Counted from the first letter of the stretch, positions 1 through 60,575 are shown. The stretch is 60,575 nucleotides of DNA from an uncultured Lachnospiraceae bacterium (GCA_944376745.1 CALWDR010000136.1:1-60575); one strand, 5' to 3'. A program made the numbers and translations. The notes: generated by a model not told the origin, from the sequence alone.

Positions 1-1344
1 ATCGATCCGCCCTATAATTCCAGACAGTATTGCGACCTGTATCACCTGTTAGAGAACGTAGCCCGCTGGGATAAACCGGAGGTGTTTGGGGTTGCCAGAA
101 AAATGGATCGGAGGGCGCTGAAAAGTGAATACTGTACACAAAAAGCCACAGCGGCTTTTGAAAAGCTTATAGATTCCGTTCATGCAAAGTATATCTTGCT
201 TTCCTACAACAATATGGAAGAAAAAGGCAATAGCCGTTCCAATGCGAAGATGAGCGATGAGGATATTATGCGCATATTAGAAAAGAAGGGAACGGTTAAG
301 GTGTTTGCGGAAGATTATAAGGCATTTTCCGCAGGCAAATCAGATATTAAAGAAAATCAGGAGAGATTGTTTCTGTGTACCTGCTATGAGGCTCAAAAAG
401 AGGTTATTCCTTCGCCCTTAAATTACACCGGAGGTAAATATAAGCTTCTGTCACAGATATTGCCGCTTTTTCCTAAGAGTGCGGATAAAGTGGTGGATCT
501 GTTTTGCGGCGGCTGCAATGTGGGCATTAATCTGAATTGTAGCAGCGTACAGTTTAATGATTCGAATGAATATTTAATGGGATTATTGAACGTCTTGAAA
601 CGATTGCCAAAGGAGGATATCTTTTCCTGGTTATTTGCGGCTATTCGGAAGTATGATCTTTCCCTTGTGAGCGAAAACGGATATGAATATTATGGCTGCG
701 ACAGTTCAAAAGGATTAGGAGCTTACAATAAACCACGATATCATAAGCTGCGAGATGATTTTAATAAAAAAGCAGAAAAAGACGATGAGTATTATCTCAT
801 GTTATATCTGTTGGTTGTGTATTCTTTTAATAACCAGCTTCGATTCAATAAAAAGGGTGAATTTAATCTGCCTGTGGGGAAACGTGATTTTAATTCCAGA
901 ATGCAGGAAAAATTAGAACGATTTCTTGATAGGATAAAAAGCGGTGATTACAGATTTACCAATTATGATTTCAGAGATGTGGATGTTGCAGATCATACGG
1001 AAAAAAGCTTTTTTTATGCAGATCCTCCGTATTTGATCACTTGTGCGACTTATAATGAGCAGGCAGGATGGACGGAAAAAGATGAAAAGGATTTATTGGC
1101 ATATTTAGAGGAATTGGATCGGAGGGGAATTCGGTTTGCCCTCTCCAATGTGCTGGAAAATAAAGGGAAGGAAAATGTGATACTGGCAGATTGGTTAAAA
1201 AGAAATAAAAGATTCAAGGTAATAAATCTTTCGTATGATTATTCAAATTCGAATTATCATACGAAGCGGGAAGGTGTAACAAGGGAAGTATTAGTGATAA
1301 ATTACGAAAAGGAGCTATGGGGATATGGGAAAAATAGGATTTAG
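1..1344 (+). CDS. DNA N6-adenine methyltransferase with two fused Dam-like (D12 class) domains; 5-prime partial, runs off the window
   Basis: Frame 1 is open from nt 1. It starts with IDPPYNSRQY (motif IV of an upstream domain) and later has ILLSYNN. The second, complete domain has NYTGGKYKLL, motif I DLFCGGCNVG and motif IV FFYADPPY. This FokI-methylase-like tandem layout is typical of type IIS systems. Its stop overlaps the next gene. Confidence 0.85.
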   Translation: MDPPYNSRQYCDLYHLLENVARWDKPEVFGVARKMDRRALKSEYCTQKATAAFEKLIDSVHAKYILLSYNNMEEKGNSRSNAKMSDEDIMRILEKKGTVKVFAEDYKAFSAGKSDIKENQERLFLCTCYEAQKEVIPSPLNYTGGKYKLLSQILPLFPKSADKVVDLFCGGCNVGINLNCSSVQFNDSNEYLMGLLNVLKRLPKEDIFSWLFAAIRKYDLSLVSENGYEYYGCDSSKGLGAYNKPRYHKLRDDFNKKAEKDDEYYLMLYLLVVYSFNNQLRFNKKGEFNLPVGKRDFNSRMQEKLERFLDRIKSGDYRFTNYDFRDVDVADHTEKSFFYADPPYLITCATYNEQAGWTEKDEKDLLAYLEELDRRGIRFALSNVLENKGKENVILADWLKRNKRFKVINLSYDYSNSNYHTKREGVTREVLVINYEKELWGYGKNRI

Positions 1345-3316
1345 AAGCTATTGTTGGGCGATTGGAACCACCAGCTATAGGACAGACAATTTTAATATGA
1401 GCATTGAGCAACAACTGGCGTTGCTGAAAGAATTCCGGGATGGGAATAAGGGCAGGATATGGAACGGGAACAATGCTTTTCAGACGGAGTATTATGAATT
1501 CTTAAAAAGCAGAAATTTTGTGAAGGGAGATGCGCCCAGACCGGATAAGGATGCGAGAGAAAAGACTTCCGGGTTGAGAGATATCGGACTATTGGATGAT
1601 GAGCGGAATATAACAGCGGCAGGAGAGGCGTTGCTTCGAATAGCGGAATCTGGGGATTTTTCCTCTGATAACTTATTGGAAATAGCAAAAGACAGTTATT
1701 TGTATTTCAAACAGCTGCTGAAGACAGCAAATGAGGTGGACGGAAAGATGGTCAGACCCTTTGTTGTGTTCTTGTATGTTATCAGCAGGCTGGACTATTT
1801 GACATATGATGAATTTACATATTTGTTGCCGTTGTGTGTGAATCAGGCAATTACAGATAAAATTATTGATTGTGTTATGTTGTTGAGAAGCGGCAGTTTG
1901 AGTTATGAGGATATCATTGTGTCAGTGCTGATGGATATGGAAAATTACCGGCAGGCACTGGAATTATTGCTGCAGAGTGAAACGGTGAATGAGGATTTGA
2001 TATGTGAAATAGGCATGAACCGTAAGAGTGCGAAATACGATAAGCCTTATTACCAGATTTATCTCTGCCTGCGGAAAATTGTATTGGATAAAGCTGATGT
2101 CACGCTGGACCTGTATGAGGCGACAAAAAAACTGACGAACAGCAAGGTCGGAAGCGCATGGAGAAAATATTTTTATAGAACCAATGCAAGAAACGTTATA
2201 AAACGGGAGGGAGCTTCGGTATTAAATAAAGTTCCTATATTAGAGGCGAATACGGAAGAAGCGTTTCGCAGGGAATTTTTCAGAATCATGCATTTGTTTA
2301 AGGCGAAAGCAACCCTTTCGGATTACTTCGATTTGAACAGGAGATATTTTAAGATCACGGACGTTGTTTTGTTTGAAGATAGTAAAGTAAAGCTGGATGT
2401 GCTTCCAAAATGTTATATCGAAGATATAGCGAAGAAATTACCGGTATTTGCTTTTGAAAAAACAGAATTATTAACGGAGGATGTGGAACTGGAAGAAATT
2501 CATCCTTGCCTGAGGATTGACACGAATAAGCTGTATCAGAAGCTTAGCAGAATTCTCGGCATAACAGTCACAAATAAAGAAACGGCCCGCAAGGTAATTA
2601 AGAGCGAGCGGTACGCTAGGTTTAACAGACTGATTGATGAAAGATTTGATAAGGATACGCTTATTTACTTGTTTCAATGCTTTGAGGATAGAAATGACGA
2701 GGATATACGAAATAGGGTTACGGATAACGCCGATATACCCACCATTTTTGAATATATCATTGGTATCGCATGGTATATCATCAGTGATAGAAAAGGCGAT
2801 GTTCTTGAATATATGAATCTGTCTTTGGAAGCGGATTTGTTGCCCAAGACGCACGCGGGTGGTGGTGAAGCGGATATTGTATGGCATTATGATAAAACAA
2901 AATGGTATCCTAAACATACTCTGTTGATAGAAGCTACATTAGCGGATGGAACGAATCAGCGTCGGATGGAGATGGAGCCGGTATCGAGACACTTGGGGGA
3001 TTATTGTCTGCTGCATCCGGAAGAGGCGGCTTATTGCATATTTGTGACAACTTTTCTTAACATAAATGTGATTTCGGATTTCAGAGCCAGAAAATCTATA
3101 CAATATTATAATTTGGCAGGTACGGAGTATATTACCGGGATGAAGATATTGCCGATACAGACTTCGGAATTGAAGACTATGTTAAGATTTGATGTAAAAT
3201 ATCCGCAGGTCTACAAAATGTTGGACAAGGCTTATAACAGCAACAAAGCGCCCAAAGAGTGGTATGAGGAAAATATTGTAAAAGAGACAGCTTTTTATAA
3301 CGGGCAGGAAATTTGA
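1325..3316 (+). CDS. Type IIS restriction endonuclease/nickase, AlwI-BstNBI-PleI-MlyI family
   Basis: The C-terminal region (FEYIIGIAWYII..LPKTHAGGGEADIVWHY..LLIEATLADGTNQRRMEMEPVSRHLGDY..AYCIFVTTFLN..ILPIQTSELKTML) matches, from memory, the N.BstNBI catalytic region (THAAGNQPDMEIIY..GEVTTSKGATQFKMESEPVTRHY). AAGGAG lies 10 nt upstream of the ATG. The gene overlaps the methylase gene by 20 nt. Confidence 0.8.
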   Translation: MGKIGFRSYCWAIGTTSYRTDNFNMSIEQQLALLKEFRDGNKGRIWNGNNAFQTEYYEFLKSRNFVKGDAPRPDKDAREKTSGLRDIGLLDDERNITAAGEALLRIAESGDFSSDNLLEIAKDSYLYFKQLLKTANEVDGKMVRPFVVFLYVISRLDYLTYDEFTYLLPLCVNQAITDKIIDCVMLLRSGSLSYEDIIVSVLMDMENYRQALELLLQSETVNEDLICEIGMNRKSAKYDKPYYQIYLCLRKIVLDKADVTLDLYEATKKLTNSKVGSAWRKYFYRTNARNVIKREGASVLNKVPILEANTEEAFRREFFRIMHLFKAKATLSDYFDLNRRYFKITDVVLFEDSKVKLDVLPKCYIEDIAKKLPVFAFEKTELLTEDVELEEIHPCLRIDTNKLYQKLSRILGITVTNKETARKVIKSERYARFNRLIDERFDKDTLIYLFQCFEDRNDEDIRNRVTDNADIPTIFEYIIGIAWYIISDRKGDVLEYMNLSLEADLLPKTHAGGGEADIVWHYDKTKWYPKHTLLIEATLADGTNQRRMEMEPVSRHLGDYCLLHPEEAAYCIFVTTFLNINVISDFRARKSIQYYNLAGTEYITGMKILPIQTSELKTMLRFDVKYPQVYKMLDKAYNSNKAPKEWYEENIVKETAFYNGQEI

Positions 3317-3327
3317 GGAGACTGATT

Positions 3328-4011
3328 ATGGATGGAAAGTTAAGTAAAAGTTTAGGACATGATGATCAAAGCGGATTTGAATTTGTAAAGGAGTTATTAG
3401 GGGGAGAAAGTACAGCAGCCATTAATTTTGATAGATTACAAAAACATCCCCGGCTAGGATACATTATTTTTGAATATTTACTATGTGAAGAAGCGCAAAA
3501 AGTCACACCTTTTACCAGTCATCCCAATAGGTATTGGAACAAGAATGCCACTAAATTTCTAGCATTATGGCGGGCGAAACTTGATTTTAATGCTAATTTG
3601 TACTTGGTTAATTATGCTAAGAATGGAACCAGGGCGGAGGATGAAGTATTATTGATAGAGGTACTTGATGTTGATGAAAGTGGGATCACATTAGATAGAA
3701 AGACCAAGTATACACGTAAAGGATTTACAGAATGGTTTAAGAAGTTAAATCGTGAGTGTTTGTCTGACAGATCAAAATTATTAACAGAAATTTATATGCA
3801 CAAAACTGTAGAGGATATTGGAAAGTTGACTTTACAGGGTGGAAGGTATCGTGAGCAAACGATAGAATCAATTTTCTTAAAGGATATAGGGTATTTGGAA
3901 TGGCTGAAAGAAAAAGAGTATCCATATGCATGTGCTGTAAAATGTTATTTAGATAAAATTCAGAAAACACAGGCTTCCCCAAGCGGCGGGCCTGTGGAAA
4001 CGAAAGAGTGA
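3328..4011 (+). CDS. Hypothetical protein, third gene of the R-M island; C-terminus has a DUF3820-like G-x-Y-x..YLxWL motif
   Basis: GAGGAG RBS lies 7 nt before the ATG at 3328. The gene shares the AT-rich composition of the R-M genes and starts right after the endonuclease stop. The C-terminus reads LQGGRYREQTIESIFLKDIGYLEWLKEK. I recognise no family for the N-terminal part. Confidence 0.55.
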   Translation: MDGKLSKSLGHDDQSGFEFVKELLGGESTAAINFDRLQKHPRLGYIIFEYLLCEEAQKVTPFTSHPNRYWNKNATKFLALWRAKLDFNANLYLVNYAKNGTRAEDEVLLIEVLDVDESGITLDRKTKYTRKGFTEWFKKLNRECLSDRSKLLTEIYMHKTVEDIGKLTLQGGRYREQTIESIFLKDIGYLEWLKEKEYPYACAVKCYLDKIQKTQASPSGGPVETKE

Positions 4012-4018
4012 CCGACAA

Positions 4019-5404
4019 ATGGCAAACGATTTTAGAACAGGGAAGGTCTGGCAGAATATCATCGCCCAGTCCATCCCCCTGATCCTGGCACAGTTCGTGC
4101 AGCTTCTTTATAATGTGGTGGACCGGGTGTACCTGGGGCATATGCCGGGGGACAGCAGCATGGCGCTGACCGGGGTGGGGCTGGCCTTCCCCCTGACGAC
4201 GCTGATCGCCGCCTTTACCAACCTGTTCGGAACCGGCGGCGCGCCGCTGTTTTCCATCGCCCGGGGGGCCGGGAACGAGGAGCGGGCCCGGAAGATCCAG
4301 GGAAATACCTTTTCCCTGCTCCTTGGCAGCTCCGTCCTGATCTTTGCCCTCTGCTTTCTGTTCCGGGAGCCGGTTTTGTACCTGTTCGGGGCCAGCGACG
4401 CGTCCTACGTCTACGCGGACGCCTACCTGAAAATATATCTGTTGGGCACGCCCTTCGTGATGCTGGCCACGGGCTTAAACGGCTTTATCAATGCCCAGGG
4501 CTTTCCCAGAATGGGCATGGTCACCATGCTGATCGGGGCGGGGCTGAATCTGGTGTTGGACCCGATCTTCATTTTCGTGTTCCACTGGGGCGTCAGCGGT
4601 GCGGCGGTGGCCACGGTCATCAGCCAGATGGTGTCGGCGCTGTGGGTGCTTTGGTTTCTTATGGGGAAAAGAGTGATCGTGCCTCTGCAAAAAAAGGACA
4701 TGAAGGTGGAGGCCGGGCTGACACGAGAGATTATGAGCCTTGGCATGGCCGGCTTTATCATGCAGGGAACCAACTGCCTGGTGCAGGTGGCCTGCAATGC
4801 CACTTTGAAAATTTACGGCGGCGATCTGTATGTGGGGACCATGACGATCATCAACTCGGTGCGGGATATACTGTCCCTGCCCGTCAGCGGCCTCACCAGC
4901 GGTTCCCAGCCGGTGCTGGGCTATGATTTCGGGGCAAAGCGCTATGACCGCATCCGGCAGGGCATCCGCTTTACGGCATTTTTGGGGATCGCCTACACCC
5001 TTCTGGCCTGGCTGGTGGTGATCACAAGCCCGAAGGCGCTGCTGTCCATTTTTACCTCGGAGCAGGCGTTTCTGGAAGCGGGCGTGGGCGCCTTGAAGCT
5101 CTATTTCTTCGGCTTTTTCTTTATGGCCTTTCAGTTTTCGGGGCAGTCCACCTTCACGGCCCTGGGATACTCCAAACAGGCGATCTTCTTCTCCCTGCTT
5201 CGGAAGGCCTTTATCGTGGTGCCTCTGACCCTGCTGCTGCCGCGGCTGGGGCTTGGGGTGGACGGCGTGTTTGTGGCGGAGCCCATCTCCAATGCCATCG
5301 GCGGGCTGGCCTGTTTCCTTACCATGTATTTCACGGTGTACCGGCGGCTGGGAAGGGAACCTCGGATCGAGAACGGCAAAGGACGACGGAAAGAGAGGTC
5401 CTAA
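4019..5404 (+). CDS. MATE family efflux transporter
   Basis: N-terminus WQNIIAQSIPLILAQFVQLLYNVVDRVYLGHM, about 12 hydrophobic segments and a 461-aa length are typical of MATE proteins. Confidence 0.9.
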   Translation: MANDFRTGKVWQNIIAQSIPLILAQFVQLLYNVVDRVYLGHMPGDSSMALTGVGLAFPLTTLIAAFTNLFGTGGAPLFSIARGAGNEERARKIQGNTFSLLLGSSVLIFALCFLFREPVLYLFGASDASYVYADAYLKIYLLGTPFVMLATGLNGFINAQGFPRMGMVTMLIGAGLNLVLDPIFIFVFHWGVSGAAVATVISQMVSALWVLWFLMGKRVIVPLQKKDMKVEAGLTREIMSLGMAGFIMQGTNCLVQVACNATLKIYGGDLYVGTMTIINSVRDILSLPVSGLTSGSQPVLGYDFGAKRYDRIRQGIRFTAFLGIAYTLLAWLVVITSPKALLSIFTSEQAFLEAGVGALKLYFFGFFFMAFQFSGQSTFTALGYSKQAIFFSLLRKAFIVVPLTLLLPRLGLGVDGVFVAEPISNAIGGLACFLTMYFTVYRRLGREPRIENGKGRRKERS

Positions 5405-5448
5405 GGGCAGACGGAACCATTCAGAAAGAGAGGTCATAAGAGCGGACT

Positions 5449-6129
5449 ATGATAGGAACCATTGTAAATACAGGAACCATATTGGCCGGAAGCCTGCTGG
5501 GCAGCCTGCTGAGAAAAAATATCAAGGAAAAATACCAGAATGCCCTCTATACCGCCATGGGCCTTGCGGCCACCGGTCTGGGGATCAACGCGGTGGTCAG
5601 CAATATGCCGGACAGTAAATATCCCGTGCTTTTTATCGTGAGCCTGGCCCTGGGGAGCCTGCTGGGGACGTTTTTGAACATCGACGGCAGATTTCAGGGG
5701 CTGGTGGGGAAATTTTCCAGGTCCAACCTGGGACAGGGGCTGTCCACGGGAATCCTCCTCTACTGCATCGGCACCCTGTCCATTCTGGGGCCGGTGATGA
5801 GCGCGGTGAACGGGGACCACACCTACCTTTTCACCAACGCGGCCCTGGATTTCGTGACCTCCACGGTGCTGGCCTCCACCTACGGCATCGGCATGGCCCT
5901 GGCCGCGCCCGTGCTGTTCTGCTGGCAGGGTTCCATCTATCTGGTGGCCCGTTACCTGTCCGGCAGCTTCTTTTCGGAGGACATGGTGGCGGCGCTGTGC
6001 ATTGTGGGTGGCTTTCTCATTGCGGCCTCCGGCCTGGGAATCCTGAAGATCCGGGACTGCAAGACCCTGAATATGCTTCCGGCCCTGGCCGTCCCCATTC
6101 TGTTCTTTGTGGTCAGGGGATTTTTCTGA
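5449..6129 (+). CDS. DUF554 (YdfK/YqgA-like) membrane protein
   Basis: MIGTIVNTGTILAGSLLGSLLRKNI.. start and a 226-aa polytopic profile are characteristic of DUF554. Confidence 0.8.
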   Translation: MIGTIVNTGTILAGSLLGSLLRKNIKEKYQNALYTAMGLAATGLGINAVVSNMPDSKYPVLFIVSLALGSLLGTFLNIDGRFQGLVGKFSRSNLGQGLSTGILLYCIGTLSILGPVMSAVNGDHTYLFTNAALDFVTSTVLASTYGIGMALAAPVLFCWQGSIYLVARYLSGSFFSEDMVAALCIVGGFLIAASGLGILKIRDCKTLNMLPALAVPILFFVVRGFF

Positions 6130-6273
6130 GTGGGTTTCCGTTTATGCTCTGCCGCCGGGGGAGGCTTTTGACGGTCCGTTCCTGTAAAAGCGGAAGAAAA
6201 TGCTGGCGGGAGCCGTAGCCAAAAATATATGCCAGAATGTTATGGCGCCGGGAAATCCCCGGCGGTTCTCCCC

Positions 6274-7113
6274 TTACCCCCGGAAATCCTTCGGCAGCCT
6301 GCGGGTGATCCTTTTGAAAACCTCGTAAAAATGCTTGATATCGCTGTAGCCCACCTCGCTGGCGATGTCGGCGACGCGCCAGTCGGTGGTGCCAAGAAGC
6401 CGGCAGGCCTCCTCGATGCGCAGCTCCTGGATGTAGCCGATGGCCGTGGTGCCGGTCAGGGCTTTGAAGGCCCGGGAGAAGGTGGAGACGCTCATGCTGC
6501 ACAGGGCGGCCAGCTCCGCAAGCCGGATCTCCTGGGTGTAGCGGGTGCCGATGTAGTCCAGCGCGTCCAAAAGCTTCCCGGAATTGTCCTTCCCGGCGTG
6601 CAGCCGCAGGCGGAAGATCAGGATGAGAAGCTCTATCAGATACCCCCTTATGATTTCCCGGTATCCCAGCTGCCGGCTCTCATATTCCTTCAGCATGCGC
6701 TGAAAAATATTCTGAATGTGGGCGTTCTCGCCGCTGTCGGCCCGGACGTCGATATAGCTCTGAAAATCGTTGTTGTAAAAATTTCCCAGAAGAAAATGGT
6801 TGTTGACATCGAAAAAATTCCGGCTGCCGGCCAGCACCCTGTCGAAGTAGGCGGGGGTGAAGACGCAGTTGTAGACGGTGAGGGGGCTGTCCCCCGCCGT
6901 GAATTTGTGGGGAATATCATAGTTGATCAGGGTGATGTGCCCCTTCTGCGTGCGAAAGCTGCTGCCGCTGACGGTGTGAGTCCCGCTGCCGTCGGCCACG
7001 TAGGCGATCTCCACAAAGTTGTGGGCGTGGTAGTCCGTTTCCGCATCCACGACGCATCTGTTGATATAGGCGGACCCCGCGCGCAGGGCCTCGTCGATCT
7101 CACTGTAGGCCAT
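6274..7113 (-). CDS. AraC family transcriptional regulator (N-terminal cupin, C-terminal dual HTH)
   Basis: C-terminus IRLAELAALCSMSVSTFSRAFKALTG..YIQELRIEEACRLL..VADIASEVGYSDIKHFYEVFKR is a canonical AraC HTH. It is divergent from the URO-D gene. Confidence 0.9.
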   Translation of the reverse strand: MAYSEIDEALRAGSAYINRCVVDAETDYHAHNFVEIAYVADGSGTHTVSGSSFRTQKGHITLINYDIPHKFTAGDSPLTVYNCVFTPAYFDRVLAGSRNFFDVNNHFLLGNFYNNDFQSYIDVRADSGENAHIQNIFQRMLKEYESRQLGYREIIRGYLIELLILIFRLRLHAGKDNSGKLLDALDYIGTRYTQEIRLAELAALCSMSVSTFSRAFKALTGTTAIGYIQELRIEEACRLLGTTDWRVADIASEVGYSDIKHFYEVFKRITRRLPKDFRG

Positions 7114-7255
7114 AATGACAAAATACCCCCATAAATGAAGTAGGAATCCCTATTGAGAGAAAGTGTAGCACATTTTATAATAATGTGCAAGAAAATATCG
7201 GCAGTGTAAAGCAGCCTACAAAAAACGGAGTTAAAATGTCGGAGGAGGAAAATTC

Positions 7256-8215
7256 ATGACGTCGAGAGAACTGGTGATAAAGACCATGAAGGGCGAGAAC
7301 CCGGGAAGGACGCCCGTCTATGGCTGGGTATTATTTGAGCTGGAGGAGCCCATTACGAGAGCATTTGGCTCGGTGGCTAATTTTGAGGATCACTATGAAT
7401 TTGATCTGGCCCACATTTTCGGAGGGCCCGACCCCTTCCGAAACTGCCTGACTCCTCTCAGGGAGCAGGGGGTCGAGATCACGCCGGAAATTTTGCTGGA
7501 TGTGGAATTTGACGGGATCGACAGCGAGAGCGACTATGAGGATGTCAGGAGAAGCCTGGCCCATCACAGGCAGCGGGACCGGTTCTGTTATATGCAGACG
7601 CCGGGTATTTTCGAGGCTTTAAACGGCGTGTTCGGCATCGAAAATCATCTGCTGTATATGGCGCTTTATCCCGATGAGCTTAAGGAGGTCTACCGGAAAA
7701 TGGCGGACTGGAACATCCAAAATGCCAGCCACTTGATGGACCTGGGCGTGGACGGGATTCATGTGTCCGACGACTGGGGCTCCCAGAAGGCGCTGCTGTT
7801 CAGCCCTGCCATGTTAAAGGAGATGATCGTGCCCCAGCACAAACGGATGGCAGCCCAGTGTAAGAAACGGGGCGTCATGACCAGCCTCCACAGCGACGGC
7901 TGTATCGTGCCGGCCCTGGACAGCATTGTGGAGATCGGATATGATTTTATTCATCCCTGGCAGGAAAACTGTCACATGCCCTACTCCCTTTACCTGGAAA
8001 AATATCAGGATAAATTCGGAATCCTGGGCGGCGTCTGCGTGCAGTCCACCCTGGGCTTTGGCAATTTTGAGCGTGTGGAGACGGAGATCAGGCGGGTATT
8101 TTCCCTGCTGAAGGGAAAGCGCTGGGCCTGCTGCACCACCCATTTCGTGGAGAGCACCTGCTCCATGGAGGAGCTGACCTTCGCCTTTGACCTGATCCGG
8201 AAGTTGGCCGCCTAA
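7256..8215 (+). CDS. Uroporphyrinogen decarboxylase (URO-D) family protein, MtaA/CmuA-like
   Basis: Has KGENPGRTPVYGW near the N-terminus, and further downstream GVDGIHVSDDWGSQ and LHSDGCIVPALDSIVEIGYDFIHPWQE. Length is 319 aa, with a GGAGGAGG RBS. Confidence 0.75.
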   Translation: MTSRELVIKTMKGENPGRTPVYGWVLFELEEPITRAFGSVANFEDHYEFDLAHIFGGPDPFRNCLTPLREQGVEITPEILLDVEFDGIDSESDYEDVRRSLAHHRQRDRFCYMQTPGIFEALNGVFGIENHLLYMALYPDELKEVYRKMADWNIQNASHLMDLGVDGIHVSDDWGSQKALLFSPAMLKEMIVPQHKRMAAQCKKRGVMTSLHSDGCIVPALDSIVEIGYDFIHPWQENCHMPYSLYLEKYQDKFGILGGVCVQSTLGFGNFERVETEIRRVFSLLKGKRWACCTTHFVESTCSMEELTFAFDLIRKLAA

Positions 8216-8320
8216 GTCAGAAGCTGGCTGTCTGATCCGGAAGCTGGCCGCCTGATCCGGAAGCTGGCCGCTTGATCCGGAAACTGGCTGCCTGATCTGG
8301 AAATTGGCTGCCTGAAATTA
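8193..8320. repeat. Tandem repeat, 20-bp unit (TGATCCGGAAGCTGGCCGCC), about 6.4 copies, starting inside the last codons of the URO-D gene
   Basis: Units start at 8193, 8213, 8233, 8253, 8273 and 8293, with a partial unit at 8313. Unit 1 is the CDS end (LIRKLAA). Copies diverge with distance from the gene. Confidence 0.9.
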
Positions 8321-8366
8321 TGCAGGCGGCAATGGCAACTTAGCACCGCCATCCGGCAGCTTACGA

Positions 8367-8399
8367 GAAATCCCCTTGAAGCCTCAAGGGGATTTTGTT
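8367..8399 (+). terminator. Rho-independent terminator candidate
   Basis: AAATCCCCTTGA-agcc-TCAAGGGGATTT is followed by TGTT. Confidence 0.6.
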
Positions 8400-8412
8400 A
8401 TAGTGGAGAAAA

Positions 8413-8493
8413 CACAGGGCACCCGGCATCCCTGGATGCCATTCGGCAGAACCAAGGAATCGCCCTGTGGGCATCCCTGGATGCCATTCGGCA
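8413..8493 (+). promoter_or_regulatory. Two copies (45-bp period) of the palindromic motif GGCATCCCTGGATGCCATTCGGCA upstream of the LytTR gene
   Basis: Copies lie at 8425-8448 and 8470-8493. The core GGCATCC-CT-GGATGCC is a 16-bp palindrome. CACAGGGC (8413) and GCCCTGTG (8462) bracket copy 1. A third copy lies at 58401-58433. Confidence 0.7.
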
Positions 8494-8515
8494 AAAATAA
8501 GGAGAGGAGCGGAAC

Positions 8516-8956
8516 GTGAAGATCAACATCGACGCAAACGGTAAAAATAAAGAGCTGGAGATCTCCATCCGATGCAGCGGGCTGACGCCGGAGCTTATGC
8601 GGGTCATCGCCATGCTGCGGCTTCTGGATCTGCAGCTGACGGGTTTTCGGGACGGGGAGACCCATCTCATTGACGCAGCGCAGGTGCTCTACATCGACAC
8701 GGTGGAACGGAAAACCTTTCTCTACACCAGGGACGCGGTTTACGAGACGGGCCTGCATCTGTATGAGCTGGAGGAACAACTGGGGGACCGGGGATTTTTC
8801 CGTATCAACAAATCCTGTATCATGAACTGGAACCATGTGTCCTCGCTGAAATCAGAGCTTGACAGGCGGATTCGGGCCACCATGGACAATGGGGAGCAGC
8901 TCATGGTCTCCCGGCAGTATGTGGCCAAGGTGAAGGAAAGGTTAGGTGTGAATTAG
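8516..8956 (+). CDS. LytTR family DNA-binding protein (no receiver domain)
   Basis: VLYIDTVERKTFLYTRDAVYETGLHLYELEEQL..FFRINKSCIMNWNHV is the LytTR signature. GTG start follows AAGGAGAGGAG. Confidence 0.85.
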   Translation: MKINIDANGKNKELEISIRCSGLTPELMRVIAMLRLLDLQLTGFRDGETHLIDAAQVLYIDTVERKTFLYTRDAVYETGLHLYELEEQLGDRGFFRINKSCIMNWNHVSSLKSELDRRIRATMDNGEQLMVSRQYVAKVKERLGVN

Positions 8957-9526
8957 ATGAAAGTAAGAAAAGGAGTACCGGAGCACGGAAGAAGAGGAGT
9001 GCCAGAGTATGAGGAGAGAAAGGGATTGCTGGACTATGGGGCGCAGGTGCTGTGCATTTTCGGGTTTTCCACACTCTGCATGCTGATATTTACCGCCCTT
9101 TTTGGGGAGTCGGCCCGGGAGGTTTCCAGCTTTTTTGCTCTGGGGAGGGAGGGGATTCCCCTGGCGGTCCTGGGGGAATTTCTTCTGCTGGCGGTGATCA
9201 TCGTATTTCTGCAGTTTCTGTTTTTTACGGACTGCTGTTTTCGGAAAATGCCCGTGATCGGGCGCACGGTTCTGATGCTTCTGTCCATCCTGGCGGTGAT
9301 GAGCGGCTTTATCGCGGCCTTTGACTGGTTCCCGGTGCGCATGTGGCAGCCCTGGGTGATGTTTCTTCTCTGCTTTCTTTTGTGTTTCGGCGGGAGCCTG
9401 GGAATCAGTGTGGCAAAGACACGGCTGGAGAACCGCAGGCTCCAGGAGGGCCTGGAACGCCTGAGAGGACAGGAAGAGAGTGTCGGGAAAGCAGGCCCGC
9501 GGGAGCAGGAAGGGAGCGAAAAATGA
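8957..9526 (+). CDS. DUF3021-like membrane protein (usual LytTR partner)
   Basis: Four hydrophobic segments and its position directly after the LytTR gene. The N-terminal KGVPEHGRRGVPEYEERKG is an internal duplication. Confidence 0.65.
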   Translation: MKVRKGVPEHGRRGVPEYEERKGLLDYGAQVLCIFGFSTLCMLIFTALFGESAREVSSFFALGREGIPLAVLGEFLLLAVIIVFLQFLFFTDCCFRKMPVIGRTVLMLLSILAVMSGFIAAFDWFPVRMWQPWVMFLLCFLLCFGGSLGISVAKTRLENRRLQEGLERLRGQEESVGKAGPREQEGSEK

Positions 9527-10398
9527 GTGTTGAGCATATGCGGCAATCTGTGAATTGCATCGAGCTGTATCATGTGGAGAAATCCTTCGGGCGGCAGAGG
9601 GTATTGAAGGATGTCACCTGCTCCGTGGCCGCCGGGGAGATCTTCGGTCTGCTGGGCCCCTCCGGGGCCGGGAAGACCACGCTGGTCAAGATCCTCACAG
9701 GCCAGCTTTCGGCGGACCGGGGAGAGGCCAGACTTTTCGGGGTATCCTCCGGGAGGCTGAGCCGGAGAGAGTATGGCCGCATGGGTATGGTGATGGATGA
9801 GCTGGGGCTTTACGAGCGGTTAAGCTGTCGGGAGAATCTGCGGCTGTTCGCCAGAATCTACGGCATCTCCCACTCCAGGGGCGAGGAGCTTTTGAGAAGA
9901 GTGGACCTTGGGGATTTTGCCGGATTTCCGGTGAACCGTCTCTCCAAGGGGATGAAGCAGCGGCTGGCTCTGGCAAGAGCGCTGCTTACAGGACCAAGGC
10001 TGTTGTTCCTCGACGAGCCTACCAGCGGGCTCGACCCCTCCACGGCGGCAAAGATACACCGTCTGCTGCGGGAGGAACAGGAAAGGGGTGCCGCCATTTT
10101 TCTCACCACCCACAATATGGAGGAGGCCGCGAAGCTTTGCAATAACGTGGCTCTCCTGCACCAGGGGGAGATGGTGGAATACGGGCCGCCTGGGGAGATC
10201 TGCCGGCGTTACAACCATCAGAACGAGATCTTTCTGCGAAAGAAGGACGGGACGCTTCTGCGTCTGAAAAATGACGGCAGCGGGGCGGACCTCCTGCAGG
10301 CCTGCGCCAGGGAAAATCAGATTGAGAGCATTCATTCCACGGAGCCTGATCTGGAGACGGTGTTCATGGAATTGACGGGAAGGGGGTTACTGGCATGA
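9523..10398 (+). CDS. ABC transporter ATP-binding protein
   Basis: Walker A GPSGAGKTT, signature LSKGMKQRLALA and Walker B LLFLDEPTSGLD. ATGA start-stop overlap with the upstream gene. The ORF-track start at 9343 is rejected as an extension. Confidence 0.9.
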   Translation: MSVEHMRQSVNCIELYHVEKSFGRQRVLKDVTCSVAAGEIFGLLGPSGAGKTTLVKILTGQLSADRGEARLFGVSSGRLSRREYGRMGMVMDELGLYERLSCRENLRLFARIYGISHSRGEELLRRVDLGDFAGFPVNRLSKGMKQRLALARALLTGPRLLFLDEPTSGLDPSTAAKIHRLLREEQERGAAIFLTTHNMEEAAKLCNNVALLHQGEMVEYGPPGEICRRYNHQNEIFLRKKDGTLLRLKNDGSGADLLQACARENQIESIHSTEPDLETVFMELTGRGLLA

Positions 10399-11120
10399 GA
10401 GGAAAGCGCATGGATGGGCGGGAGCGTATCCTGACAGGCCGCCATATCCGGGCCGTTTATGGGAAACAGAGCCTGGATACGCTGCGGAACAAGGCCATTT
10501 TGCTGCAGTTTCTCATTTTCCCGCTGATGGCTCTGATCTTAGAGTACGGCGTGGAGATTCCGGGCATGGAGGAGCATTATTTCGTGCATCTTTTCGCGGT
10601 GATGTTCCTGGGGATGGCGCCCCTGACCGCCATGTCCGCTCTGCTGTCGGAGGAAAAGGAGACCCACACCCTGCGGATGCTGCACCTGGCGGGCGTCACC
10701 TCGGCGGAATACCTGCTGGGGGCCGGGGGAAGCCTTCTTACGATAAGCCTTCTGGGGGCGGTTTCCTTTGGGGCCATCGGCGGCTTTGGAGGCATGACGC
10801 TTTTGCGTTTCCTGGCGGCCATGACGGCGGGAATCTTCATATCCCTCCTTTTGGGAGGCGCCATCGGGCTCACCGCCAAAAATCAGTCCGCCGCCACCTC
10901 CGTGACGGTCCCTGTGATGATGATTTTTTCCTTCCTGCCCATGCTGGCCATGTTCAACGACGCTGTGGCTGCCGCCGCAAAGTTCACCTACACCGGTCAG
11001 ATTCACCGGTTTCTCTGCGGCGCGCAGGCGGGAGAAAGTCCCTGGATGTTCCCGGCGGTGCTTTTGGGCAACGCCCTGGCTGCCGCCCTGCTGTTTGCCT
11101 GGGCTTATCGGCACGCATGA
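10395..11120 (+). CDS. ABC-2 type transporter permease
   Basis: Six hydrophobic segments and an ATGA overlap with the ATPase gene. Confidence 0.7.
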   Translation: MRGKRMDGRERILTGRHIRAVYGKQSLDTLRNKAILLQFLIFPLMALILEYGVEIPGMEEHYFVHLFAVMFLGMAPLTAMSALLSEEKETHTLRMLHLAGVTSAEYLLGAGGSLLTISLLGAVSFGAIGGFGGMTLLRFLAAMTAGIFISLLLGGAIGLTAKNQSAATSVTVPVMMIFSFLPMLAMFNDAVAAAAKFTYTGQIHRFLCGAQAGESPWMFPAVLLGNALAAALLFAWAYRHA

Positions 11121-11130
11121 TACTTTCCAA

Positions 11131-11201
11131 GGGGTGGGGAAATTGTCAGCCAGGGCTACGTTCCAGACAAAGGCCGGAAATCTTGACAGTTTCCCCACCC
11201 C
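11131..11201 (+). terminator. Long imperfect hairpin (terminator candidate without a U-tract)
   Basis: GGGGTGGGGAAATTGTCAG (11131-11149) pairs with CTGACAGTTTCCCCACCCC (11183-11201) around a 33-nt loop. It starts 11 nt after the permease stop. Confidence 0.4.
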
Positions 11202-11340
11202 ATGAAAAGTAAGGAGCGCATAGAAAATTGTGCGGAAATCTGGCATTAGATATAGCAATTTGACGAAAAATGTACTATAATAGGAGACGAAAATCACAAT
11301 TTTGAAAATCCGGGGAGATTTTCCCTGGGGGAGGAAGAAA

Positions 11341-13557
11341 ATGAGTTCGTCTCAGGATACCACAGAAAAAAGAACGGGGAGCGAAACGGGGAAGCGGCAA
11401 AAAAGCCGTCCGGCGGGGCGCGCGTCAGCGCTGGGCTCGCTTCTGTATTTTCCGCTGCTGTTTGTCTACCTGGAAACCGTGTTTCATTTGTATATGGAGC
11501 TGAATATGAAGTACGCCCCGGTCTTTTTGGCCTTCGGCGCGGCGGCGGGACTGGTCTGCGCGCTGTTTGTCGGTGTGTGGCGGAGGCCTTTGAACCGCGT
11601 GCTGGCCTGGGTACTCAGCGTCCTTCTGTGCCTGCTTTTCTGTGTGGAGATGGTGTGTAAAACCGTCCTGGCTCAGTATTACCAGCTTTTGAGCGCGGCG
11701 GAGACGGCGGCGGGCAATCACCTGACCGACTATATGGACGCCATCACGGCGGGGATCGTGGATAATCTTCTGGGACTGTTTCTCATGCTGCTGCCCCTGG
11801 TGCTTCTGGGAGCCGCCGGGCCGCGGCTGTTCCGGTTTGAGACGAGGAGCTGGCGCGTGAACGTCCTGGTGGCCAGCTTTGCCGTTATCGTGCATTTGTT
11901 TGGCTTGCTTTTGCTGGAATTTCCCTGGAAGGGGGATATCGTGCCGGGGCAGCTTTATGCCACGGATACCCAGGTGGACGACCAGGTGGAGCAGCTTGGG
12001 CTGTTTACCATGCTGCGTCTGGATGTGAAGCATTCCCTGTTCGGGGTGTCCGGGGGCGTCATAGATGCCGGGAATTTTGAAGAGCTCCATGACGTTTTAA
12101 ACGGCGGCTCTGAGGCGCAGCCGCCCTCCGGCGCCCAGGGCGGACTGGGGAATCTGGGGCTTTCGGAGATCCCGGGCGGACCCGAAGGGGAAGAACCTTC
12201 CGGCGGACAGGGGACCGGGGAGGAACCGGAGGAGGAGCCGGTGGACACCTCTCCCAACGTGCTGGATGTGGATTTTGACGCCCTGATCGCCTCGGCGCCC
12301 AATGATGGAGTAAAATGGCTCCACCAGTATTTTCAGAGTACCACCCCCACCAACAAAAATGAGTATACCGGGATGTTTGAGGGTTACAACGTGATCTTTA
12401 TCACGGCGGAGGGCTTCACGGGCTATATGATCGATGAGGAGCTGACCCCCACGCTGTACAAGCTGAGCCACGAGGGCTTTGTGTTCAACAATTTTTACTC
12501 GCCCCTCCACTACACCAGCACCTCCGGCGGGGAATTCCGCAATCTCACCGGGCTGTACCCCAAGAGCGGGAATTATATCAGCATGAAGAAGGTGGGGACG
12601 GCGGGCCTGGATATGCATTTCTGCCTCGCCCAGCAGTTGAACCGCCTGGGTTACCGCTCCCTGGGGTTCCATGCCAACGGGAATATGTATGGCCGCCTGG
12701 CCTCCCACACCCAACTGGGCTATGAGTGGATCCAGAAGGGCACCGGATTTACCATGGAGACGGATGAGAGCGGCGCGGAGCTGTGGCCCCAGTCGGACCT
12801 GTATCTGATGGAGCAGACGGTGGACTCCTTCATCGGAGCGGAACAGCCCTTCAACGTGTATTATCTGACCATCAGCGGCCATATGCCCTACAATTTCTCG
12901 GGAAACAGGATGGCGGTCCGCAACCGTGAGGCGGTGGCGCATCTTCCCTACTCCGAGATCACCAAGTCATACGTCGCCGCCAATCTGGAGCTGGAGAAGG
13001 GGCTGACCTACCTTCTGGAGCGTCTGGAGGAGGCGGGGATCGCCGACAAGACCCTGCTGGTCCTGGCTCCCGACCACATTCCCTACGACGACCCGGATGT
13101 GATCGAGGAGCTGGCCGGGAAGACCTTTGGCGCCGGGGATGAGCTGGAGCAGATCAACGAGTCCGGCATTTCGGACTTTGACATTTACAAGAACACTCTG
13201 ATCGTCTGGTCCGCCAGCATGGAGGAGCCGGTGGTGGTGGACAAGGTGTGCGGCCAGGTGGACATCCTGCCCACGGTGTCCAACCTGCTGGGCCTTCCCT
13301 ACGATTCCCGGATGCTGGCGGGGACGGACGTGCTGTCGGACTCCTCGGCGGTGGTGATCTTCGCTTCCAGATGCTGGAAGACGGACAAGGGCTTTTACAA
13401 CCGCTATACGGAGACCTTCACCCCGGCGGCGGGCGTGTCCATGACCCCGGAGGAGCAGGCGGAGTACGTGGAGGCGGTGAAGCAGATCGTCCAGTATAAG
13501 CTCCAGGCCTCCCAGTGGGTGGTGGATTACGATTATTATCGGGTGGTGTTTGAGTGA
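11341..13557 (+). CDS. LTA synthase family protein (LtaS-like sulfatase-domain membrane protein)
   Basis: N-terminal TM block followed by a sulfatase domain (NVIFITAEGFTGY..TPTLYKL..GFVFNNFYSP..TISGHMPY..LAPDHIPY). GGGGGAGGAAG RBS precedes the ATG at 11341. Confidence 0.85.
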   Translation: MSSSQDTTEKRTGSETGKRQKSRPAGRASALGSLLYFPLLFVYLETVFHLYMELNMKYAPVFLAFGAAAGLVCALFVGVWRRPLNRVLAWVLSVLLCLLFCVEMVCKTVLAQYYQLLSAAETAAGNHLTDYMDAITAGIVDNLLGLFLMLLPLVLLGAAGPRLFRFETRSWRVNVLVASFAVIVHLFGLLLLEFPWKGDIVPGQLYATDTQVDDQVEQLGLFTMLRLDVKHSLFGVSGGVIDAGNFEELHDVLNGGSEAQPPSGAQGGLGNLGLSEIPGGPEGEEPSGGQGTGEEPEEEPVDTSPNVLDVDFDALIASAPNDGVKWLHQYFQSTTPTNKNEYTGMFEGYNVIFITAEGFTGYMIDEELTPTLYKLSHEGFVFNNFYSPLHYTSTSGGEFRNLTGLYPKSGNYISMKKVGTAGLDMHFCLAQQLNRLGYRSLGFHANGNMYGRLASHTQLGYEWIQKGTGFTMETDESGAELWPQSDLYLMEQTVDSFIGAEQPFNVYYLTISGHMPYNFSGNRMAVRNREAVAHLPYSEITKSYVAANLELEKGLTYLLERLEEAGIADKTLLVLAPDHIPYDDPDVIEELAGKTFGAGDELEQINESGISDFDIYKNTLIVWSASMEEPVVVDKVCGQVDILPTVSNLLGLPYDSRMLAGTDVLSDSSAVVIFASRCWKTDKGFYNRYTETFTPAAGVSMTPEEQAEYVEAVKQIVQYKLQASQWVVDYDYYRVVFE

Positions 13558-13571
13558 GAGAGGCACTTTAT

Positions 13572-13817
13572 ATGAAGCGTTTGGAGCCGGAAATCATTGA
13601 TTATTACGACAATGAAGTGATTGAAATGATAACTGAGAAATATGGATTCAGCCAGATGGATGCTCTGAAAGCATTTATAAGTTCCAAAACCCATGAAATG
13701 CTGGAAAATGAAGACTGTGGCATGACCGAGTTTGGGGCCGGGGCCATCTTTGAGATATGGGAGTGCGAAAGGGTAACCGGTGACCCAAGAAATTCGGTGT
13801 ATATAAGGGGGGAATAG
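13572..13817 (+). CDS. Hypothetical small protein (81 aa)
   Basis: The ORF has normal amino-acid composition and follows the LtaS-like gene. I recognise no family. Confidence 0.4.
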   Translation: MKRLEPEIIDYYDNEVIEMITEKYGFSQMDALKAFISSKTHEMLENEDCGMTEFGAGAIFEIWECERVTGDPRNSVYIRGE

Positions 13818-13958
13818 CAGAAGTCAAGCTGGCGAACACGTAAGGGGTCCCCGAAGTTAATTTTCATGAGGTGGGGAAATTTTGCCACTTTTCCTATCCT
13901 CTGAAAATATCACTTGAATGGTTACTTTTACGGGATGGGGGAATTGATAAAATGCTCA

Positions 13959-14139
13959 GCCTTTGTCAGGAATGCAGCCCTGGACAGCGATTTTGTTATA
14001 AGCAGACCATTGAAAGACGCCGGCACTTGGCGAACCGTCCGCTTGCGGGCGGCGAGCTTAGTACCGCTGCGTCTTTCGCTGAGCGGAAGCGTGTCTGCGA
14101 TAACAAAATCGCTGTCCAGGGCGTCCTCCTGACAAAACC
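13959..14139. repeat. About 180-bp imperfect palindromic (structured RNA or MITE-like) element
   Basis: The arms at 13959-14007 and 14091-14139 include a perfect 22-bp pairing, CCCTGGACAGCGATTTTGTTAT / ATAACAAAATCGCTGTCCAGGG. An inner GAAAGACGC/GCGTCTTTC stem and smaller hairpins are also present. Imperfect direct repeats flank it at 13884-13960 and 14151-14210. Confidence 0.75.
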
Positions 14140-14247
14140 GTCACTAGTTGTCACTTCCCTCATCCTCTGAAAAAATCACTCTAACGGGAATTTTCGATAA
14201 AATCGCAAAATACATATTCCGCTGCAAAGACGAGTGTGGTACAATGA

Positions 14248-14319
14248 TACATGATTATAGGGTTCGCGAAGCGGTTCCTATAATACATGATTATAGGGTT
14301 CGCGAAGCGGTTCCTATAA
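14248..14319 (+). repeat. Two identical tandem copies of a 36-bp element (TACATGATTATAGGGTTCGCGAAGCGGTTCCTATAA) in the promoter/5-prime UTR of the GTPase-NYN gene
   Basis: The two copies, 14248-14283 and 14284-14319, are identical. Each has nested symmetry: TTATAGG...CCTATAA around the palindrome TTCGCGAA. Each ends in TATAAT. Two related copies lie at 53104-53181. Confidence 0.9.
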
Positions 14320-14355
14320 TATATGGTATGCAGAACACAGGAAAGAGGTCCATGG

Positions 14356-17214
14356 ATGAGCAGTACACCTGAAAATACCACCCAAAACCATATTTGCATC
14401 GGTCTTCTCGCCCATGTGGACGCGGGCAAGACCACACTGGCGGAGAGCTTTCTGTATCTTGGCGGCAAGCTGAGAAGGCTGGGCCGGGTGGACCATCGGG
14501 ATGCTTTTCTGGACACCCATGAGCTGGAGCGTTCCCGTGGGATCACCATTTTCTCCAAGCAGGCCCGGTTTCCTCTGGGGGAGAAGCAGGTGACGCTTCT
14601 GGATACGCCGGGGCATGTGGATTTTTCCGCGGAGATGGAGCGCACCCTGCAGGTGCTGGACTACGCCGTTCTCATCATCAGCGGCGCGGACGGCGTTCAG
14701 AGCCATGTGGAGACCCTGTGGAAGCTTCTGGGGCGGTATCGGGTACCGGTATTTTTGTTTGTCAATAAAATGGACCAGGAGGGAACCGACCAGGAGGCGC
14801 TTCTTGCGGAGCTGAAGACCAGACTGTCCGAGAACTGTCTGGATTTTTCCTGCCTGCCGGGCCGGGAGGCGGAGGGGGCAGAGCAATTTTACGAGAGCCT
14901 CGCTCTCTGCGACGAGGAAGCCATGGACTTTTATCTCAGCCACGGCAGCGTTGCCGATGGCCAGATCATCCGGCTGGTCAGGGAACGGAAGGTGTTTCCC
15001 TGCTATTTTGGCTCCGCCTTAAAGCTCTGGGGAGTGGACAGCTTTCTGGAGGGCCTGTCCCGGTTTACGGTGTGCCCCGTCTACCCGGAGGCTTTTGGGG
15101 CTCGGGTATTTAAAATATCCAGAGACAGCCAGGGCAGCCGCCTGACCCATCTTAAGATCACCGGCGGAAGGCTGCGGGTCAAGTCCCTTCTCACCGGTCC
15201 GGCGGGACAGTGGGAGGAGAAGGTGGACCAGATCCGCCTGTATTCCGGGGACTCCTATGAGACCGTCCAGGAGGTCGGGGCCGGGTGCGTCTGCGCGGTG
15301 ACCGGCCTGACGGAGACCTTTGCCGGGGAGGGACTGGGGGAGGAGCGGTCCGTGAATCTGCCCATTCTGGAGCCGGTGCTCACCTACCGTCTCCTGGTGC
15401 CTGAGGACTGTAATCTTCATACCCTGCTCCTGCAGCTGCGTCAGTTGGAAGAGGAGGAGCCCCTGCTGCGTGTTCTGTGGCAGGAGGAGCCGGGCGAGAT
15501 CCATGTGCAGTTGATGGGAGAGGTCCAGACGGAGGTCCTAAAGACGCTGATCTGGGAGCGCTTCGGCGTAAAGGTGGAATTTGGCCAGGGCAGCATTGTC
15601 TACAAGGAGACCATTTTGGAGCCCGTGGAGGGCGTGGGGCATTTTGAGCCTCTGCGCCATTATGCGGAGGTGCATCTTCTGCTGGAGCCGGGGGAGCCGG
15701 GCAGTGGCCTGGTCTTTTCCACCGCCTGCAGCGAGGAACTGCTGGACCGAAACTGGCAGCGGCTGGTGCTGACCCATCTGGAGGAAAAGAAACACCGGGG
15801 CGTGCTCACCGGCTCGGAGATCATCGATATGAAGATCACGCTGATCGCGGGCCGGGCGCACCTGAAGCACACCGAGGGCGGCGATTTCCGTCAAGCCACC
15901 TACCGGGCCCTGCGCCAGGGCCTTAAGATGGGAAAATGCCGCCTGCTGGAGCCGGTGTACGCCTACCGGCTGGAGGTGCCCTCCGAGCAGGTGGGCCGGG
16001 CCATGGCAGACATTCAGAAAATGTCCGGGACTTTCTCCGCGCCGGAGCCACGGGGAGAGCTGTCTCTTCTTAAGGGAACGGCCCCGGTAGCTGGAATGCA
16101 GGGCTATCAGAGGGAGGTCATGGCCTACACCGGAGGCCGGGGACGCCTTGCCTGCACCTTCAAGGGCTATGAGCCCTGTCACCAGGAGGAGGCGGTCATC
16201 GCGGCCATCGGCTACGATTCGGAGCGGGATCTGGAGAATCCCACAGGGTCTGTGTTCTGCGCCCACGGGGCGGGCTTTGTGGTGGAGTACGACAAGGTGT
16301 ACGACTACATGCATCTGGAGGGCCTGCTGGCCGGGAAAAAGCAGGAGTCTGCTAAGGAAGCCCGGGGGCCTGAAAGAACGGTGGTAAGCAGCTATAACCC
16401 CGAGCTTCACGACGAGAAGGAACTGGAGGCCATTTTCCGGCGGACCTACGGGGAGGTGCGCAGGGAGCGCAGAAGCTGGGCCAGGACGGTTGCGCCCCGG
16501 GAAAGCTCCGGCGGCGGGCCGGGATATGGCAGGTCCGGCGGCGGGCCGGGAACCGGCAGAGCCAATGCCGGCGGCAGGTCCGGCGGCGGGCCGGAAACCG
16601 GCAGAGCCAATGCCGGCGGGCAGAAGGGCGTTTCGGCATATGGGCCCGGCGGCAGGAAAAAGCAGGCGTCCGGGGAAGAGTATCTCCTGGTGGACGGCTA
16701 CAACATTATTTTTGGATGGGAAGAGCTGAATGAGCTTGCACGGGCCAGCATGGAGGCTGCCCGGGGCAGGCTGATGGATATTTTGTGCAATTATCAGGGT
16801 TACCGGAAAAATGTGGTGATCCTGGTCTTTGACGCCTACAAGGTGGAGGGCAATCCCGGCAGCAGCCAGAGCTACCACAACATTCATGTGGTGTACACGA
16901 AGGAGGCGGAGACCGCCGACGCGTATATCGAGAAGGTCACCCATGAGATCGGGCGCAGGCACAATGTCACGGTGGCAACCTCCGATGCCTTAGAGCAGGT
17001 GATCATCCTGGGGCAGGGGGCACGGCGCATGTCCGCCCAGGGGCTGAAGGAGGAGATCGAGGCCGCCAATATTGAGATCCGAAGGGATTTGGCGAAGGCG
17101 CCCGCGGGCGACAAAAATTATCTGTTCGAGCACATGTCCGGGGATGCGGCCCGGGAGCTTGAAAACCTTCGGTTAGGCTTAAAACAGGCAGAGGTGAAGA
17201 AATGCAGAGGATGA
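14356..17214 (+). CDS. TetM/EF-G-like translational GTPase fused to a C-terminal Rae1/YacP-type NYN endoribonuclease domain
   Basis: G1 AHVDAGKTT, G2 RGITI, G3 DTPGH, G4 NKMD and G5 GSALK, plus EF-G-like domains II-V. After a Gly-rich repeat linker comes YLLVDGYNIIF..VVILVFDAY..TKEAETADAYIEK..VTVATSDALEQVIILGQGARRMSA, which is colinear with B. subtilis YacP/Rae1. Start chosen at ATG 14356, 8 nt after GGAAAGAGG. Confidence 0.85.
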   Translation: MSSTPENTTQNHICIGLLAHVDAGKTTLAESFLYLGGKLRRLGRVDHRDAFLDTHELERSRGITIFSKQARFPLGEKQVTLLDTPGHVDFSAEMERTLQVLDYAVLIISGADGVQSHVETLWKLLGRYRVPVFLFVNKMDQEGTDQEALLAELKTRLSENCLDFSCLPGREAEGAEQFYESLALCDEEAMDFYLSHGSVADGQIIRLVRERKVFPCYFGSALKLWGVDSFLEGLSRFTVCPVYPEAFGARVFKISRDSQGSRLTHLKITGGRLRVKSLLTGPAGQWEEKVDQIRLYSGDSYETVQEVGAGCVCAVTGLTETFAGEGLGEERSVNLPILEPVLTYRLLVPEDCNLHTLLLQLRQLEEEEPLLRVLWQEEPGEIHVQLMGEVQTEVLKTLIWERFGVKVEFGQGSIVYKETILEPVEGVGHFEPLRHYAEVHLLLEPGEPGSGLVFSTACSEELLDRNWQRLVLTHLEEKKHRGVLTGSEIIDMKITLIAGRAHLKHTEGGDFRQATYRALRQGLKMGKCRLLEPVYAYRLEVPSEQVGRAMADIQKMSGTFSAPEPRGELSLLKGTAPVAGMQGYQREVMAYTGGRGRLACTFKGYEPCHQEEAVIAAIGYDSERDLENPTGSVFCAHGAGFVVEYDKVYDYMHLEGLLAGKKQESAKEARGPERTVVSSYNPELHDEKELEAIFRRTYGEVRRERRSWARTVAPRESSGGGPGYGRSGGGPGTGRANAGGRSGGGPETGRANAGGQKGVSAYGPGGRKKQASGEEYLLVDGYNIIFGWEELNELARASMEAARGRLMDILCNYQGYRKNVVILVFDAYKVEGNPGSSQSYHNIHVVYTKEAETADAYIEKVTHEIGRRHNVTVATSDALEQVIILGQGARRMSAQGLKEEIEAANIEIRRDLAKAPAGDKNYLFEHMSGDAARELENLRLGLKQAEVKKCRG
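16507..16620 (+). repeat. In-frame 45-bp tandem repeat (2 copies plus a partial) in the GTPase-NYN interdomain linker
   Basis: Copies 16531-16575 and 16576-16620 encode RSGGGPGTGRANAGG / RSGGGPETGRANAGG. Confidence 0.85.
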
Positions 17215-18551
17215 CTTATCTGATAGACAGTGAAAATGTCAACGACGCCTGGGTAAAGCTTTTGCCCAGGCTGGAACGGAAAGACAGGATTATTATTTTT
17301 TACACGGAAAACAGTCCCCATTTTACGGTGGACAGCGCCCGGATCATCACCGATTACAAGGATCGGGACATTTCCTGGAAAAAGTGCTTTGCGGGGAGAA
17401 ATGCCCTGGATTTCCAGCTTGTGTCCCATATGGGCTATCTGATCAGCAGATATCCCCGGGATACCTACGCCATCATGTCCAATGATACCGGCTTTGACGC
17501 GGCGGTAAAATACTGGACCCAGGAGGGCATCGCCGTCAGCCGGATAAGGGGCAACGGCAAGGCCGTCACCGGAAGCATGGCGGAGGCCGTGAAGGAGCGG
17601 CAGCATCTGGGAAATCCCCAGAACGGAGAGGAGACCGGCAGGGCGGCAGACCGGGGACGCCAGGCTTCCCTGCGGGCAGCGGAACACAGGACCTCGGAGC
17701 AAAAGCCGGCCCGGGATGGATGGCTTTCCAGATGGTTTTCCGCCAAAACGGAGCCGGAGGGCGAGATCACAGGCGAGACGGTGGAGGAAGCTCTGGCAAG
17801 CGAGGCCAGCCGAAAGCGGAGCAGGAATCGGAGAAGGCCGCGCCAAAACGGCAGAAGAAGCGGGACGGCAGAGCAGGAGCTTTATGGGACCAGGAGCCGG
17901 AAAGAAGGTACGGCAGAGCAGGAGTTCTCCGGGGCCGGGACAGACCAGGCGTTGAGCCGGGATGGCAGCCTGGCCGGGGACAGGCCGCAGAGGCCAGAAG
18001 AAGATCCCCAGTCTGGCAGTCAGGAGAACTCTCAGGGTGAGCGCAGCCAGGAGAACTCTCAGGGGGAGCACAGCCAGGAGAACTCTCAGGGGGAGCGCAG
18101 CCAGGAGAATTTTCAGAGTGAGCGCAGCCAGGAGAATTTTCGGGGAGAGCGCAGCGGGGAGATCCCGGTGGCCGCTGTCATCGGCCTGTGCCGTTCCATT
18201 CCCATCCGCAAGCAGGAGCGGATACACGAGGCTCTGGTGGCGCTTCTGGGCGGCGACAACGGCAGAGAGGTATACCATTTTCTCAAGGAGAACGGGGAAT
18301 TTCACGAAAAGCTGGGGACTATCTATCTGGCGGACAAGAACGCCCGCATAGACAACTACCTGAAAATCGTATTTGATTATAATCATATCAAGCTGGAGCA
18401 GTCGGAGGACATCATACGGCTGCTTGGCAAATACCAGTCCCGGGATCTGAACGGATTTTACAAGGCCATGACAGGGTGCTTTGGAAAAAGCAGAGGCTCC
18501 CAATACTACAGTATCTTAAAGCCCCACATCCGGGTGATAAAGAAGCTGTAA
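17202..18551 (+). CDS. NYN/LabA-like (PIN-fold) domain protein with a central SQENSQGER repeat and an unknown C-terminal domain
   Basis: The N-terminus YLIDSENV..AGRNALDFQLVSHMGYL..YAIMSNDTGFDAAVKYWTQEGIAV fits the NYN/LabA pattern (D-x-E-N, N-A-x-D, S-x-D-x-x-F). The gene overlaps the upstream gene by 13 nt. Confidence 0.7.
   Translation: MQRMTYLIDSENVNDAWVKLLPRLERKDRIIIFYTENSPHFTVDSARIITDYKDRDISWKKCFAGRNALDFQLVSHMGYLISRYPRDTYAIMSNDTGFDAAVKYWTQEGIAVSRIRGNGKAVTGSMAEAVKERQHLGNPQNGEETGRAADRGRQASLRAAEHRTSEQKPARDGWLSRWFSAKTEPEGEITGETVEEALASEASRKRSRNRRRPRQNGRRSGTAEQELYGTRSRKEGTAEQEFSGAGTDQALSRDGSLAGDRPQRPEEDPQSGSQENSQGERSQENSQGEHSQENSQGERSQENFQSERSQENFRGERSGEIPVAAVIGLCRSIPIRKQERIHEALVALLGGDNGREVYHFLKENGEFHEKLGTIYLADKNARIDNYLKIVFDYNHIKLEQSEDIIRLLGKYQSRDLNGFYKAMTGCFGKSRGSQYYSILKPHIRVIKKL
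18018..18161 (+). repeat. In-frame 27-bp tandem repeat, about 5.3 copies (SQENSQGER units)
   Basis: Units start at 18018, 18045, 18072, 18099 and 18126, with the partial sixth unit at 18153. The consensus unit is AGCCAGGAGAACTCTCAGGGGGAGCGC. Confidence 0.9.
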
Positions 18552-18612
18552 AGGGCGAAAGCCACAGACTACGGTAGGAGCGGCCCCAGCGGCAATTAAA
18601 ATCTGGAATATT

Positions 18613-18672
18613 GAACCCGCGCAGGGGGAAAACCGGCTGTTGTCACAGCAGTTTCCTCCGGCGCGGGTTTCG
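18613..18672 (+). terminator. Extended hairpin terminator between convergent genes
   Basis: GAACCCGCGC...GCGCGGGTT outer stem with inner GGAAA/TTTCC and GCTG/CAGC pairs, followed by TTTCGCTTT. Confidence 0.55.
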
Positions 18673-18780
18673 CTTTGGCCGTCCCTGGGAAGTAATGACA
18701 ATGGGAGCTTCCGCTTCGGCTGTTCGGTGATGGCTTTGGCCGTCCCTAGGAAGTAATGACAATGGGAGCTTCCGCCTCGG
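18672..18780. repeat. Tandem duplication (61-bp period, 48-bp conserved core, 2 copies) spanning the stop codon of the SecB-like gene
   Basis: Cores at 18672-18719 and 18733-18780 differ at 2 of 48 positions. In the downstream copy the stop TAG is TGG. Confidence 0.85.
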
Positions 18781-19162
18781 GCGTCTCCCGGTAGTCCAGC
18801 TGCGGATTGGGCAGCCGCAGGTTCAGGCCCATGGCGGCGGAAACGCTGCGGATCTTTTCATTGACTGCCATCATCAGGATGGGCAGGTACTGGGTCTTCA
18901 GCACGTCGTCCAGATTGTCCACGAAGGTGCTGGCCACAGCCAGGGTCATGGTCTCCACCTCGAAGGACAGATTCTTCTCCTCGTCGCCGGCGGTGATCTT
19001 CACAAGGGCCATGGCCGTGGTGGGAGCGGCGGGATTGGTCTTCACGCTGACCTGGGATTTCACGGTCATTTTCAAGGGCTGTCCGGCCTTCTGGCGGAAG
19101 GTGTTATTGTAAGAGATCGACTTGATCTCCGGTGGGTTTAAGGTGATTTTTGCTGTTTTCAT
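18746..19162 (-). CDS. SecB-like chaperone family protein
   Basis: By eye it is colinear with E. coli SecB: IKSISYNN vs TKDISFEAPN, a beta-strand-like middle, and YLPILMMAVNEKIRSVSAAMGLNLRLPNP vs [32 protein letters not shown]. GGAGG RBS is present. Confidence 0.55.
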   Translation of the reverse strand: MKTAKITLNPPEIKSISYNNTFRQKAGQPLKMTVKSQVSVKTNPAAPTTAMALVKITAGDEEKNLSFEVETMTLAVASTFVDNLDDVLKTQYLPILMMAVNEKIRSVSAAMGLNLRLPNPQLDYRETPEAEAPIVITS

Positions 19163-19386
19163 GTAGAGCCTCCTTCTATGGTATGTACACAGCCGACGAA
19201 AGAGTCGGACTTATGCGCATTCTCTGCCGGTACCGGTGTAACGCCATTCGTTTGAAAATGGCTGTTTCCGTACACTAGTAATATCTTGTTCCTTAATAGA
19301 GTACCACATCAGCGGCGGTCTGTCCAGAAAAATTCTCGTGATTTCCATTCCACGAAAATAATTTATCGTAAATCAATAAAAAACTA

Positions 19387-19415
19387 TTGCAAAACGAAAA
19401 TTCCTGTAGTAAAAT
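19387..19415 (+). promoter_or_regulatory. Sigma-70-type promoter candidate
   Basis: TTGCAA (19387-19392), 17-nt spacer, TAAAAT (19410-19415). Confidence 0.5.
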
Positions 19416-19432
19416 ACAAAAAGAGATTCGGG

Positions 19433-19515
19433 CGGACGCAAAGCCGGAGAACCGCATTGCCATCCAGTATCTGCCGCCGGAGGACCAGAGACGGCTGCGA
19501 GAGCTGTCGAAGTAA
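19433..19515 (+). pseudogene. Orphan 3-prime fragment paralogous to the end of the 20295-21449 gene
   Basis: 19443-19504 matches 21371-21432 at 55 of 62 nt. It reads KPENRIAIQYLPPEDQRRLRELSK-stop versus RPENRIAIQYLPPEDQKRLREQAGGL-stop. Most differences are synonymous. No start codon or upstream coding sequence is present. Confidence 0.8.
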
Positions 19516-19572
19516 GGAAATGAGGAGAGCCGTATCTCCTATGTAAAATAAAATAGGATGGAGGTTTTTTGT

Positions 19573-20058
19573 ATGAATCAAAAAAGAATCGCGCATTTGT
19601 TGCATCTGTTCTCCGCGGCGGTGGCGGTGGTGGGAGCTTTGTTCTTCTTCTGGTATCTGCCCCATGTGATCGGGAACTGGATAGAAACCGTGGCCACAGG
19701 CGCTCCCGGCTGGCTGTACTGGGCGCTGGCGGGGCGGGCGTGGGCCGTGGCGGCGCTTAGCTACCTGGCGCTGGGAAAATTTTGGTCTATCTGCACCCGG
19801 ATCGGGGCGGACAACAGCTTCTGCCGGGAAAACGCCAGGGCCATGGGACACATTTCCATCCTGGCTTTTCTGGCGGCGGGGATGATCGCTGCCGTAGACA
19901 TCTGGCTTTATTTTGCGGGGCTTTTGGGGAAAATACAGGCCGTGGGACATTTTTTCCTTGCCTTTGCGGCCTGCGGGCTGGGGGTTGTGGCTCTGGCCCT
20001 TGCCCGGCTGATACAGAACGCGGCTCTGTTGAAGGAAGAAAATGACCTGACCATCTAG
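19573..20058 (+). CDS. DUF2975 domain membrane protein
   Basis: Four TM segments and the conserved pairing with a following small XRE HTH gene. GGATGGAGG RBS precedes the ATG at 19573. Confidence 0.7.
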   Translation: MNQKRIAHLLHLFSAAVAVVGALFFFWYLPHVIGNWIETVATGAPGWLYWALAGRAWAVAALSYLALGKFWSICTRIGADNSFCRENARAMGHISILAFLAAGMIAAVDIWLYFAGLLGKIQAVGHFFLAFAACGLGVVALALARLIQNAALLKEENDLTI

Positions 20059-20068
20059 GAGGAAGCAT

Positions 20069-20290
20069 ATGATCATTGTAAATATCGACGTCATGCTGGC
20101 CAGGCGGAAGATGAGCGTCACCGAGCTGTCCCAGCGGGTGGGGATCACCCTGGCCAATATCTCCATTTTAAAAAACGGCAAGGCCAAAGCCATCAAGATC
20201 GAAACCTTAAATAAGATCTGCCAGGCCCTGGAGTGCCAGCCGGGGGACATTCTGGAGTGGCGGAGGGATGCGGAAACGGAGGTGAAGTGA
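20069..20290 (+). CDS. XRE/Cro-type helix-turn-helix transcriptional regulator (YozG-like)
   Basis: IDVMLARRKMSVTELSQRVGITLANISILKNGKAKAIKIETLNKICQALECQPGDIL. Confidence 0.85.
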   Translation: MIIVNIDVMLARRKMSVTELSQRVGITLANISILKNGKAKAIKIETLNKICQALECQPGDILEWRRDAETEVK

Positions 20291-20294
20291 GACG

Positions 20295-21449
20295 ATGGAT
20301 GCGGAGAAGATGGCGGAACAATTATTCTGGCTGTTTGTGTTGTTCTGCCTTTTTGGAGTGCCGCTGCTGCTGACGGGCTTTCAGATTTACTGTCTCTTCA
20401 CCAGGAGAAATACGCCGCGGTTTCGGAAATGGCGCGGTATCCTGGAGCTTTTTACCATCTTTCTGGGGACCTTTTACAGTTTGGGCTACGGGGCCCTGAG
20501 TGGCATCTCTTTTCAGTCGGACTGGACAAAGCAGCTGTACAACCAGCAGCGGCATACACCGGTAGCCACCTGGACCTGGCCTACCATTCTGGCTTTCGCT
20601 GCCGTGGGGGTGCTCGGCTATCTGATCCTGCGGCTGGTTCCATTAAAGCGCATGCCTCCGCTGGTGGTGGTCGCCGGGATTTCCTGCTCCTATGCGGGAG
20701 TGATCGTGAGCGTGCTCTGGTGTATCCAGATCTGGCGCGATGGCACCCGGCTGCTGGCATTATTTCCTGTGAACTGTATTCTGCTTGTGATGATCCAAGT
20801 GAGAAATCTGATCCGTCAGTGGGGGGAGCTTGCGCCCCAGGAGGAAAAAAACTTCCGTAACCCCTTTTTAAAGCGTGTGAATGATTTTTTCGGAGACGCG
20901 GAAACCTGGCCGGCGGCGGCGCTGGTGCTGTTCATACCCCTTCTCGGAATCCTGCTGGCCGTACTGGCGCTCTTTGGACAGAGCCCTGACGCGGTGATAC
21001 AGGCATTTACCCAGACCAGCGACTGGAATCTGTCCCGGCAGGTCGCGCCTCAGAATCTCTATCGCGACGAGCATTATCTCTGCACGGTGGCGGCAGGGGG
21101 CCACCGGAAGGTGGTGAAACCCATAAGGATGGGGCAGCGGCACGGCCATCCGGTCATTGTCAACCGGCAGCTCTGCGTGGCCAACGCCTTCGAGCAGATC
21201 CTGGAGGAACGGATGCCCAGGACCCACAGGGCCCTGCGGCATTTCTACGATATGTATGGATTTCCGGTGGCCAGGCGGATCCGCTCGCCCTATGGGGCGG
21301 ACCTGGTCTATGTGCTGATGAAGCCCTTAGAGTGGCTGTTTTTGCTGGCCCTTTATTTTACGGATGTCAGGCCGGAGAACCGCATCGCCATCCAGTACCT
21401 GCCGCCGGAGGATCAGAAGCGCCTGCGGGAGCAGGCAGGAGGACTGTGA
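20295..21449 (+). CDS. Multi-pass membrane protein with a conserved soluble C-terminal domain (possibly DUF6688-like)
   Basis: Hydrophobic N-terminal two thirds, then YLCTVAAGGHRKVVKPIRMGQRHGHPVIVNRQLCVANAFEQILEE. The family assignment is tentative. Confidence 0.55.
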   Translation: MDAEKMAEQLFWLFVLFCLFGVPLLLTGFQIYCLFTRRNTPRFRKWRGILELFTIFLGTFYSLGYGALSGISFQSDWTKQLYNQQRHTPVATWTWPTILAFAAVGVLGYLILRLVPLKRMPPLVVVAGISCSYAGVIVSVLWCIQIWRDGTRLLALFPVNCILLVMIQVRNLIRQWGELAPQEEKNFRNPFLKRVNDFFGDAETWPAAALVLFIPLLGILLAVLALFGQSPDAVIQAFTQTSDWNLSRQVAPQNLYRDEHYLCTVAAGGHRKVVKPIRMGQRHGHPVIVNRQLCVANAFEQILEERMPRTHRALRHFYDMYGFPVARRIRSPYGADLVYVLMKPLEWLFLLALYFTDVRPENRIAIQYLPPEDQKRLREQAGGL

Positions 21450-21517
21450 AGAGAAAGCACTCTTCGGGTATCCCTGTATGTCCAAAAACTGGACAGGAAT
21501 ATGAAAGGAGACAACAG

Positions 21518-22030
21518 ATGAGAAAAAAGATAGGTGCAGTATTGGCATTGCTGCTTTTGGCGGCGGCTCTGGGCGGCTGTCAGAGGCAGAGAGCGGCGGC
21601 CAAGGAGATTTCCGATGCCCTGGGCGTGGATGTGAGCGATGGGGAGCAGCTGGCCTATACGGATTCCCACGGGGGATTCCACGGGGACGGCCTGACCTTC
21701 GCCGCACTGAAATTTCCCGACGCCGCCCTGGTGGATAAGATCAAAGGAAAAGAAGGCTGGAAGGCCCTGCCCTTAAGTAAGAATCTCACGGCGGCGGTGT
21801 ATGGGATTTCCGATGAGACCAGCAGTACCGGCCCTTATCTGACGGATGAGGATGGGGAGCCGGTGCTGCCGGAAATTGAAAACGGCTATTACTATTTCCA
21901 GGACCGTCATGCAAAGAGCGCGGATGCTTATGACGATACGGAACTGCTGGACCGCGCCTCCTTGAATTTTACGATCGCGCTGTATGATGTTGACACGGAC
22001 ACATTGTATTATGTAAAATATGATACATGA
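21518..22030 (+). CDS. Lipoprotein, unknown function
   Basis: Signal peptide with lipobox MRKKIGAVLALLLLAAALGGC and an AAAGGAG RBS. The ORF-track start at 21332 is rejected. Confidence 0.7.
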   Translation: MRKKIGAVLALLLLAAALGGCQRQRAAAKEISDALGVDVSDGEQLAYTDSHGGFHGDGLTFAALKFPDAALVDKIKGKEGWKALPLSKNLTAAVYGISDETSSTGPYLTDEDGEPVLPEIENGYYYFQDRHAKSADAYDDTELLDRASLNFTIALYDVDTDTLYYVKYDT

Positions 22031-22122
22031 TCAGTCATGCCAACAGGGGCGGCAGTAATGCATAAGCCGGAGGGCCGCCCGGGGAGAGGCGGCAGGAAAA
22101 TGTTAAGAAACTGTCAAAAAAT

Positions 22123-22155
22123 CGGCGCCGGACTGTTCCGGCGTCGTTTTCTGTT
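22123..22155 (+). terminator. Rho-independent terminator
   Basis: GGCGCCGGA-ctgt-TCCGGCGTC followed by GTTTTCTGTT. Confidence 0.65.
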
Positions 22156-22203
22156 ATAAAATGGTAGTAGAGTACAAAATTACAAGGGAAAGGAGCTGAA
22201 GGC

Positions 22204-23727
22204 TTGCGATTTCACGAATTGCTGAAAGAAAAGATCTATGAGTCCGTTTCGTCCGTTCTTCCCATCACGGCCATCGTACTCCTGTTGAGCATTACCATTG
22301 CGCCGCTGTCCCTGGGGGTGCTGGCCCTGTTTCTGTTCGGGGCGCTGCTGCTGGTGGTGGGCATGGGCTTTTTTACCCTGGGAGCGGAGATGTCCATGAT
22401 CCCCATGGGGGACGGCATGGGCGCCCAGATGAGTAAAACCAAGAAGATCGTCATCGCCCTGCTTGCCTGTTTTGTGCTGGGGGTGCTGATCACCATGGCG
22501 GAGCCTGACCTGCAGGTGCTGGCCCGGCAGGTCCCGGCCATCCCGGATCTGACGCTGATCGTCACGGTGGCGGTGGGCGTGGGGATTTTCCTGGCGGCGG
22601 CACAGCTGCGCATGCTGTTGAAGATCCCGTTGTCCTATGCGCTGATATTTTTCTATGGCCTCATCTTTCTTCTGATGTTTTTTACCCCGGATACGTTCAT
22701 TCCGGTATCCTTTGATTCGGGCGGCGTGACCACTGGGCCTATCACCGTGCCCTTCATCATGGCGCTGGGCATCGGTATGGCCTCCGTGCGAAGCGACAAG
22801 AACTCCGGAAGCGACAGCTTCGGCCTGGTGGCCATGTGCAGTATCGGCCCTATCCTGTCGGTGCTGCTGCTGGGGGTCTTTTATCAGCCAAAGGAGGCGG
22901 TGTACACACCGGTGGAATTGTCAGATTACCGGACCACCCAGGATGCGGCCCTGGAATTTGCCCACGAGCTGCCGGCCTATTTTAAGGAAGTGGCCGCTGC
23001 ATTGGTGCCCATTGCCTGCCTGTTTTTTGTCTTCCAGCTGGTCACCCGCAGATTTCACCGCCACCAGATCGGCAGGATCCTGGCGGGACTTGCGTATACT
23101 TACCTGGGACTGGTGCTGTTTCTGACCGGGGTCAATGTGGGCTTTATGCCGGCGGGACAGTATATCGGGGCTTCCCTGGCCTCCGGCAGCCATAGCTGGC
23201 TTCTGATCCCCATCGGGATCGTCATCGGCTATTTTATCGTTCGGGCGGAGCCGGCGGTGCAGGTGCTCACCGGCCAGGTGGAGGAGGTCTCCAACGGCTC
23301 CATTTCCCGGAAATCCATCCAGCACAGCCTGTCCATCGGCGTGGCCGTCTCCGTGGGCATCGCTATGCTTCGGATCCTCACGGGGATTTCCATTCTCTGG
23401 TTCCTGATCCCGGGATATCTGATCTCCCTGGCCCTGACCTTTTTCGTGCCCCAGATTTATACGGGCATCGCCTTCGACTCCGGGGGCGTGGCCAGCGGGC
23501 CCATGACGGCCACCTTCCTGCTGCCCCTGGCCATGGGGGCCTGTGAGGCCCTGGGCGGGAATATCCTGACGGACGCCTTCGGCATTGTGGCCATGGTGGC
23601 CATGACGCCCCTTTTGACCATACAGGTGCTGGGGTTGGTGGGAAAGCTGCGCCGGAGGGCGGAAAAGAGGCGTCTGCAGATACCGCTTACGGATCTGGTG
23701 GATGGTATTTTGTACTTTGATGAGTAG
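22204..23727 (+). CDS. DUF1538 domain membrane protein
   Basis: Duplicated polytopic architecture with repeated FDSGGVTTGP / FDSGGVASGP motifs. TTG start 8 nt after AAGGAG. It is followed by a P-II-like gene, as is usual for this family. Confidence 0.75.
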   Translation: MRFHELLKEKIYESVSSVLPITAIVLLLSITIAPLSLGVLALFLFGALLLVVGMGFFTLGAEMSMIPMGDGMGAQMSKTKKIVIALLACFVLGVLITMAEPDLQVLARQVPAIPDLTLIVTVAVGVGIFLAAAQLRMLLKIPLSYALIFFYGLIFLLMFFTPDTFIPVSFDSGGVTTGPITVPFIMALGIGMASVRSDKNSGSDSFGLVAMCSIGPILSVLLLGVFYQPKEAVYTPVELSDYRTTQDAALEFAHELPAYFKEVAAALVPIACLFFVFQLVTRRFHRHQIGRILAGLAYTYLGLVLFLTGVNVGFMPAGQYIGASLASGSHSWLLIPIGIVIGYFIVRAEPAVQVLTGQVEEVSNGSISRKSIQHSLSIGVAVSVGIAMLRILTGISILWFLIPGYLISLALTFFVPQIYTGIAFDSGGVASGPMTATFLLPLAMGACEALGGNILTDAFGIVAMVAMTPLLTIQVLGLVGKLRRRAEKRRLQIPLTDLVDGILYFDE

Positions 23728-23738
23728 GAGGAATTTGG

Positions 23739-24422
23739 ATGGCGGCAAAAAAAGGTGTGAAGCTTTTTATTTCCATTGTGGAGCGGGGGCAGGGAAAAGC
23801 CCTGACCCGGTTCTTTGAAGCCCAGGGGCTGACCTGTCATTTCCAGACGGTGGGCCATGGGACGGCCTCCTCGGACCTGCTGGACCTTCTGGGCATCGGA
23901 AGCCCGGAGCGGGACATCCTGATCAGCCTGGGAGAGCAGGGAAAGGTGCAAAAAATGATGGGCCTGCTGGAGGAAGAGGAGGAGCCGGAGGTCCGGGCCA
24001 AGGGCATTTTATTTTCCATGCCCCTGACGGCCTTAAATATGTTGGCCGCGGCAGTGCTGATGCGGGATACGCAGCGGCAGGACGGAGAGGAGGACGCGTA
24101 TATGCAAAATAACCGTGGGGAGGAGCACAGCCTGATTCTGATCGTGGTGAACCAGGGCCATACGGACGAGGTGATGAACACTGCCCGGACGGCGGGGGCC
24201 AGGGGAGGGACTATTATCCGTTCCCGCTGGGCCGGCTCCGAGGAGTCGGAGACCTTTTACGGGATCACCCTGCAGGCGGAGAAGGAGATCATCGCCATTG
24301 TGGCCGGAGCGGAGCGGCGGAAGCTGATCATGGAGACCGTCAACAAGCGCCACGGCATGAACACCCCGGCGGGAGCCATGATCTGCTCCGTGGGGATCGA
24401 CGAGATGCAGCGGCTGGGGTAA
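23739..24422 (+). CDS. Tandem P-II (GlnB)-like domain protein
   Basis: Two GlnB-like halves (KLFISIVERGQGKALTRFF.. and SLILIVVNQGHTDEVMNTARTAGARGGTI..). Confidence 0.65.
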   Translation: MAAKKGVKLFISIVERGQGKALTRFFEAQGLTCHFQTVGHGTASSDLLDLLGIGSPERDILISLGEQGKVQKMMGLLEEEEEPEVRAKGILFSMPLTALNMLAAAVLMRDTQRQDGEEDAYMQNNRGEEHSLILIVVNQGHTDEVMNTARTAGARGGTIIRSRWAGSEESETFYGITLQAEKEIIAIVAGAERRKLIMETVNKRHGMNTPAGAMICSVGIDEMQRLG

Positions 24423-24434
24423 GGAGGCTTCTGT

Positions 24435-25613
24435 TTGCAAATGAAACATGTGTTGAATGCCGCTGAAATGAAACAGCAAAATGAAAAAAAGGTCCTGGAT
24501 CAGATCCGCATACGGCCCATCCCCAGGATCGAGATCGCCAGAAATATCGGACTTACCAGGGCGGCGGTGAGCGTGCTGGCGAACCAGCTGATCGACCAGG
24601 GAATCCTGATGGAGGGACAGGCGGTTTCGGGGAAGAAGGGCAGACATTCCGTGGAGCTTATGCTCAATCCCGATACGTATTTTATGGTGGGCGTGGATCT
24701 GGCGAGGGACGACTGCACCCTGGGGATCGTTGATTTTGCGGGGAGGATCAGAGAAATCCGAAAACTGCGCTTTGACGGGAGCAAGAAGGATGCCGGGGAG
24801 GCCCTGGAAAAGCTTTCCGGGTGCCTTGCCGCTCTTTTGGAGGCGCATACCTGTCCGGGGCGGCTTCTGGGCATCGGGATCACCGCTCCCGGGCCTCTGG
24901 ACGTCCGGCAGGGGGTGATCTTAAATCCCCCTAATTTCCCCCTCTGGCATCACTGCGCCATCGCGGATGCTTTCGCCCGGCGGTTTTCCTGTTTTACAGT
25001 CCTTGAAAATAATGCCAAGGCGCTGGCCCTGGCGGAGAAATATTACGGCATCGGGGCCCGGTTTTCCGATTATATCAGTCTGGTGGTGGACACCGGGATC
25101 GGCGGGGGGATCATGCTGGAAGGGAGACTTTACGAGGGAGCCCATGGCTTCGGCAGCGATTTTGGCCATATCTCCCTTGACATGAACGGAAAGCGCTGCA
25201 GCTGCGGGAATCGGGGCTGCGCGGAGCTCTATGGGGCCATGCCCAATATCCTGGCCCAGGCCAGGAAACTGGACGCGGGCCTGAACAGCTGGCGGCAGGT
25301 GGTGGACGGCGCAGAGGCGGGGCAGGAGAACGCTTTGAAGATCCTGGAGCTGGAGGCCGGGTACCTGGGCGCGTTAATCACGAACATCGCCAATATCTTC
25401 GACATCGGAACCGTCATCCTGGCGGGGGATATCGCCTATCACGGGGAGCTTATCACCCGGCGGATCGAAGAAATCGTCAACGGGCAGTTCATCGGGCGCC
25501 AGGTGTCGAGGGTGTCCGTCTATCCCTCCAAAATGCCGGAGCATGCCAATGTCCTGGCCTGTGCCAACCTGGTGATGGAGGCCTTTTCCCGTAAGCAGAT
25601 TTCGCTGGAGTAA
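24435..25613 (+). CDS. ROK family transcriptional regulator
   Basis: N-terminal wHTH (QNEKKVLDQIRIRPIPRIEIARNIGLTRAAVSVLANQL) plus a ROK sugar-kinase fold with the Zn motif HISLDMNGKRCSCGNRGCAELY. Confidence 0.85.
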   Translation: MQMKHVLNAAEMKQQNEKKVLDQIRIRPIPRIEIARNIGLTRAAVSVLANQLIDQGILMEGQAVSGKKGRHSVELMLNPDTYFMVGVDLARDDCTLGIVDFAGRIREIRKLRFDGSKKDAGEALEKLSGCLAALLEAHTCPGRLLGIGITAPGPLDVRQGVILNPPNFPLWHHCAIADAFARRFSCFTVLENNAKALALAEKYYGIGARFSDYISLVVDTGIGGGIMLEGRLYEGAHGFGSDFGHISLDMNGKRCSCGNRGCAELYGAMPNILAQARKLDAGLNSWRQVVDGAEAGQENALKILELEAGYLGALITNIANIFDIGTVILAGDIAYHGELITRRIEEIVNGQFIGRQVSRVSVYPSKMPEHANVLACANLVMEAFSRKQISLE

Positions 25614-25722
25614 GGCGAGGCAGACGCCTGCCCTATGAAAGGAAACGATCGCCTGTCATATAAATGATGTTATTGGGTTCAAAAGGTATTTTGCCCCCAT
25701 GAGAAACGCTATGGAAATAATT

Positions 25723-25761
25723 AGGCTTTTATTTGTCAAATCATTTGACAAATAAAAGCCT
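25723..25761. promoter_or_regulatory. Perfect 39-bp palindrome (operator candidate)
   Basis: AGGCTTTTATTTGTCAAAT-C-ATTTGACAAATAAAAGCCT has 19-bp perfect arms. The right arm contains the -35 hexamer of the downstream promoter. Confidence 0.7.
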
Positions 25762-25773
25762 TTGTGCTATTCT
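25745..25773 (+). promoter_or_regulatory. Sigma-70-type promoter of the glycyl-radical-enzyme operon
   Basis: TTGACA (25745-25750), 17-nt spacer, TATTCT (25768-25773), about 48 nt before the GTG start. Confidence 0.55.
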
Positions 25774-25821
25774 GGTGCCATAGAAGGAAGAAACGGTTGA
25801 AGGAAAGAAGGAGCGGCAGAG

Positions 25822-26679
25822 GTGTTGGTTTATTTTCAAAAGGGTTTTAACTACGGCCAGGACGGGCCGGGGAACCGGTTGGTGATCCATTTACAGGGCT
25901 GCAACATGCATTGTCCCTGGTGCTCCAACCCGGAGGGGATGGAGCCGGACAGGAACTTCGGCGGCGGGAATGGCGACAGAGCCTCCGGTGGCGGGAAAAT
26001 GGACAGGGCCCCCGGCGGGGGGAATGGCGACAGAGCCTCCGGCGGCGGGAAAATGGACAGAGCCCCCGGCGGCGGGAAGCTTTACCGGGCTTCCGTGGAA
26101 GAGCTGGCGGAGGAGATCGCAGACTGCGAATCCCTGTTTTTTGACGGCGGCGGCGTAACCTTTACCGGGGGCGAGGCGACCCTGCAGTTTGAGGAGCTGC
26201 GCAAGCTTCTGGCGGCGCTGAAGGAAAGGGGGATTCACACGGCCATCGAGACCAACGGCACCCATCCCCGGCTTCCGGAGCTGTTTCCGCTTCTGGATTT
26301 TCTGATGATGGATCTGAAGCAGATAGACGGAGTCATCCATCAGAGCGTCACGGGCGTGTCCAATCAGAGAATCCTGGAAAATGCCAGGAAGGCCGCGGCA
26401 GAGCATCCTAACGTGCTGTTTCGGATGCCTTTGATCCACGGGTTTAACACAGGCGCGGAGGACCGGAAGAGGTTTGTGGATTTCGCCGGGGAGCTTATGG
26501 CCGGGAGCGACGGGGAAAATGTAAAATTTGAGTTTTTGTATTACCACGAGTATGGAAAAGTAAAATGGGAGGCCTGCGGGAAGCCCTACAGGGTCAAGAA
26601 CGGTTTTGTCCCCGACGAGACCCGCGCCCGGTTCCGGCAGGCATTCTTGGAAAATAAGATACCGTTGATTCAGACATAG
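25822..26679 (+). CDS. Glycyl-radical enzyme activating protein (radical SAM), with an internal Gly-rich repeat insertion
   Basis: CNMHCPWCSNPE is a CX3CX2C cluster motif. The GGVTFTGGEATLQ SAM motif lies downstream of the repeat insertion. The gene sits immediately upstream of the GRE. Confidence 0.9.
   Translation: MLVYFQKGFNYGQDGPGNRLVIHLQGCNMHCPWCSNPEGMEPDRNFGGGNGDRASGGGKMDRAPGGGNGDRASGGGKMDRAPGGGKLYRASVEELAEEIADCESLFFDGGGVTFTGGEATLQFEELRKLLAALKERGIHTAIETNGTHPRLPELFPLLDFLMMDLKQIDGVIHQSVTGVSNQRILENARKAAAEHPNVLFRMPLIHGFNTGAEDRKRFVDFAGELMAGSDGENVKFEFLYYHEYGKVKWEACGKPYRVKNGFVPDETRARFRQAFLENKIPLIQT
25960..26079 (+). repeat. In-frame tandem repeat (27-bp sub-units in a 54-bp alternating period, about 4.4 sub-units)
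   Basis: Encodes GGGNGDRAS GGGKMDRAP GGGNGDRAS GGGKMDRAP GGGK, inserted about 10 residues after the radical-SAM cysteine motif. Confidence 0.9.
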
Positions 26680-26690
26680 GAGGGAAGATC

Positions 26691-29072
26691 ATGATCGAGA
26701 AGCTTTATGACGCAAAGACACTGGAGACAAAGGCAAAATCCCTGTTCCAGGCGGAACGTGCGCGAAAGCGGCTGGACGGCTGGCTCATCGCCAAGGAACA
26801 ATATGAGGATGTGATGGAACGGGAGGCGGATAAGCCCCATGTGATCAGGACGGCGCTGGCGCTTAAGCAGATCGTGTCCGTGCTGCCGCTGGATATTCAC
26901 AGGGACGCGGTGTTCGCCGGCACCCAGCGGGACGCTTTTGCCAGAAGCTACGCGCTGATCAACCCGGCGTTCCGGGTGGACACTTTCCAGGGGTACTGTG
27001 ACCCCACGGAGGTATTTGATTCCGTCGAGCCAAACGGGGAATTTACGGAGGAGCGGCTGGCGGCATTGCGGGGGAGGGTGGAGAAAAGCCCCTACGTGCA
27101 GGAATTAAAGCGGGTGTATGACAGCGCGGGCCCGGACATGGAGGAAGTGGCTTATTTCGTGGAGCAGGTGACGGGACATCTGATCCCGGATTTCCGCTAT
27201 GTGCTGACCCATGGGATTTCCGGCCTGCGGCAGAGGATCGGGGAGCGGAAGGAGCTTGTGACGGAGGAGAAGAAACGTGACCAGTACGAGGCCATGGAGA
27301 TTTCCCTGGACGCGCTGACACTGCTGGCGGAGCGCTATCACAGGCTGGCCCAGGAGAGCCTGGCAGGGCTTACCGGTATCGAGCGCCAGCGGCGCCAGCT
27401 CCTTGTCGAGACTCTGGAAAAGGTTCCAAAGCAGGGGGCGGATACCCTGTACGAGGCCATCCAGAGCTTTCTTTTGCTGTGGCAGGTGATGTGCCTGGAG
27501 CAGGCGCCCAACCCCTTTGCCTTCTCCGTGGGAAATGCGGACCGGATCTTTGAGCCCTACCGGGCTAAGGAGCAGCTGTCCAGGGAGCTGGCGGCTGGGC
27601 TGTTTGAGCATTTCCTGGTATTTTACAATGTGGGGGACAGAAGCTGGGCCATTTCCCAGAATATCATCCTGGGCGGCAAGAATGAAAAGGGGGAGGATCT
27701 GACGAACCTCACCACCTACAGCCTGCTGGACGCCTACTATGCCATGAATTTCCCCCAGCCCATTCTGTCAGTGAAGCTGCATCGTAACACGCCGGAGGAA
27801 CTGTACCGGGCCCTGGGACGCTTCTTCTTTACGCCGGGGATGCTGACCCCTTCCTTATTTAATGACGACGCGGTCTTTGAGGTGCTGCGGGAAAGCGGCG
27901 TGGAGGAGGAAGACCTGCCGGATTACTCCGTCGCGGGCTGCCAGGAGCCGCTGATCATGGGCAAGGACAACGGAAATACCACCAACAGCTGGCTGAACCT
28001 GGCGAAGATCCTGGAGCTTGCCTTAAACGACGGCAGATCGCTGCTGACAGAGAAGCAGATCGGGCCCACCTGGGAACAGATGGGGATCGAAGGCGAGATA
28101 GAGGCGGTGCTGCCCCAGATCCGGCAGGTGTTCTGGCAGTATCTTACCTATTTTACAAAACGCATGGTGAAAATGGCAAACGGGGCCTCCGGGGCGGTAT
28201 CCCTGCTGCCGGTTCCCTTCCTCTCCTGCTTTATGGGCGGCGTGGAGAGCGGCATTGACGTCCGGGATATCCATGAACAGGGGACGAAATACAACGGCAG
28301 CGGCTGCTTGATCCACGGACTTACCGTGGTGGCGGACTCCTTTGCGGCCATCGACGAACTGCTGAAGGCGGGAGAGACGGATGGAGAGACGCTGCTGGCG
28401 GCGTTAAAGAAGGATTTCGAGGGATATGAGAAGCTGTACAGCTTTCTCATGGATTGCCCCAAATTCGGCAACAACCAGCGGGTGGTGGATGAGGAGGCGG
28501 CCAGGATCGCCGGGGAGGTGTCCGCGCTGGTAAGGAGCCAGAAAAATTACCTGGGCAACCCCTTCCGCCCGGATTACTCCACCCCCAGCACCCACCTCAT
28601 CTACGGAAATCTGGTGGGCGCTCTGCCCAGCGGCAGGAAGGCCAGGGAAATGTTAAATTACGGCGTGGACCCGCTCTACGGCGAGGCGTCCGCCGGTCTT
28701 GGCTTCCGGGTACTGTCCACCAGAAAGCTGCCCTTTGAGACCTTCTGCGGCGGCTATGCCTCCCACCTGGGACTGGACCCCAAGTATTTCAAGGGAGCGG
28801 ATGACGAGGCCCGTGGACTGGAATTTCGGGATAAGATCGTAAAGACCCTGTTCTTCTACGACAAGGGGCAGTTCATCAGCCCCTTCTATCTCTATGTGAA
28901 TGTGACCACGCCGGACATGCTGCGGAAGGTGCTGGCGGAGCCAAAGAAGTATGCGCCCAGCGGCGTCTACATCATGCGGATACACGGGACCTTCGTGAAT
29001 TTCCTGGATCTGTCCCCGGAAATTCAGAACGACATCATCAAACGGCTGGATCTGGAATCTACCCGGTGCTGA
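26691..29072 (+). CDS. Glycyl radical enzyme, PFL-like fold, C-x-E (eliminase/dehydratase-type) active-site loop; substrate unknown
   Basis: 793 aa. The thiyl loop is SVAGCQEPLIMG (Cys codon 27939-27941). The C-terminal glycyl loop is YIMRIHGTFVNFLDLSPEIQNDIIKR (Gly codon 28986-28988). Confidence 0.9.
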   Translation: MIEKLYDAKTLETKAKSLFQAERARKRLDGWLIAKEQYEDVMEREADKPHVIRTALALKQIVSVLPLDIHRDAVFAGTQRDAFARSYALINPAFRVDTFQGYCDPTEVFDSVEPNGEFTEERLAALRGRVEKSPYVQELKRVYDSAGPDMEEVAYFVEQVTGHLIPDFRYVLTHGISGLRQRIGERKELVTEEKKRDQYEAMEISLDALTLLAERYHRLAQESLAGLTGIERQRRQLLVETLEKVPKQGADTLYEAIQSFLLLWQVMCLEQAPNPFAFSVGNADRIFEPYRAKEQLSRELAAGLFEHFLVFYNVGDRSWAISQNIILGGKNEKGEDLTNLTTYSLLDAYYAMNFPQPILSVKLHRNTPEELYRALGRFFFTPGMLTPSLFNDDAVFEVLRESGVEEEDLPDYSVAGCQEPLIMGKDNGNTTNSWLNLAKILELALNDGRSLLTEKQIGPTWEQMGIEGEIEAVLPQIRQVFWQYLTYFTKRMVKMANGASGAVSLLPVPFLSCFMGGVESGIDVRDIHEQGTKYNGSGCLIHGLTVVADSFAAIDELLKAGETDGETLLAALKKDFEGYEKLYSFLMDCPKFGNNQRVVDEEAARIAGEVSALVRSQKNYLGNPFRPDYSTPSTHLIYGNLVGALPSGRKAREMLNYGVDPLYGEASAGLGFRVLSTRKLPFETFCGGYASHLGLDPKYFKGADDEARGLEFRDKIVKTLFFYDKGQFISPFYLYVNVTTPDMLRKVLAEPKKYAPSGVYIMRIHGTFVNFLDLSPEIQNDIIKRLDLESTRC

Positions 29073-29087
29073 GGAAAGAGGTGGAAA

Positions 29088-31646
29088 ATGAAGACCATTG
29101 GCATTGATATCGGAACCACCACCATCTCCGCGGTGTTGCTGGATGCAGGGCGGGGCGAGACCCTGTGGGTCAAGACCGTTCCCAATACATCGGCCATTCC
29201 CTCAGAGAAGTCCTTTGAGCGGCTGCAGGACCCCGGTGAGATCCTGGCGCTCTGCGAAAATCTGTTGGAGGAGCTTCTGGCTGAGGCGCGCACGGGAGGC
29301 GGGAAGACGCCGGGCGCAGACCAGGCGCGCGCGGAGAGCGGTCAGGCGGCAGGCGCAGACCAGGCGCGCGCGGGGGGAGGGAAGGCGGCAGGCGCAGACC
29401 AGGCGTCTGCGGGGGCCAGTCAGGCGGCAGGCGCGGAAGCAACATCCGCATTTGGCGGTGGCAGTAAGATAGCCGCCCTTGGCGTGACGGGGCAGATGCA
29501 CGGCATCCTCTATCTGGATGCGCAGGGAAATCCGGTAACGCCCCTCTATACCTGGCAGGACGGGCGGGGGGACCAGCCCTTCGGGGAGGGGGAGACTTAT
29601 GCCTCCGCCGCCCGGAACAAGACCGGGTACCGGCTGGCCTCCGGGTTTGGCAGTGTGACGCATTTTTACAACACGGTCAACCATCTGATCCCCAGGGAGG
29701 CGGTGTGCCTCTGCACCATTGCCGACTTTGTGGCCATGAAATTTTGCGGGCGCAGGAAACCCCTGCTCCATCCCAGCATGGCGGCTAGTCTGGGCCTCTA
29801 TGACGGACAGAAAAATAATTTCGACAGGCAGGCGGGGGAGGCCCTGGGCATGGACATGAGTTTCTTCGGGAAGCCGGCCTCCACAGAGTGCTTCATAGGA
29901 AAAACGCCCCAGGAGATTCCGGTGGCGGCAGCCCTGGGGGATAATCAGGCCAGTTTCCTGGGAGCGGTGCGGGGAAGCGGGGAGGAAGCCTCGGAGAACG
30001 CCATTTTGCTCAACATCGGGACCGGCAGCCAGATCTCCATTTTCTGCGAGCAAGCAGGGGAGGCGGGAGCGGGGGAATACCGCCCCTATGTGAAGGGGAA
30101 ATTTTTGTGGGTGGGGTCGCCCCTCTGCGGCGGCTATTCCTACCATCTGCTGAGAAGGTTCTTCGGGGAGACCCTGGAGCTGTTCGGCGCAAAGTCGGAG
30201 GCGGAGCTGTACCAGGTCATGAACCAGGCGGCGGGAGAGCTTTACGGGCGTCTTGGCGGGACGCCCCTGGTGGTGGATACCCGCTTTCGGGGAACCAGGG
30301 ACGTGCCTACCCTTCAGGGGAGCGCGGCCCATTTGACGGAGGACACGCTGCATCCCGATCACTTGATCCTGGGCTTTCTCCAGGGCATTGCCCGGGAACT
30401 CTATGAGCTTTATCAGGCGTTCCCCGGCCAAAAGGATGCCTTCCGGCTGATCGGAAGCGGCAACGGGCTTCGGAAAAATCCGCTTTTGGTCAAAATATGC
30501 GCGGATATGTTCGGCAGGGAGCTGATCCTTTCCAGATTGCCGGAGGAGGCGGCCTGCGGCAGCGCCTTTTTCGCCCTGGATCTTTTCCGGGAGGAGCTGG
30601 TCCGCCGCCCTATTTTCTTTGAGCGCAACCGGGTCAGGCGCGTGTATGACGGCGGGCTTCTGTTCAGCGACTTTTTCGGGGATGAGAAAAAGGACGGGAA
30701 ACGCCCGGAGGAGTGGGTGGCCTCCACGGTGAAGGCCCTCAACAGGGACAGCGGCCCGGATTCCACGGAGGGACTCAGCATCGTGAAGGACACCGACATT
30801 TCCCTGAAGGAGCTGGTTTCCCGGATGCCGGAGGAAGTGGCCGGGGAGGCCGGGGAGCTGGGAATCCTGGTAAAAATCCTGGACAGCGGCATCCGGCTTC
30901 CCTTCCAGGTGCACCCGGACCCGGCATTTTCCCGGAAATATTTTCACAGCGATTACGGGAAAACGGAGATGTGGCTGATCCTCGCCGTCCGGGAGGGGGC
31001 CAGCATCGGCTTTGGCTTCCGGGAGCCCATGACCAAGGAGCGGCTTGGGGAGCTGGTAACACGGGCGGAGCGGGACAGGGATGTCTTTGAGCACTGTCTG
31101 AATCAGATTCCCGTAAAACCGGGGGACGTCTTTCTGATCCCCGCCAATGTCGTGCATGCCATCGGCTATGGCTGCCTGCTTCTGGAGGTCCAGGAGCCCA
31201 CAGACTTTACCATTCAGCCGGAGCGGTGGTGCGGGGATTACAGGCTCAGCGACAAGGAAATGTATCTGGGATTGAAAAAGGAGGAGGCCCTGGACTGCTT
31301 CGATTATTCTATTTGCGGAGCGGATGCCGTGGCCCTTGCCAGGAAAGAGCCTCGGGTGATAAGAAGGGAGTCTGGCCTTCTCTCGGAGGAGCTGATCGGA
31401 CCAAAGGATACTCCCTGCTTTTCGGTCCTGCGCCATAGGATTTCGGATGGGAAGCTGGCGCTTCCCAAAGGCCCTGCCGTCTATATTGTCACGGAAGGGG
31501 AAGGCGTGTTGGAAGGGGAGAACTACAGCCGGCCCCTGAAGAAGGGGGACTATTATCTGCTGCCCGCCGGGGCCGGGGAAGGGTTCTTTGTGACCTCCGG
31601 GCCGGGGATGGAGCTGGCGGAGTGCGTGCCGCCGGGGAGAGGGTAG
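29088..31646 (+). CDS. Fusion protein: FGGY/sedoheptulokinase-like carbohydrate kinase plus class I mannose-6-phosphate isomerase-like cupin
   Basis: N-terminus: MKTIGIDIGTTTISAVLLD, GVTGQMHGILYLD..PLYTWQDGRG and GDNQASFLGA. C-terminus: ILVKILDSGIRLPFQVHPD, YGKTEMWLIL and VHAIGYGCLLLEVQEPTDFT. Confidence 0.8.
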   Translation: MKTIGIDIGTTTISAVLLDAGRGETLWVKTVPNTSAIPSEKSFERLQDPGEILALCENLLEELLAEARTGGGKTPGADQARAESGQAAGADQARAGGGKAAGADQASAGASQAAGAEATSAFGGGSKIAALGVTGQMHGILYLDAQGNPVTPLYTWQDGRGDQPFGEGETYASAARNKTGYRLASGFGSVTHFYNTVNHLIPREAVCLCTIADFVAMKFCGRRKPLLHPSMAASLGLYDGQKNNFDRQAGEALGMDMSFFGKPASTECFIGKTPQEIPVAAALGDNQASFLGAVRGSGEEASENAILLNIGTGSQISIFCEQAGEAGAGEYRPYVKGKFLWVGSPLCGGYSYHLLRRFFGETLELFGAKSEAELYQVMNQAAGELYGRLGGTPLVVDTRFRGTRDVPTLQGSAAHLTEDTLHPDHLILGFLQGIARELYELYQAFPGQKDAFRLIGSGNGLRKNPLLVKICADMFGRELILSRLPEEAACGSAFFALDLFREELVRRPIFFERNRVRRVYDGGLLFSDFFGDEKKDGKRPEEWVASTVKALNRDSGPDSTEGLSIVKDTDISLKELVSRMPEEVAGEAGELGILVKILDSGIRLPFQVHPDPAFSRKYFHSDYGKTEMWLILAVREGASIGFGFREPMTKERLGELVTRAERDRDVFEHCLNQIPVKPGDVFLIPANVVHAIGYGCLLLEVQEPTDFTIQPERWCGDYRLSDKEMYLGLKKEEALDCFDYSICGADAVALARKEPRVIRRESGLLSEELIGPKDTPCFSVLRHRISDGKLALPKGPAVYIVTEGEGVLEGENYSRPLKKGDYYLLPAGAGEGFFVTSGPGMELAECVPPGRG
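29313..29441 (+). repeat. In-frame 39-bp tandem repeat, about 3.3 copies
   Basis: Encodes GADQARAESGQAA GADQARAGGGKAA GADQASAGASQAA GAEA within the kinase domain. Confidence 0.9.
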
Positions 31647-31684
31647 AGGTTGGCGTTATGAAGATTGTGAAAACTTTTGCTATC

Positions 31685-31714
31685 TTGACGAAATCCACAA
31701 AGTCTGTCTATAAT
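31685..31714 (+). promoter_or_regulatory. Sigma-70-type promoter candidate for the TM1266-like/hydF genes
   Basis: TTGACG (31685-31690), 18-nt spacer, TATAAT (31709-31714). A GGAAGCCTT...AAGGCTTCC hairpin follows in the leader. Confidence 0.55.
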
Positions 31715-31788
31715 CATAAGTGGAAGCCTTTCTCTCTGTCCAAAAGAGCATGAAGGCTTCCAAATACATGAAATTAAGGAAGAACGAA

Positions 31789-32034
31789 ATGGAAACCAGA
31801 GTTGCGATTATCGGTGTGATCGTGGAGGACGAGCTTTCCGCCCCCAGACTGAACCAGCTTTTGCATGAATACGCGCAGTATATTGTGGGGCGCATGGGGA
31901 TTCCGTACCGGGAACGGGGGATCAACATCATCAGCATTGCCATAGACGCGCCCCAGGACGTGATCAGCGCCCTGTCCGGGAAGATCGGAGCGCTTCCGGG
32001 CGTGAGCTGTAAGGCTGTGTATTCCAGGCTTTAG
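31789..32034 (+). CDS. TM1266-family putative iron-only hydrogenase system regulator
   Basis: METRVAIIGVIVED..LNQLLHEYAQYIVGRMGIPYRERGINIISIAIDAP, 81 aa, directly upstream of hydF. AAGGAAG RBS is present. Confidence 0.65.
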   Translation: METRVAIIGVIVEDELSAPRLNQLLHEYAQYIVGRMGIPYRERGINIISIAIDAPQDVISALSGKIGALPGVSCKAVYSRL

Positions 32035-32097
32035 CAGGGCGCGGCTGCGGCGAAGACGGATTTTTGAAATGGATGAAATGAGAAAAGAGGGATAGCA

Positions 32098-33420
32098 ATG
32101 AGTTTGAATCAGACACCGTCTGCCGATCGGGTGCATATCGGCTTTTTTGGGAGGCGGAATGCGGGAAAATCAAGTGTTGTAAACGCGGTGACGGGACAGG
32201 AGCTGGCCGTGGTGTCGGACATAAAGGGCACCACCACGGACCCGGTGCAGAAGGCCATGGAGCTGCTGCCCGTGGGGCCGGTGGTGATCATCGACACGCC
32301 CGGGATCGACGATGAGGGCGCGCTGGGGGAGCTTCGGGTAAAAAAGACCCGCCAGGTGCTGAACCGTATCGATGTTGCGGTGCTGGTGGTGGATGCCCTG
32401 GAAGGAAAACGGGAGGCGGACGAGGAACTGCTTGCCCTGTTCCGGGAGAAAAATATCCCCTATCTGGTGGCATATAATAAGAAGGATCTGCTGGAGCAGA
32501 AGGAGGGAGCCGGGACACCTGCGCCGGGACCGGAGCCTGGCACTGCTGCCGGAACGCCCGCGCCGGGACCGGAGCCTGGCACTGCTGCCGGGACGTCCGC
32601 ACCGGGCCAGGAGCTATATGTCAGCGCCAGGACCGGGGAGCAGATCTGGGAGCTGAAGGAGCGGATCGCGGCACTGGCGGCGACGGAGGAGAGTGAGAAG
32701 CGGATCGTGGCGGATCTGCTGAGCCCCTCTGATTTTGTGGTGCTGGTGGTGCCCATCGACAAGGCGGCGCCCAAGGGCCGCCTGATCCTGCCCCAGCAGC
32801 AGGCCATCCGGGATATTCTGGAGGCGAACGCCGTCTCCGTGGTGGTGAAGGAGACGGAGCTTAAGGATACGTTGGAGCATCTGGGCCGGAAGCCGCGGCT
32901 GGTGATCACGGACAGCCAGGTATTTGCCAGGGTCCACCAGGAGACACCCGAGGATATTATGTTAACCTCCTTTTCCATCCTGTTTGCCAGATATAAGGGA
33001 GATTTGAAGACGTTGGTGAAAGGCGCCGCGGCAATTGAGGGACTGCGGGACGGCGACACGGTGTTGATTTCCGAGGGCTGTACCCATCACCGGCAGTGCG
33101 GCGATATCGGTTCCGTGAAGCTGCCGGGCCTGTTGAAAAAATATACCGGAAAAGAGCTTCAGATCAAGCTGACCTCGGGCACGGAATTTCCGGAGGATTT
33201 AAAGCCTTATAAGCTGATCATCCACTGCGGCGGCTGCATGCTCAATGAGCGGGAGATGAAGTACCGCTTAAAATGCGCCGGCGACGCTCAGGTTCCCATG
33301 ACCAATTACGGCGTGTCCATGGCCTATATGCAGGGGATTTTGGAACGGACCCTTATGCCCTTCCCGGATATTTACCGGCAGCTTCAGGAGGAAAAGAAAG
33401 GGGACACGGACGGGAGGTGA
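32098..33420 (+). CDS. hydF: [FeFe] hydrogenase H-cluster maturation GTPase HydF
   Basis: GRRNAGKSS, DTPG and NKKD GTPase motifs, with C-terminal cluster ligands CTHHRQC ... HCGGC. Confidence 0.9.
   Translation: MSLNQTPSADRVHIGFFGRRNAGKSSVVNAVTGQELAVVSDIKGTTTDPVQKAMELLPVGPVVIIDTPGIDDEGALGELRVKKTRQVLNRIDVAVLVVDALEGKREADEELLALFREKNIPYLVAYNKKDLLEQKEGAGTPAPGPEPGTAAGTPAPGPEPGTAAGTSAPGQELYVSARTGEQIWELKERIAALAATEESEKRIVADLLSPSDFVVLVVPIDKAAPKGRLILPQQQAIRDILEANAVSVVVKETELKDTLEHLGRKPRLVITDSQVFARVHQETPEDIMLTSFSILFARYKGDLKTLVKGAAAIEGLRDGDTVLISEGCTHHRQCGDIGSVKLPGLLKKYTGKELQIKLTSGTEFPEDLKPYKLIIHCGGCMLNEREMKYRLKCAGDAQVPMTNYGVSMAYMQGILERTLMPFPDIYRQLQEEKKGDTDGR
32512..32610 (+). repeat. In-frame 39-bp tandem repeat, about 2.5 copies, in the HydF interdomain linker
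   Basis: Encodes GTPAPGPEPGTAA GTPAPGPEPGTAA GTSAPGQ. Confidence 0.9.
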
Positions 33421-33583
33421 AGCTTCCGCCGGACGTCCGAGGAAATGGACAGGCATCTAAAATGTCATAAAATCGCAAGAAACTTTTGAGAAAAAAGAAA
33501 AGAACTTTCTACCGCCCTTTCTTATAATGTACACAGAACGGGAATACTTCTGATATAGTACAAGAGAAAGGGTGGTTATTTTT

Positions 33584-34507
33584 ATGTCCAGAAAAAATGG
33601 AGAGTTAGAATTTATAGAGATCAACCGGCTGACCCGCCCCCGGACAGTCAGCTCCGGGAAGAGAAGGGGGAGGAATCGCCCTGGGGGCACCCATGGAGGC
33701 CGTTCGGCGGAAATGAGGAAAAAATCTCATTTTTGCTGGGGAGTCCTGGCGGCGATCACTTTGGGGTGCCTGGTTCTTGTGGGAGTGGCTTCCCGGGTCC
33801 TGCCGAGGGAAGGCGGGGTGTTCCCGTGGCTTATGGGAGAAGCCAGGGGGGAGAGCCAGGAGGCGGAGGCCTTTCTGAACAGCCAAAAGATTCAGGAGGA
33901 GTATCCGGAGGATCTGTTGGAGATGGCCCGGTTAAATGAGGAGACCCTGGATTTTGTGAAGGACTATCCCAACCGCAGCCAGTACCAGAATCAGCCCATT
34001 GATCTGTCGGAGGATTATACGCCGGGGCAGGTGCCGCTGCTCATGCAGTGGGACAAGCGCTGGGGCTACAACAGCTACGGGGACAGCATCATCGCCGTCT
34101 CCGGCTGCGGGCCGGTCTGCCTTGACATGGCCTATCTGTATTTTACGGGGGATACGGCGTTAAATCCCAGAGAAATGGCGAAATTCGCCGCCGATAACGG
34201 CTATTACACCGAGGCCGGGACAAGCTGGAGCCTGTGGACGGAAGGGGCGGCCAAACTGGGCCTGCGGGGGGAGACCTTATCCCTGGATGAAAATGTGATG
34301 AAGCGGGCCCTTGACAATGGCGGGCTCATCGTCTGCAGCATGGCCCCCGGAGATTTCACCACCACCGGACATTTTATTCTGCTTACCGGGTATGATGAGA
34401 AGGGCTTTTTTGTCAACGACCCCAACCGCCACAGCACCAGCGAGAAACAGTGGGAGTTTGATACACTGAAAGACCAGATCAAAAATTTATGGGGGCTTTA
34501 TCCATAG
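33584..34507 (+). CDS. Membrane-anchored C39-like cysteine peptidase domain protein
   Basis: One TM segment, then IAVSGCGPVCLDMAY..TTGHFILLTGYDEKGFFVNDPN (Cys/His pattern of the C39-like fold). Confidence 0.65.
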   Translation: MSRKNGELEFIEINRLTRPRTVSSGKRRGRNRPGGTHGGRSAEMRKKSHFCWGVLAAITLGCLVLVGVASRVLPREGGVFPWLMGEARGESQEAEAFLNSQKIQEEYPEDLLEMARLNEETLDFVKDYPNRSQYQNQPIDLSEDYTPGQVPLLMQWDKRWGYNSYGDSIIAVSGCGPVCLDMAYLYFTGDTALNPREMAKFAADNGYYTEAGTSWSLWTEGAAKLGLRGETLSLDENVMKRALDNGGLIVCSMAPGDFTTTGHFILLTGYDEKGFFVNDPNRHSTSEKQWEFDTLKDQIKNLWGLYP

Positions 34508-34589
34508 ACGGATAAGCCCCCTGTTTTCTCTGCGGTATGGCTTTTGTGATCGAGCGGCCTCTGATTTTTGGCGGAAGCCGCGGCTGTTC

Positions 34590-36062
34590 TCAGGATTTCG
34601 CCCGCTCGCGCACCGGCTCGCTGGTGAGCATCATACCCAGCTTCTTGAAGACCTGGATGTCCACGGAGGAGAGCATGACGGAGGTGTGGACCTGGCAGTC
34701 CTTGAGGACCGGCAGCATGTCCATGGCCCGCTGAGCGTTCTCGTCCTTGCTGGTACACATGGACAGGGCGATCAGCGCCTCGTCCGTGTGAAGCCGCGGA
34801 TTCTGGCTGCCCAGATAGTTCGTCTTCAGCTTCTGGATGGGGGCGATCACCTCGGGCGCGATGAGCTTTACCTCATGGGCGATGCCGGCCAGGGCCTTTA
34901 AGGCGTTTAGGAGCACGGCGGCGGAGGCCCCCAGCAGATCGGAGGTCTTGCCGGTGATCAGCGTCCCGTCAGGCAGCTCGATGGCGGCGCAGGGGACGCC
35001 CAGGGCCTCAGCCCGCTGGTTGGCCGCCACCGTCACCTTCCGGTCCGCGGTGGTGATCTTGGCCTGCTTCATGATAAGCTCGATCTTCAGCACCTCGTTT
35101 TCCTGGCACTCGTCCCGGGCCAGGCGGTTCAAGGAGGTGTAGTAGCGCCTTAAGATCTCCATATTGGAGGCCTGGCGGCAGGCTTCATCGTCGATAATGC
35201 AGTTTCCGGCCATGTTGACGCCCATATCCGTGGGGGATTTGTAGGGATTTTCCCCGTAAATCTCCTCGAAGATGGCGTTCAGTACCGGGAAGATCTCGAT
35301 GTCCCGGTTGTAGTTGACGGTGGTTTCCCCGTAGGCCTCCATATGGAAGGGGTCGATCATGTTGATGTCGTCCAGATCGGCGGTGGCCGCCTCGTAGGCC
35401 AGGTTGATGGGGTGCTTTAAGGGCACGTTCCAGATGGGGAAGGTCTCGTACTTGGCGTAGCCAGCCTTCACGCCCCGCTTGTGGTCGTGATAAAGCTGGG
35501 ACAGGCAGGTGGCCATCTTGCCGCTGCCCGGTCCGGGGGCGGTGATGACTACCAGGGGCCTTGTGGTCTCTATGTAGTCGTTCTTCCCGTAGCCGTCGTC
35601 GCTGACGATCAGGGGGATGTTGGAGGGGTAGCCGGGGATGGGGTAATGGAGGTACACGCGGATGCCCATCTTCTCCAGCTTGTTCTTGAAGGAGACGGCG
35701 CTGTGCTGTCCTTCATAGTGGGTGATGACCACGCTCCCGAAATACAATCCCCTGGCCTCGAAGGCGTCCTTTAAGCGCAGCACATCCATGTCGTAGGTGA
35801 TGCCAAGATCCCCACGCACCTTATTTTTCTCAATATGGTTGGCGCTGATGACAATGACGATCTCCGCCTGGTCGGAGAGCTGCATGAGCATGCGCAGCTT
35901 GCTGTCCGGGGCAAAGCCCGGAAGCACCCGGGAGGCGTGGTAGTCGTCGAAGAGCTTGCCGCCGAATTCCAGATACAGCTTGTCCCCGAATTTCTGAATG
36001 CGCTCCATAATGTGCTGGGATTGTAGTTTGATGTATTTCTCGTTGTCGAAGCCTGTTTTCAT
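34590..36062 (-). CDS. DUF1846 (UPF0371) family protein
   Basis: MKTGFDNEKYIKLQSQHIMERI..LYLEFGGKLFDDYHASRVLPGF is characteristic, at 490 aa. Confidence 0.85.
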   Translation of the reverse strand: MKTGFDNEKYIKLQSQHIMERIQKFGDKLYLEFGGKLFDDYHASRVLPGFAPDSKLRMLMQLSDQAEIVIVISANHIEKNKVRGDLGITYDMDVLRLKDAFEARGLYFGSVVITHYEGQHSAVSFKNKLEKMGIRVYLHYPIPGYPSNIPLIVSDDGYGKNDYIETTRPLVVITAPGPGSGKMATCLSQLYHDHKRGVKAGYAKYETFPIWNVPLKHPINLAYEAATADLDDINMIDPFHMEAYGETTVNYNRDIEIFPVLNAIFEEIYGENPYKSPTDMGVNMAGNCIIDDEACRQASNMEILRRYYTSLNRLARDECQENEVLKIELIMKQAKITTADRKVTVAANQRAEALGVPCAAIELPDGTLITGKTSDLLGASAAVLLNALKALAGIAHEVKLIAPEVIAPIQKLKTNYLGSQNPRLHTDEALIALSMCTSKDENAQRAMDMLPVLKDCQVHTSVMLSSVDIQVFKKLGMMLTSEPVRERAKS

Positions 36063-36198
36063 GTGAAAATGATGTCCTTTGCTCTTAAAATATAGAGGCT
36101 GTCTCAGCCGGATGAGTAATCATACGGATTCATTATAACGCTTGCGGCAAAAGAAATCCAGCATTTCCCCAAAAAAGTTTAAAATTTTTGGCCCTGCC

Positions 36199-36228
36199 GG
36201 CTGCCGGCTCCCCGGCAGCCTTCTTTTT
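36199..36228 (+). terminator. Orphan canonical intrinsic-terminator hairpin with no annotated upstream + strand gene
   Basis: GGCTGCCGG-ctcc-CCGGCAGCC followed by TTCTTTTT. Confidence 0.5.
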
Positions 36229-36283
36229 GCGCTACGATTTAGAAAAACTTTAGAAAGGACAAGAAAAGTTCACGAAGAATATA

Positions 36284-36312
36284 TTGATTTTCCACAGGAT
36301 TCAACATATAAT
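36284..36312 (+). promoter_or_regulatory. Sigma-70-type promoter candidate for ftsH
   Basis: TTGATT (36284-36289), 17-nt spacer, TATAAT (36307-36312). Confidence 0.55.
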
Positions 36313-36365
36313 AAGAGAAGCATTGCAGACGGATCAGGAAATCTGTAATACTTTAGGAGGAATAG

Positions 36366-38330
36366 ATGGATAACAAAGGAAACAATAATCAGAACAACAA
36401 CAATAAGAACGGGATGACCCTCCTGATTTTTATTTTAGTGGGACTGGCGGTGCTGTTTATCGCGAGCATGATCAGCAGCAGCATCAACAGCATGACCAAC
36501 CAGGAAATCAGCTACACGGAGTTTATGGATATGGTGGAGGACGGCAAGGTGGACAGCGTGGCCTTCACCTCGAACCAGATCGAGATTACGCCGAAGACAG
36601 AGGACGGAAGACCGCCCCTTGTGACTTACTATACGGTTCGGCTGCCCCATGATGATGTGACCACCTGGCTGAAGGAGAACGGGGTGGATGCAACCGGGGT
36701 AGAGACCAGCGCTACTATGAGTATCGTGGCAAATATCCTGACCTTTGTGATACCGCTGGTTCTCTGCTGGGTGATCCTGGGCTTCGTCATGCGCAAGATG
36801 AGCGGCGGGGGCGGCGTCATGGGCGTGGGCAAGAGCAACGCCAAGGTTTACGTGGAGAAGCAGACCGGCGTGACCTTCAAGGACGTGGCCGGACAGGACG
36901 AGGCCAAGGAGTCCCTGCAGGAGGTGGTGGATTTCCTGCACAATCCCAGGAAATATACGGAGATCGGCGCCAAGCTCCCCAAGGGAGCCCTTCTGGTGGG
37001 CCCGCCCGGTACCGGTAAGACCTTGCTGGCCAAAGCCGTGGCGGGGGAGGCCAAGGTTCCCTTCTTCTCCCTGGCCGGTTCCGACTTTGTGGAGATGTTC
37101 GTGGGCGTGGGCGCCTCCCGTGTGAGAGATCTGTTCAAGGAGGCCCAGAAGCAGGCCCCCTGCATCATATTTATCGACGAGATCGACGCCATCGGCAAGA
37201 GCCGTGACACCAGGTACGGCGGCAACGATGAGCGGGAGCAGACCTTAAATCAGCTTCTGGCGGAGATGGACGGCTTCGACACCTCCAAGGGACTTTTGAT
37301 CCTGGCGGCCACCAACCGTCCGGACGTGCTGGATAAGGCGCTGCTGCGCCCGGGGCGGTTTGACCGGAGGATCATTGTGGATAAGCCGGACTTAAAGGGA
37401 AGAAAAGAGACCTTGAAGGTCCATGCCAAGAATGTGCTCATGGATGATTCCGTGGATCTGGACGCCATTGCCCTGGCCACCTCCGGAGCCGTGGGCTCCG
37501 ATCTGGCCAACATGATCAACGAGGCGGCCATCAACGCCGTAAAGCACGGAAGAAAATATGTGACCCAGGCCGATCTGTTTGAGTCGGTGGAGGTAGTCAT
37601 CGCCGGTAAGGAGAAGAAGGACCGCATCATGGGGCCCAAGGAGAAGAAGCTGGTGGCCTACCACGAGGTGGGACACGCCCTGGTGATGGCCCTGGAGAAG
37701 GATTCCGAGCCGGTGCAGAAGATCACCATCGTACCCCGGACCATGGGAGCCCTGGGCTACACCATGCAGGTGCCGGAGGAAGAAAAATACTTAAAGACCA
37801 AGAACGAGCTTCTGGCGGATCTGGTGGGCTTCATGGGAGGCCGCGCGGCGGAGGAGATCACCTTCGATTCCGTCACCACCGGAGCCTCCAACGATATTGA
37901 GCGGGCCACCAGCATTGCCCGGGCCATGGTGACCCAGTTCGGCATGTCGGAGAAATTTGGCCTCATGGGCCTTGTGACCATCGAGAACCAGTATCTGGAC
38001 GGAAGGGCTACACTGAACTGCGGCGAGGAGACCGCCTCCCAGATCGACAAAGAGGTGATGAAGATCCTTCAGGAGAGCTACGAGAGGGCCAAAGCGCTGC
38101 TTTTAGCCAACCGCAACATTTTGGACGAGGCCGCCGAGTACCTCTACGAGCATGAGACCATCACCGGCAAGGAATTTATGGAGATCTTCTACCGGCTGAA
38201 GGGAACGCCCAGGGAGGAGCAGCCCGAGGAGAAGAAGGAGCGGGAGAGCCATATCAATTTCAGGGACCCGAATACGGAAGCAAAAATGGATGAATCCGTG
38301 AACCCGGAGACGGAAGCCAAAAATGGATGA
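36366..38330 (+). CDS. ftsH: ATP-dependent zinc metalloprotease FtsH
   Basis: Walker A GPPGTGKT, Walker [31 protein letters not shown] and zinc motif HEVGHA. Confidence 0.95.
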
Positions 38331-38343
38331 ATCCGGAGGAATT

Positions 38344-40212
38344 ATGTTTGATATTCAGGAAGAGTTAAAAAAAGTGCCTCCGAAGCCCGGGGTCTATCTC
38401 ATGCACGACGATACGGACGCCATCATCTATGTGGGGAAGGCGGTGAGCCTGCGGAGCCGGGTGCGGCAGTATTTCCGGCCCAGCCACAACGAGGGCGTCA
38501 AGAAGGACCGGATGGTGGAGCGGATCGCCCGCTTTGAGTACATCGTCACAGACTCCGAGCTGGAGGCCCTGATTCTGGAGTGCAACCTGATCAAGGAGCA
38601 CCGGCCAAAATATAATACCATGCTGCGGGACGACAAGACATACCCGTATATAAGAGTGACACTGGGGGAGGAATTCCCCAGGGTCCTTTTTTCACGTCAG
38701 ATGAAAAAGGACAAATCCCGGTATTTCGGCCCCTACACCAGCGCGGGGGCGGTCAAGGATACCATAGATCTGCTGCAGAAGCTGTTCTGCTTAAGAAGCT
38801 GCAGCCGCACTCTGCCCAGGGACATCGGCAAGGAGCGGCCCTGCTTAAACTACCACATCAAACAGTGCCTGGGCCCCTGCCAGGGCTATGTGACCAGGGA
38901 GGCCTACCGGGAGCAGGTGGACGGCGCCATCGCTTTCTTAAATGGAAATTACGAGCCCGTGTTAAAGGAGCTGGAGGAGAAGATGAACCGCTGCTCAGAG
39001 GCCATGGAGTTTGAGAAGGCCATCGAGTACCGGGAGCTGATCAAGAGCGTGACCCAGGTGGCCCAGAAGCAGAAGATGACCAACTCCGACGGGGAGGACA
39101 AGGATATCATCGCTCTGGCCTGCGATGACCGGGACGGGGTGGTGCAGGTCTTTTTCGTCCGGGACGGGCGGCTCATCGGCAGGGACCATTTTCACGTGAG
39201 CATCGCCGAGGGGGATACCCGCTCCCAGATTCTGGAGGCCTTTGTGAAGCAGTTTTACGCGGGAACCCCCTTTATCCCCAGGGAGATCATGCTACAGGAG
39301 GAGCTTGCCGAGGAGGAGGTCATCTCCCAGTGGCTTTCGGCCAAGCGGGGGCAGAGGGTGTACCTGCGGGTGCCCAAGAAAGGCGCCAAGGAAAAGCTGG
39401 TGGAGCTGGCGGAGAAAAACGCCCAGCTGGTGTTAAGCCAGGACAAGGAAAAGATCAAGCGGGAGGAGGGCCGCACCATCGGGGCCCTAAAGGAGATCGC
39501 ACAGCTTCTGGGGCTTCCCGGGATTTCCCGGGTGGAGGCCTTCGACATTTCCAATCTCAACGGCTTTGAGACGGTGGGCTCCATGGTGGTCTATGAGAAG
39601 GGCAAGCCCCGCCGCAGCGATTACCGGAAATTCAGGCTGCGCACCGTGGCCGGACCCGACGATTACGCCTCCATGTACGAGGTGCTGACCCGGCGCTTCT
39701 CCCATGGCCTCAGGGAGCAGCAGGAGCTTCAGGAAAAGGAGCTGGCGGCGGAGTACGGCAGCTTCACCCGCTTCCCGGATCTCATTATGATGGACGGCGG
39801 CAAGGGTCAGGTGAACGTGGCCCTCAGGGTCTTATCCGAGCTTCACTTAAATATTCCCGTCTGCGGCATGGTGAAGGATGATAATCACAGAACCCGGGGA
39901 CTCTATTATGAGAACCGGGAGCTTCCCATGGAGAAGAGCAGCGAGGCCTTCAGGCTGATCACCAGGATACAGGACGAGGCCCACCGCTTTGCCATTGAAT
40001 ATCACCGTTCCATCCGCGGCAAGGAGCAGGTGCACTCGGTGCTGGAGGACATACCGGGCGTGGGCCCGGCCAGGCGGAAGGCCCTCATGCGGGCGTTTCC
40101 CTCCATAGACGCCATTCGGGAGGCCACGGTGGAACAGCTTATGGAGCTGCCTTCCATGAACGAGGGGGCTGCCCGGGCGGTGTATTCCTTTTTTCATAAG
40201 GAGCAGTCTTGA
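38344..40212 (+). CDS. uvrC: Excinuclease ABC subunit C
   Basis: GIY-YIG start ([19 protein letters not shown]), a UVR domain and a C-terminal endonuclease plus HhH ([13 protein letters not shown]). GGAGGA RBS precedes the ATG at 38344. Confidence 0.95.
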
Positions 40213-40337
40213 AGCCGGGGAGGGAATATGATAAAATGAAACTGTTCCGACGGGTGCGGGGCTGCGGTCCGCGGCCTGAGCCCCGGAGAGAAACACGGCA
40301 AACGAAGGTAAAAAGTCACGGCAAAAGGAGAACCCCC

Positions 40338-41279
40338 ATGAAAGGTGTCAGTGTAAGTAAAGTAGTAGACAAGATGAAGTTACAGGTGTTCAATCCGGAA
40401 GTGGATGTGAAGAAACGCAAGATCACGCGCTCGGACGTGAACCGCCCGGCGCTGCAGCTTACGGGCTTTTTTGAATATTTTGACAAGGACCGGGTGCAGC
40501 TGATCGGCGCGGTGGAATATACGTATCTGGAGCATACGGCGGAAGAGGTGAAGCATCAGGTCTATACCCAGTTCTGTTCCTACGACGTGCCCTGCGTGAT
40601 CTTCAGCCGGGGCCTGAAGCCCGAGGAGGATTTTCTGGCCATTGCCACCGCAAGAGGGATTCCCATCCTGGGCACCGAGGAGGCCACCTCCGGCTTTATG
40701 GCGGAGCTCATTTACTATCTGAATCAGGAGCTGGCGCCCTGCATCTCCATTCACGGCGTGCTGGTGGACGTGTACGGCGAGGGGCTTCTGATCATGGGCG
40801 AGAGCGGCATCGGCAAGAGCGAGGCGGCCCTGGAGCTGATCCGCCGGGGACACCGGCTGGTGACCGACGACGTGGTGGAGATCCGCAAGATCAACGAGCA
40901 TACCCTGGTGGGGACTTCCCCGGATATCACCAGGTATTTCATTGAGCTGCGGGGCGTGGGCATCGTGGATGTGAAAAATCTCTTCGGCGTGGAGTGCGTC
41001 AAGGAGAGCATGAAGATCGATCTGGTGATCAAGCTGGAGGACTGGCGCAAGGACAACGACTATGACCGCCTGGGCCTGGAGGAGGAGTACACCGAATTTC
41101 TGGGAAATAAGGTGGTCTGCCACTCCCTGCCCATCCGTCCCGGACGGAACCTGGCCGTCATCTGCGAGACGGCGGCGGTCAACCACCGGCAGAAGAAGAT
41201 GGGCTACAACGCCGCCAAGGAGCTTTACCGCCGGGTGCAGGAGAATCTCCAGAAACGCGGCGGCCAGGAGGATGAATAA
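40338..41279 (+). CDS. hprK: HPr kinase/phosphorylase
   Basis: P-loop GESGIGKSE, LVTDDVVEI and IELRGVGIVDV. AAAGGAG RBS. The ORF-track start at 40209 is rejected. Confidence 0.9.
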   Translation: MKGVSVSKVVDKMKLQVFNPEVDVKKRKITRSDVNRPALQLTGFFEYFDKDRVQLIGAVEYTYLEHTAEEVKHQVYTQFCSYDVPCVIFSRGLKPEEDFLAIATARGIPILGTEEATSGFMAELIYYLNQELAPCISIHGVLVDVYGEGLLIMGESGIGKSEAALELIRRGHRLVTDDVVEIRKINEHTLVGTSPDITRYFIELRGVGIVDVKNLFGVECVKESMKIDLVIKLEDWRKDNDYDRLGLEEEYTEFLGNKVVCHSLPIRPGRNLAVICETAAVNHRQKKMGYNAAKELYRRVQENLQKRGGQEDE

Positions 41280-41295
41280 AAAGGAGGATGACATC

Positions 41296-42693
41296 ATGGA
41301 GAAGAAGAATGCCTGGGAGAAATACCAGGGCGAGAAGCAGCAGGAGGTATTTGCCTTCGGGGAGGCCTACAAGAAATTTCTCTCCGACTGCAAGACGGAG
41401 CGGGAGTGCGTCACGGAGCTGAAGGCCCAGGCCGAGGCCGCGGGCTTTGCGGATCTTAAGAAGGTCCTGGCAGAGGGAACCCCCATTAAGACCGGCGACA
41501 AGCTGTACGCGGACAATATGGGCAAGGGACTGGCGCTGTTTGTCATTGGCCGGGAGCCCATGGAAAAGGGCATGAATATTCTGGGTGCCCACATCGATTC
41601 CCCCAGACTGGACATCAAGCAGAATCCCCTTTACGAGGATACCCAGATGGCCCTGCTGGACACCCATTATTACGGCGGGGTGAAGAAATATCAGTGGGTG
41701 GCAATGCCTCTGGCCCTCCACGGCGTGATCGTGAAGAAGGACGGCACGGTGGTGAACGTGAGCATCGGCGAGAAGGAGGAGGACCCGGTATTTGGCGTCA
41801 GCGACCTCTTGATCCACCTCTCCGGGGAGCAGATGGATAAGAAGGCCTCCAAGGTCATCGAGGGGGAGAATCTGGATGTTCTGGTGGGCAGCATGCCCCA
41901 GTTCCCCACGGAGGAGGAGAAGGAGAAGGCCAAGGATCTGGTGAAGGCCAACATCCTGACGATCTTAAAGGAGCAGTATCAGGTGGAGGAGGAGGATTTC
42001 CTCTCCGCGGAGATCGAGGTGGTTCCCGCCGGCAAGGCCCGGGATTACGGCCTGGACCGGAGCATGATCATGGGCTACGGCCACGACGACCGGGTCTGCG
42101 CCTACCCCTCCTTCGCGGCGGTGCTGGAAGCCGGTGTCTGTGACAAGACCACCGTGTGCCTGCTGGTGGACAAGGAGGAGATCGGCAGCGTGGGCGCCAC
42201 GGGCATGCAGTCCAAATTCTTCGAGTACATGGTGGTGGAGCTCATGGAAGCCATGGGACAGTATTCCCGGGTGGCCTTCAACCGGGCCATGACCAATTCC
42301 AGAGTGCTGTCCTCCGACGTGAGCGCGGCCTTTGATCCCCTGTTCCCCAGCGTGATGGAGAAGAAGAATTCCGCCTATTTCGGCAAGGGCCTGGTGTTCA
42401 ACAAATTTACCGGCTCCCGGGGCAAGGGCGGCTCCAACGACGCCAATCCCGAGTATATGGCCCTCCTTCGCAGGATCATGGACGACAACGACGTGTCCTT
42501 CCAGACCGCGGAGCTGGGCAAGGTGGACCAGGGCGGCGGCGGAACCATCGCCTACATTCTCGCCAACTACCACATGCAGGTCATCGACAGCGGCGTGGCG
42601 GTATTGAACATGCACGCCCCCTGGGAGATCATCAGCAAGGTGGACCTCTATGAGGCGAAGCGGGGCTATGTGGCGTTCTTAAAGGAAGCGTGA
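41296..42693 (+). CDS. M18 family aminopeptidase
   Basis: NILGAHIDSPRLDIKQNPLYED, GYGHDDRVCAY, EEIGSVGATG and VLNMHAPWE. AAGGAGG RBS. The upstream ORF extension is rejected. Confidence 0.8.
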   Translation: MEKKNAWEKYQGEKQQEVFAFGEAYKKFLSDCKTERECVTELKAQAEAAGFADLKKVLAEGTPIKTGDKLYADNMGKGLALFVIGREPMEKGMNILGAHIDSPRLDIKQNPLYEDTQMALLDTHYYGGVKKYQWVAMPLALHGVIVKKDGTVVNVSIGEKEEDPVFGVSDLLIHLSGEQMDKKASKVIEGENLDVLVGSMPQFPTEEEKEKAKDLVKANILTILKEQYQVEEEDFLSAEIEVVPAGKARDYGLDRSMIMGYGHDDRVCAYPSFAAVLEAGVCDKTTVCLLVDKEEIGSVGATGMQSKFFEYMVVELMEAMGQYSRVAFNRAMTNSRVLSSDVSAAFDPLFPSVMEKKNSAYFGKGLVFNKFTGSRGKGGSNDANPEYMALLRRIMDDNDVSFQTAELGKVDQGGGGTIAYILANYHMQVIDSGVAVLNMHAPWEIISKVDLYEAKRGYVAFLKEA

Positions 42694-43601
42694 CAGATTT
42701 GACATTTCAGGAGCGGTTATATAAGATCATAGCGAAAGAGCAGGTGCTCATGGAGGAGCCCATGAGCCGCCACACCACCTTCCGGGTGGGCGGCCCGGCG
42801 GAATACTTTGTGACGCCGGGGGAGGAGGAACTGGCCCCGGTGCTGGCCCTCTGCAAAGAGGAGGGAATGCCCTTCCAGATCATCGGAAACGGCAGCAACC
42901 TCCTGGTGGGCGATCAGGGAATCCGGGGCGTGGTAATAGAGATCGGCTCCCGGCTTTCCCGGGTGTGGACGGAAGGGGAGCTTCTCTGTGCCCAGGCCGG
43001 CGCCAGTCTGGCGAAAACGGCCCAGGAGGCGGCCAGAGCTTCCTTAAGCGGCCTGGAATTTGCCTCCGGTATCCCCGGAACCGTGGGCGGTGCGGTGGTC
43101 ATGAATGCGGGCGCCTACGGCGGGGAGATGAAGGACGTCCTGAAGTGGGCTCTGGTGCTGTGCGGGGACGGAACTCTCCGGCAGCTCTCCAGGGAGGAGC
43201 TTCAGCTCTCCTACCGCCACAGCGTGGTGCCGGAGCTTAACGGCATCGTGGTGAAGGCGGCTTTTGCCCTGGAGCCGGCGGAGGAACGCCTGATCCGGAC
43301 CAAAATGGAGCTCCTTAAGAACCAGCGCATCCAGAAGCAGCCCCTGGAATACCCCAGCGCCGGCAGCACCTTCAAGCGCCCGGAAGGGTATTTCGCAGGG
43401 AAGCTCATTATGGACGCGGGTCTTCGGGGGTATCGGGTGGGCGGCGCCCAGGTGTCCGAGAAGCACTGCGGTTTTGTGATCAACCGGGGCGACGCCACGG
43501 CGGCGGACATTCTTGGCCTGATCCGCCATGTGCAGCGCACCGTGAAGGAGAGATTCGGCGTGGAGCTGGAGACGGAAGTGAAGCTGACGGGCCAGTTCTG
43601 A
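42690..43601 (+). CDS. murB: UDP-N-acetylmuramate dehydrogenase
   Basis: MSRHTTFRVGGPAEYFV, IIGNGSNLLV, PSAGSTFKRP and GGAQVSEKHCGFVIN. Confidence 0.9.
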   Translation: MTDLTFQERLYKIIAKEQVLMEEPMSRHTTFRVGGPAEYFVTPGEEELAPVLALCKEEGMPFQIIGNGSNLLVGDQGIRGVVIEIGSRLSRVWTEGELLCAQAGASLAKTAQEAARASLSGLEFASGIPGTVGGAVVMNAGAYGGEMKDVLKWALVLCGDGTLRQLSREELQLSYRHSVVPELNGIVVKAAFALEPAEERLIRTKMELLKNQRIQKQPLEYPSAGSTFKRPEGYFAGKLIMDAGLRGYRVGGAQVSEKHCGFVINRGDATAADILGLIRHVQRTVKERFGVELETEVKLTGQF

Positions 43602-43718
43602 GAGGCCATGAAATTTCCGGCTATTTGCCTAAGCACCGGCAAGGCGAAGCGAAAGGGCCAGCTCTGACGGGCTGCTGCCTGCCGGCATTTGCCTAAGCGC
43701 CGGCAAGGCGAGGCTGAC
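43589..43718. repeat. Tandem duplication (about 66-bp period, 2 copies) beginning at the last codons and stop of murB
   Basis: GGGCCAGTTCTGA (43589) matches GGGCCAGCTCTGA (43655). CCGGCTATTTGCCTAAGCACCGGCAAGGCGA (43617) matches CCGGCATTTGCCTAAGCGCCGGCAAGGCGA (43682). Confidence 0.8.
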
Positions 43719-43735
43719 AGGAAGGAGGGACGCGC

Positions 43736-44611
43736 ATGCGTTTTGTGATTCTCACCGGCATGTCCGGGGCGGGAAAAAGTACGGCTTTGAAGATGATGGA
43801 GGACATCGGGTATTTCTGCGTGGATAAGCTGCCCATCCCCCTTCTGGAGAAATTTTCGGAGCTGACGGAGGCGGAGAACGCAGGCCTCGACAAGGTGGCT
43901 GTGGGGGTGGACATCCGCAGCGGCCAGCGGCTGGACGAGCTTCAGAGTATTCTGGAACGGATGAAGGAGCGGGGGATCGGCTTTGAGATCCTGTTTCTGG
44001 ACGCCGAGGACATTGTGCTGGTGCGCCGGTACAAGGAGACCCGCAGAAGCCATCCTCTGGCCATCGGGGAGCGGGTGGACAAGGGCATTCTTCTGGAGCG
44101 GCAGCGGGTGGAGTTCTTAAGGCGCCAGGCGGATTTCATCATCGACACCAGCCAGCTTCTGACCCGGGAACTAAAGGTGGAGCTGGAGAAGATCTTCGTC
44201 CGCAATCAGGATTACCAGAGCCTCTATGTGACGATCCTCTCCTTCGGCTTCAAGTACGGGATTCCCGCGGACTCGGATCTGGTCTTTGACGTGCGCTTCC
44301 TGCCCAATCCCTACTATGTGGAAGGGCTAAGGTCCAAGACGGGAAACGATAAGGAGATTCAGGAATTTGTCCTGAAATACCCCGAGGCCCATGAATTTCT
44401 GGACAAGCTGGAGGATATGGTGCGTTTCCTTATCCCCAACTACATCGCCGAGGGAAAGAACCAGCTGATCATCAGCATCGGCTGCACCGGCGGCAAGCAC
44501 CGCTCGGTGACGCTGGCCAACCAGCTTTACGAGCGGCTGAAGGAAGAGAACGAATACGGGATCAAGATCGAGCACCGGGATATTGGAAAGGATGCTCTCA
44601 GAGGAAAATAA
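43736..44611 (+). CDS. rapZ: RNase adapter protein RapZ (YvcJ)
   Basis: MRFVILTGMSGAGKSTALKMMEDIGYFCVDKLP and C-terminal CTGGKHRSV. Confidence 0.9.
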   Translation: MRFVILTGMSGAGKSTALKMMEDIGYFCVDKLPIPLLEKFSELTEAENAGLDKVAVGVDIRSGQRLDELQSILERMKERGIGFEILFLDAEDIVLVRRYKETRRSHPLAIGERVDKGILLERQRVEFLRRQADFIIDTSQLLTRELKVELEKIFVRNQDYQSLYVTILSFGFKYGIPADSDLVFDVRFLPNPYYVEGLRSKTGNDKEIQEFVLKYPEAHEFLDKLEDMVRFLIPNYIAEGKNQLIISIGCTGGKHRSVTLANQLYERLKEENEYGIKIEHRDIGKDALRGK

Positions 44612-45586
44612 ATGTCTTTTTCAAGTGAAGTAAAGGAAGAACTGGCCCGGCAGATTCCCAAGAGCAGGCATTGCCGGCTGGCGGAGATCGGGGCCATACT
44701 GGGATTTGCGGGGCGCGTGGAGGAAGCGGAGGGAAAGCGGAAGCTTGCGGTCCACACGGAGAACATCACCCTGGCCAGAAAGTATTTTACCCTGATCAAA
44801 AAGACCTTCGGCGTCACGCCCTCCCTGGCGGTGGGCCAGAGCGCCTATCTGAACAAGAACCGGATCTGCTCCGTGGAGGTGGAGGAGCCGGAAGGGCTTC
44901 ACCGGATACTGACGGCTGTCAAGTGGGTGGACGACGCCGGGGAGCTTCTGCCCCGGGAGGGGCTGGTCAGCGAGCTGCTGATCCAGAACACCTGCTGCAG
45001 ACGGGCGTTCCTAAGAGGTGCTTTTCTGACCTCCGGCTCCATGAGCGACCCGGAGAAATCCTACCATTTCGAGATCGTCTGCCAGGACCGGGGGAAGGCG
45101 GAGCAGATGCGGGAGATCATCAACAGCTTCGAACTGGACGCCAAGATCGTGCCCCGAAAAAAATGTTATGTGGCCTATTTAAAGGAAGGGGCCCAGATCG
45201 TGGACGTGCTCAATGTGATGGAGGCCCATGTGGCCCTGCTGAATCTGGAAAATGTGCGCATTTTAAAGGAAATGCGCAACTCCGTGAACCGGCAGGTCAA
45301 CTGCGAGACGGCCAACATCAACAAGACGGTGAACGCCGCGGTCAAGCAGGTGGAGGATATCCGTTACATCGAGGACACCGTGGGCTTAAAAACCCTGCCC
45401 GAAGGTCTTTTTGAGATGGCAGATCTGCGGCTTCGGTATCCCGAGGCCGCCTTAAAGGAGCTGGGGGCCATGCTCAGTCCCCCGGTGGGAAAATCCGGCG
45501 TGAACCACAGGCTGCGCAAGATCAGCAGCATCGCGGAGGAGCTTCGGGAAAAGAGGCCGGAGGACAGCGTCAGTACAACGAGATAA
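44612..45586 (+). CDS. whiA: DNA-binding protein WhiA
   Basis: MSFSSEVKEEL..RHCRLAE, a LAGLIDADG-like middle and a C-terminal HTH (LSPPVGKSGVNHRLRKI). Confidence 0.9.
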   Translation: MSFSSEVKEELARQIPKSRHCRLAEIGAILGFAGRVEEAEGKRKLAVHTENITLARKYFTLIKKTFGVTPSLAVGQSAYLNKNRICSVEVEEPEGLHRILTAVKWVDDAGELLPREGLVSELLIQNTCCRRAFLRGAFLTSGSMSDPEKSYHFEIVCQDRGKAEQMREIINSFELDAKIVPRKKCYVAYLKEGAQIVDVLNVMEAHVALLNLENVRILKEMRNSVNRQVNCETANINKTVNAAVKQVEDIRYIEDTVGLKTLPEGLFEMADLRLRYPEAALKELGAMLSPPVGKSGVNHRLRKISSIAEELREKRPEDSVSTTR

Positions 45587-45648
45587 GGAGCAGCAAAGAG
45601 CGGCAGAGAAGCAGCATAAGGTGACACAGGTAAAAGGAGGAACGGCGT

Positions 45649-45906
45649 ATGGAAAAGGTAGTCAAGTTGAAGGTGACAAAGGAAGTGGAGGCCGACGGCA
45701 TTGCCCGGGTCGTACAGATCGCGAATCAGTTTTCCAGCAAGGTACACCTGGAGGTGGAGGGCGTCTGCCGGGTCAACGCCAAGAGCATTATGGGAATGAT
45801 GAACCTGCCCTGGAGGGACGGACTTGCCATGACCATCCAGGCGGAGGGAACAGACGAAGGGAAGGCAGTGGAGGCCATTGCCGCATTTCTGACGGGAAAC
45901 TGGTGA
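45649..45906 (+). CDS. HPr family phosphocarrier-like protein, Crh-like (Ser46 site present, no His15)
   Basis: VNAKSIMGMMNL matches the Ser46 region. Position 15 context VEADGIARV lacks His. Confidence 0.8.
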   Translation: MEKVVKLKVTKEVEADGIARVVQIANQFSSKVHLEVEGVCRVNAKSIMGMMNLPWRDGLAMTIQAEGTDEGKAVEAIAAFLTGNW

Positions 45907-45915
45907 TGGGAGATT

Positions 45916-46857
45916 ATGAGAAAAAAGAAGCTGTTGTTTATATTGAATCCCTATTCGGGCAAAGGCCAGATCAAGAACAAGCTTCTGGGTATCGTGGACC
46001 TTTTTGTCAAGGAAGGCTATGAGGTGACGATCCACACCACCCAGGCTCCCCAGGAGGCCGTGGAGCTTGTGGCCCATAGAGGAGGCCGGTACGATCTGGT
46101 GGTCACAAGCGGCGGCGACGGCACCCTGGACGAGGTGGTCAGCGGTATGATGCACTGTAAGAAGCGCAGTCCCATCGGCTATATCCCGGCGGGGAGCACC
46201 AATGATTTCGCCAATTCCCTGAAGCTTCCCAAGGATATGCTGAAAGCCGCCAGGACGGCGGTGTGCGGCAGTCCCTTCCCCTGCGACGTGGGAAATATGA
46301 ACGGAAATTATTTTGTGTACATCGCGGCCTTCGGGCTGTTCACCGGCGTGTCCTACGGAACGCCCCAGGAGTGGAAGAATCTTCTGGGCCACGCGGCCTA
46401 CATTCTGGAGGGTGCCAAGAGCCTGCACACGGTCCGCTCCTACTTCATGGAGGTGGAGTGCAACGGCCAGGTCATCGAGGGAGAATTTCTCTACGGAATG
46501 GTGACCAATTCCACCTCGGTGGGCGGGTTTAAAAATATGACCGGCCCCGACGTGGAGCTGGACGACGGGCTGTTTGAGGTGACCCTCATCCGCATGCCCA
46601 AGAATCCCATCGAGCTCTCCGAGATCCTGGGAAGCCTCACCAGCTCCAGGGACGACACCGAGCTGATCTTCTCGGCGAAAACGGATTTCATCCGCCTGAC
46701 GGCGCAGGAGGAGGTGGCCTGGACCGTGGACGGGGAATTCGGGGGCAATCACCGGGTGGTGGAGATCGCCAACGAGAAGCAGGCGGTGGAGATCATGGTG
46801 GGAGAGACGAAGAAAGCCCTGGAGACGAAGCCTTTGGAAATATTGTCTAAAAATTAA
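45916..46857 (+). CDS. Diacylglycerol kinase family lipid kinase (YegS/BmrU-like)
   Basis: LLFILNPYSGKG, VVTSGGDGTLDEVVSGM, IGYIPAGSTNDFA. Confidence 0.85.
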   Translation: MRKKKLLFILNPYSGKGQIKNKLLGIVDLFVKEGYEVTIHTTQAPQEAVELVAHRGGRYDLVVTSGGDGTLDEVVSGMMHCKKRSPIGYIPAGSTNDFANSLKLPKDMLKAARTAVCGSPFPCDVGNMNGNYFVYIAAFGLFTGVSYGTPQEWKNLLGHAAYILEGAKSLHTVRSYFMEVECNGQVIEGEFLYGMVTNSTSVGGFKNMTGPDVELDDGLFEVTLIRMPKNPIELSEILGSLTSSRDDTELIFSAKTDFIRLTAQEEVAWTVDGEFGGNHRVVEIANEKQAVEIMVGETKKALETKPLEILSKN

Positions 46858-47023
46858 CAATGTTTTTTGCTTAGTTTGTGTTATCCTGTATCTTTCTTTT
46901 TAAAAGTAATTAGGATATACTATAAAAAAATGGTACCAGAGTCAAGAGGTCATGGGTTTCATGGGCGCGGGAACAGGCGCGGCTCTGGACCCTGCATCGA
47001 AAAAAGAATATGGAGGAACGATT

Positions 47024-47887
47024 ATGCTAGTATCTGCAAAAGAAATGCTGGAAAAAGCGAAAGCAGGCCATTACGCGGTAGGCCAGTTCAACATCAACAA
47101 CCTGGAGTGGACCAAGGCGGTCCTTACCACGGCCCAGGAGTGCAATTCTCCGGTGATCTTAGGCGTGTCCGAGGGAGCCGGAAAATACATGTGCGGCTAC
47201 AAGACCGTGGTTGGCATGGTCAACGGCATGATGGAGGAGCTGAACATCACCGTGCCGGTGGCTCTGCACTTAGACCACGGCAGCTTCGACCACTGCCTGA
47301 AATGCATCGAGGCGGGCTTCTCCTCCGTCATGTTTGACGGCTCCCACTATCCCATCGAGGAGAACGTGGAGAAGACCAAGGAGCTGGTGCGCATTACCAG
47401 GGAGAAGGGCATGTCCCTGGAGGCCGAGGTGGGCTCCATCGGCGGCGAGGAGGACGGCGTGATCGGCGCCGGAGAGTGCGCGGACCCCAAGGAGTGCAAG
47501 GCAATCGCGGATCTGGGCGTCACCATGCTGGCGGCGGGCATCGGCAATATCCACGGCAAATACCCGGCCAACTGGGCGGGCTTAAGCTTCGAGACCCTGG
47601 ACGCTATCCAGAAGCTCACCGGCGACATGCCCCTGGTGCTCCACGGCGGAACCGGAATCCCCGAGGATATGATCCGGAAGGCCATTTCTCTGGGCGTCGC
47701 TAAGATCAACGTGAACACGGAGTGCCAGCTCTCCTTCGCGGAGGCCACCAGAAAGTACATCGAGGCCGGCAAGGATCTGGAGGGCAAGGGCTTTGACCCC
47801 AGAAAGCTTCTGGCGCCCGGAACCGAGGCGATCAAGGCCACGGTGAAGGAGAAGATGGAGCTCTTTGGCTCTGTGGGCAAGGCGTAA
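47024..47887 (+). CDS. fba: Class II fructose-1,6-bisphosphate aldolase
   Basis: GHYAVGQFNINNLEW, VALHLDHG, EAEVGSIGGEEDG, GNIHGKY, LVLHGGTG. TGGAGGA RBS. The upstream extension is rejected. Confidence 0.9.
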   Translation: MLVSAKEMLEKAKAGHYAVGQFNINNLEWTKAVLTTAQECNSPVILGVSEGAGKYMCGYKTVVGMVNGMMEELNITVPVALHLDHGSFDHCLKCIEAGFSSVMFDGSHYPIEENVEKTKELVRITREKGMSLEAEVGSIGGEEDGVIGAGECADPKECKAIADLGVTMLAAGIGNIHGKYPANWAGLSFETLDAIQKLTGDMPLVLHGGTGIPEDMIRKAISLGVAKINVNTECQLSFAEATRKYIEAGKDLEGKGFDPRKLLAPGTEAIKATVKEKMELFGSVGKA

Positions 47888-47963
47888 GCCTAAGAAAGTA
47901 TGACGAGGGTGTTCCAAAGGCTGGAATGCCCTTGTTTCGATATAAGGAGAGAATGAGGCAACA

Positions 47964-50078
47964 ATGAGCGAATTTTGCAGTGTATCAGAGATTTTTGGTG
48001 AAAATGTCTTTAACGACACCGTCATGCAGGAGCGCCTGCCCAAAAAAGTCTATCAGCAGTTGAAGAAGACCATCGAGGAGGGAAAGGACCTGGATCTGGC
48101 CACGGCGGACGTGGTGGCCCATGAGATGAAGGAGTGGGCCATCGAGAAGGGCGCCACCCACTACAGCCACTGGTTCCAGCCCCTCACCGGGGTCACGGCG
48201 GAGAAGCACGATTCCTTTATCTCCGCGCCGGGGGAGAACGGCAAGGTGCTGATGAGTTTTTCCGGCAAGGAGCTGATCAAGGGAGAGCCGGACGCCTCCT
48301 CCTTTCCCTCCGGGGGACTTCGGGCCACCTTCGAGGCCCGGGGCTACACCGCCTGGGACTGCACCTCCCCGGCATTTGTGCGCAAGGACGCGGCGGGAGC
48401 CACCCTGTGCATCCCCACGGCCTTCTGTTCCTACACCGGCGAGGCCCTGGATGCCAAGACCCCCATCCTGCGCTCCATGCAGGCCATCAACGAGCAGTCC
48501 TTAAGGCTGCTGCGGCTGTTTGGAAACACCACCTCCCGGAAGGTGGCGCCCTCCGTGGGGCCGGAGCAGGAGTATTTCCTGGTGGACCGGGAAAAATACT
48601 TAAAGCGCAAGGATCTGATCTTCGCGGGCCGGACGCTGTTCGGCGCCATGCCGCCCAAGGGCCAGGAGATGGACGATCATTATTTCGGCGGGATACGGGA
48701 GCGGGTGGCGGCCTTCATGCGGGAGGTCAATATGGAGCTCTGGAAGCTGGGGGTCACAGCCAAGACCCAGCACAACGAGGCGGCGCCCGCCCAGCATGAG
48801 CTGGCTCCCATCTACGCCACATGCAACATCGCCGTGGACCACAACCAGCTGGTGATGGAGACCTTAAAGAAGGTGGCCGGACGCCACGGCATGACCTGTC
48901 TCCTTCACGAAAAGCCCTTCGCGGGGGTCAACGGCTCCGGAAAGCACAACAACTGGTCTCTGACCACCGACGACGGCATCAACATGCTGGACCCCGGCGT
49001 GACGCCCCATGAGAATATCCAGTTCCTTCTTGTACTGACCTGTATCCTGAAGGCTGTGGATAAGCATGCGGATCTGCTCCGGGAGTCGGCTGCGGACGCG
49101 GGCAACGACCACCGGCTGGGAGCGGCGGAGGCGCCGCCGGCCATTATCTCGGTATTCCTGGGTGAGCAGCTGGAGGATGTGCTGCGCCAGCTCATCAGCA
49201 CGGGCGCGGCCACCAGCAGCCTGGAGGGCGGCAGGCTGGAGACGGGCGTGAGGAGCATTCCCGATTTTGAGAAGGACGCCACGGACCGGAACCGGACCTC
49301 CCCCTTCGCCTTCACCGGCAACAAGTTCGAGTTCCGCATGGTGGGGGCCAACGACTCCATCGCGGCCTCCAACGTGGTGCTCAACACCATTGTGGCGGAG
49401 GCCTTCAGCGATGCCTGCGATGTGCTGGAGCGGGCGGAGGACTTCGCCCAGGCCGTCCACGATCTGATCAAGAAGCAGGCCACCGAGCACCATCGGATCG
49501 TGTTCAACGGAAACGGCTACTCTGCGGAGTGGGTGAAGGAGGCGGAGCGCAGAGGACTTCCCAACTGTCCCACCATGGTGGACGCCATTCCCTCCCTGGC
49601 CACGGAGAAGTCGGTGGCCCTCTTTGAAAAATTTCATGTGTTCAACCGGGCCGAGCTGGAGTCCAGGGTGGAGATCCACTATGAGAGCTACGCCAAGACC
49701 CTCAATATCGAGGCCCGCACCATGATCGATATGGCCGGGAAACAGATCATCCCGGCGGTGATCCGCTATACCACGGTGCTGGCGGACTCCATCAACGCCG
49801 TGAAGGCCGCCTGCGATGCGGACATCAGCGCCCAGACGGAGCTGCTTGGGGAGACCTCCGCCCTGCTGGCGGAAGCCCGGAGAGCCTTAAAGCGCCTGAC
49901 AGAGGCCGCCGACAAGGCTGCCGCCATGCAGCCGGGGCGGGAGCAGGCCGTCTACTACCGGGACGAGGTCAGGTCCGCCATGGACGCCCTGCGGGCTCCC
50001 GTGGACCGGCTGGAAATGCTGGTGGATAAGGAAATGTGGCCCATGCCCTCCTACGGGGATCTGATCTTCGAGGTGTAG
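47964..50078 (+). CDS. glnN: Glutamine synthetase type III
   Basis: 704 aa with [56 protein letters not shown], characteristic of GSIII. Confidence 0.9.
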
Positions 50079-50160
50079 GGCGGGCCGCCGCTGCGAGCTG
50101 GCCGGCGGAAAACTACATAGAGACGGGAGCGGAGGGCCGCAGTGCGATCCTCGCGGAGCG

Positions 50161-50228
50161 TTTTTTATTTCATAGGAACGTAGTTTCTATGAAATAAAAA
50201 AGAGTTTCGTTCGCGAAACTCTTTTTCT
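50161..50228. terminator. Two adjacent hairpins; the second is a bidirectional intrinsic terminator with a UUCG loop
   Basis: TTTATTTCATAG...CTATGAAATAAA (50164-50198). AAAGAGTTTCG-ttcg-CGAAACTCTTT (50199-50224) is flanked by A-run and T-run. It lies between convergent glnN and the PBP gene. Confidence 0.7.
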
Positions 50229-50428
50229 TAAAAGAAAGGGAGGATGCCGGGCAGCCGCCTTGACGGCTCCCGGCAATTATTATGAAAAAGTTTGTTCTGA
50301 AAATGGTAACTGCCTGCTAGGATGCTGTCCTTTGCTACAAGTCTATTATATGGTTCAGAAATGAAAAAATCATGTTTCCCGCGTGAAGGTTTTTTAAATT
50401 TAACATGAATAAATTGTGAACAAAGGTC

Positions 50429-53050
50429 CTACCGGTTGGCAGGCAGCCTCATAGTGTTGGAGAGGCTGTTGGTCCCTCCGATCACGGTGTCAGACCCGGT
50501 GCCCGGGTCCTGGCCGGTGCCGGATTCCGGGTCTGAGGTGCCGGAACCCGTGGAGGGCTGGGTGTGAACATTGCAGGTGCTCTGGGCCAGCTCGTCCGTC
50601 AGAAGATAGTCGTTGTCCGCCGTCCCCGGCGTGCCTCCGGTGATAAATACCTTCTGCTGTTTGCTGGTCTCCGGGCAATACTCCCCGGCCATCATGTTGG
50701 AGTCGGTGCATATGGTGGCGGCCACATGGTGATCGCAGTATTCCGTGGGCACGGTGCCGTTGGCAAAATATTCGGTGGTGACCATACTGCCTCTGGGGTC
50801 CGCGTCGCACACGCCCTCGATGGGCAGCTTGCCGGATTTGCTGCATACGGCAACCGCGGTCAGACCGTCGGGCCGGGTAAATTCTTTGTATTCCAGTCCC
50901 TCGTGGATACGCTCCATGATATTTCTCCATAAGGTGCGCTCGTAGCGGCTGTAGTCCTGCTCCGTGTTGTCGTCAAAGCCGCCCCAGGTGACGCAGGTGT
51001 AGTAGGGGGTGAAGCCCGCGAAGACCATATCCCGGTCCTCGTTGGTGGTTCCCGTTTTGCCTGCGATGGGCATGGTGCCGAAGTTTACGGCGGTTCCGGT
51101 GCCGGAAGTGACAACGTCCTGCATGGCGTCCGTCAGGAGAAAGGCGGTGGTTTCCTTGAGCACCGTCCGGGTCTGAGGCGTATTGTCCAGAAGGACGTTT
51201 CCGTCGTGGTCCAGAACCTGGGTGTAGAGCCGCGGCTCGGTGTAGGTGCCGCTGTTGGCGATGGTGGAGTAGGCTGCCGTCAGCTCCAGGGTGGTCACGC
51301 CGTTGGTGATGCCGCCTAGGGCCAGGGACTGGACGATGTCCGACTGCTCCAGGGTGGAGAAGCCGAAGTTCTTGAGGTAATCGTAGCCCACCTGGGGAGA
51401 AATTTCCGTCAGGGTCTTTACCGCCACCACGTTGACGGAATCGATGATGCCCTCCCGAAGGGTGATCAGACCCTTGTAATTCCGGCTGGCATTGCGAAGG
51501 GGCGTGCCGTTGGCGTAGGTGTAGGGGGCATCGTCCTGGACGGTGGCCAGAGTCATGCCCGAGGTGTCCAGCGCCGGCGCGTAGGCCGCCAGGATCTTGA
51601 AGGTGGAGCCGGGCTGTCTGGTGGTGTCCGTGGCCCGGTTTAAGGTACGGCTCCCGCTCTTTTCGCCGCGTCCGCCCACGATGGCCTTCACCTCGCCGGT
51701 GTACTGGTCCATCACCACCACGGCAGACTGGGGCTGAAGGGTGTAGATAACGGATTCTGCCTCTATCTCGTCACCTTCTCCAAGGATCTCCGCCTTGTAG
51801 GCCTCGATGGCCGCCTCGGCTTCCTCCTGGCTGTCAAAGTTGATGTTGTAGTCCGCGTTGGAAGCCTTATAATAGTTGAGCATGCTCTGCTCGCTTAAAT
51901 TTTCCACGGTGCCGTCCGCCCGCTCCACGGTCAGGCGGTAGGAGAAGGAGTATTTCACCTCGCTGGGATAATTCTCCGGGTTGTTGATCTCCTGGTCGCA
52001 GATGGCCTGGATCGCCGGGTCCTGGGTGGAGTAGATGGTAAGTCCGCCCTCGTACAGGGCTTTGTAGGCCTGGGTGGCGTTGTAGCCCTTCTCGTCGATC
52101 AGGTCCTGAGCCACCTGGTCGATGACCGCGTCCACAAAGTAGGAGTAGGGGCTGGATTCGGCATACTGGATATTGACCTGCTGTATGCGCTCATACACGT
52201 TGTCGGCCATGGCCTCCTCATACTCCGCCTGGGTGATGAAGCCCAGATCCTTCATGTTGGTGAGTACCTTTTCCCGCCGCTCGGCGTTGTTCTCCGGGTG
52301 GGATACGGGATTCCATTTGCTGGGATTCTGGGTGATGGCGGCGATGACCGCGCTCTCGGAGATGGTAAGCTCCGACACATCCTTCCCGAAATACCTGAGG
52401 GATGCGGACTGAATGCCCAGGGTGTTCTGCCCCAGGTTGATGGTGTTCAGATAATTTTCCAGAACCCAGTCCTTGGATTTGGTCTTACTAAGCTGCACCG
52501 CCAGATACTGCTCCTGGATCTTTCGCACCAGGCTCTCGATAAAATTAGACTCCTGGGTCCAGTCCGTGAACACATTGTTCTTCAGAAGCTGCTGGGTGAT
52601 GGTGCTGGCGCCCTCGGTAAACTGAAATTTATTTCGGATGCCCACCACAGCCGCCCGGAGGATGCCCTGAATATCGATGCCGTTATGCTCGTAAAAACGC
52701 TCGTCCTCAATGGCCACAAAGGCGAGCTGGGTGTGCTTGGGGATCTCGTCGATGGTGACGTAGATCCGGTTGGAGCCGGAGGCCACCAGCGAGGCGATCT
52801 CATTGCCCTGATTGTCCAGCACCATGGACAGGTAGCCGGTGGGAGTTGCGTCGATCTCATCTATGTCAGGGGCGGAATCAATGATTCCCTTCAACGCTCC
52901 GAAGCCGGCGCAGGCGCCGATGACGACCACTGCAAACAGGCAGACCAGCATTGTCTTGAGAAAGATCAGAGAAAACCGCCTGCGAACCGGCGCGCTCTTT
53001 GAGGCGAGCTGCTGTTCCTTGCGGGAAGTGCTCTTTTTTCCGTAATTCAT
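50429..53050 (-). CDS. Penicillin-binding protein 1A family (bifunctional transglycosylase/transpeptidase)
   Basis: GT51 motifs AFVAIEDERFYEHNGID and GASTITQQLLKN. Transpeptidase motifs SxxK (GSTFK) and KTGT. N-terminal TM anchor. Confidence 0.9.
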   Translation of the reverse strand: MNYGKKSTSRKEQQLASKSAPVRRRFSLIFLKTMLVCLFAVVVIGACAGFGALKGIIDSAPDIDEIDATPTGYLSMVLDNQGNEIASLVASGSNRIYVTIDEIPKHTQLAFVAIEDERFYEHNGIDIQGILRAAVVGIRNKFQFTEGASTITQQLLKNNVFTDWTQESNFIESLVRKIQEQYLAVQLSKTKSKDWVLENYLNTINLGQNTLGIQSASLRYFGKDVSELTISESAVIAAITQNPSKWNPVSHPENNAERREKVLTNMKDLGFITQAEYEEAMADNVYERIQQVNIQYAESSPYSYFVDAVIDQVAQDLIDEKGYNATQAYKALYEGGLTIYSTQDPAIQAICDQEINNPENYPSEVKYSFSYRLTVERADGTVENLSEQSMLNYYKASNADYNINFDSQEEAEAAIEAYKAEILGEGDEIEAESVIYTLQPQSAVVVMDQYTGEVKAIVGGRGEKSGSRTLNRATDTTRQPGSTFKILAAYAPALDTSGMTLATVQDDAPYTYANGTPLRNASRNYKGLITLREGIIDSVNVVAVKTLTEISPQVGYDYLKNFGFSTLEQSDIVQSLALGGITNGVTTLELTAAYSTIANSGTYTEPRLYTQVLDHDGNVLLDNTPQTRTVLKETTAFLLTDAMQDVVTSGTGTAVNFGTMPIAGKTGTTNEDRDMVFAGFTPYYTCVTWGGFDDNTEQDYSRYERTLWRNIMERIHEGLEYKEFTRPDGLTAVAVCSKSGKLPIEGVCDADPRGSMVTTEYFANGTVPTEYCDHHVAATICTDSNMMAGEYCPETSKQQKVFITGGTPGTADNDYLLTDELAQSTCNVHTQPSTGSGTSDPESGTGQDPGTGSDTVIGGTNSLSNTMRLPANR

Positions 53051-53103
53051 AAAAACCTCCTTCCTCGGTTACAAAATTACGTCGGTTACAAATCATGCAT
53101 TCG

Positions 53104-53181
53104 ATCATAGGGACCGCTTCGTGAACCCTATAATCGTATTTCAAATTATAGGAACTGTTTCGCGAACCCTATAATCTTGTA
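53104..53181 (-). repeat. Two diverged tandem copies of the same about 36-bp element seen at 14248-14319, oriented toward the PBP1A gene
   Basis: The minus strand reads TACAAGATTATAGGGTTCGCGAAACAGTTCCTATAAT and TACGATTATAGGGTTCACGAAGCGGTCCCTATGAT, about 50 nt upstream of the PBP start. Confidence 0.85.
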
Positions 53182-53506
53182 TTATAACAAAGAAATATGT
53201 GAAAGGAAAGAAAAAATTCTTTAATAGTTTGTGAAGGCGGCTGCGTCCGCACCGGCGCTGAGCCGAAAGCCGGCATCCGTCCGGTCCGCCAGGGCCTGCG
53301 CGCCGACAGTCCTTGGCTTCTCTAATAGGATAGCCACCTGCCGGGAAAAATAAACCAGTTTTTTCCAGTGCGGGGAAATTTCTATCAAACGACAAAAATA
53401 TTTGCCGTTTGACAGAAACCTTCCGGGAGGAAGCACATGGATTTGCGGTCCGGGCGGAAAAGGAAATGACAACCGGCGAAGATGATGGTATAATAGTTTC
53501 TGCTTG

Positions 53507-53578
53507 GCGAGGTGTTATCGAGCTTAGCAGAACTAATACCTGTCCACTTAGCGAGGTATTGTCGAGCTTAGTGGACAG
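53507..53578 (+). repeat. 44-bp tandem duplication in the yigZ promoter region, each copy forming a hairpin
   Basis: GCGAGGTGTTATCGAGCTTAGCAGAAC (53507) matches GCGAGGTATTGTCGAGCTTAGTGGAC (53551). TATAAT boxes lie at about 53489 and 53581. Confidence 0.7.
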
Positions 53579-53633
53579 GGTATAATGCTTTTGTAAGGTT
53601 TTCAATAATTTTGATCGGCAGGAAGGTCGTTTT

Positions 53634-54293
53634 ATGATGGAAGAGACAGGGATAAAAATATTATACCGGGGCGGTACGGGGGAGATCGTGGAGAAGAAAT
53701 CCCGCTTTATCGCCACAGTCTGTAAAATAGAAGGGGAGGAGGAGGCACTGGCCTTCGTGGCGCAGATGCGCAGGAAATATTGGGATGCCCGGCATCACTG
53801 TTACGCCTTCGTGGCGGGGGACAGCCATCAACTGGCCCGGTGCAGCGACGACGGCGAGCCGGCGGGGACGGCGGGGCGCCCTATTCTGGACGTGCTTCTC
53901 GGGGAGGACATTCACAATGCGGCGGTGGTGGTGACCCGCTATTTCGGGGGGACGCTTCTGGGCACCGGCGGACTGGTGCGGGCCTACCAGGGGGCGGCCC
54001 GGGAGGGACTTAAGAACAGTCTGGTCGTTCTGCGCCGGCGGGGAAGGTATCTCACGGTGGAGACGGATTACGGCGGACTGGGGAAGGTGCAGTACCTTCT
54101 GGCAAAGGAGGGGGTGCGCACTGTGGATTCCGTCTACGGGGAGCAGGTGGCTTTAAAGCTGCTGGTGCCCTTGGCTGCTCTGGAGAAGCTGAAGGAGGAT
54201 CTGACGGAGGCCACCGGCGGCAGAGCCCTGCTTGCGGAGGGAGACACGGTGGATTTCGCGGAGGCAGAGGGAGAGCTGGTGCTGTTTTGCTGA
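53634..54293 (+). CDS. yigZ: YigZ/IMPACT family protein (UPF0029)
   Basis: EKKSRFIATV..ARHHCYAFV..DDGEPAGTAGRPILDVL..VVVTRYFGGTLLGTGGLVRAY. Confidence 0.85.
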   Translation: MMEETGIKILYRGGTGEIVEKKSRFIATVCKIEGEEEALAFVAQMRRKYWDARHHCYAFVAGDSHQLARCSDDGEPAGTAGRPILDVLLGEDIHNAAVVVTRYFGGTLLGTGGLVRAYQGAAREGLKNSLVVLRRRGRYLTVETDYGGLGKVQYLLAKEGVRTVDSVYGEQVALKLLVPLAALEKLKEDLTEATGGRALLAEGDTVDFAEAEGELVLFC

Positions 54294-54406
54294 AATTTGT
54301 GGTGGGAAGAGCGCCGGTTGTACCGTTTTACTGAAATTTGTGGCGGGAAGAGCGCCGGTTGTACCGTTTTACTGAAATTTATGGCGCAAAGAGCGCCGGA
54401 AGTATA
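54284..54406. repeat. Tandem repeat, 41-bp unit, 3 copies, starting at the last codons and stop of yigZ
   Basis: Units start at 54284, 54325 and 54366 (GTTTTRCTGAAATTTGTGGYGGGAAGAGCGCCGGTTGTACC). Each carries the TGA. The third copy is the most diverged. Confidence 0.9.
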
Positions 54407-54433
54407 ATTTTTCCTCAAAAGTGAAAAAAATGC

Positions 54434-54462
54434 TTGCATTATGGCACGGGTTGATATATAAT
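54434..54462 (+). promoter_or_regulatory. Sigma-70-type promoter of tRNA-Gln
   Basis: TTGCAT (54434-54439), 17-nt spacer, TATAAT (54457-54462), about 20 nt before the tRNA. Confidence 0.7.
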
Positions 54463-54481
54463 ACAACATGTTGAGAAACAG

Positions 54482-54553
54482 TGGCCCATCGCCAAACGGT
54501 AAGGCAACGGACTCTGACTCCGTCATTTCAAGGTTCGAATCCTTGTGGGCCAG
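54482..54553 (+). tRNA. tRNA-Gln (anticodon CTG), CCA not encoded
   Basis: Folded by hand. Acceptor TGGCCCA/TGGGCCA with U1-A72. 3-bp D stem GCC/GGC. Anticodon stem ACGGA/TCCGT with loop CTCTGAC. T arm CAAGG-TTCGAAT-CCTTG. Discriminator G. Confidence 0.9.
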
Positions 54554-54557
54554 CTAG

Positions 54558-54586
54558 AACCATCACTGACAAGTGATGGTTTTTTT
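54558..54586 (+). terminator. Rho-independent terminator
   Basis: AACCATCACT-gaca-AGTGATGGTT followed by TTTTT. Confidence 0.85.
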
Positions 54587-54603
54587 CATAGACGGGAGGG
54601 CTT

Positions 54604-55317
54604 ATGTACAGCTTTGACAGCAGAGTCCGCTACAGCGAGGTGGACGATCAGGGAAAATTGACCTTTACATCCATGATAGATTATTTTCAGGATTGCAGTT
54701 CCTTTCACTCGGAGGATGCCGGCGTCGGCATCGATTACCTGAAGGAGGCGCATATCGCCTGGGTGCTGGCTTCCTGGCGGATCGAGGTGATGCGCTATCC
54801 CCTGCACGGGGAGCGGGTGACGGTAAGCACCTGGCCTTACCGGTTTCAGGGATTTTATGGCTGGCGTAATTTCCTTATGAGAGATGAGCAGGGGAATCAG
54901 CTGGCCCGGGCCAATACCCTCTGGGTGCTTTTGGATTCCGTCAGCGGGCATCCGGTGCGGGTGCCAAAGCAGGTGGGGGAGGCGTACCGGATCGAACCGC
55001 CCCTGTCCATGGAGGACAGTCCGCGGAAAATGAAACTGCCTGGGGAGATGGAGCCCCGGGAGCCTTTCGGGGTGCAGCGGTTTCATCTGGATACCAATCA
55101 CCATGTAAACAATGGAAAATATATTCTGATGGCGGAGGAATATCTGCCCCCGGAATTTGAGATCGGGTGCATGCGGGCGGAGTACAAGAAATCGGCGGTG
55201 TACGGAGACACTATTTACCCTTATGTACATTTGGATGAGGAGCAGGTAACCGTGGCGCTCTGCCAGGAGGACGCCAAACCCTATGTGATAATTGAATTGG
55301 AGAGAAAACATGATTAG
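54604..55317 (+). CDS. Acyl-[acyl-carrier-protein] thioesterase
   Basis: RVRYSEVDDQGKLTFTSMIDYFQD..HIAWVLASWRIEV..HLDTNHHVNNGKY (FatA/B-type double hotdog). Confidence 0.85.
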   Translation: MYSFDSRVRYSEVDDQGKLTFTSMIDYFQDCSSFHSEDAGVGIDYLKEAHIAWVLASWRIEVMRYPLHGERVTVSTWPYRFQGFYGWRNFLMRDEQGNQLARANTLWVLLDSVSGHPVRVPKQVGEAYRIEPPLSMEDSPRKMKLPGEMEPREPFGVQRFHLDTNHHVNNGKYILMAEEYLPPEFEIGCMRAEYKKSAVYGDTIYPYVHLDEEQVTVALCQEDAKPYVIIELERKHD

Positions 55318-56152
55318 ATTAGGAGAAAAGCAGACCCTTACGGTGGTGAAGCGGGTGGAGTTCGGCGTTTATCTGGCCGAGGATCAGAGAGAGGAGCAGC
55401 GGGTGCTTCTGCCCGGAAGACAGGTGCCGAAGGATACCGGAATCGGGGACCTTCTGGAGGTGTTCATCTACCGGGATTCCAGGGACAGGCTGATCGCCAC
55501 CCGGGAGACGCCCCGGCTTATGATGGGACAACTGGCGGCCCTCCGGGTGGTCTCGGTCCAGAAGATCGGCGCGTTTCTGGACTGGGGCTTGGAGAAGGAT
55601 TTATTTCTCCCCTACAAGGAGCAGGAGGGGAGGATCCGGGAGGGGGATGAGGTGCTGGTGCGGCTCTACATCGACAAGAGCAGCCGCCTCTGCGCCAGCA
55701 TGAAGGGACTTTATGAGCTGTTGTCTTCGGATTCCCCCTACGAGGCCGGGCAGAGAGTGGAGGGCCGCGTATACGAGTTCAGCGACAACTTCGGCGCCTT
55801 TGTGGCGGTGGATGACAGGTATTCGGCTCTGGTGCCCCGTCACGAGGACCACAGCTTTCTTCGCATCGGGGACGTGATTCAGGCGCGGATCACAGAGGTA
55901 AAGCCCGACGGGAAGCTGACCCTGACCCTCAGGGAGAAGGCCCATCTGCAGATGGAGGAGGACGCCGGACAGATTCTCAGGGAGCTAAAGGAGCGGGGAG
56001 GCACGCTGCCCTTCAGCGACAAGGCGTCTCCGGAGCTGATCCTGCGGGAGATGAAGATGAGCAAAGGCGCCTTCAAGCGGGCGGTGGGCCGTCTGTACAA
56101 AGAGCGCAGGATTGAGATCACGGAGGATGCGATCCGCCTGCGGAGAGACTGA
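55310..56152 (+). CDS. cvfB: CvfB family S1-domain RNA-binding protein
   Basis: MIRLGEKQTLTVVKRVEFGVYL, repeated S1-like segments and a C-terminal winged helix (KGAFKRAVGRLYKERRI). Confidence 0.85.
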   Translation: MIRLGEKQTLTVVKRVEFGVYLAEDQREEQRVLLPGRQVPKDTGIGDLLEVFIYRDSRDRLIATRETPRLMMGQLAALRVVSVQKIGAFLDWGLEKDLFLPYKEQEGRIREGDEVLVRLYIDKSSRLCASMKGLYELLSSDSPYEAGQRVEGRVYEFSDNFGAFVAVDDRYSALVPRHEDHSFLRIGDVIQARITEVKPDGKLTLTLREKAHLQMEEDAGQILRELKERGGTLPFSDKASPELILREMKMSKGAFKRAVGRLYKERRIEITEDAIRLRRD

Positions 56153-56267
56153 TGTCTGCGGGGGACGCGGTCCGCCTGCAAAGAGACTGATGTCTGCGGG
56201 GGACGTGATCTGCCTGCAAAGAGACTGATGTCTGCGGGGGATTTGGTCCGCCTGCAAAGAGATGATG
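56133..56267 (+). repeat. Tandem repeat, 38-bp unit, about 3.5 copies, starting at the last codons and stop of cvfB and running into the trxB leader
   Basis: Units start at 56133, 56171 and 56209, with a partial unit at 56247. Each full unit contains an overlapping stop-start TGATG. Confidence 0.9.
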
Positions 56268-56284
56268 AAAAAGGAGAAGAAGAC

Positions 56285-57196
56285 ATGTATGATGTGATTA
56301 TAATAGGAAGCGGGCCCGCCGGACTGGCGGCGGCCATCTACGGACAGCGGGCAAGGCTTGACACTCTGGTCATTGAGAAGCAGCCCATGAGCGGCGGGCA
56401 GATCTTAAACACCTACGAGGTGGACAATTATCCCGGACTGCCGGGGTTGGGAGGCTTTGAGCTGGGTATGAAGCTGCGGGCCCATGCGGATTCCATGGAG
56501 GCGGTGTTTGTCCAGGAGGAGGTGGAGAAGGTCCAGCGGGCGGAGGACTACTGGCAGGTGGTCACTGACCGGGAAACCTACGAGACGAAGACGGTAGTGT
56601 TTGCCACCGGGGCGGACCACCGGAAGCTGAACGTGCCCGGGGAGGAGGCCCTGACCGGCATGGGAGTTTCCTACTGCGCCACCTGCGACGGGGCCTTTTT
56701 CCGGGATAAGGTGACCGCCGTGGTGGGCGGCGGCGACGTGGCCCTGGAGGACGCCCTCTTTCTGGCCAGGTTCTGCAAAAAGGTGTATCTCATTCACCGC
56801 AGGGACCGGCTGCGGGGCGCGAAGACCCTCCAGGAGAAGGTCTTTGCCGCGGAGAAGATCGAGGTGCTCTGGGACAGCCAGGTGGAGGAGATCCTTGGAC
56901 AGGAGCAGGTGGAAAAGATCCGCGTTTATAATAAGAAGGAGGAGGCGCGCCGGGAGCTTCCCGTGGACGGCGTGTTCATCGCGGTGGGAATCTCCCCCAA
57001 CACCCGGCTTGCCCAGGGCGTGGCAGAGCTTGACGCGGGCGGCTACATCGTGGCCGGGGAGGATGGAAGGACCAGCGCGCCCGGCATTTTTGCCGCCGGG
57101 GACGTGCGGACCAAGCAGCTTCGCCAGGTGATCACGGCGGCGGCGGACGGGGCCAACGTGATCACCTCCGTGGAAAATTATCTCTATGGACTGTAA
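56285..57196 (+). CDS. trxB: Thioredoxin-disulfide reductase
   Basis: MYDVIIIGSGPAGLAAAIY, redox site CATCDG, GGGDVALEDALFL and FAAGDV. Confidence 0.9.
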   Translation: MYDVIIIGSGPAGLAAAIYGQRARLDTLVIEKQPMSGGQILNTYEVDNYPGLPGLGGFELGMKLRAHADSMEAVFVQEEVEKVQRAEDYWQVVTDRETYETKTVVFATGADHRKLNVPGEEALTGMGVSYCATCDGAFFRDKVTAVVGGGDVALEDALFLARFCKKVYLIHRRDRLRGAKTLQEKVFAAEKIEVLWDSQVEEILGQEQVEKIRVYNKKEEARRELPVDGVFIAVGISPNTRLAQGVAELDAGGYIVAGEDGRTSAPGIFAAGDVRTKQLRQVITAAADGANVITSVENYLYGL

Positions 57197-57271
57197 GAAA
57201 AAATATACTGTGGCCAGGCCGATATGAAAGAATGTCTGCGCTGGCACACAATGCCGCCAATTCACAGCAAT

Positions 57272-57318
57272 AAAAAGAAAGCCCGCGCAAATTTATTTGC
57301 GGAAGGGCTTTCTTTTTA
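57272..57318. terminator. Bidirectional intrinsic terminator between convergent trxB and the Rpn-family gene
   Basis: AAAAAGAAAGCCC..GCAAAT-ttat-TTGC..GGGCTTTCTTTTT. Confidence 0.8.
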
Positions 57319-57342
57319 TTGCCTGGCCGTCTGAGCTGTTGC

Positions 57343-58356
57343 TCAGATTCCATATTTTGTAAACAGTTCCTGCTGATAGGCCCTGTCTGATACGGCCCGC
57401 TCGATCTCCTCCATGCGGCAGTCCTTTATCAGACGCTGGATCAAAAGATTCACCCGTTCTTCTCCGATCTTGATTCCCTGATCCTGCCCCAGCTTAATTC
57501 CCTGGTCCTTGCCCAACTTGATTCCCTGACTAATGCCTTCCTCTCTGATCTGCCGAAATGCCGTGCACATATTGTATCCGCCTCCTTCTTTGTTTCGGAA
57601 TTGCTCCTTTTTCTCTGCCAGATCCAATTCTCTGTCTTCAAAAAATGTGGCTAACAGCTCAAAGGTTTCCTCGCTCACATTGGAGAATTCCGCGCTGTTC
57701 TGCTCCACATATCGCTCCATCTCTTTCCCTCTCCCGGAATAGGGTAATAGCTCAAACACCTGTTTAAGCCCGGTGCGGAAATGTCCGGGCACCACATTTC
57801 CGGCATGCACCAGATTCATCCTGTAATCGGATATATAGTTATAAATCCATGCTTCCGTTCCTGGAATGTCCAGCAGGTCGAACAGCCGGGTGCTTCCGTC
57901 CCAAATATTCTCCCCATAGTAAAATACAAAGTTCACAATGGGTACCAACCGTTCTCCCTTTTTTATGCCGGACAGAAATTCATCCCCCGGCTTGAGCGCC
58001 TTTTCCTGCCTGTTCTTTAACCTTCTGGCTCTCAGTTGCTCTCCATAGCCGCCGGCCTCGTACCCCATTTCCCGGATGACCATGCCGTAATCCACAAAGC
58101 TCTGGTTTTCTGTCCCAAGAATAACCCGGAAAATCATTTTTTCTCTTTGGGAAAACGCAGCCTCAAATATCACGTCCCGCACCCGTTCCAGCCGCAGAAC
58201 GTTGCCCTTGCGTCCCGGAAGCTCCAGCGCCATACCCTCCGGCAGCCTTGTCAGCATCCGGGGCTTAAGCCTCTGACGTCCCTCAAATAATACCCCGTTT
58301 ATAAAATCACAGAAAATGTGGGGCTTCTGCATCTGCCGCTTGACAGGTGCATCCAT
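57343..58356 (-). CDS. Rpn family recombination-promoting nuclease/putative transposase (PD-(D/E)XK, YhgA-like)
   Basis: Core FRVILGTENQSFVDYGMVIR (E-x-Q), a typical C-terminal repeat EGISQGIKLGKDQGIKLGQDQGIKIGEE, and 337 aa. GC content is somewhat lower than in the neighbouring genes. Confidence 0.75.
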   Translation of the reverse strand: MDAPVKRQMQKPHIFCDFINGVLFEGRQRLKPRMLTRLPEGMALELPGRKGNVLRLERVRDVIFEAAFSQREKMIFRVILGTENQSFVDYGMVIREMGYEAGGYGEQLRARRLKNRQEKALKPGDEFLSGIKKGERLVPIVNFVFYYGENIWDGSTRLFDLLDIPGTEAWIYNYISDYRMNLVHAGNVVPGHFRTGLKQVFELLPYSGRGKEMERYVEQNSAEFSNVSEETFELLATFFEDRELDLAEKKEQFRNKEGGGYNMCTAFRQIREEGISQGIKLGKDQGIKLGQDQGIKIGEERVNLLIQRLIKDCRMEEIERAVSDRAYQQELFTKYGI

Positions 58357-58400
58357 TTTCCTCTCTCTCCTGGCGATAAAAATCCCTCCCTTTCATCGTC

Positions 58401-58433
58401 CCTGCCGAATGGCATCCAGGGATACCGGCAGGG
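58401..58433 (-). promoter_or_regulatory. Third copy of the GGCATCCCTGGATGCCATTCGGCAG-type motif, upstream of the Rpn-family gene in the same relative orientation
   Basis: The minus strand reads CCCTGCCGGTATCCCTGGATGCCATTCGGCAGG. It has 1 mismatch over 27 nt versus 8422-8448. It lies about 45 nt upstream of the start codon. Confidence 0.75.
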
Positions 58434-58750
58434 TGTTTCTGGCTGGAATAGGATTTTATCCGAAGGTCCATAACTATTATATCATCCCGAACGCGGACTG
58501 TTCAAGAATTATTTCACCTGCCGCCTGCTTGCTGTTTTACTGCCCGCAAAGCGTCCGCTGGGAAAACGGATGGGACAAAAACCTGTTCCTGAGCCTGTTT
58601 GAATGTTAGTGATACACGGGCTGAAGCAGCCCTGAACGGCCGTAGGTACTTATCGGCCATAGATTACGGAAAAAGACAGTACAAAGTACGTTTCTCCGAA
58701 ATGTATCCTTATCGTAGCAGAAATTTTACGAAAATGCAAGAAAAATATTT

Positions 58751-58767
58751 TGTAACAAGTTTGTAAA
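58751..58767 (+). promoter_or_regulatory. WalR-type direct repeat candidate (TGTWAH-N5-TGTWAH)
   Basis: TGTAAC-aagtt-TGTAAA lies 10 nt upstream of the -35 of the NlpC/P60 gene promoter. Confidence 0.5.
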
Positions 58768-58776
58768 AATTGGTGC

Positions 58777-58805
58777 TTGACAGGCGGGGACCCCTTTGCT
58801 ATAAT
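58777..58805 (+). promoter_or_regulatory. Consensus sigma-70-type promoter of the SH3b-NlpC/P60 gene
   Basis: TTGACA (58777-58782), 17-nt spacer, TATAAT (58800-58805). Confidence 0.75.
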
Positions 58806-58870
58806 AGCTCTGTAATGTATTTAACAAATTCGTAACAAATGGCAGTAAGAAAGGCAACTGGGAGGTTCTC

Positions 58871-60103
58871 ATGAATAGAAATTCAATTCGGACGAAGGTA
58901 AGAATCGTAACCTGCTGCATGGCGGGCACAATGATGTTAAGCGGGAGTTCGTTTGTGTCTCACGCGGCGGTGACGGCAGGGGCGTCCAGCTTCGCGGCTA
59001 TTGTGGCGGAGACTCCGGTGAAGAGCGATTCCGCTTCAGGCGTTTCCTTAAGCCTGGCAGAGTATCTGGTGGCGAAGGCCAATGAGGCCGTGGAGGCCCA
59101 GGCGGCTGCAGCTGCTGCCGCGACGCAGGTGGAGGAGAACGAGACGCCGGTGGTCAAGTCCGAATTTGCGGATATTGGTGTATCCAACGTATCAGAGGAT
59201 TCTTATATTAATATCAGAAGCGCGGCGACCACGGAGAGCGAGGTCGTGGGCAAGCTTTACAGCCAGTCCGCAGTGACTGTTTTGGGCACCGAGGGAGAGT
59301 GGTATCAGATCCACTCGGGCAACTGCGAGGGCTATATCAAAATGGATTATATCATCACCGGCGACGAGGAGCTGGCCAAGTCCATCAGCACCAGGACCGC
59401 CGTGGTGAATGTTGACAGTCTGAATATCCGGGATAATATGTCCACGGAAGGAACTGTTTTGGGACAAGTAAACACCGGTGACCGTCTTCTGATCCTGGAA
59501 GAGCTGGATGGATGGGTGAAGGTAGCCACCGACGACGGGGATGGCTACGTGTCCGCCGACTATGTCAGCTGCAAGAATTTCTTCAAGGTAGCGGAGTCCA
59601 GGGAAGAGGAAGAGGCGAGACTGAAGAAGGAAGAGGAGGCCAGAAGGGCCAGGGAGGAATCCAGCCGTTCCAGCTCCAGAACCAGCTCCAGTTCCAAGTC
59701 CAGCTCCAGCAGCTCCTCCGATACCGGATCTGCCAAGACTTATAATCCGCCCTCCGGCGGAAGCGGCCAGTCCGTTGCCAACTACGCCTGCCAGTTCGTG
59801 GGGAACCCCTACGTATACGGCGGCACCAGCCTGACCAATGGCGCCGACTGCTCTGGCTTTGTGATGTCCGTATATGCAGCCTTCGGCGTATCCCTTCCTC
59901 ATTCCTCCAGTGCGTTGAGAAGTGTGGGTTACGGTGTCAGCACATCTGAGATGCAGCCGGGCGATATCGTCTGCTACAGCGGCCATGTGGGGATTTATAT
60001 CGGCGGGAACACCATTGTACACGCCAGCAATCCCTCCGACGGAATCAAATATACGTCTCCGGCCAACTACAAATCCATCCTTGCGGTGAGAAGAATTTTC
60101 TAA
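58871..60103 (+). CDS. Secreted cell-wall hydrolase: two SH3b domains plus a C-terminal NlpC/P60 (C40) peptidase
   Basis: Signal peptide. SH3b segments (YINIRSAATTESEVVGKL..WYQI; LNIRDNMSTEGTVLGQV..WVKV). A charged/Ser-rich linker. YVYGGTSLTNGADCSGFV...GHVGIY...VHAS is a Cys-His-His triad. Confidence 0.9.
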   Translation: MNRNSIRTKVRIVTCCMAGTMMLSGSSFVSHAAVTAGASSFAAIVAETPVKSDSASGVSLSLAEYLVAKANEAVEAQAAAAAAATQVEENETPVVKSEFADIGVSNVSEDSYINIRSAATTESEVVGKLYSQSAVTVLGTEGEWYQIHSGNCEGYIKMDYIITGDEELAKSISTRTAVVNVDSLNIRDNMSTEGTVLGQVNTGDRLLILEELDGWVKVATDDGDGYVSADYVSCKNFFKVAESREEEEARLKKEEEARRAREESSRSSSRTSSSSKSSSSSSSDTGSAKTYNPPSGGSGQSVANYACQFVGNPYVYGGTSLTNGADCSGFVMSVYAAFGVSLPHSSSALRSVGYGVSTSEMQPGDIVCYSGHVGIYIGGNTIVHASNPSDGIKYTSPANYKSILAVRRIF

Positions 60104-60126
60104 TTTGATTCTTTCATAAATAGAGT

Positions 60127-60177
60127 AAAAGAACTGCTTCACTGACCACAGAGAGTCAGGGAGCAGTTCTTTTTTTC
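60127..60177 (+). terminator. Rho-independent terminator
   Basis: AAAAGAACTGCT..ACTGAC-cacagaga-GTCAG..AGCAGTTCTTTT followed by TTTTT. Confidence 0.8.
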
Positions 60178-60417
60178 GTTCTGCAGGAAGGTTCACCGAA
60201 CTTCCCTATAGAAGAAAAGCCGGACTGGCGGGACCGCCCTAGGGCGGCGGCTTCTGTGGGAGAACGCCTGCAGGCTTCCTCGTGGATCAGTAAGAGGAAC
60301 CAGAATGACGGCCTGCAGGCTTCCAACGGACAGGCAGAAGAAACCGGAATAGCAATTTGCACAAAAGGAGAGAAAGGCTGGAAAAAAAGTGTCGAAATTT
60401 GTATTTTCATAAAAAAG

Positions 60418-60488
60418 TTATCCACATAAAAAAGTGCCGTTTTATAGGAAAAATTGAGTTATACACAGAGTTATGCACATTGTCCACA
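60418..60488 (+). promoter_or_regulatory. Cluster of four co-oriented DnaA-box-like 9-mers in AT-rich DNA
   Basis: TTATCCACA (60418-60426, perfect consensus), TTATACACA (60459-60467), TTATGCACA (60471-60479) and TTGTCCACA (60480-60488). Confidence 0.7.
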
Positions 60489-60575
60489 TAAAAGGACGTA
60501 AAAAAAGAGGTTTACATAGGTTGGAATACAAACGGATGTTTTGAGAAAATTGCAGAAAATGTAAAAATATAAGAA

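Follow-up and report, generated by a model that had tools for sequence, protein, structure and literature searches.

The window, the whole stretch of 60,575 nucleotides from an uncultured Lachnospiraceae bacterium that was analysed, contains a gene in which a translational GTPase is joined to a nuclease domain of the Rae1/YacP type. As the sequence-only reading of this DNA had claimed, the two are encoded by one uninterrupted frame of 952 codons, running from ATG at 14356 to the stop codon TGA at 17212-17214 with Pfam domains at both ends, and the next gene overlaps its end (start at 17202, end of the fusion gene at 17214). The features of the locus are collected in Table 1. An alternative in-frame ATG at 14323 would give a protein of 963 residues; homolog alignments begin at 14356 instead.

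Table 1. Features of the fusion locus, with positions in the window
Feature	Position	Strand	Basis and remarks
36-bp tandem repeat, 2.2 copies, 5' leader of fusion gene	14247..14325	+	TRF
Shine-Dalgarno sequence GGAAAGAGG	14340..14348	+	7 nt before ATG 14356; read from sequence
GTPase-Rae1 fusion gene	14356..17214	+	952 aa, single unbroken frame
G domain, residues 11-236	14386..15063	+	Pfam GTP_EFTU, E 4e-46
EF-G domains II (residues 248-325) and III (residues 339-410)	15097..15585	+	Pfam, AF2, Foldseek
EF-G domain IV, residues 413-525	15592..15930	+	Pfam EFG_IV and conservation
EF-G domain V, residues 529-611	15940..16188	+	Pfam EFG_C, E 1.5e-19
Structured, family-specific C-terminal extension, residues 608-655	16177..16320	+	AF2, homolog alignments
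Disordered tether, residues 656-774	16321..16677	+	AF2 pLDDT <50 except helix 687-698
Complete Rae1/YacP NYN nuclease domain, residues 777-939	16684..17172	+	Pfam NYN_YacP, E 7e-52
Downstream gene, 449 aa	17202..18551	+	overlaps fusion stop by 13 nt
PIN_7 domain of downstream gene	17220-17528	+	Pfam PF18475
27-bp x5.4 repeat in the disordered linker (~200 aa) of PIN_7 protein	18016-18162	+	TRF, structure prediction
C-terminal domain of PIN_7 protein, conserved, eight-helix	18168-18545	+	structure prediction, homologs
Convergent 138-aa ORF	18746..19162	-	no Pfam, NCBIfam, PADLOC or PDB match

Each unit of the leader repeat is palindromic (TATAGG...CCTATA), and the repeat has a predicted fold of -38.3 kcal/mol (z -4.3). 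Directly upstream of it, at 14237-14245, lies an extended -10-like sequence, TGgTACAAT, a putative promoter element. Because the repeat is common only to the window and its closest relative (L006), the leader repeat and its hairpin are lineage-specific. A search against Rfam found no RNA element near the fusion gene; the sole match was a tRNA at 54482-54553.

The two halves of the fusion protein

What kind of GTPase is attached to the nuclease? The G domain holds the complete G1-G5 set quoted in the sequence-only reading (G1 AHVDAGKTT, G2 RGITI, G3 DTPGH with the catalytic His87, G4 NKMD, and G5 GSAL), and these motifs and His87 are invariant in 60 close homologs and in 76 of 76 divergent species sequences (51-62% identity). 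The claimed EF-G-like domains II-V are borne out by the Pfam domain order, the AF2 model, and Foldseek alike: EFG_III, EFG_IV, and EFG_C score above cutoff and EF-G_D2 0.7 bit below it (26.3 versus 27), the model is confident over residues 11-607, and its top Foldseek matches are EF-G (E 5e-52). The N-terminal 607 residues constitute a complete EF-G/EF2-type translational GTPase that is predicted to be catalytically competent. The likeness to EF-G comprises G1-G5, domains II-V, and the overall fold. In contrast to EF-G, however, the G domain of the fusion is without the G' insertion. Its alignment with EF-G is split into two stretches with G' left out, and it is colinear with TetO/TetM in one (~600 residues). 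Moreover, domain IV loop I is without GGRGQYG, being shortened to GHFEPLRHY, and loop III is different. EF-G proper was rejected on the missing G', the shortened loop I, and the score of TIGR00484 (285.8 bits versus a cutoff of 659.4); a role for the GTPase in translocation is improbable.

Domain IV is the most conserved region of the protein, with 80% mean identity across species versus 58-66% for the other domains. One of its tip loops, GHFEPLRHYAEV, is invariant (15646-15669 codes EPLRHYAE), as is a second, AHxKHTEGGDFR (15868-15891 codes HTEGGDFR), and these are the very two peptides that the locus scanner selected as best conserved in the family. Since domain IV is the most constrained part and both tip loops are nearly invariant, a specific contact with the decoding centre is argued for. 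Domain V is followed by an extension that contains conserved residues C608, H609, C635, H637, and H653, a Cys/His set suggestive of a metal site. Tet(O) lacks this extension, and an unfused Ligilactobacillus homolog has it. Unfused members of the same GTPase subfamily thus exist, so the GTPase has some function of its own, a point that weighs against the function proposed below.

The C-terminal half was claimed to have the NYN_YacP fold, and both the full-length Pfam match (PF05991, 176.2 bits versus a cutoff of 24.6, model positions 1-165 of 166) and the match to the sequence of the Rae1 crystal structure (PDB 5MQ8/5MQ9, E 1.6e-27) uphold this. With B. subtilis Rae1 the domain shares 46% identity. 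The motifs LLVDGYN, ETAD, and ATSD quoted in the sequence-only reading are present and do not vary among the 60 close homologs or the 76 divergent species sequences, and the acidic positions expected for catalysis are kept, as had been noted: D780, D826, E852, D855, and D877 align with B. subtilis D7, D53, E78, D81, and D104, and the four Asp residues are invariant in 76 of 76 species. Rae1 carrying D7N and D81N is the published, inactive catalytic mutant (PMC10351889). These alignments support the view that the GTPase and NYN active centres are both intact and under strong purifying selection.

The tether between the two halves has no Pfam match. Among homologs it varies from 67 to 146 residues and shows only 21% identity, with the exception of one conserved short helix, HDEKELEAIFRRTYG..ERxxW (16411-16485). 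It also contains a lineage-specific, Gly/Arg-rich in-frame repeat (16507-16619) whose 27- and 45-bp units are multiples of 3. Its disorder, varying length, and low conservation are what one would expect of a leash rather than a rigid connector. A repeat at such a junction raised the question of whether the fusion was made during assembly. The repeat is real, and the frame from GTPase to NYN domain is unbroken in all 80 species-representative loci sampled, five apparent internal stops being alignment overruns at gene ends. With these unbroken frames, the in-frame repeats, and a conserved motif inside the linker, an assembly artefact is ruled out.

Distribution and neighbouring genes

At least 599 species genomes carry the fusion family, and of its best 150 representatives at 50% identity nearly all have the fusion length. 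It is very common among the dominant Clostridia of the human gut, including Blautia, Roseburia, Dorea, Mediterraneibacter, and Flavonifractor. The architecture is not new. A TetM-like/NYN_YacP fusion was reported in about ten Clostridiales species by Atkinson 2015 (PMC4342817) and Matelska 2017 (PMC5499597), who left its role open (tetracycline resistance?), and the protein encoded in the window belongs to this family and shares its architecture. The claim of the sequence-only reading that no function has been described stands: in the literature searched, we found none assigned to the GTPase-NYN_YacP fusion. The present account differs from the earlier ones in its breadth of at least 599 species, in rejecting the Tet assignment, and in the functional frame given by the Rae1 literature of 2017-2026.

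The gene is vertically inherited across these species. It lies in a syntenic chromosomal block within a variable, non-island neighbourhood, and unbiased clustering of neighbours found no family recurring in more than 15 of 89 fusion loci (GreA in 10 of 89, and gltX and ABCF in 2 of 94 each). Since no neighbour family recurs and the block is syntenic, the fusion fits a free-standing core gene. An origin on small mobile elements or plasmids was rejected, the matches in the plasmid collection lying only on replicons of 252 and 518 kb. Likewise, a phage origin was rejected; both 'Bacteriophage sp.' records that carry the fusion are flagged UNVERIFIED, and one is clearly a bacterial chromosome (AddAB, FeoB, GltX, DinG).

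How does this setting compare with that of Rae1? B. subtilis Rae1 is a free, single-domain protein of ~170 residues encoded after yacO in the gltX...sigH operon, whereas in the fusion the NYN domain is tethered to a 655-residue GTPase, its docking module built in, and the gene stands alone elsewhere on the chromosome. None of cysS, mrnC, yacO, and sigH was found near any of the 94 fusion loci. Conversely, 65 of 65 Roseburia-type loci have no gene in the canonical yacP slot, which lies between yacO and sigH, a count that refers to the canonical operon slot in a narrow clade whose YacO is at least 80% identical, and Roseburia MAGs carry the fusion. On the basis of that slot in that clade, the fusion possibly replaces standalone Rae1.

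The product of the overlapping downstream gene begins with a PIN_7 domain (PF18475, 96.9 bits versus a cutoff of 34, model positions 1-103 of 103) rather than the NYN/LabA-like domain that had been named for it, PF01936 scoring 18.3 bits, below its cutoff of 24.2. Across 51 homologs, residues D9, E11, D70, D95, and D99 do not vary, and in structure the domain weakly resembles the NYN domain of Marf1. The remainder of the protein is as described before, a repeat linker followed by a C-terminal domain that has no Pfam match and no PDB match at E<=1e-3. PIN_7 adjoins the fusion only in the window and in L006, L007, L008, L175, L176, and L177, which form one Lachnospiraceae clade, and in none of 80 species-representative loci elsewhere. 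The idea of a two-gene module with two predicted RNases thus fits the overlapping pair, which is stable within this clade, and fails as a general arrangement. In the window's clade, we take the PIN_7 protein, whose synthesis is translationally coupled to that of the fusion, to be an addition peculiar to the lineage. Only the two closest relatives also have the convergent 138-aa ORF beside the pair, and this ORF is probably not part of the system; it had been called SecB-like, a likeness for which we found no match by sequence in Pfam or the PDB at E<=10.

Proposed function and alternatives

Rae1 cuts mRNA on translating ribosomes only, and its cleavage feeds trans-translation. EF-G-family factors in the GTP form bind the ribosomal factor site, and their domain IV enters the 30S A site. 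The sequence-only reading joined these two activities through the premise that Rae1 cleaves in the A site, a model since withdrawn by the laboratory that proposed it; in the 2025-26 revision the cut is placed at the tail of stalled ribosomes, some 12 nt upstream of the codon in the A site (PMC12407103), and collided ribosomes are the site of Rae1 action (PMC13622287). GTPase-guided delivery of the nuclease to the ribosome has lost that premise, and it remains the most economical reading.

We propose, with a confidence only slightly better than even, that the fusion is an mRNA endonuclease that associates with the ribosome, its Rae1-type NYN domain being permanently tethered to a ribosome-docking module of its own. 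The fused NYN domain probably shares with Rae1 both its chemistry and its kind of substrate, so that the fusion would probably cut mRNA on stalled ribosomes, and the GTPase presumably uses the same ribosomal binding site as Tet(M)/Tet(O). The mechanism, which rests on homology, would proceed as follows. First, the GTPase module would recognise a particular state of the ribosome, most likely a stalled or collided one with an accessible A site. Second, GTP-dependent docking would concentrate the NYN domain locally around the mRNA, either at the entry channel or where the ribosome meets its neighbour. Third, the NYN domain of the docked factor would cleave the mRNA, and GTP hydrolysis would then release the factor. 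A point against this scheme is that the revised Rae1 site is on the mRNA-exit side of the stalled ribosome and the factor site on the entry side; the geometry is easy only with the GTPase on the trailing ribosome or with a tether that spans the 30S subunit. In Lachnospiraceae and other Clostridia, we suggest that the fusion is probably the lineage's working Rae1 and not an accessory or defence gene.

The alternative that survives best is a ribosome- or rRNA-directed factor, in which the GTPase would dock on ribosomes or pre-ribosomes and the NYN domain would process or cleave rRNA or tRNA in maturation, quality control, or turnover. Its roots lie in the first prediction made for NYN_YacP, a role in rRNA/tRNA maturation drawn from the position of yacP next to mrnC (Mini-III) and yacO (rRNA methyltransferase) (PMC5499597, PMC4342817). 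That operon context is visible in L009-L012, and a GTPase at the factor site would bring a nuclease close to rRNA as well as mRNA. We nonetheless consider the alternative unlikely, because all of the experiments on Rae1 describe translation-dependent cleavage of mRNA and no rRNA-processing role (PMC13622287, PMC12407103, PMC10351889), and the fused domain is closely homologous to Rae1 over its full length (46%) and keeps the catalytic set unchanged.

Could the fusion instead be a Tet(M)/Tet(O)-type ribosomal protection protein, guarding the antibiotic's target, with an acquired auxiliary RNase? The curated scores argue otherwise: although tet_protect (NF012153) is the best NCBIfam model, its 399.2 bits are about half the cutoff of 775, and the Tet(M/W/O/S) model reaches 249.6 versus 1100. 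Many database entries bear TetM/TetW/TetO/TetS family names and Atkinson 2015 suggests likewise (PMC4342817), yet the GTPase, colinear with TetO/TetM and without G' as it is, has only 28.5% identity to Tet(O). Domain IV loop III (YYSPVS), which displaces tetracycline in Tet proteins (PMC4750697), corresponds to YYSPVSTPADFR in Tet(O) versus an invariant AHLKHTEGGDFR in the fusion; the comparison can equally be written as YGLYYSPVSTPADFR in Tet(O) against AGRAHLKHTEGGDFR in the fusion family, the latter again invariant. What the fusion shares with Tet(M)/Tet(O) is thus the five-domain EF-G-like layout, and this much of the claim of an EF-G/TetM-like GTPase holds. It differs from them in its longer and different C-terminal extension, its attached nuclease, and the core-like distribution of a vertically inherited chromosomal gene of at least 599 species that is not on small mobile elements. 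On curated score, identity, and loop III we reject tetracycline protection as very improbable.

Finally, a toxin-like, abortive-infection, or defence module whose two nucleases (GTPase-NYN and PIN_7) would stop translation upon phage infection or stress, as the sequence-only reading entertained, is to us scarcely credible: the two predicted nucleases do lie in overlapping genes, the pair is stable within its clade, and the 14 kb upstream of the gene include a PADLOC candidate-system protein (PDC-M13B) together with a restriction-modification pair, but neither the fusion, the PIN_7 protein, nor the 138-aa ORF has a PADLOC or PHROG match, 80 of 80 species representatives have no PIN_7 beside the fusion, neither a conserved partner of antitoxin-like or immunity type nor any recurrent neighbour accompanies the fusion, the 'phage' records are those discounted above, and the gene shows broad vertical conservation in a variable, non-island yet syntenic housekeeping context.

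Comparison with known systems

Sensing of a stalled ribosome and cleavage of its mRNA have counterparts that are functional analogies only. SmrB of E. coli and Cue2/NONU-1 are nucleases that cut mRNA at stalled or collided ribosomes, and in Hbs1-Dom34, of eukaryotic no-go decay, a translational GTPase probes the A site. SMR nucleases have no homology to the fusion, and the parallel with them is ours. In these systems sensor and nuclease are separate proteins, whereas the fusion would hold both in one polypeptide. By extension, we offer a joint reading that we hold tentatively and would sooner expect to fail than to stand in full: that the fusion replaced standalone Rae1 in Lachnospiraceae and many Clostridia and works as a one-polypeptide bacterial 'no-go decay' machine. 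Here, the EF-G-like module with its invariant, remodelled domain IV tip would sense what state the A site is in on a stalled or collided ribosome, its docking, dependent on GTP, would license the Rae1 cut at the entry channel or in the gap between ribosomes, and GTP hydrolysis would reset the factor.

The fusion is a ready-made clue to how Rae1 finds the ribosome, at a time (2025-2026) when Rae1 has become newly central to the rescue of stalled and collided ribosomes in Gram-positive bacteria, and it lends itself to experiments such as ribosome pull-downs, cryo-EM, or a mutant locked in the GTP state. The name 'tetracycline resistance ribosomal protection protein', which many copies bear, is wrong on the present evidence, and this matters for resistome surveys. 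Similarly, surveys of Rae1 conservation that count HMM matches without a length filter silently merge the fused and free forms. If the joint 'no-go decay' reading were true, then Rosetta-stone logic would make the unfused GTPases of the subfamily partners that serve Rae1 in trans in other Firmicutes, and would link the PIN_7 proteins, as a second nuclease, to that pathway. In another clade, PIN_7 proteins adjoin a cysS-mrnC-yacO-sigH operon that is without yacP.

Architecture and conservation of the GTPase-nuclease fusion

Is the joining of a translational GTPase to a Rae1-type nuclease genuine, and how widespread is it? The reading frame is open from an in-frame ATG at 14323 to the TGA at 17212-17214; ATG 14356, from which the fusion counts 952 codons, is the likely start, given the Shine-Dalgarno sequence GGAAAGAGG 7 bases upstream and the homolog alignments that begin there. 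An AlphaFold2 model built with 60 homologs as input is confident for GTPase domains I-V and for the NYN domain (residues 775-913); in it, the GTPase ends in a small C-terminal extension that is also predicted to be structured (residues 608-655), followed by disorder at residues 661-686 and 702-771 with a short helix (687-698) between. EF-G structures are the top PDB matches of this model (Foldseek, E 5e-52). In sequence, the NYN part matches Rae1/YacP of B. subtilis as crystallised in 5MQ8/5MQ9 (E 1.6e-27), with 46% identity to Rae1 over 128 residues, and Rae1 residues D7, D53, E78, D81 and D104 align with D780, D826, E852, D855 and D877 of the fusion. The catalytically dead Rae1 of the literature is D7N D81N (PMC10351889). 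Together with the profile matches, these results bear out the sequence-only reading of one uninterrupted ORF that joins a complete GTPase with EF-G-like domains to a YacP/Rae1 fold.

That reading had also feared that the linker repeat at 16507-16620 marked a fusion created by assembly. We reject this possibility, since the repeat units are 27 and 45 bp, both divisible by three, and the frame from GTPase to NYN is unbroken in 80 of the 80 species loci listed (51-62% identity), where five apparent stops are alignment overruns at gene ends. All of the 120 best homologs (60-83% identity) share the fused architecture, and almost all of the best 150 representatives at 50% identity have a fusion-like length of 830-1000 aa, a few being unfused (642-706 aa). 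When one genome per species was scanned, at least 599 species proved to have a relative; among the matches listed, the hosts are mostly Lachnospiraceae (Blautia, Roseburia, Dorea, Mediterraneibacter, Marvinbryantia, Herbinix, Acetatifactor), with Flavonifractor, Intestinimonas, Anaerotruncus, Desulfitobacterium, Desulfosporosinus and Anaerovorax as further hosts. The fusion is real and functional-looking, and it belongs to a very common family. Nor is the architecture without precedent, as had been supposed: a TetM-NYN_YacP fusion in some Clostridia was described by Matelska et al. 2017, who left its role open (PMC5499597). Further literature searches found no functional study of the GTPase-NYN fusion.

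Features of the window and of comparison loci (residue numbers refer to the fusion)
Feature	Location	Evidence or remark
Low-GC island	82-3316, reaching ~4000	GC 0.38-0.40 vs ~0.57 elsewhere
D12-class N6-adenine DNA methyltransferase	82-1344	in low-GC island
AlwI-family restriction endonuclease	1325-3316	in low-GC island
Sulfatase-family gene	11302-13557	
87-aa ORF	13554-13817	PADLOC PDC-M13B, E 3e-36
Leader repeat	14247-14325	36-bp tandem repeat of palindromic units
Fusion gene	14356-17214 (+)	952 aa
GTP_EFTU	residues 11-236	Pfam, above cutoff
EFG_III, EFG_IV, EFG_C	fusion	Pfam, each above cutoff
EF-G_D2	fusion	Pfam, just under cutoff
C-terminal extension of GTPase	16177-16320	residues 608-655
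Fusion linker repeat	16507-16619	units of 27 and 45 bp
NYN_YacP, full-length	residues 777-939	Pfam E 7e-52, model positions 1-165 of 166
PIN_7 gene	17202-18551 (+)	449 aa
PIN_7 domain (PF18475)	N-terminal part of PIN_7 protein	Pfam 96.9 bits
Disordered linker, ~200 residues	PIN_7 protein	27-bp repeat; repeat finding and predicted structure
C-terminal domain, eight helices	PIN_7 protein	confident structure prediction
PIN_7 linker repeat	18016-18162	27 bp, 5.4 copies
Direct repeat, ~43 bp	18678-18720 and 18739-18781	
138-aa ORF	18746-19162 (-)	convergent
Unfused GTPase	L094 4019-5938	Ligilactobacillus salivarius megaplasmid NZ_CP101686.1; annotated TetM/TetW/TetO/TetS resistance protein
ABC-F gene, 516 aa	L008 1458-3008; L175 467-2017	ABC_tran - ABC_tran_Xtn - ABC_tran

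Conservation was scored over 76 sequences, the window and 75 species sequences. Motifs G1-G5, the catalytic His87 and NYN residues D780, D826, D855 and D877 are invariant in all 76. Domain IV tops the conservation with 80% mean identity; the other GTPase domains (G, II, III and V), the C-terminal extension and the NYN domain lie at 58-66%, and the tether, 67-139 residues long (72-146 in a closer homolog set), at 21%. Within the tether only the motif HDEKELEAIFxRTYG..ERxxW is conserved, and it forms the single helix there in the predicted structure. The two most conserved family peptides picked by the locus scanner, EPLRHYAE and HTEGGDFR, correspond on alignment to EF-G to loops I and III of the domain IV tip, which in EF-G and Tet(M) enters the 30S A site. 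Judged from these alignments, this tip, which would probe the A site, is under the strongest constraint in the whole protein, and its conservation argues that the GTPase half is no decaying relic. In the C-terminal extension, the conserved residues C608, H609, C635, H637 and H653 could form a metal-binding site. Finally, we note that the repeat in the 5' leader, a long hairpin of -38.3 kcal/mol (z -4.3), is common only to the window and its closest relative, L006, and may be a lineage-specific regulatory element.

Proposed action on the ribosome

Hundreds of species keep together a complete EF-G-type GTPase, predicted to be competent and highly constrained at the tip of its domain IV, a flexible tether, and a Rae1 nuclease likewise predicted to be competent. 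In their GTP form, EF-G-type GTPases bind the ribosomal factor site and place domain IV in the A site; Rae1 cuts mRNA only where a ribosome has stalled or collided. We propose that the GTPase module would first pick ribosomes in a particular state, most plausibly those that have stalled or collided and whose A site is accessible. Second, docking would concentrate the NYN domain near the mRNA. Third, GTP hydrolysis would release the factor. Taken as a whole, this reading, in which the GTPase docks by ribosome state, the tethered nuclease cuts and hydrolysis releases the fusion, seems to us a little better than an even bet. Action of the fusion on rRNA or on the ribosome, rather than on mRNA, we consider unlikely.

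Rae1 had been taken in the sequence-only reading for an A-site nuclease, a premise since revised by the laboratory that had proposed it; the reported cut site is the mRNA exit of the stalled ribosome (PMC12407103). In a disome, this exit would lie against the trailing ribosome at its entry channel. Since the factor site would be on the entry side, the simplest geometry would place the GTPase on that trailing ribosome. According to a September 2026 preprint, Rae1 makes truncated mRNAs for tmRNA after ribosome collisions (PMC13622287). Neither of these recent papers (PMC12407103, PMC13622287) mentions the GTPase fusion; the survey in the preprint uses hmmsearch to detect Rae1 and sets no length filter, and would therefore take fused proteins for Rae1. 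In the light of the new work, the fusion lends itself to studying how Rae1 is brought to ribosomes.

Relation to Tet proteins and to free Rae1

The best NCBIfam model for the fusion is tet_protect, with a score of 399 bits where the cutoff is 775, and the EF-G models score far under their cutoffs. Genuine Tet(O) and Tet(W) share only ~28% identity with the fusion GTPase. Of the loops of Tet(M), loop III matters most for function (PMC4750697); it is YGLYYSPVSTPADFR in Tet(O) but AGRAHLKHTEGGDFR in the fusion, and Tet(O) lacks the 48-residue C-terminal extension of the fusion family. The G' insertion of EF-G is absent from the fusion, as it is from Tet proteins. On the scores, the low Tet identity, loop III and the extension, we reject assignment as a tetracycline-protection protein or as EF-G, and the first three make Tet-like target protection a quite improbable role. 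A closer relative, nuclease-free and 639 aa long, on Ligilactobacillus salivarius megaplasmids (~48-51% identity) shares the domain IV loop and the extension with the fusion; thus the fusion GTPase belongs to its own subfamily of EF-G/Tet-like factors. No NYN gene was found near the L094 copy. Its annotation as a resistance protein is probably an error, one of consequence for resistome surveys; the Tet-type database names of the fusion family are probably wrong as well.

Does the fusion stand in for free Rae1? In B. subtilis, yacP sits between yacO and sigH (Matelska 2017, PMC5499597). In the cysE-cysS-mrnC-yacO-sigH operon of Roseburia-type loci (L009-L012, L095-L174), yacO runs straight into sigH, and searches of these yacO/sigH loci with the window NYN domain and with B. 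subtilis Rae1 found no NYN homolog. A metagenome scan with the Roseburia-type YacO listed 80 loci, 65 of which hold both yacO and sigH; in all 65 the gap is at most 281 nt and NYN was not found. The fusion is present in Roseburia MAGs (L027, L060, L072). For this narrow clade and the canonical operon slot, the pattern agrees with the fused form having taken the place of free Rae1 in the Roseburia-type lineage but does not amount to proof.

The PIN_7 companion and the genomic neighbourhood

The downstream gene begins 13 nt ahead of the fusion stop codon and has its own Shine-Dalgarno-like sequence. The overlap had been called correctly from the sequence; the N-terminal domain had not, being PIN_7, which was defined in the same Matelska et al. 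2017 paper (PMC5499597), with the Pfam NYN/LabA model under its cutoff. The C-terminal domain has no Pfam or PDB match. Both end domains are kept in 51 homologs, down to 30% identity, and D9, E11, D70, D95 and D99 of the PIN_7 domain are invariant among them. The linker repeat codes for SQENSQGER-like units, and the linkers of both genes hold in-frame low-complexity repeat expansions.

The overlapping arrangement occurs in every tested PIN_7 homolog of 38-63% identity (L006, L007, L008, L175, L176/L177), within a common block of fusion - PIN_7 - DUF2975 - HTH_26 - DUF6688. Overlap and synteny at this divergence indicate that the pair is long-lived within one uncultured Lachnospiraceae clade. 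PIN_7 is absent beside the fusion in relatives L001-L005, although their GTPase parts are about as similar (66-72%), and in L003 DUF2975 and HTH_26 follow the fusion directly; it is found at none of the 80 species-representative loci. More distant PIN_7 proteins with the same domain layout (Roseburia hominis type, 28-31% identical) are encoded elsewhere, downstream of cysE-cysS-mrnC-yacO-sigH-thiC, in only 7 of the 36 loci long enough to show it. The PIN_7 gene is a clade-specific companion of the fusion, and the suggested two-nuclease module does not stand as a general one.

In an unbiased clustering of the neighbours, no family recurred at more than 15 of 89 loci. The fusion is followed by GreA in 10 of these, and gltX and an ABCF gene each adjoin it in 2 of 94; the fusion gene is essentially free-standing. 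ABC-F proteins are a class of ribosome-binding factors, and the ABC-F gene lies 181 nt upstream of the fusion in L008 and L175; this proximity, in one sub-clade, may be chance. The 138-aa ORF accompanies the fusion/PIN_7 pair only in the two closest relatives, and the SecB likeness once ascribed to it found no support in Pfam and PDB sequence searches. The second copy of the ~43-bp direct repeat is the 3' end of this ORF; the first is intergenic, about 60 nt away.

The fusion, the PIN_7 protein and the 138-aa ORF had no match in PADLOC, and a PHROGs search gave nothing useful. Two GenBank records from human faeces named 'UNVERIFIED: Bacteriophage sp.' carry the fusion (L178, MT835563.1; L179, MT835514.1); L179 encodes AddAB, FeoB, a Glu/Gln-tRNA synthetase and a DinG-type helicase, and is thus a bacterial chromosome fragment misfiled as phage. 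Copies in the plasmid collection are on replicons of 252 and 518 kb. The distribution is broad, vertical and syntenic, as would suit a core function of the cell; together with the empty PADLOC and PHROGs results, it leaves the toxin, abortive-infection or defence module once suggested scarcely credible.

Elsewhere in the window, the gene pair of the low-GC island looks like an acquired type II restriction-modification system. Overlapping the sulfatase-family gene at its end, the 87-aa ORF matches a PADLOC candidate-defence component and no Pfam family; L006 has a homolog of it close to DUF3990 and DUF3791 genes.
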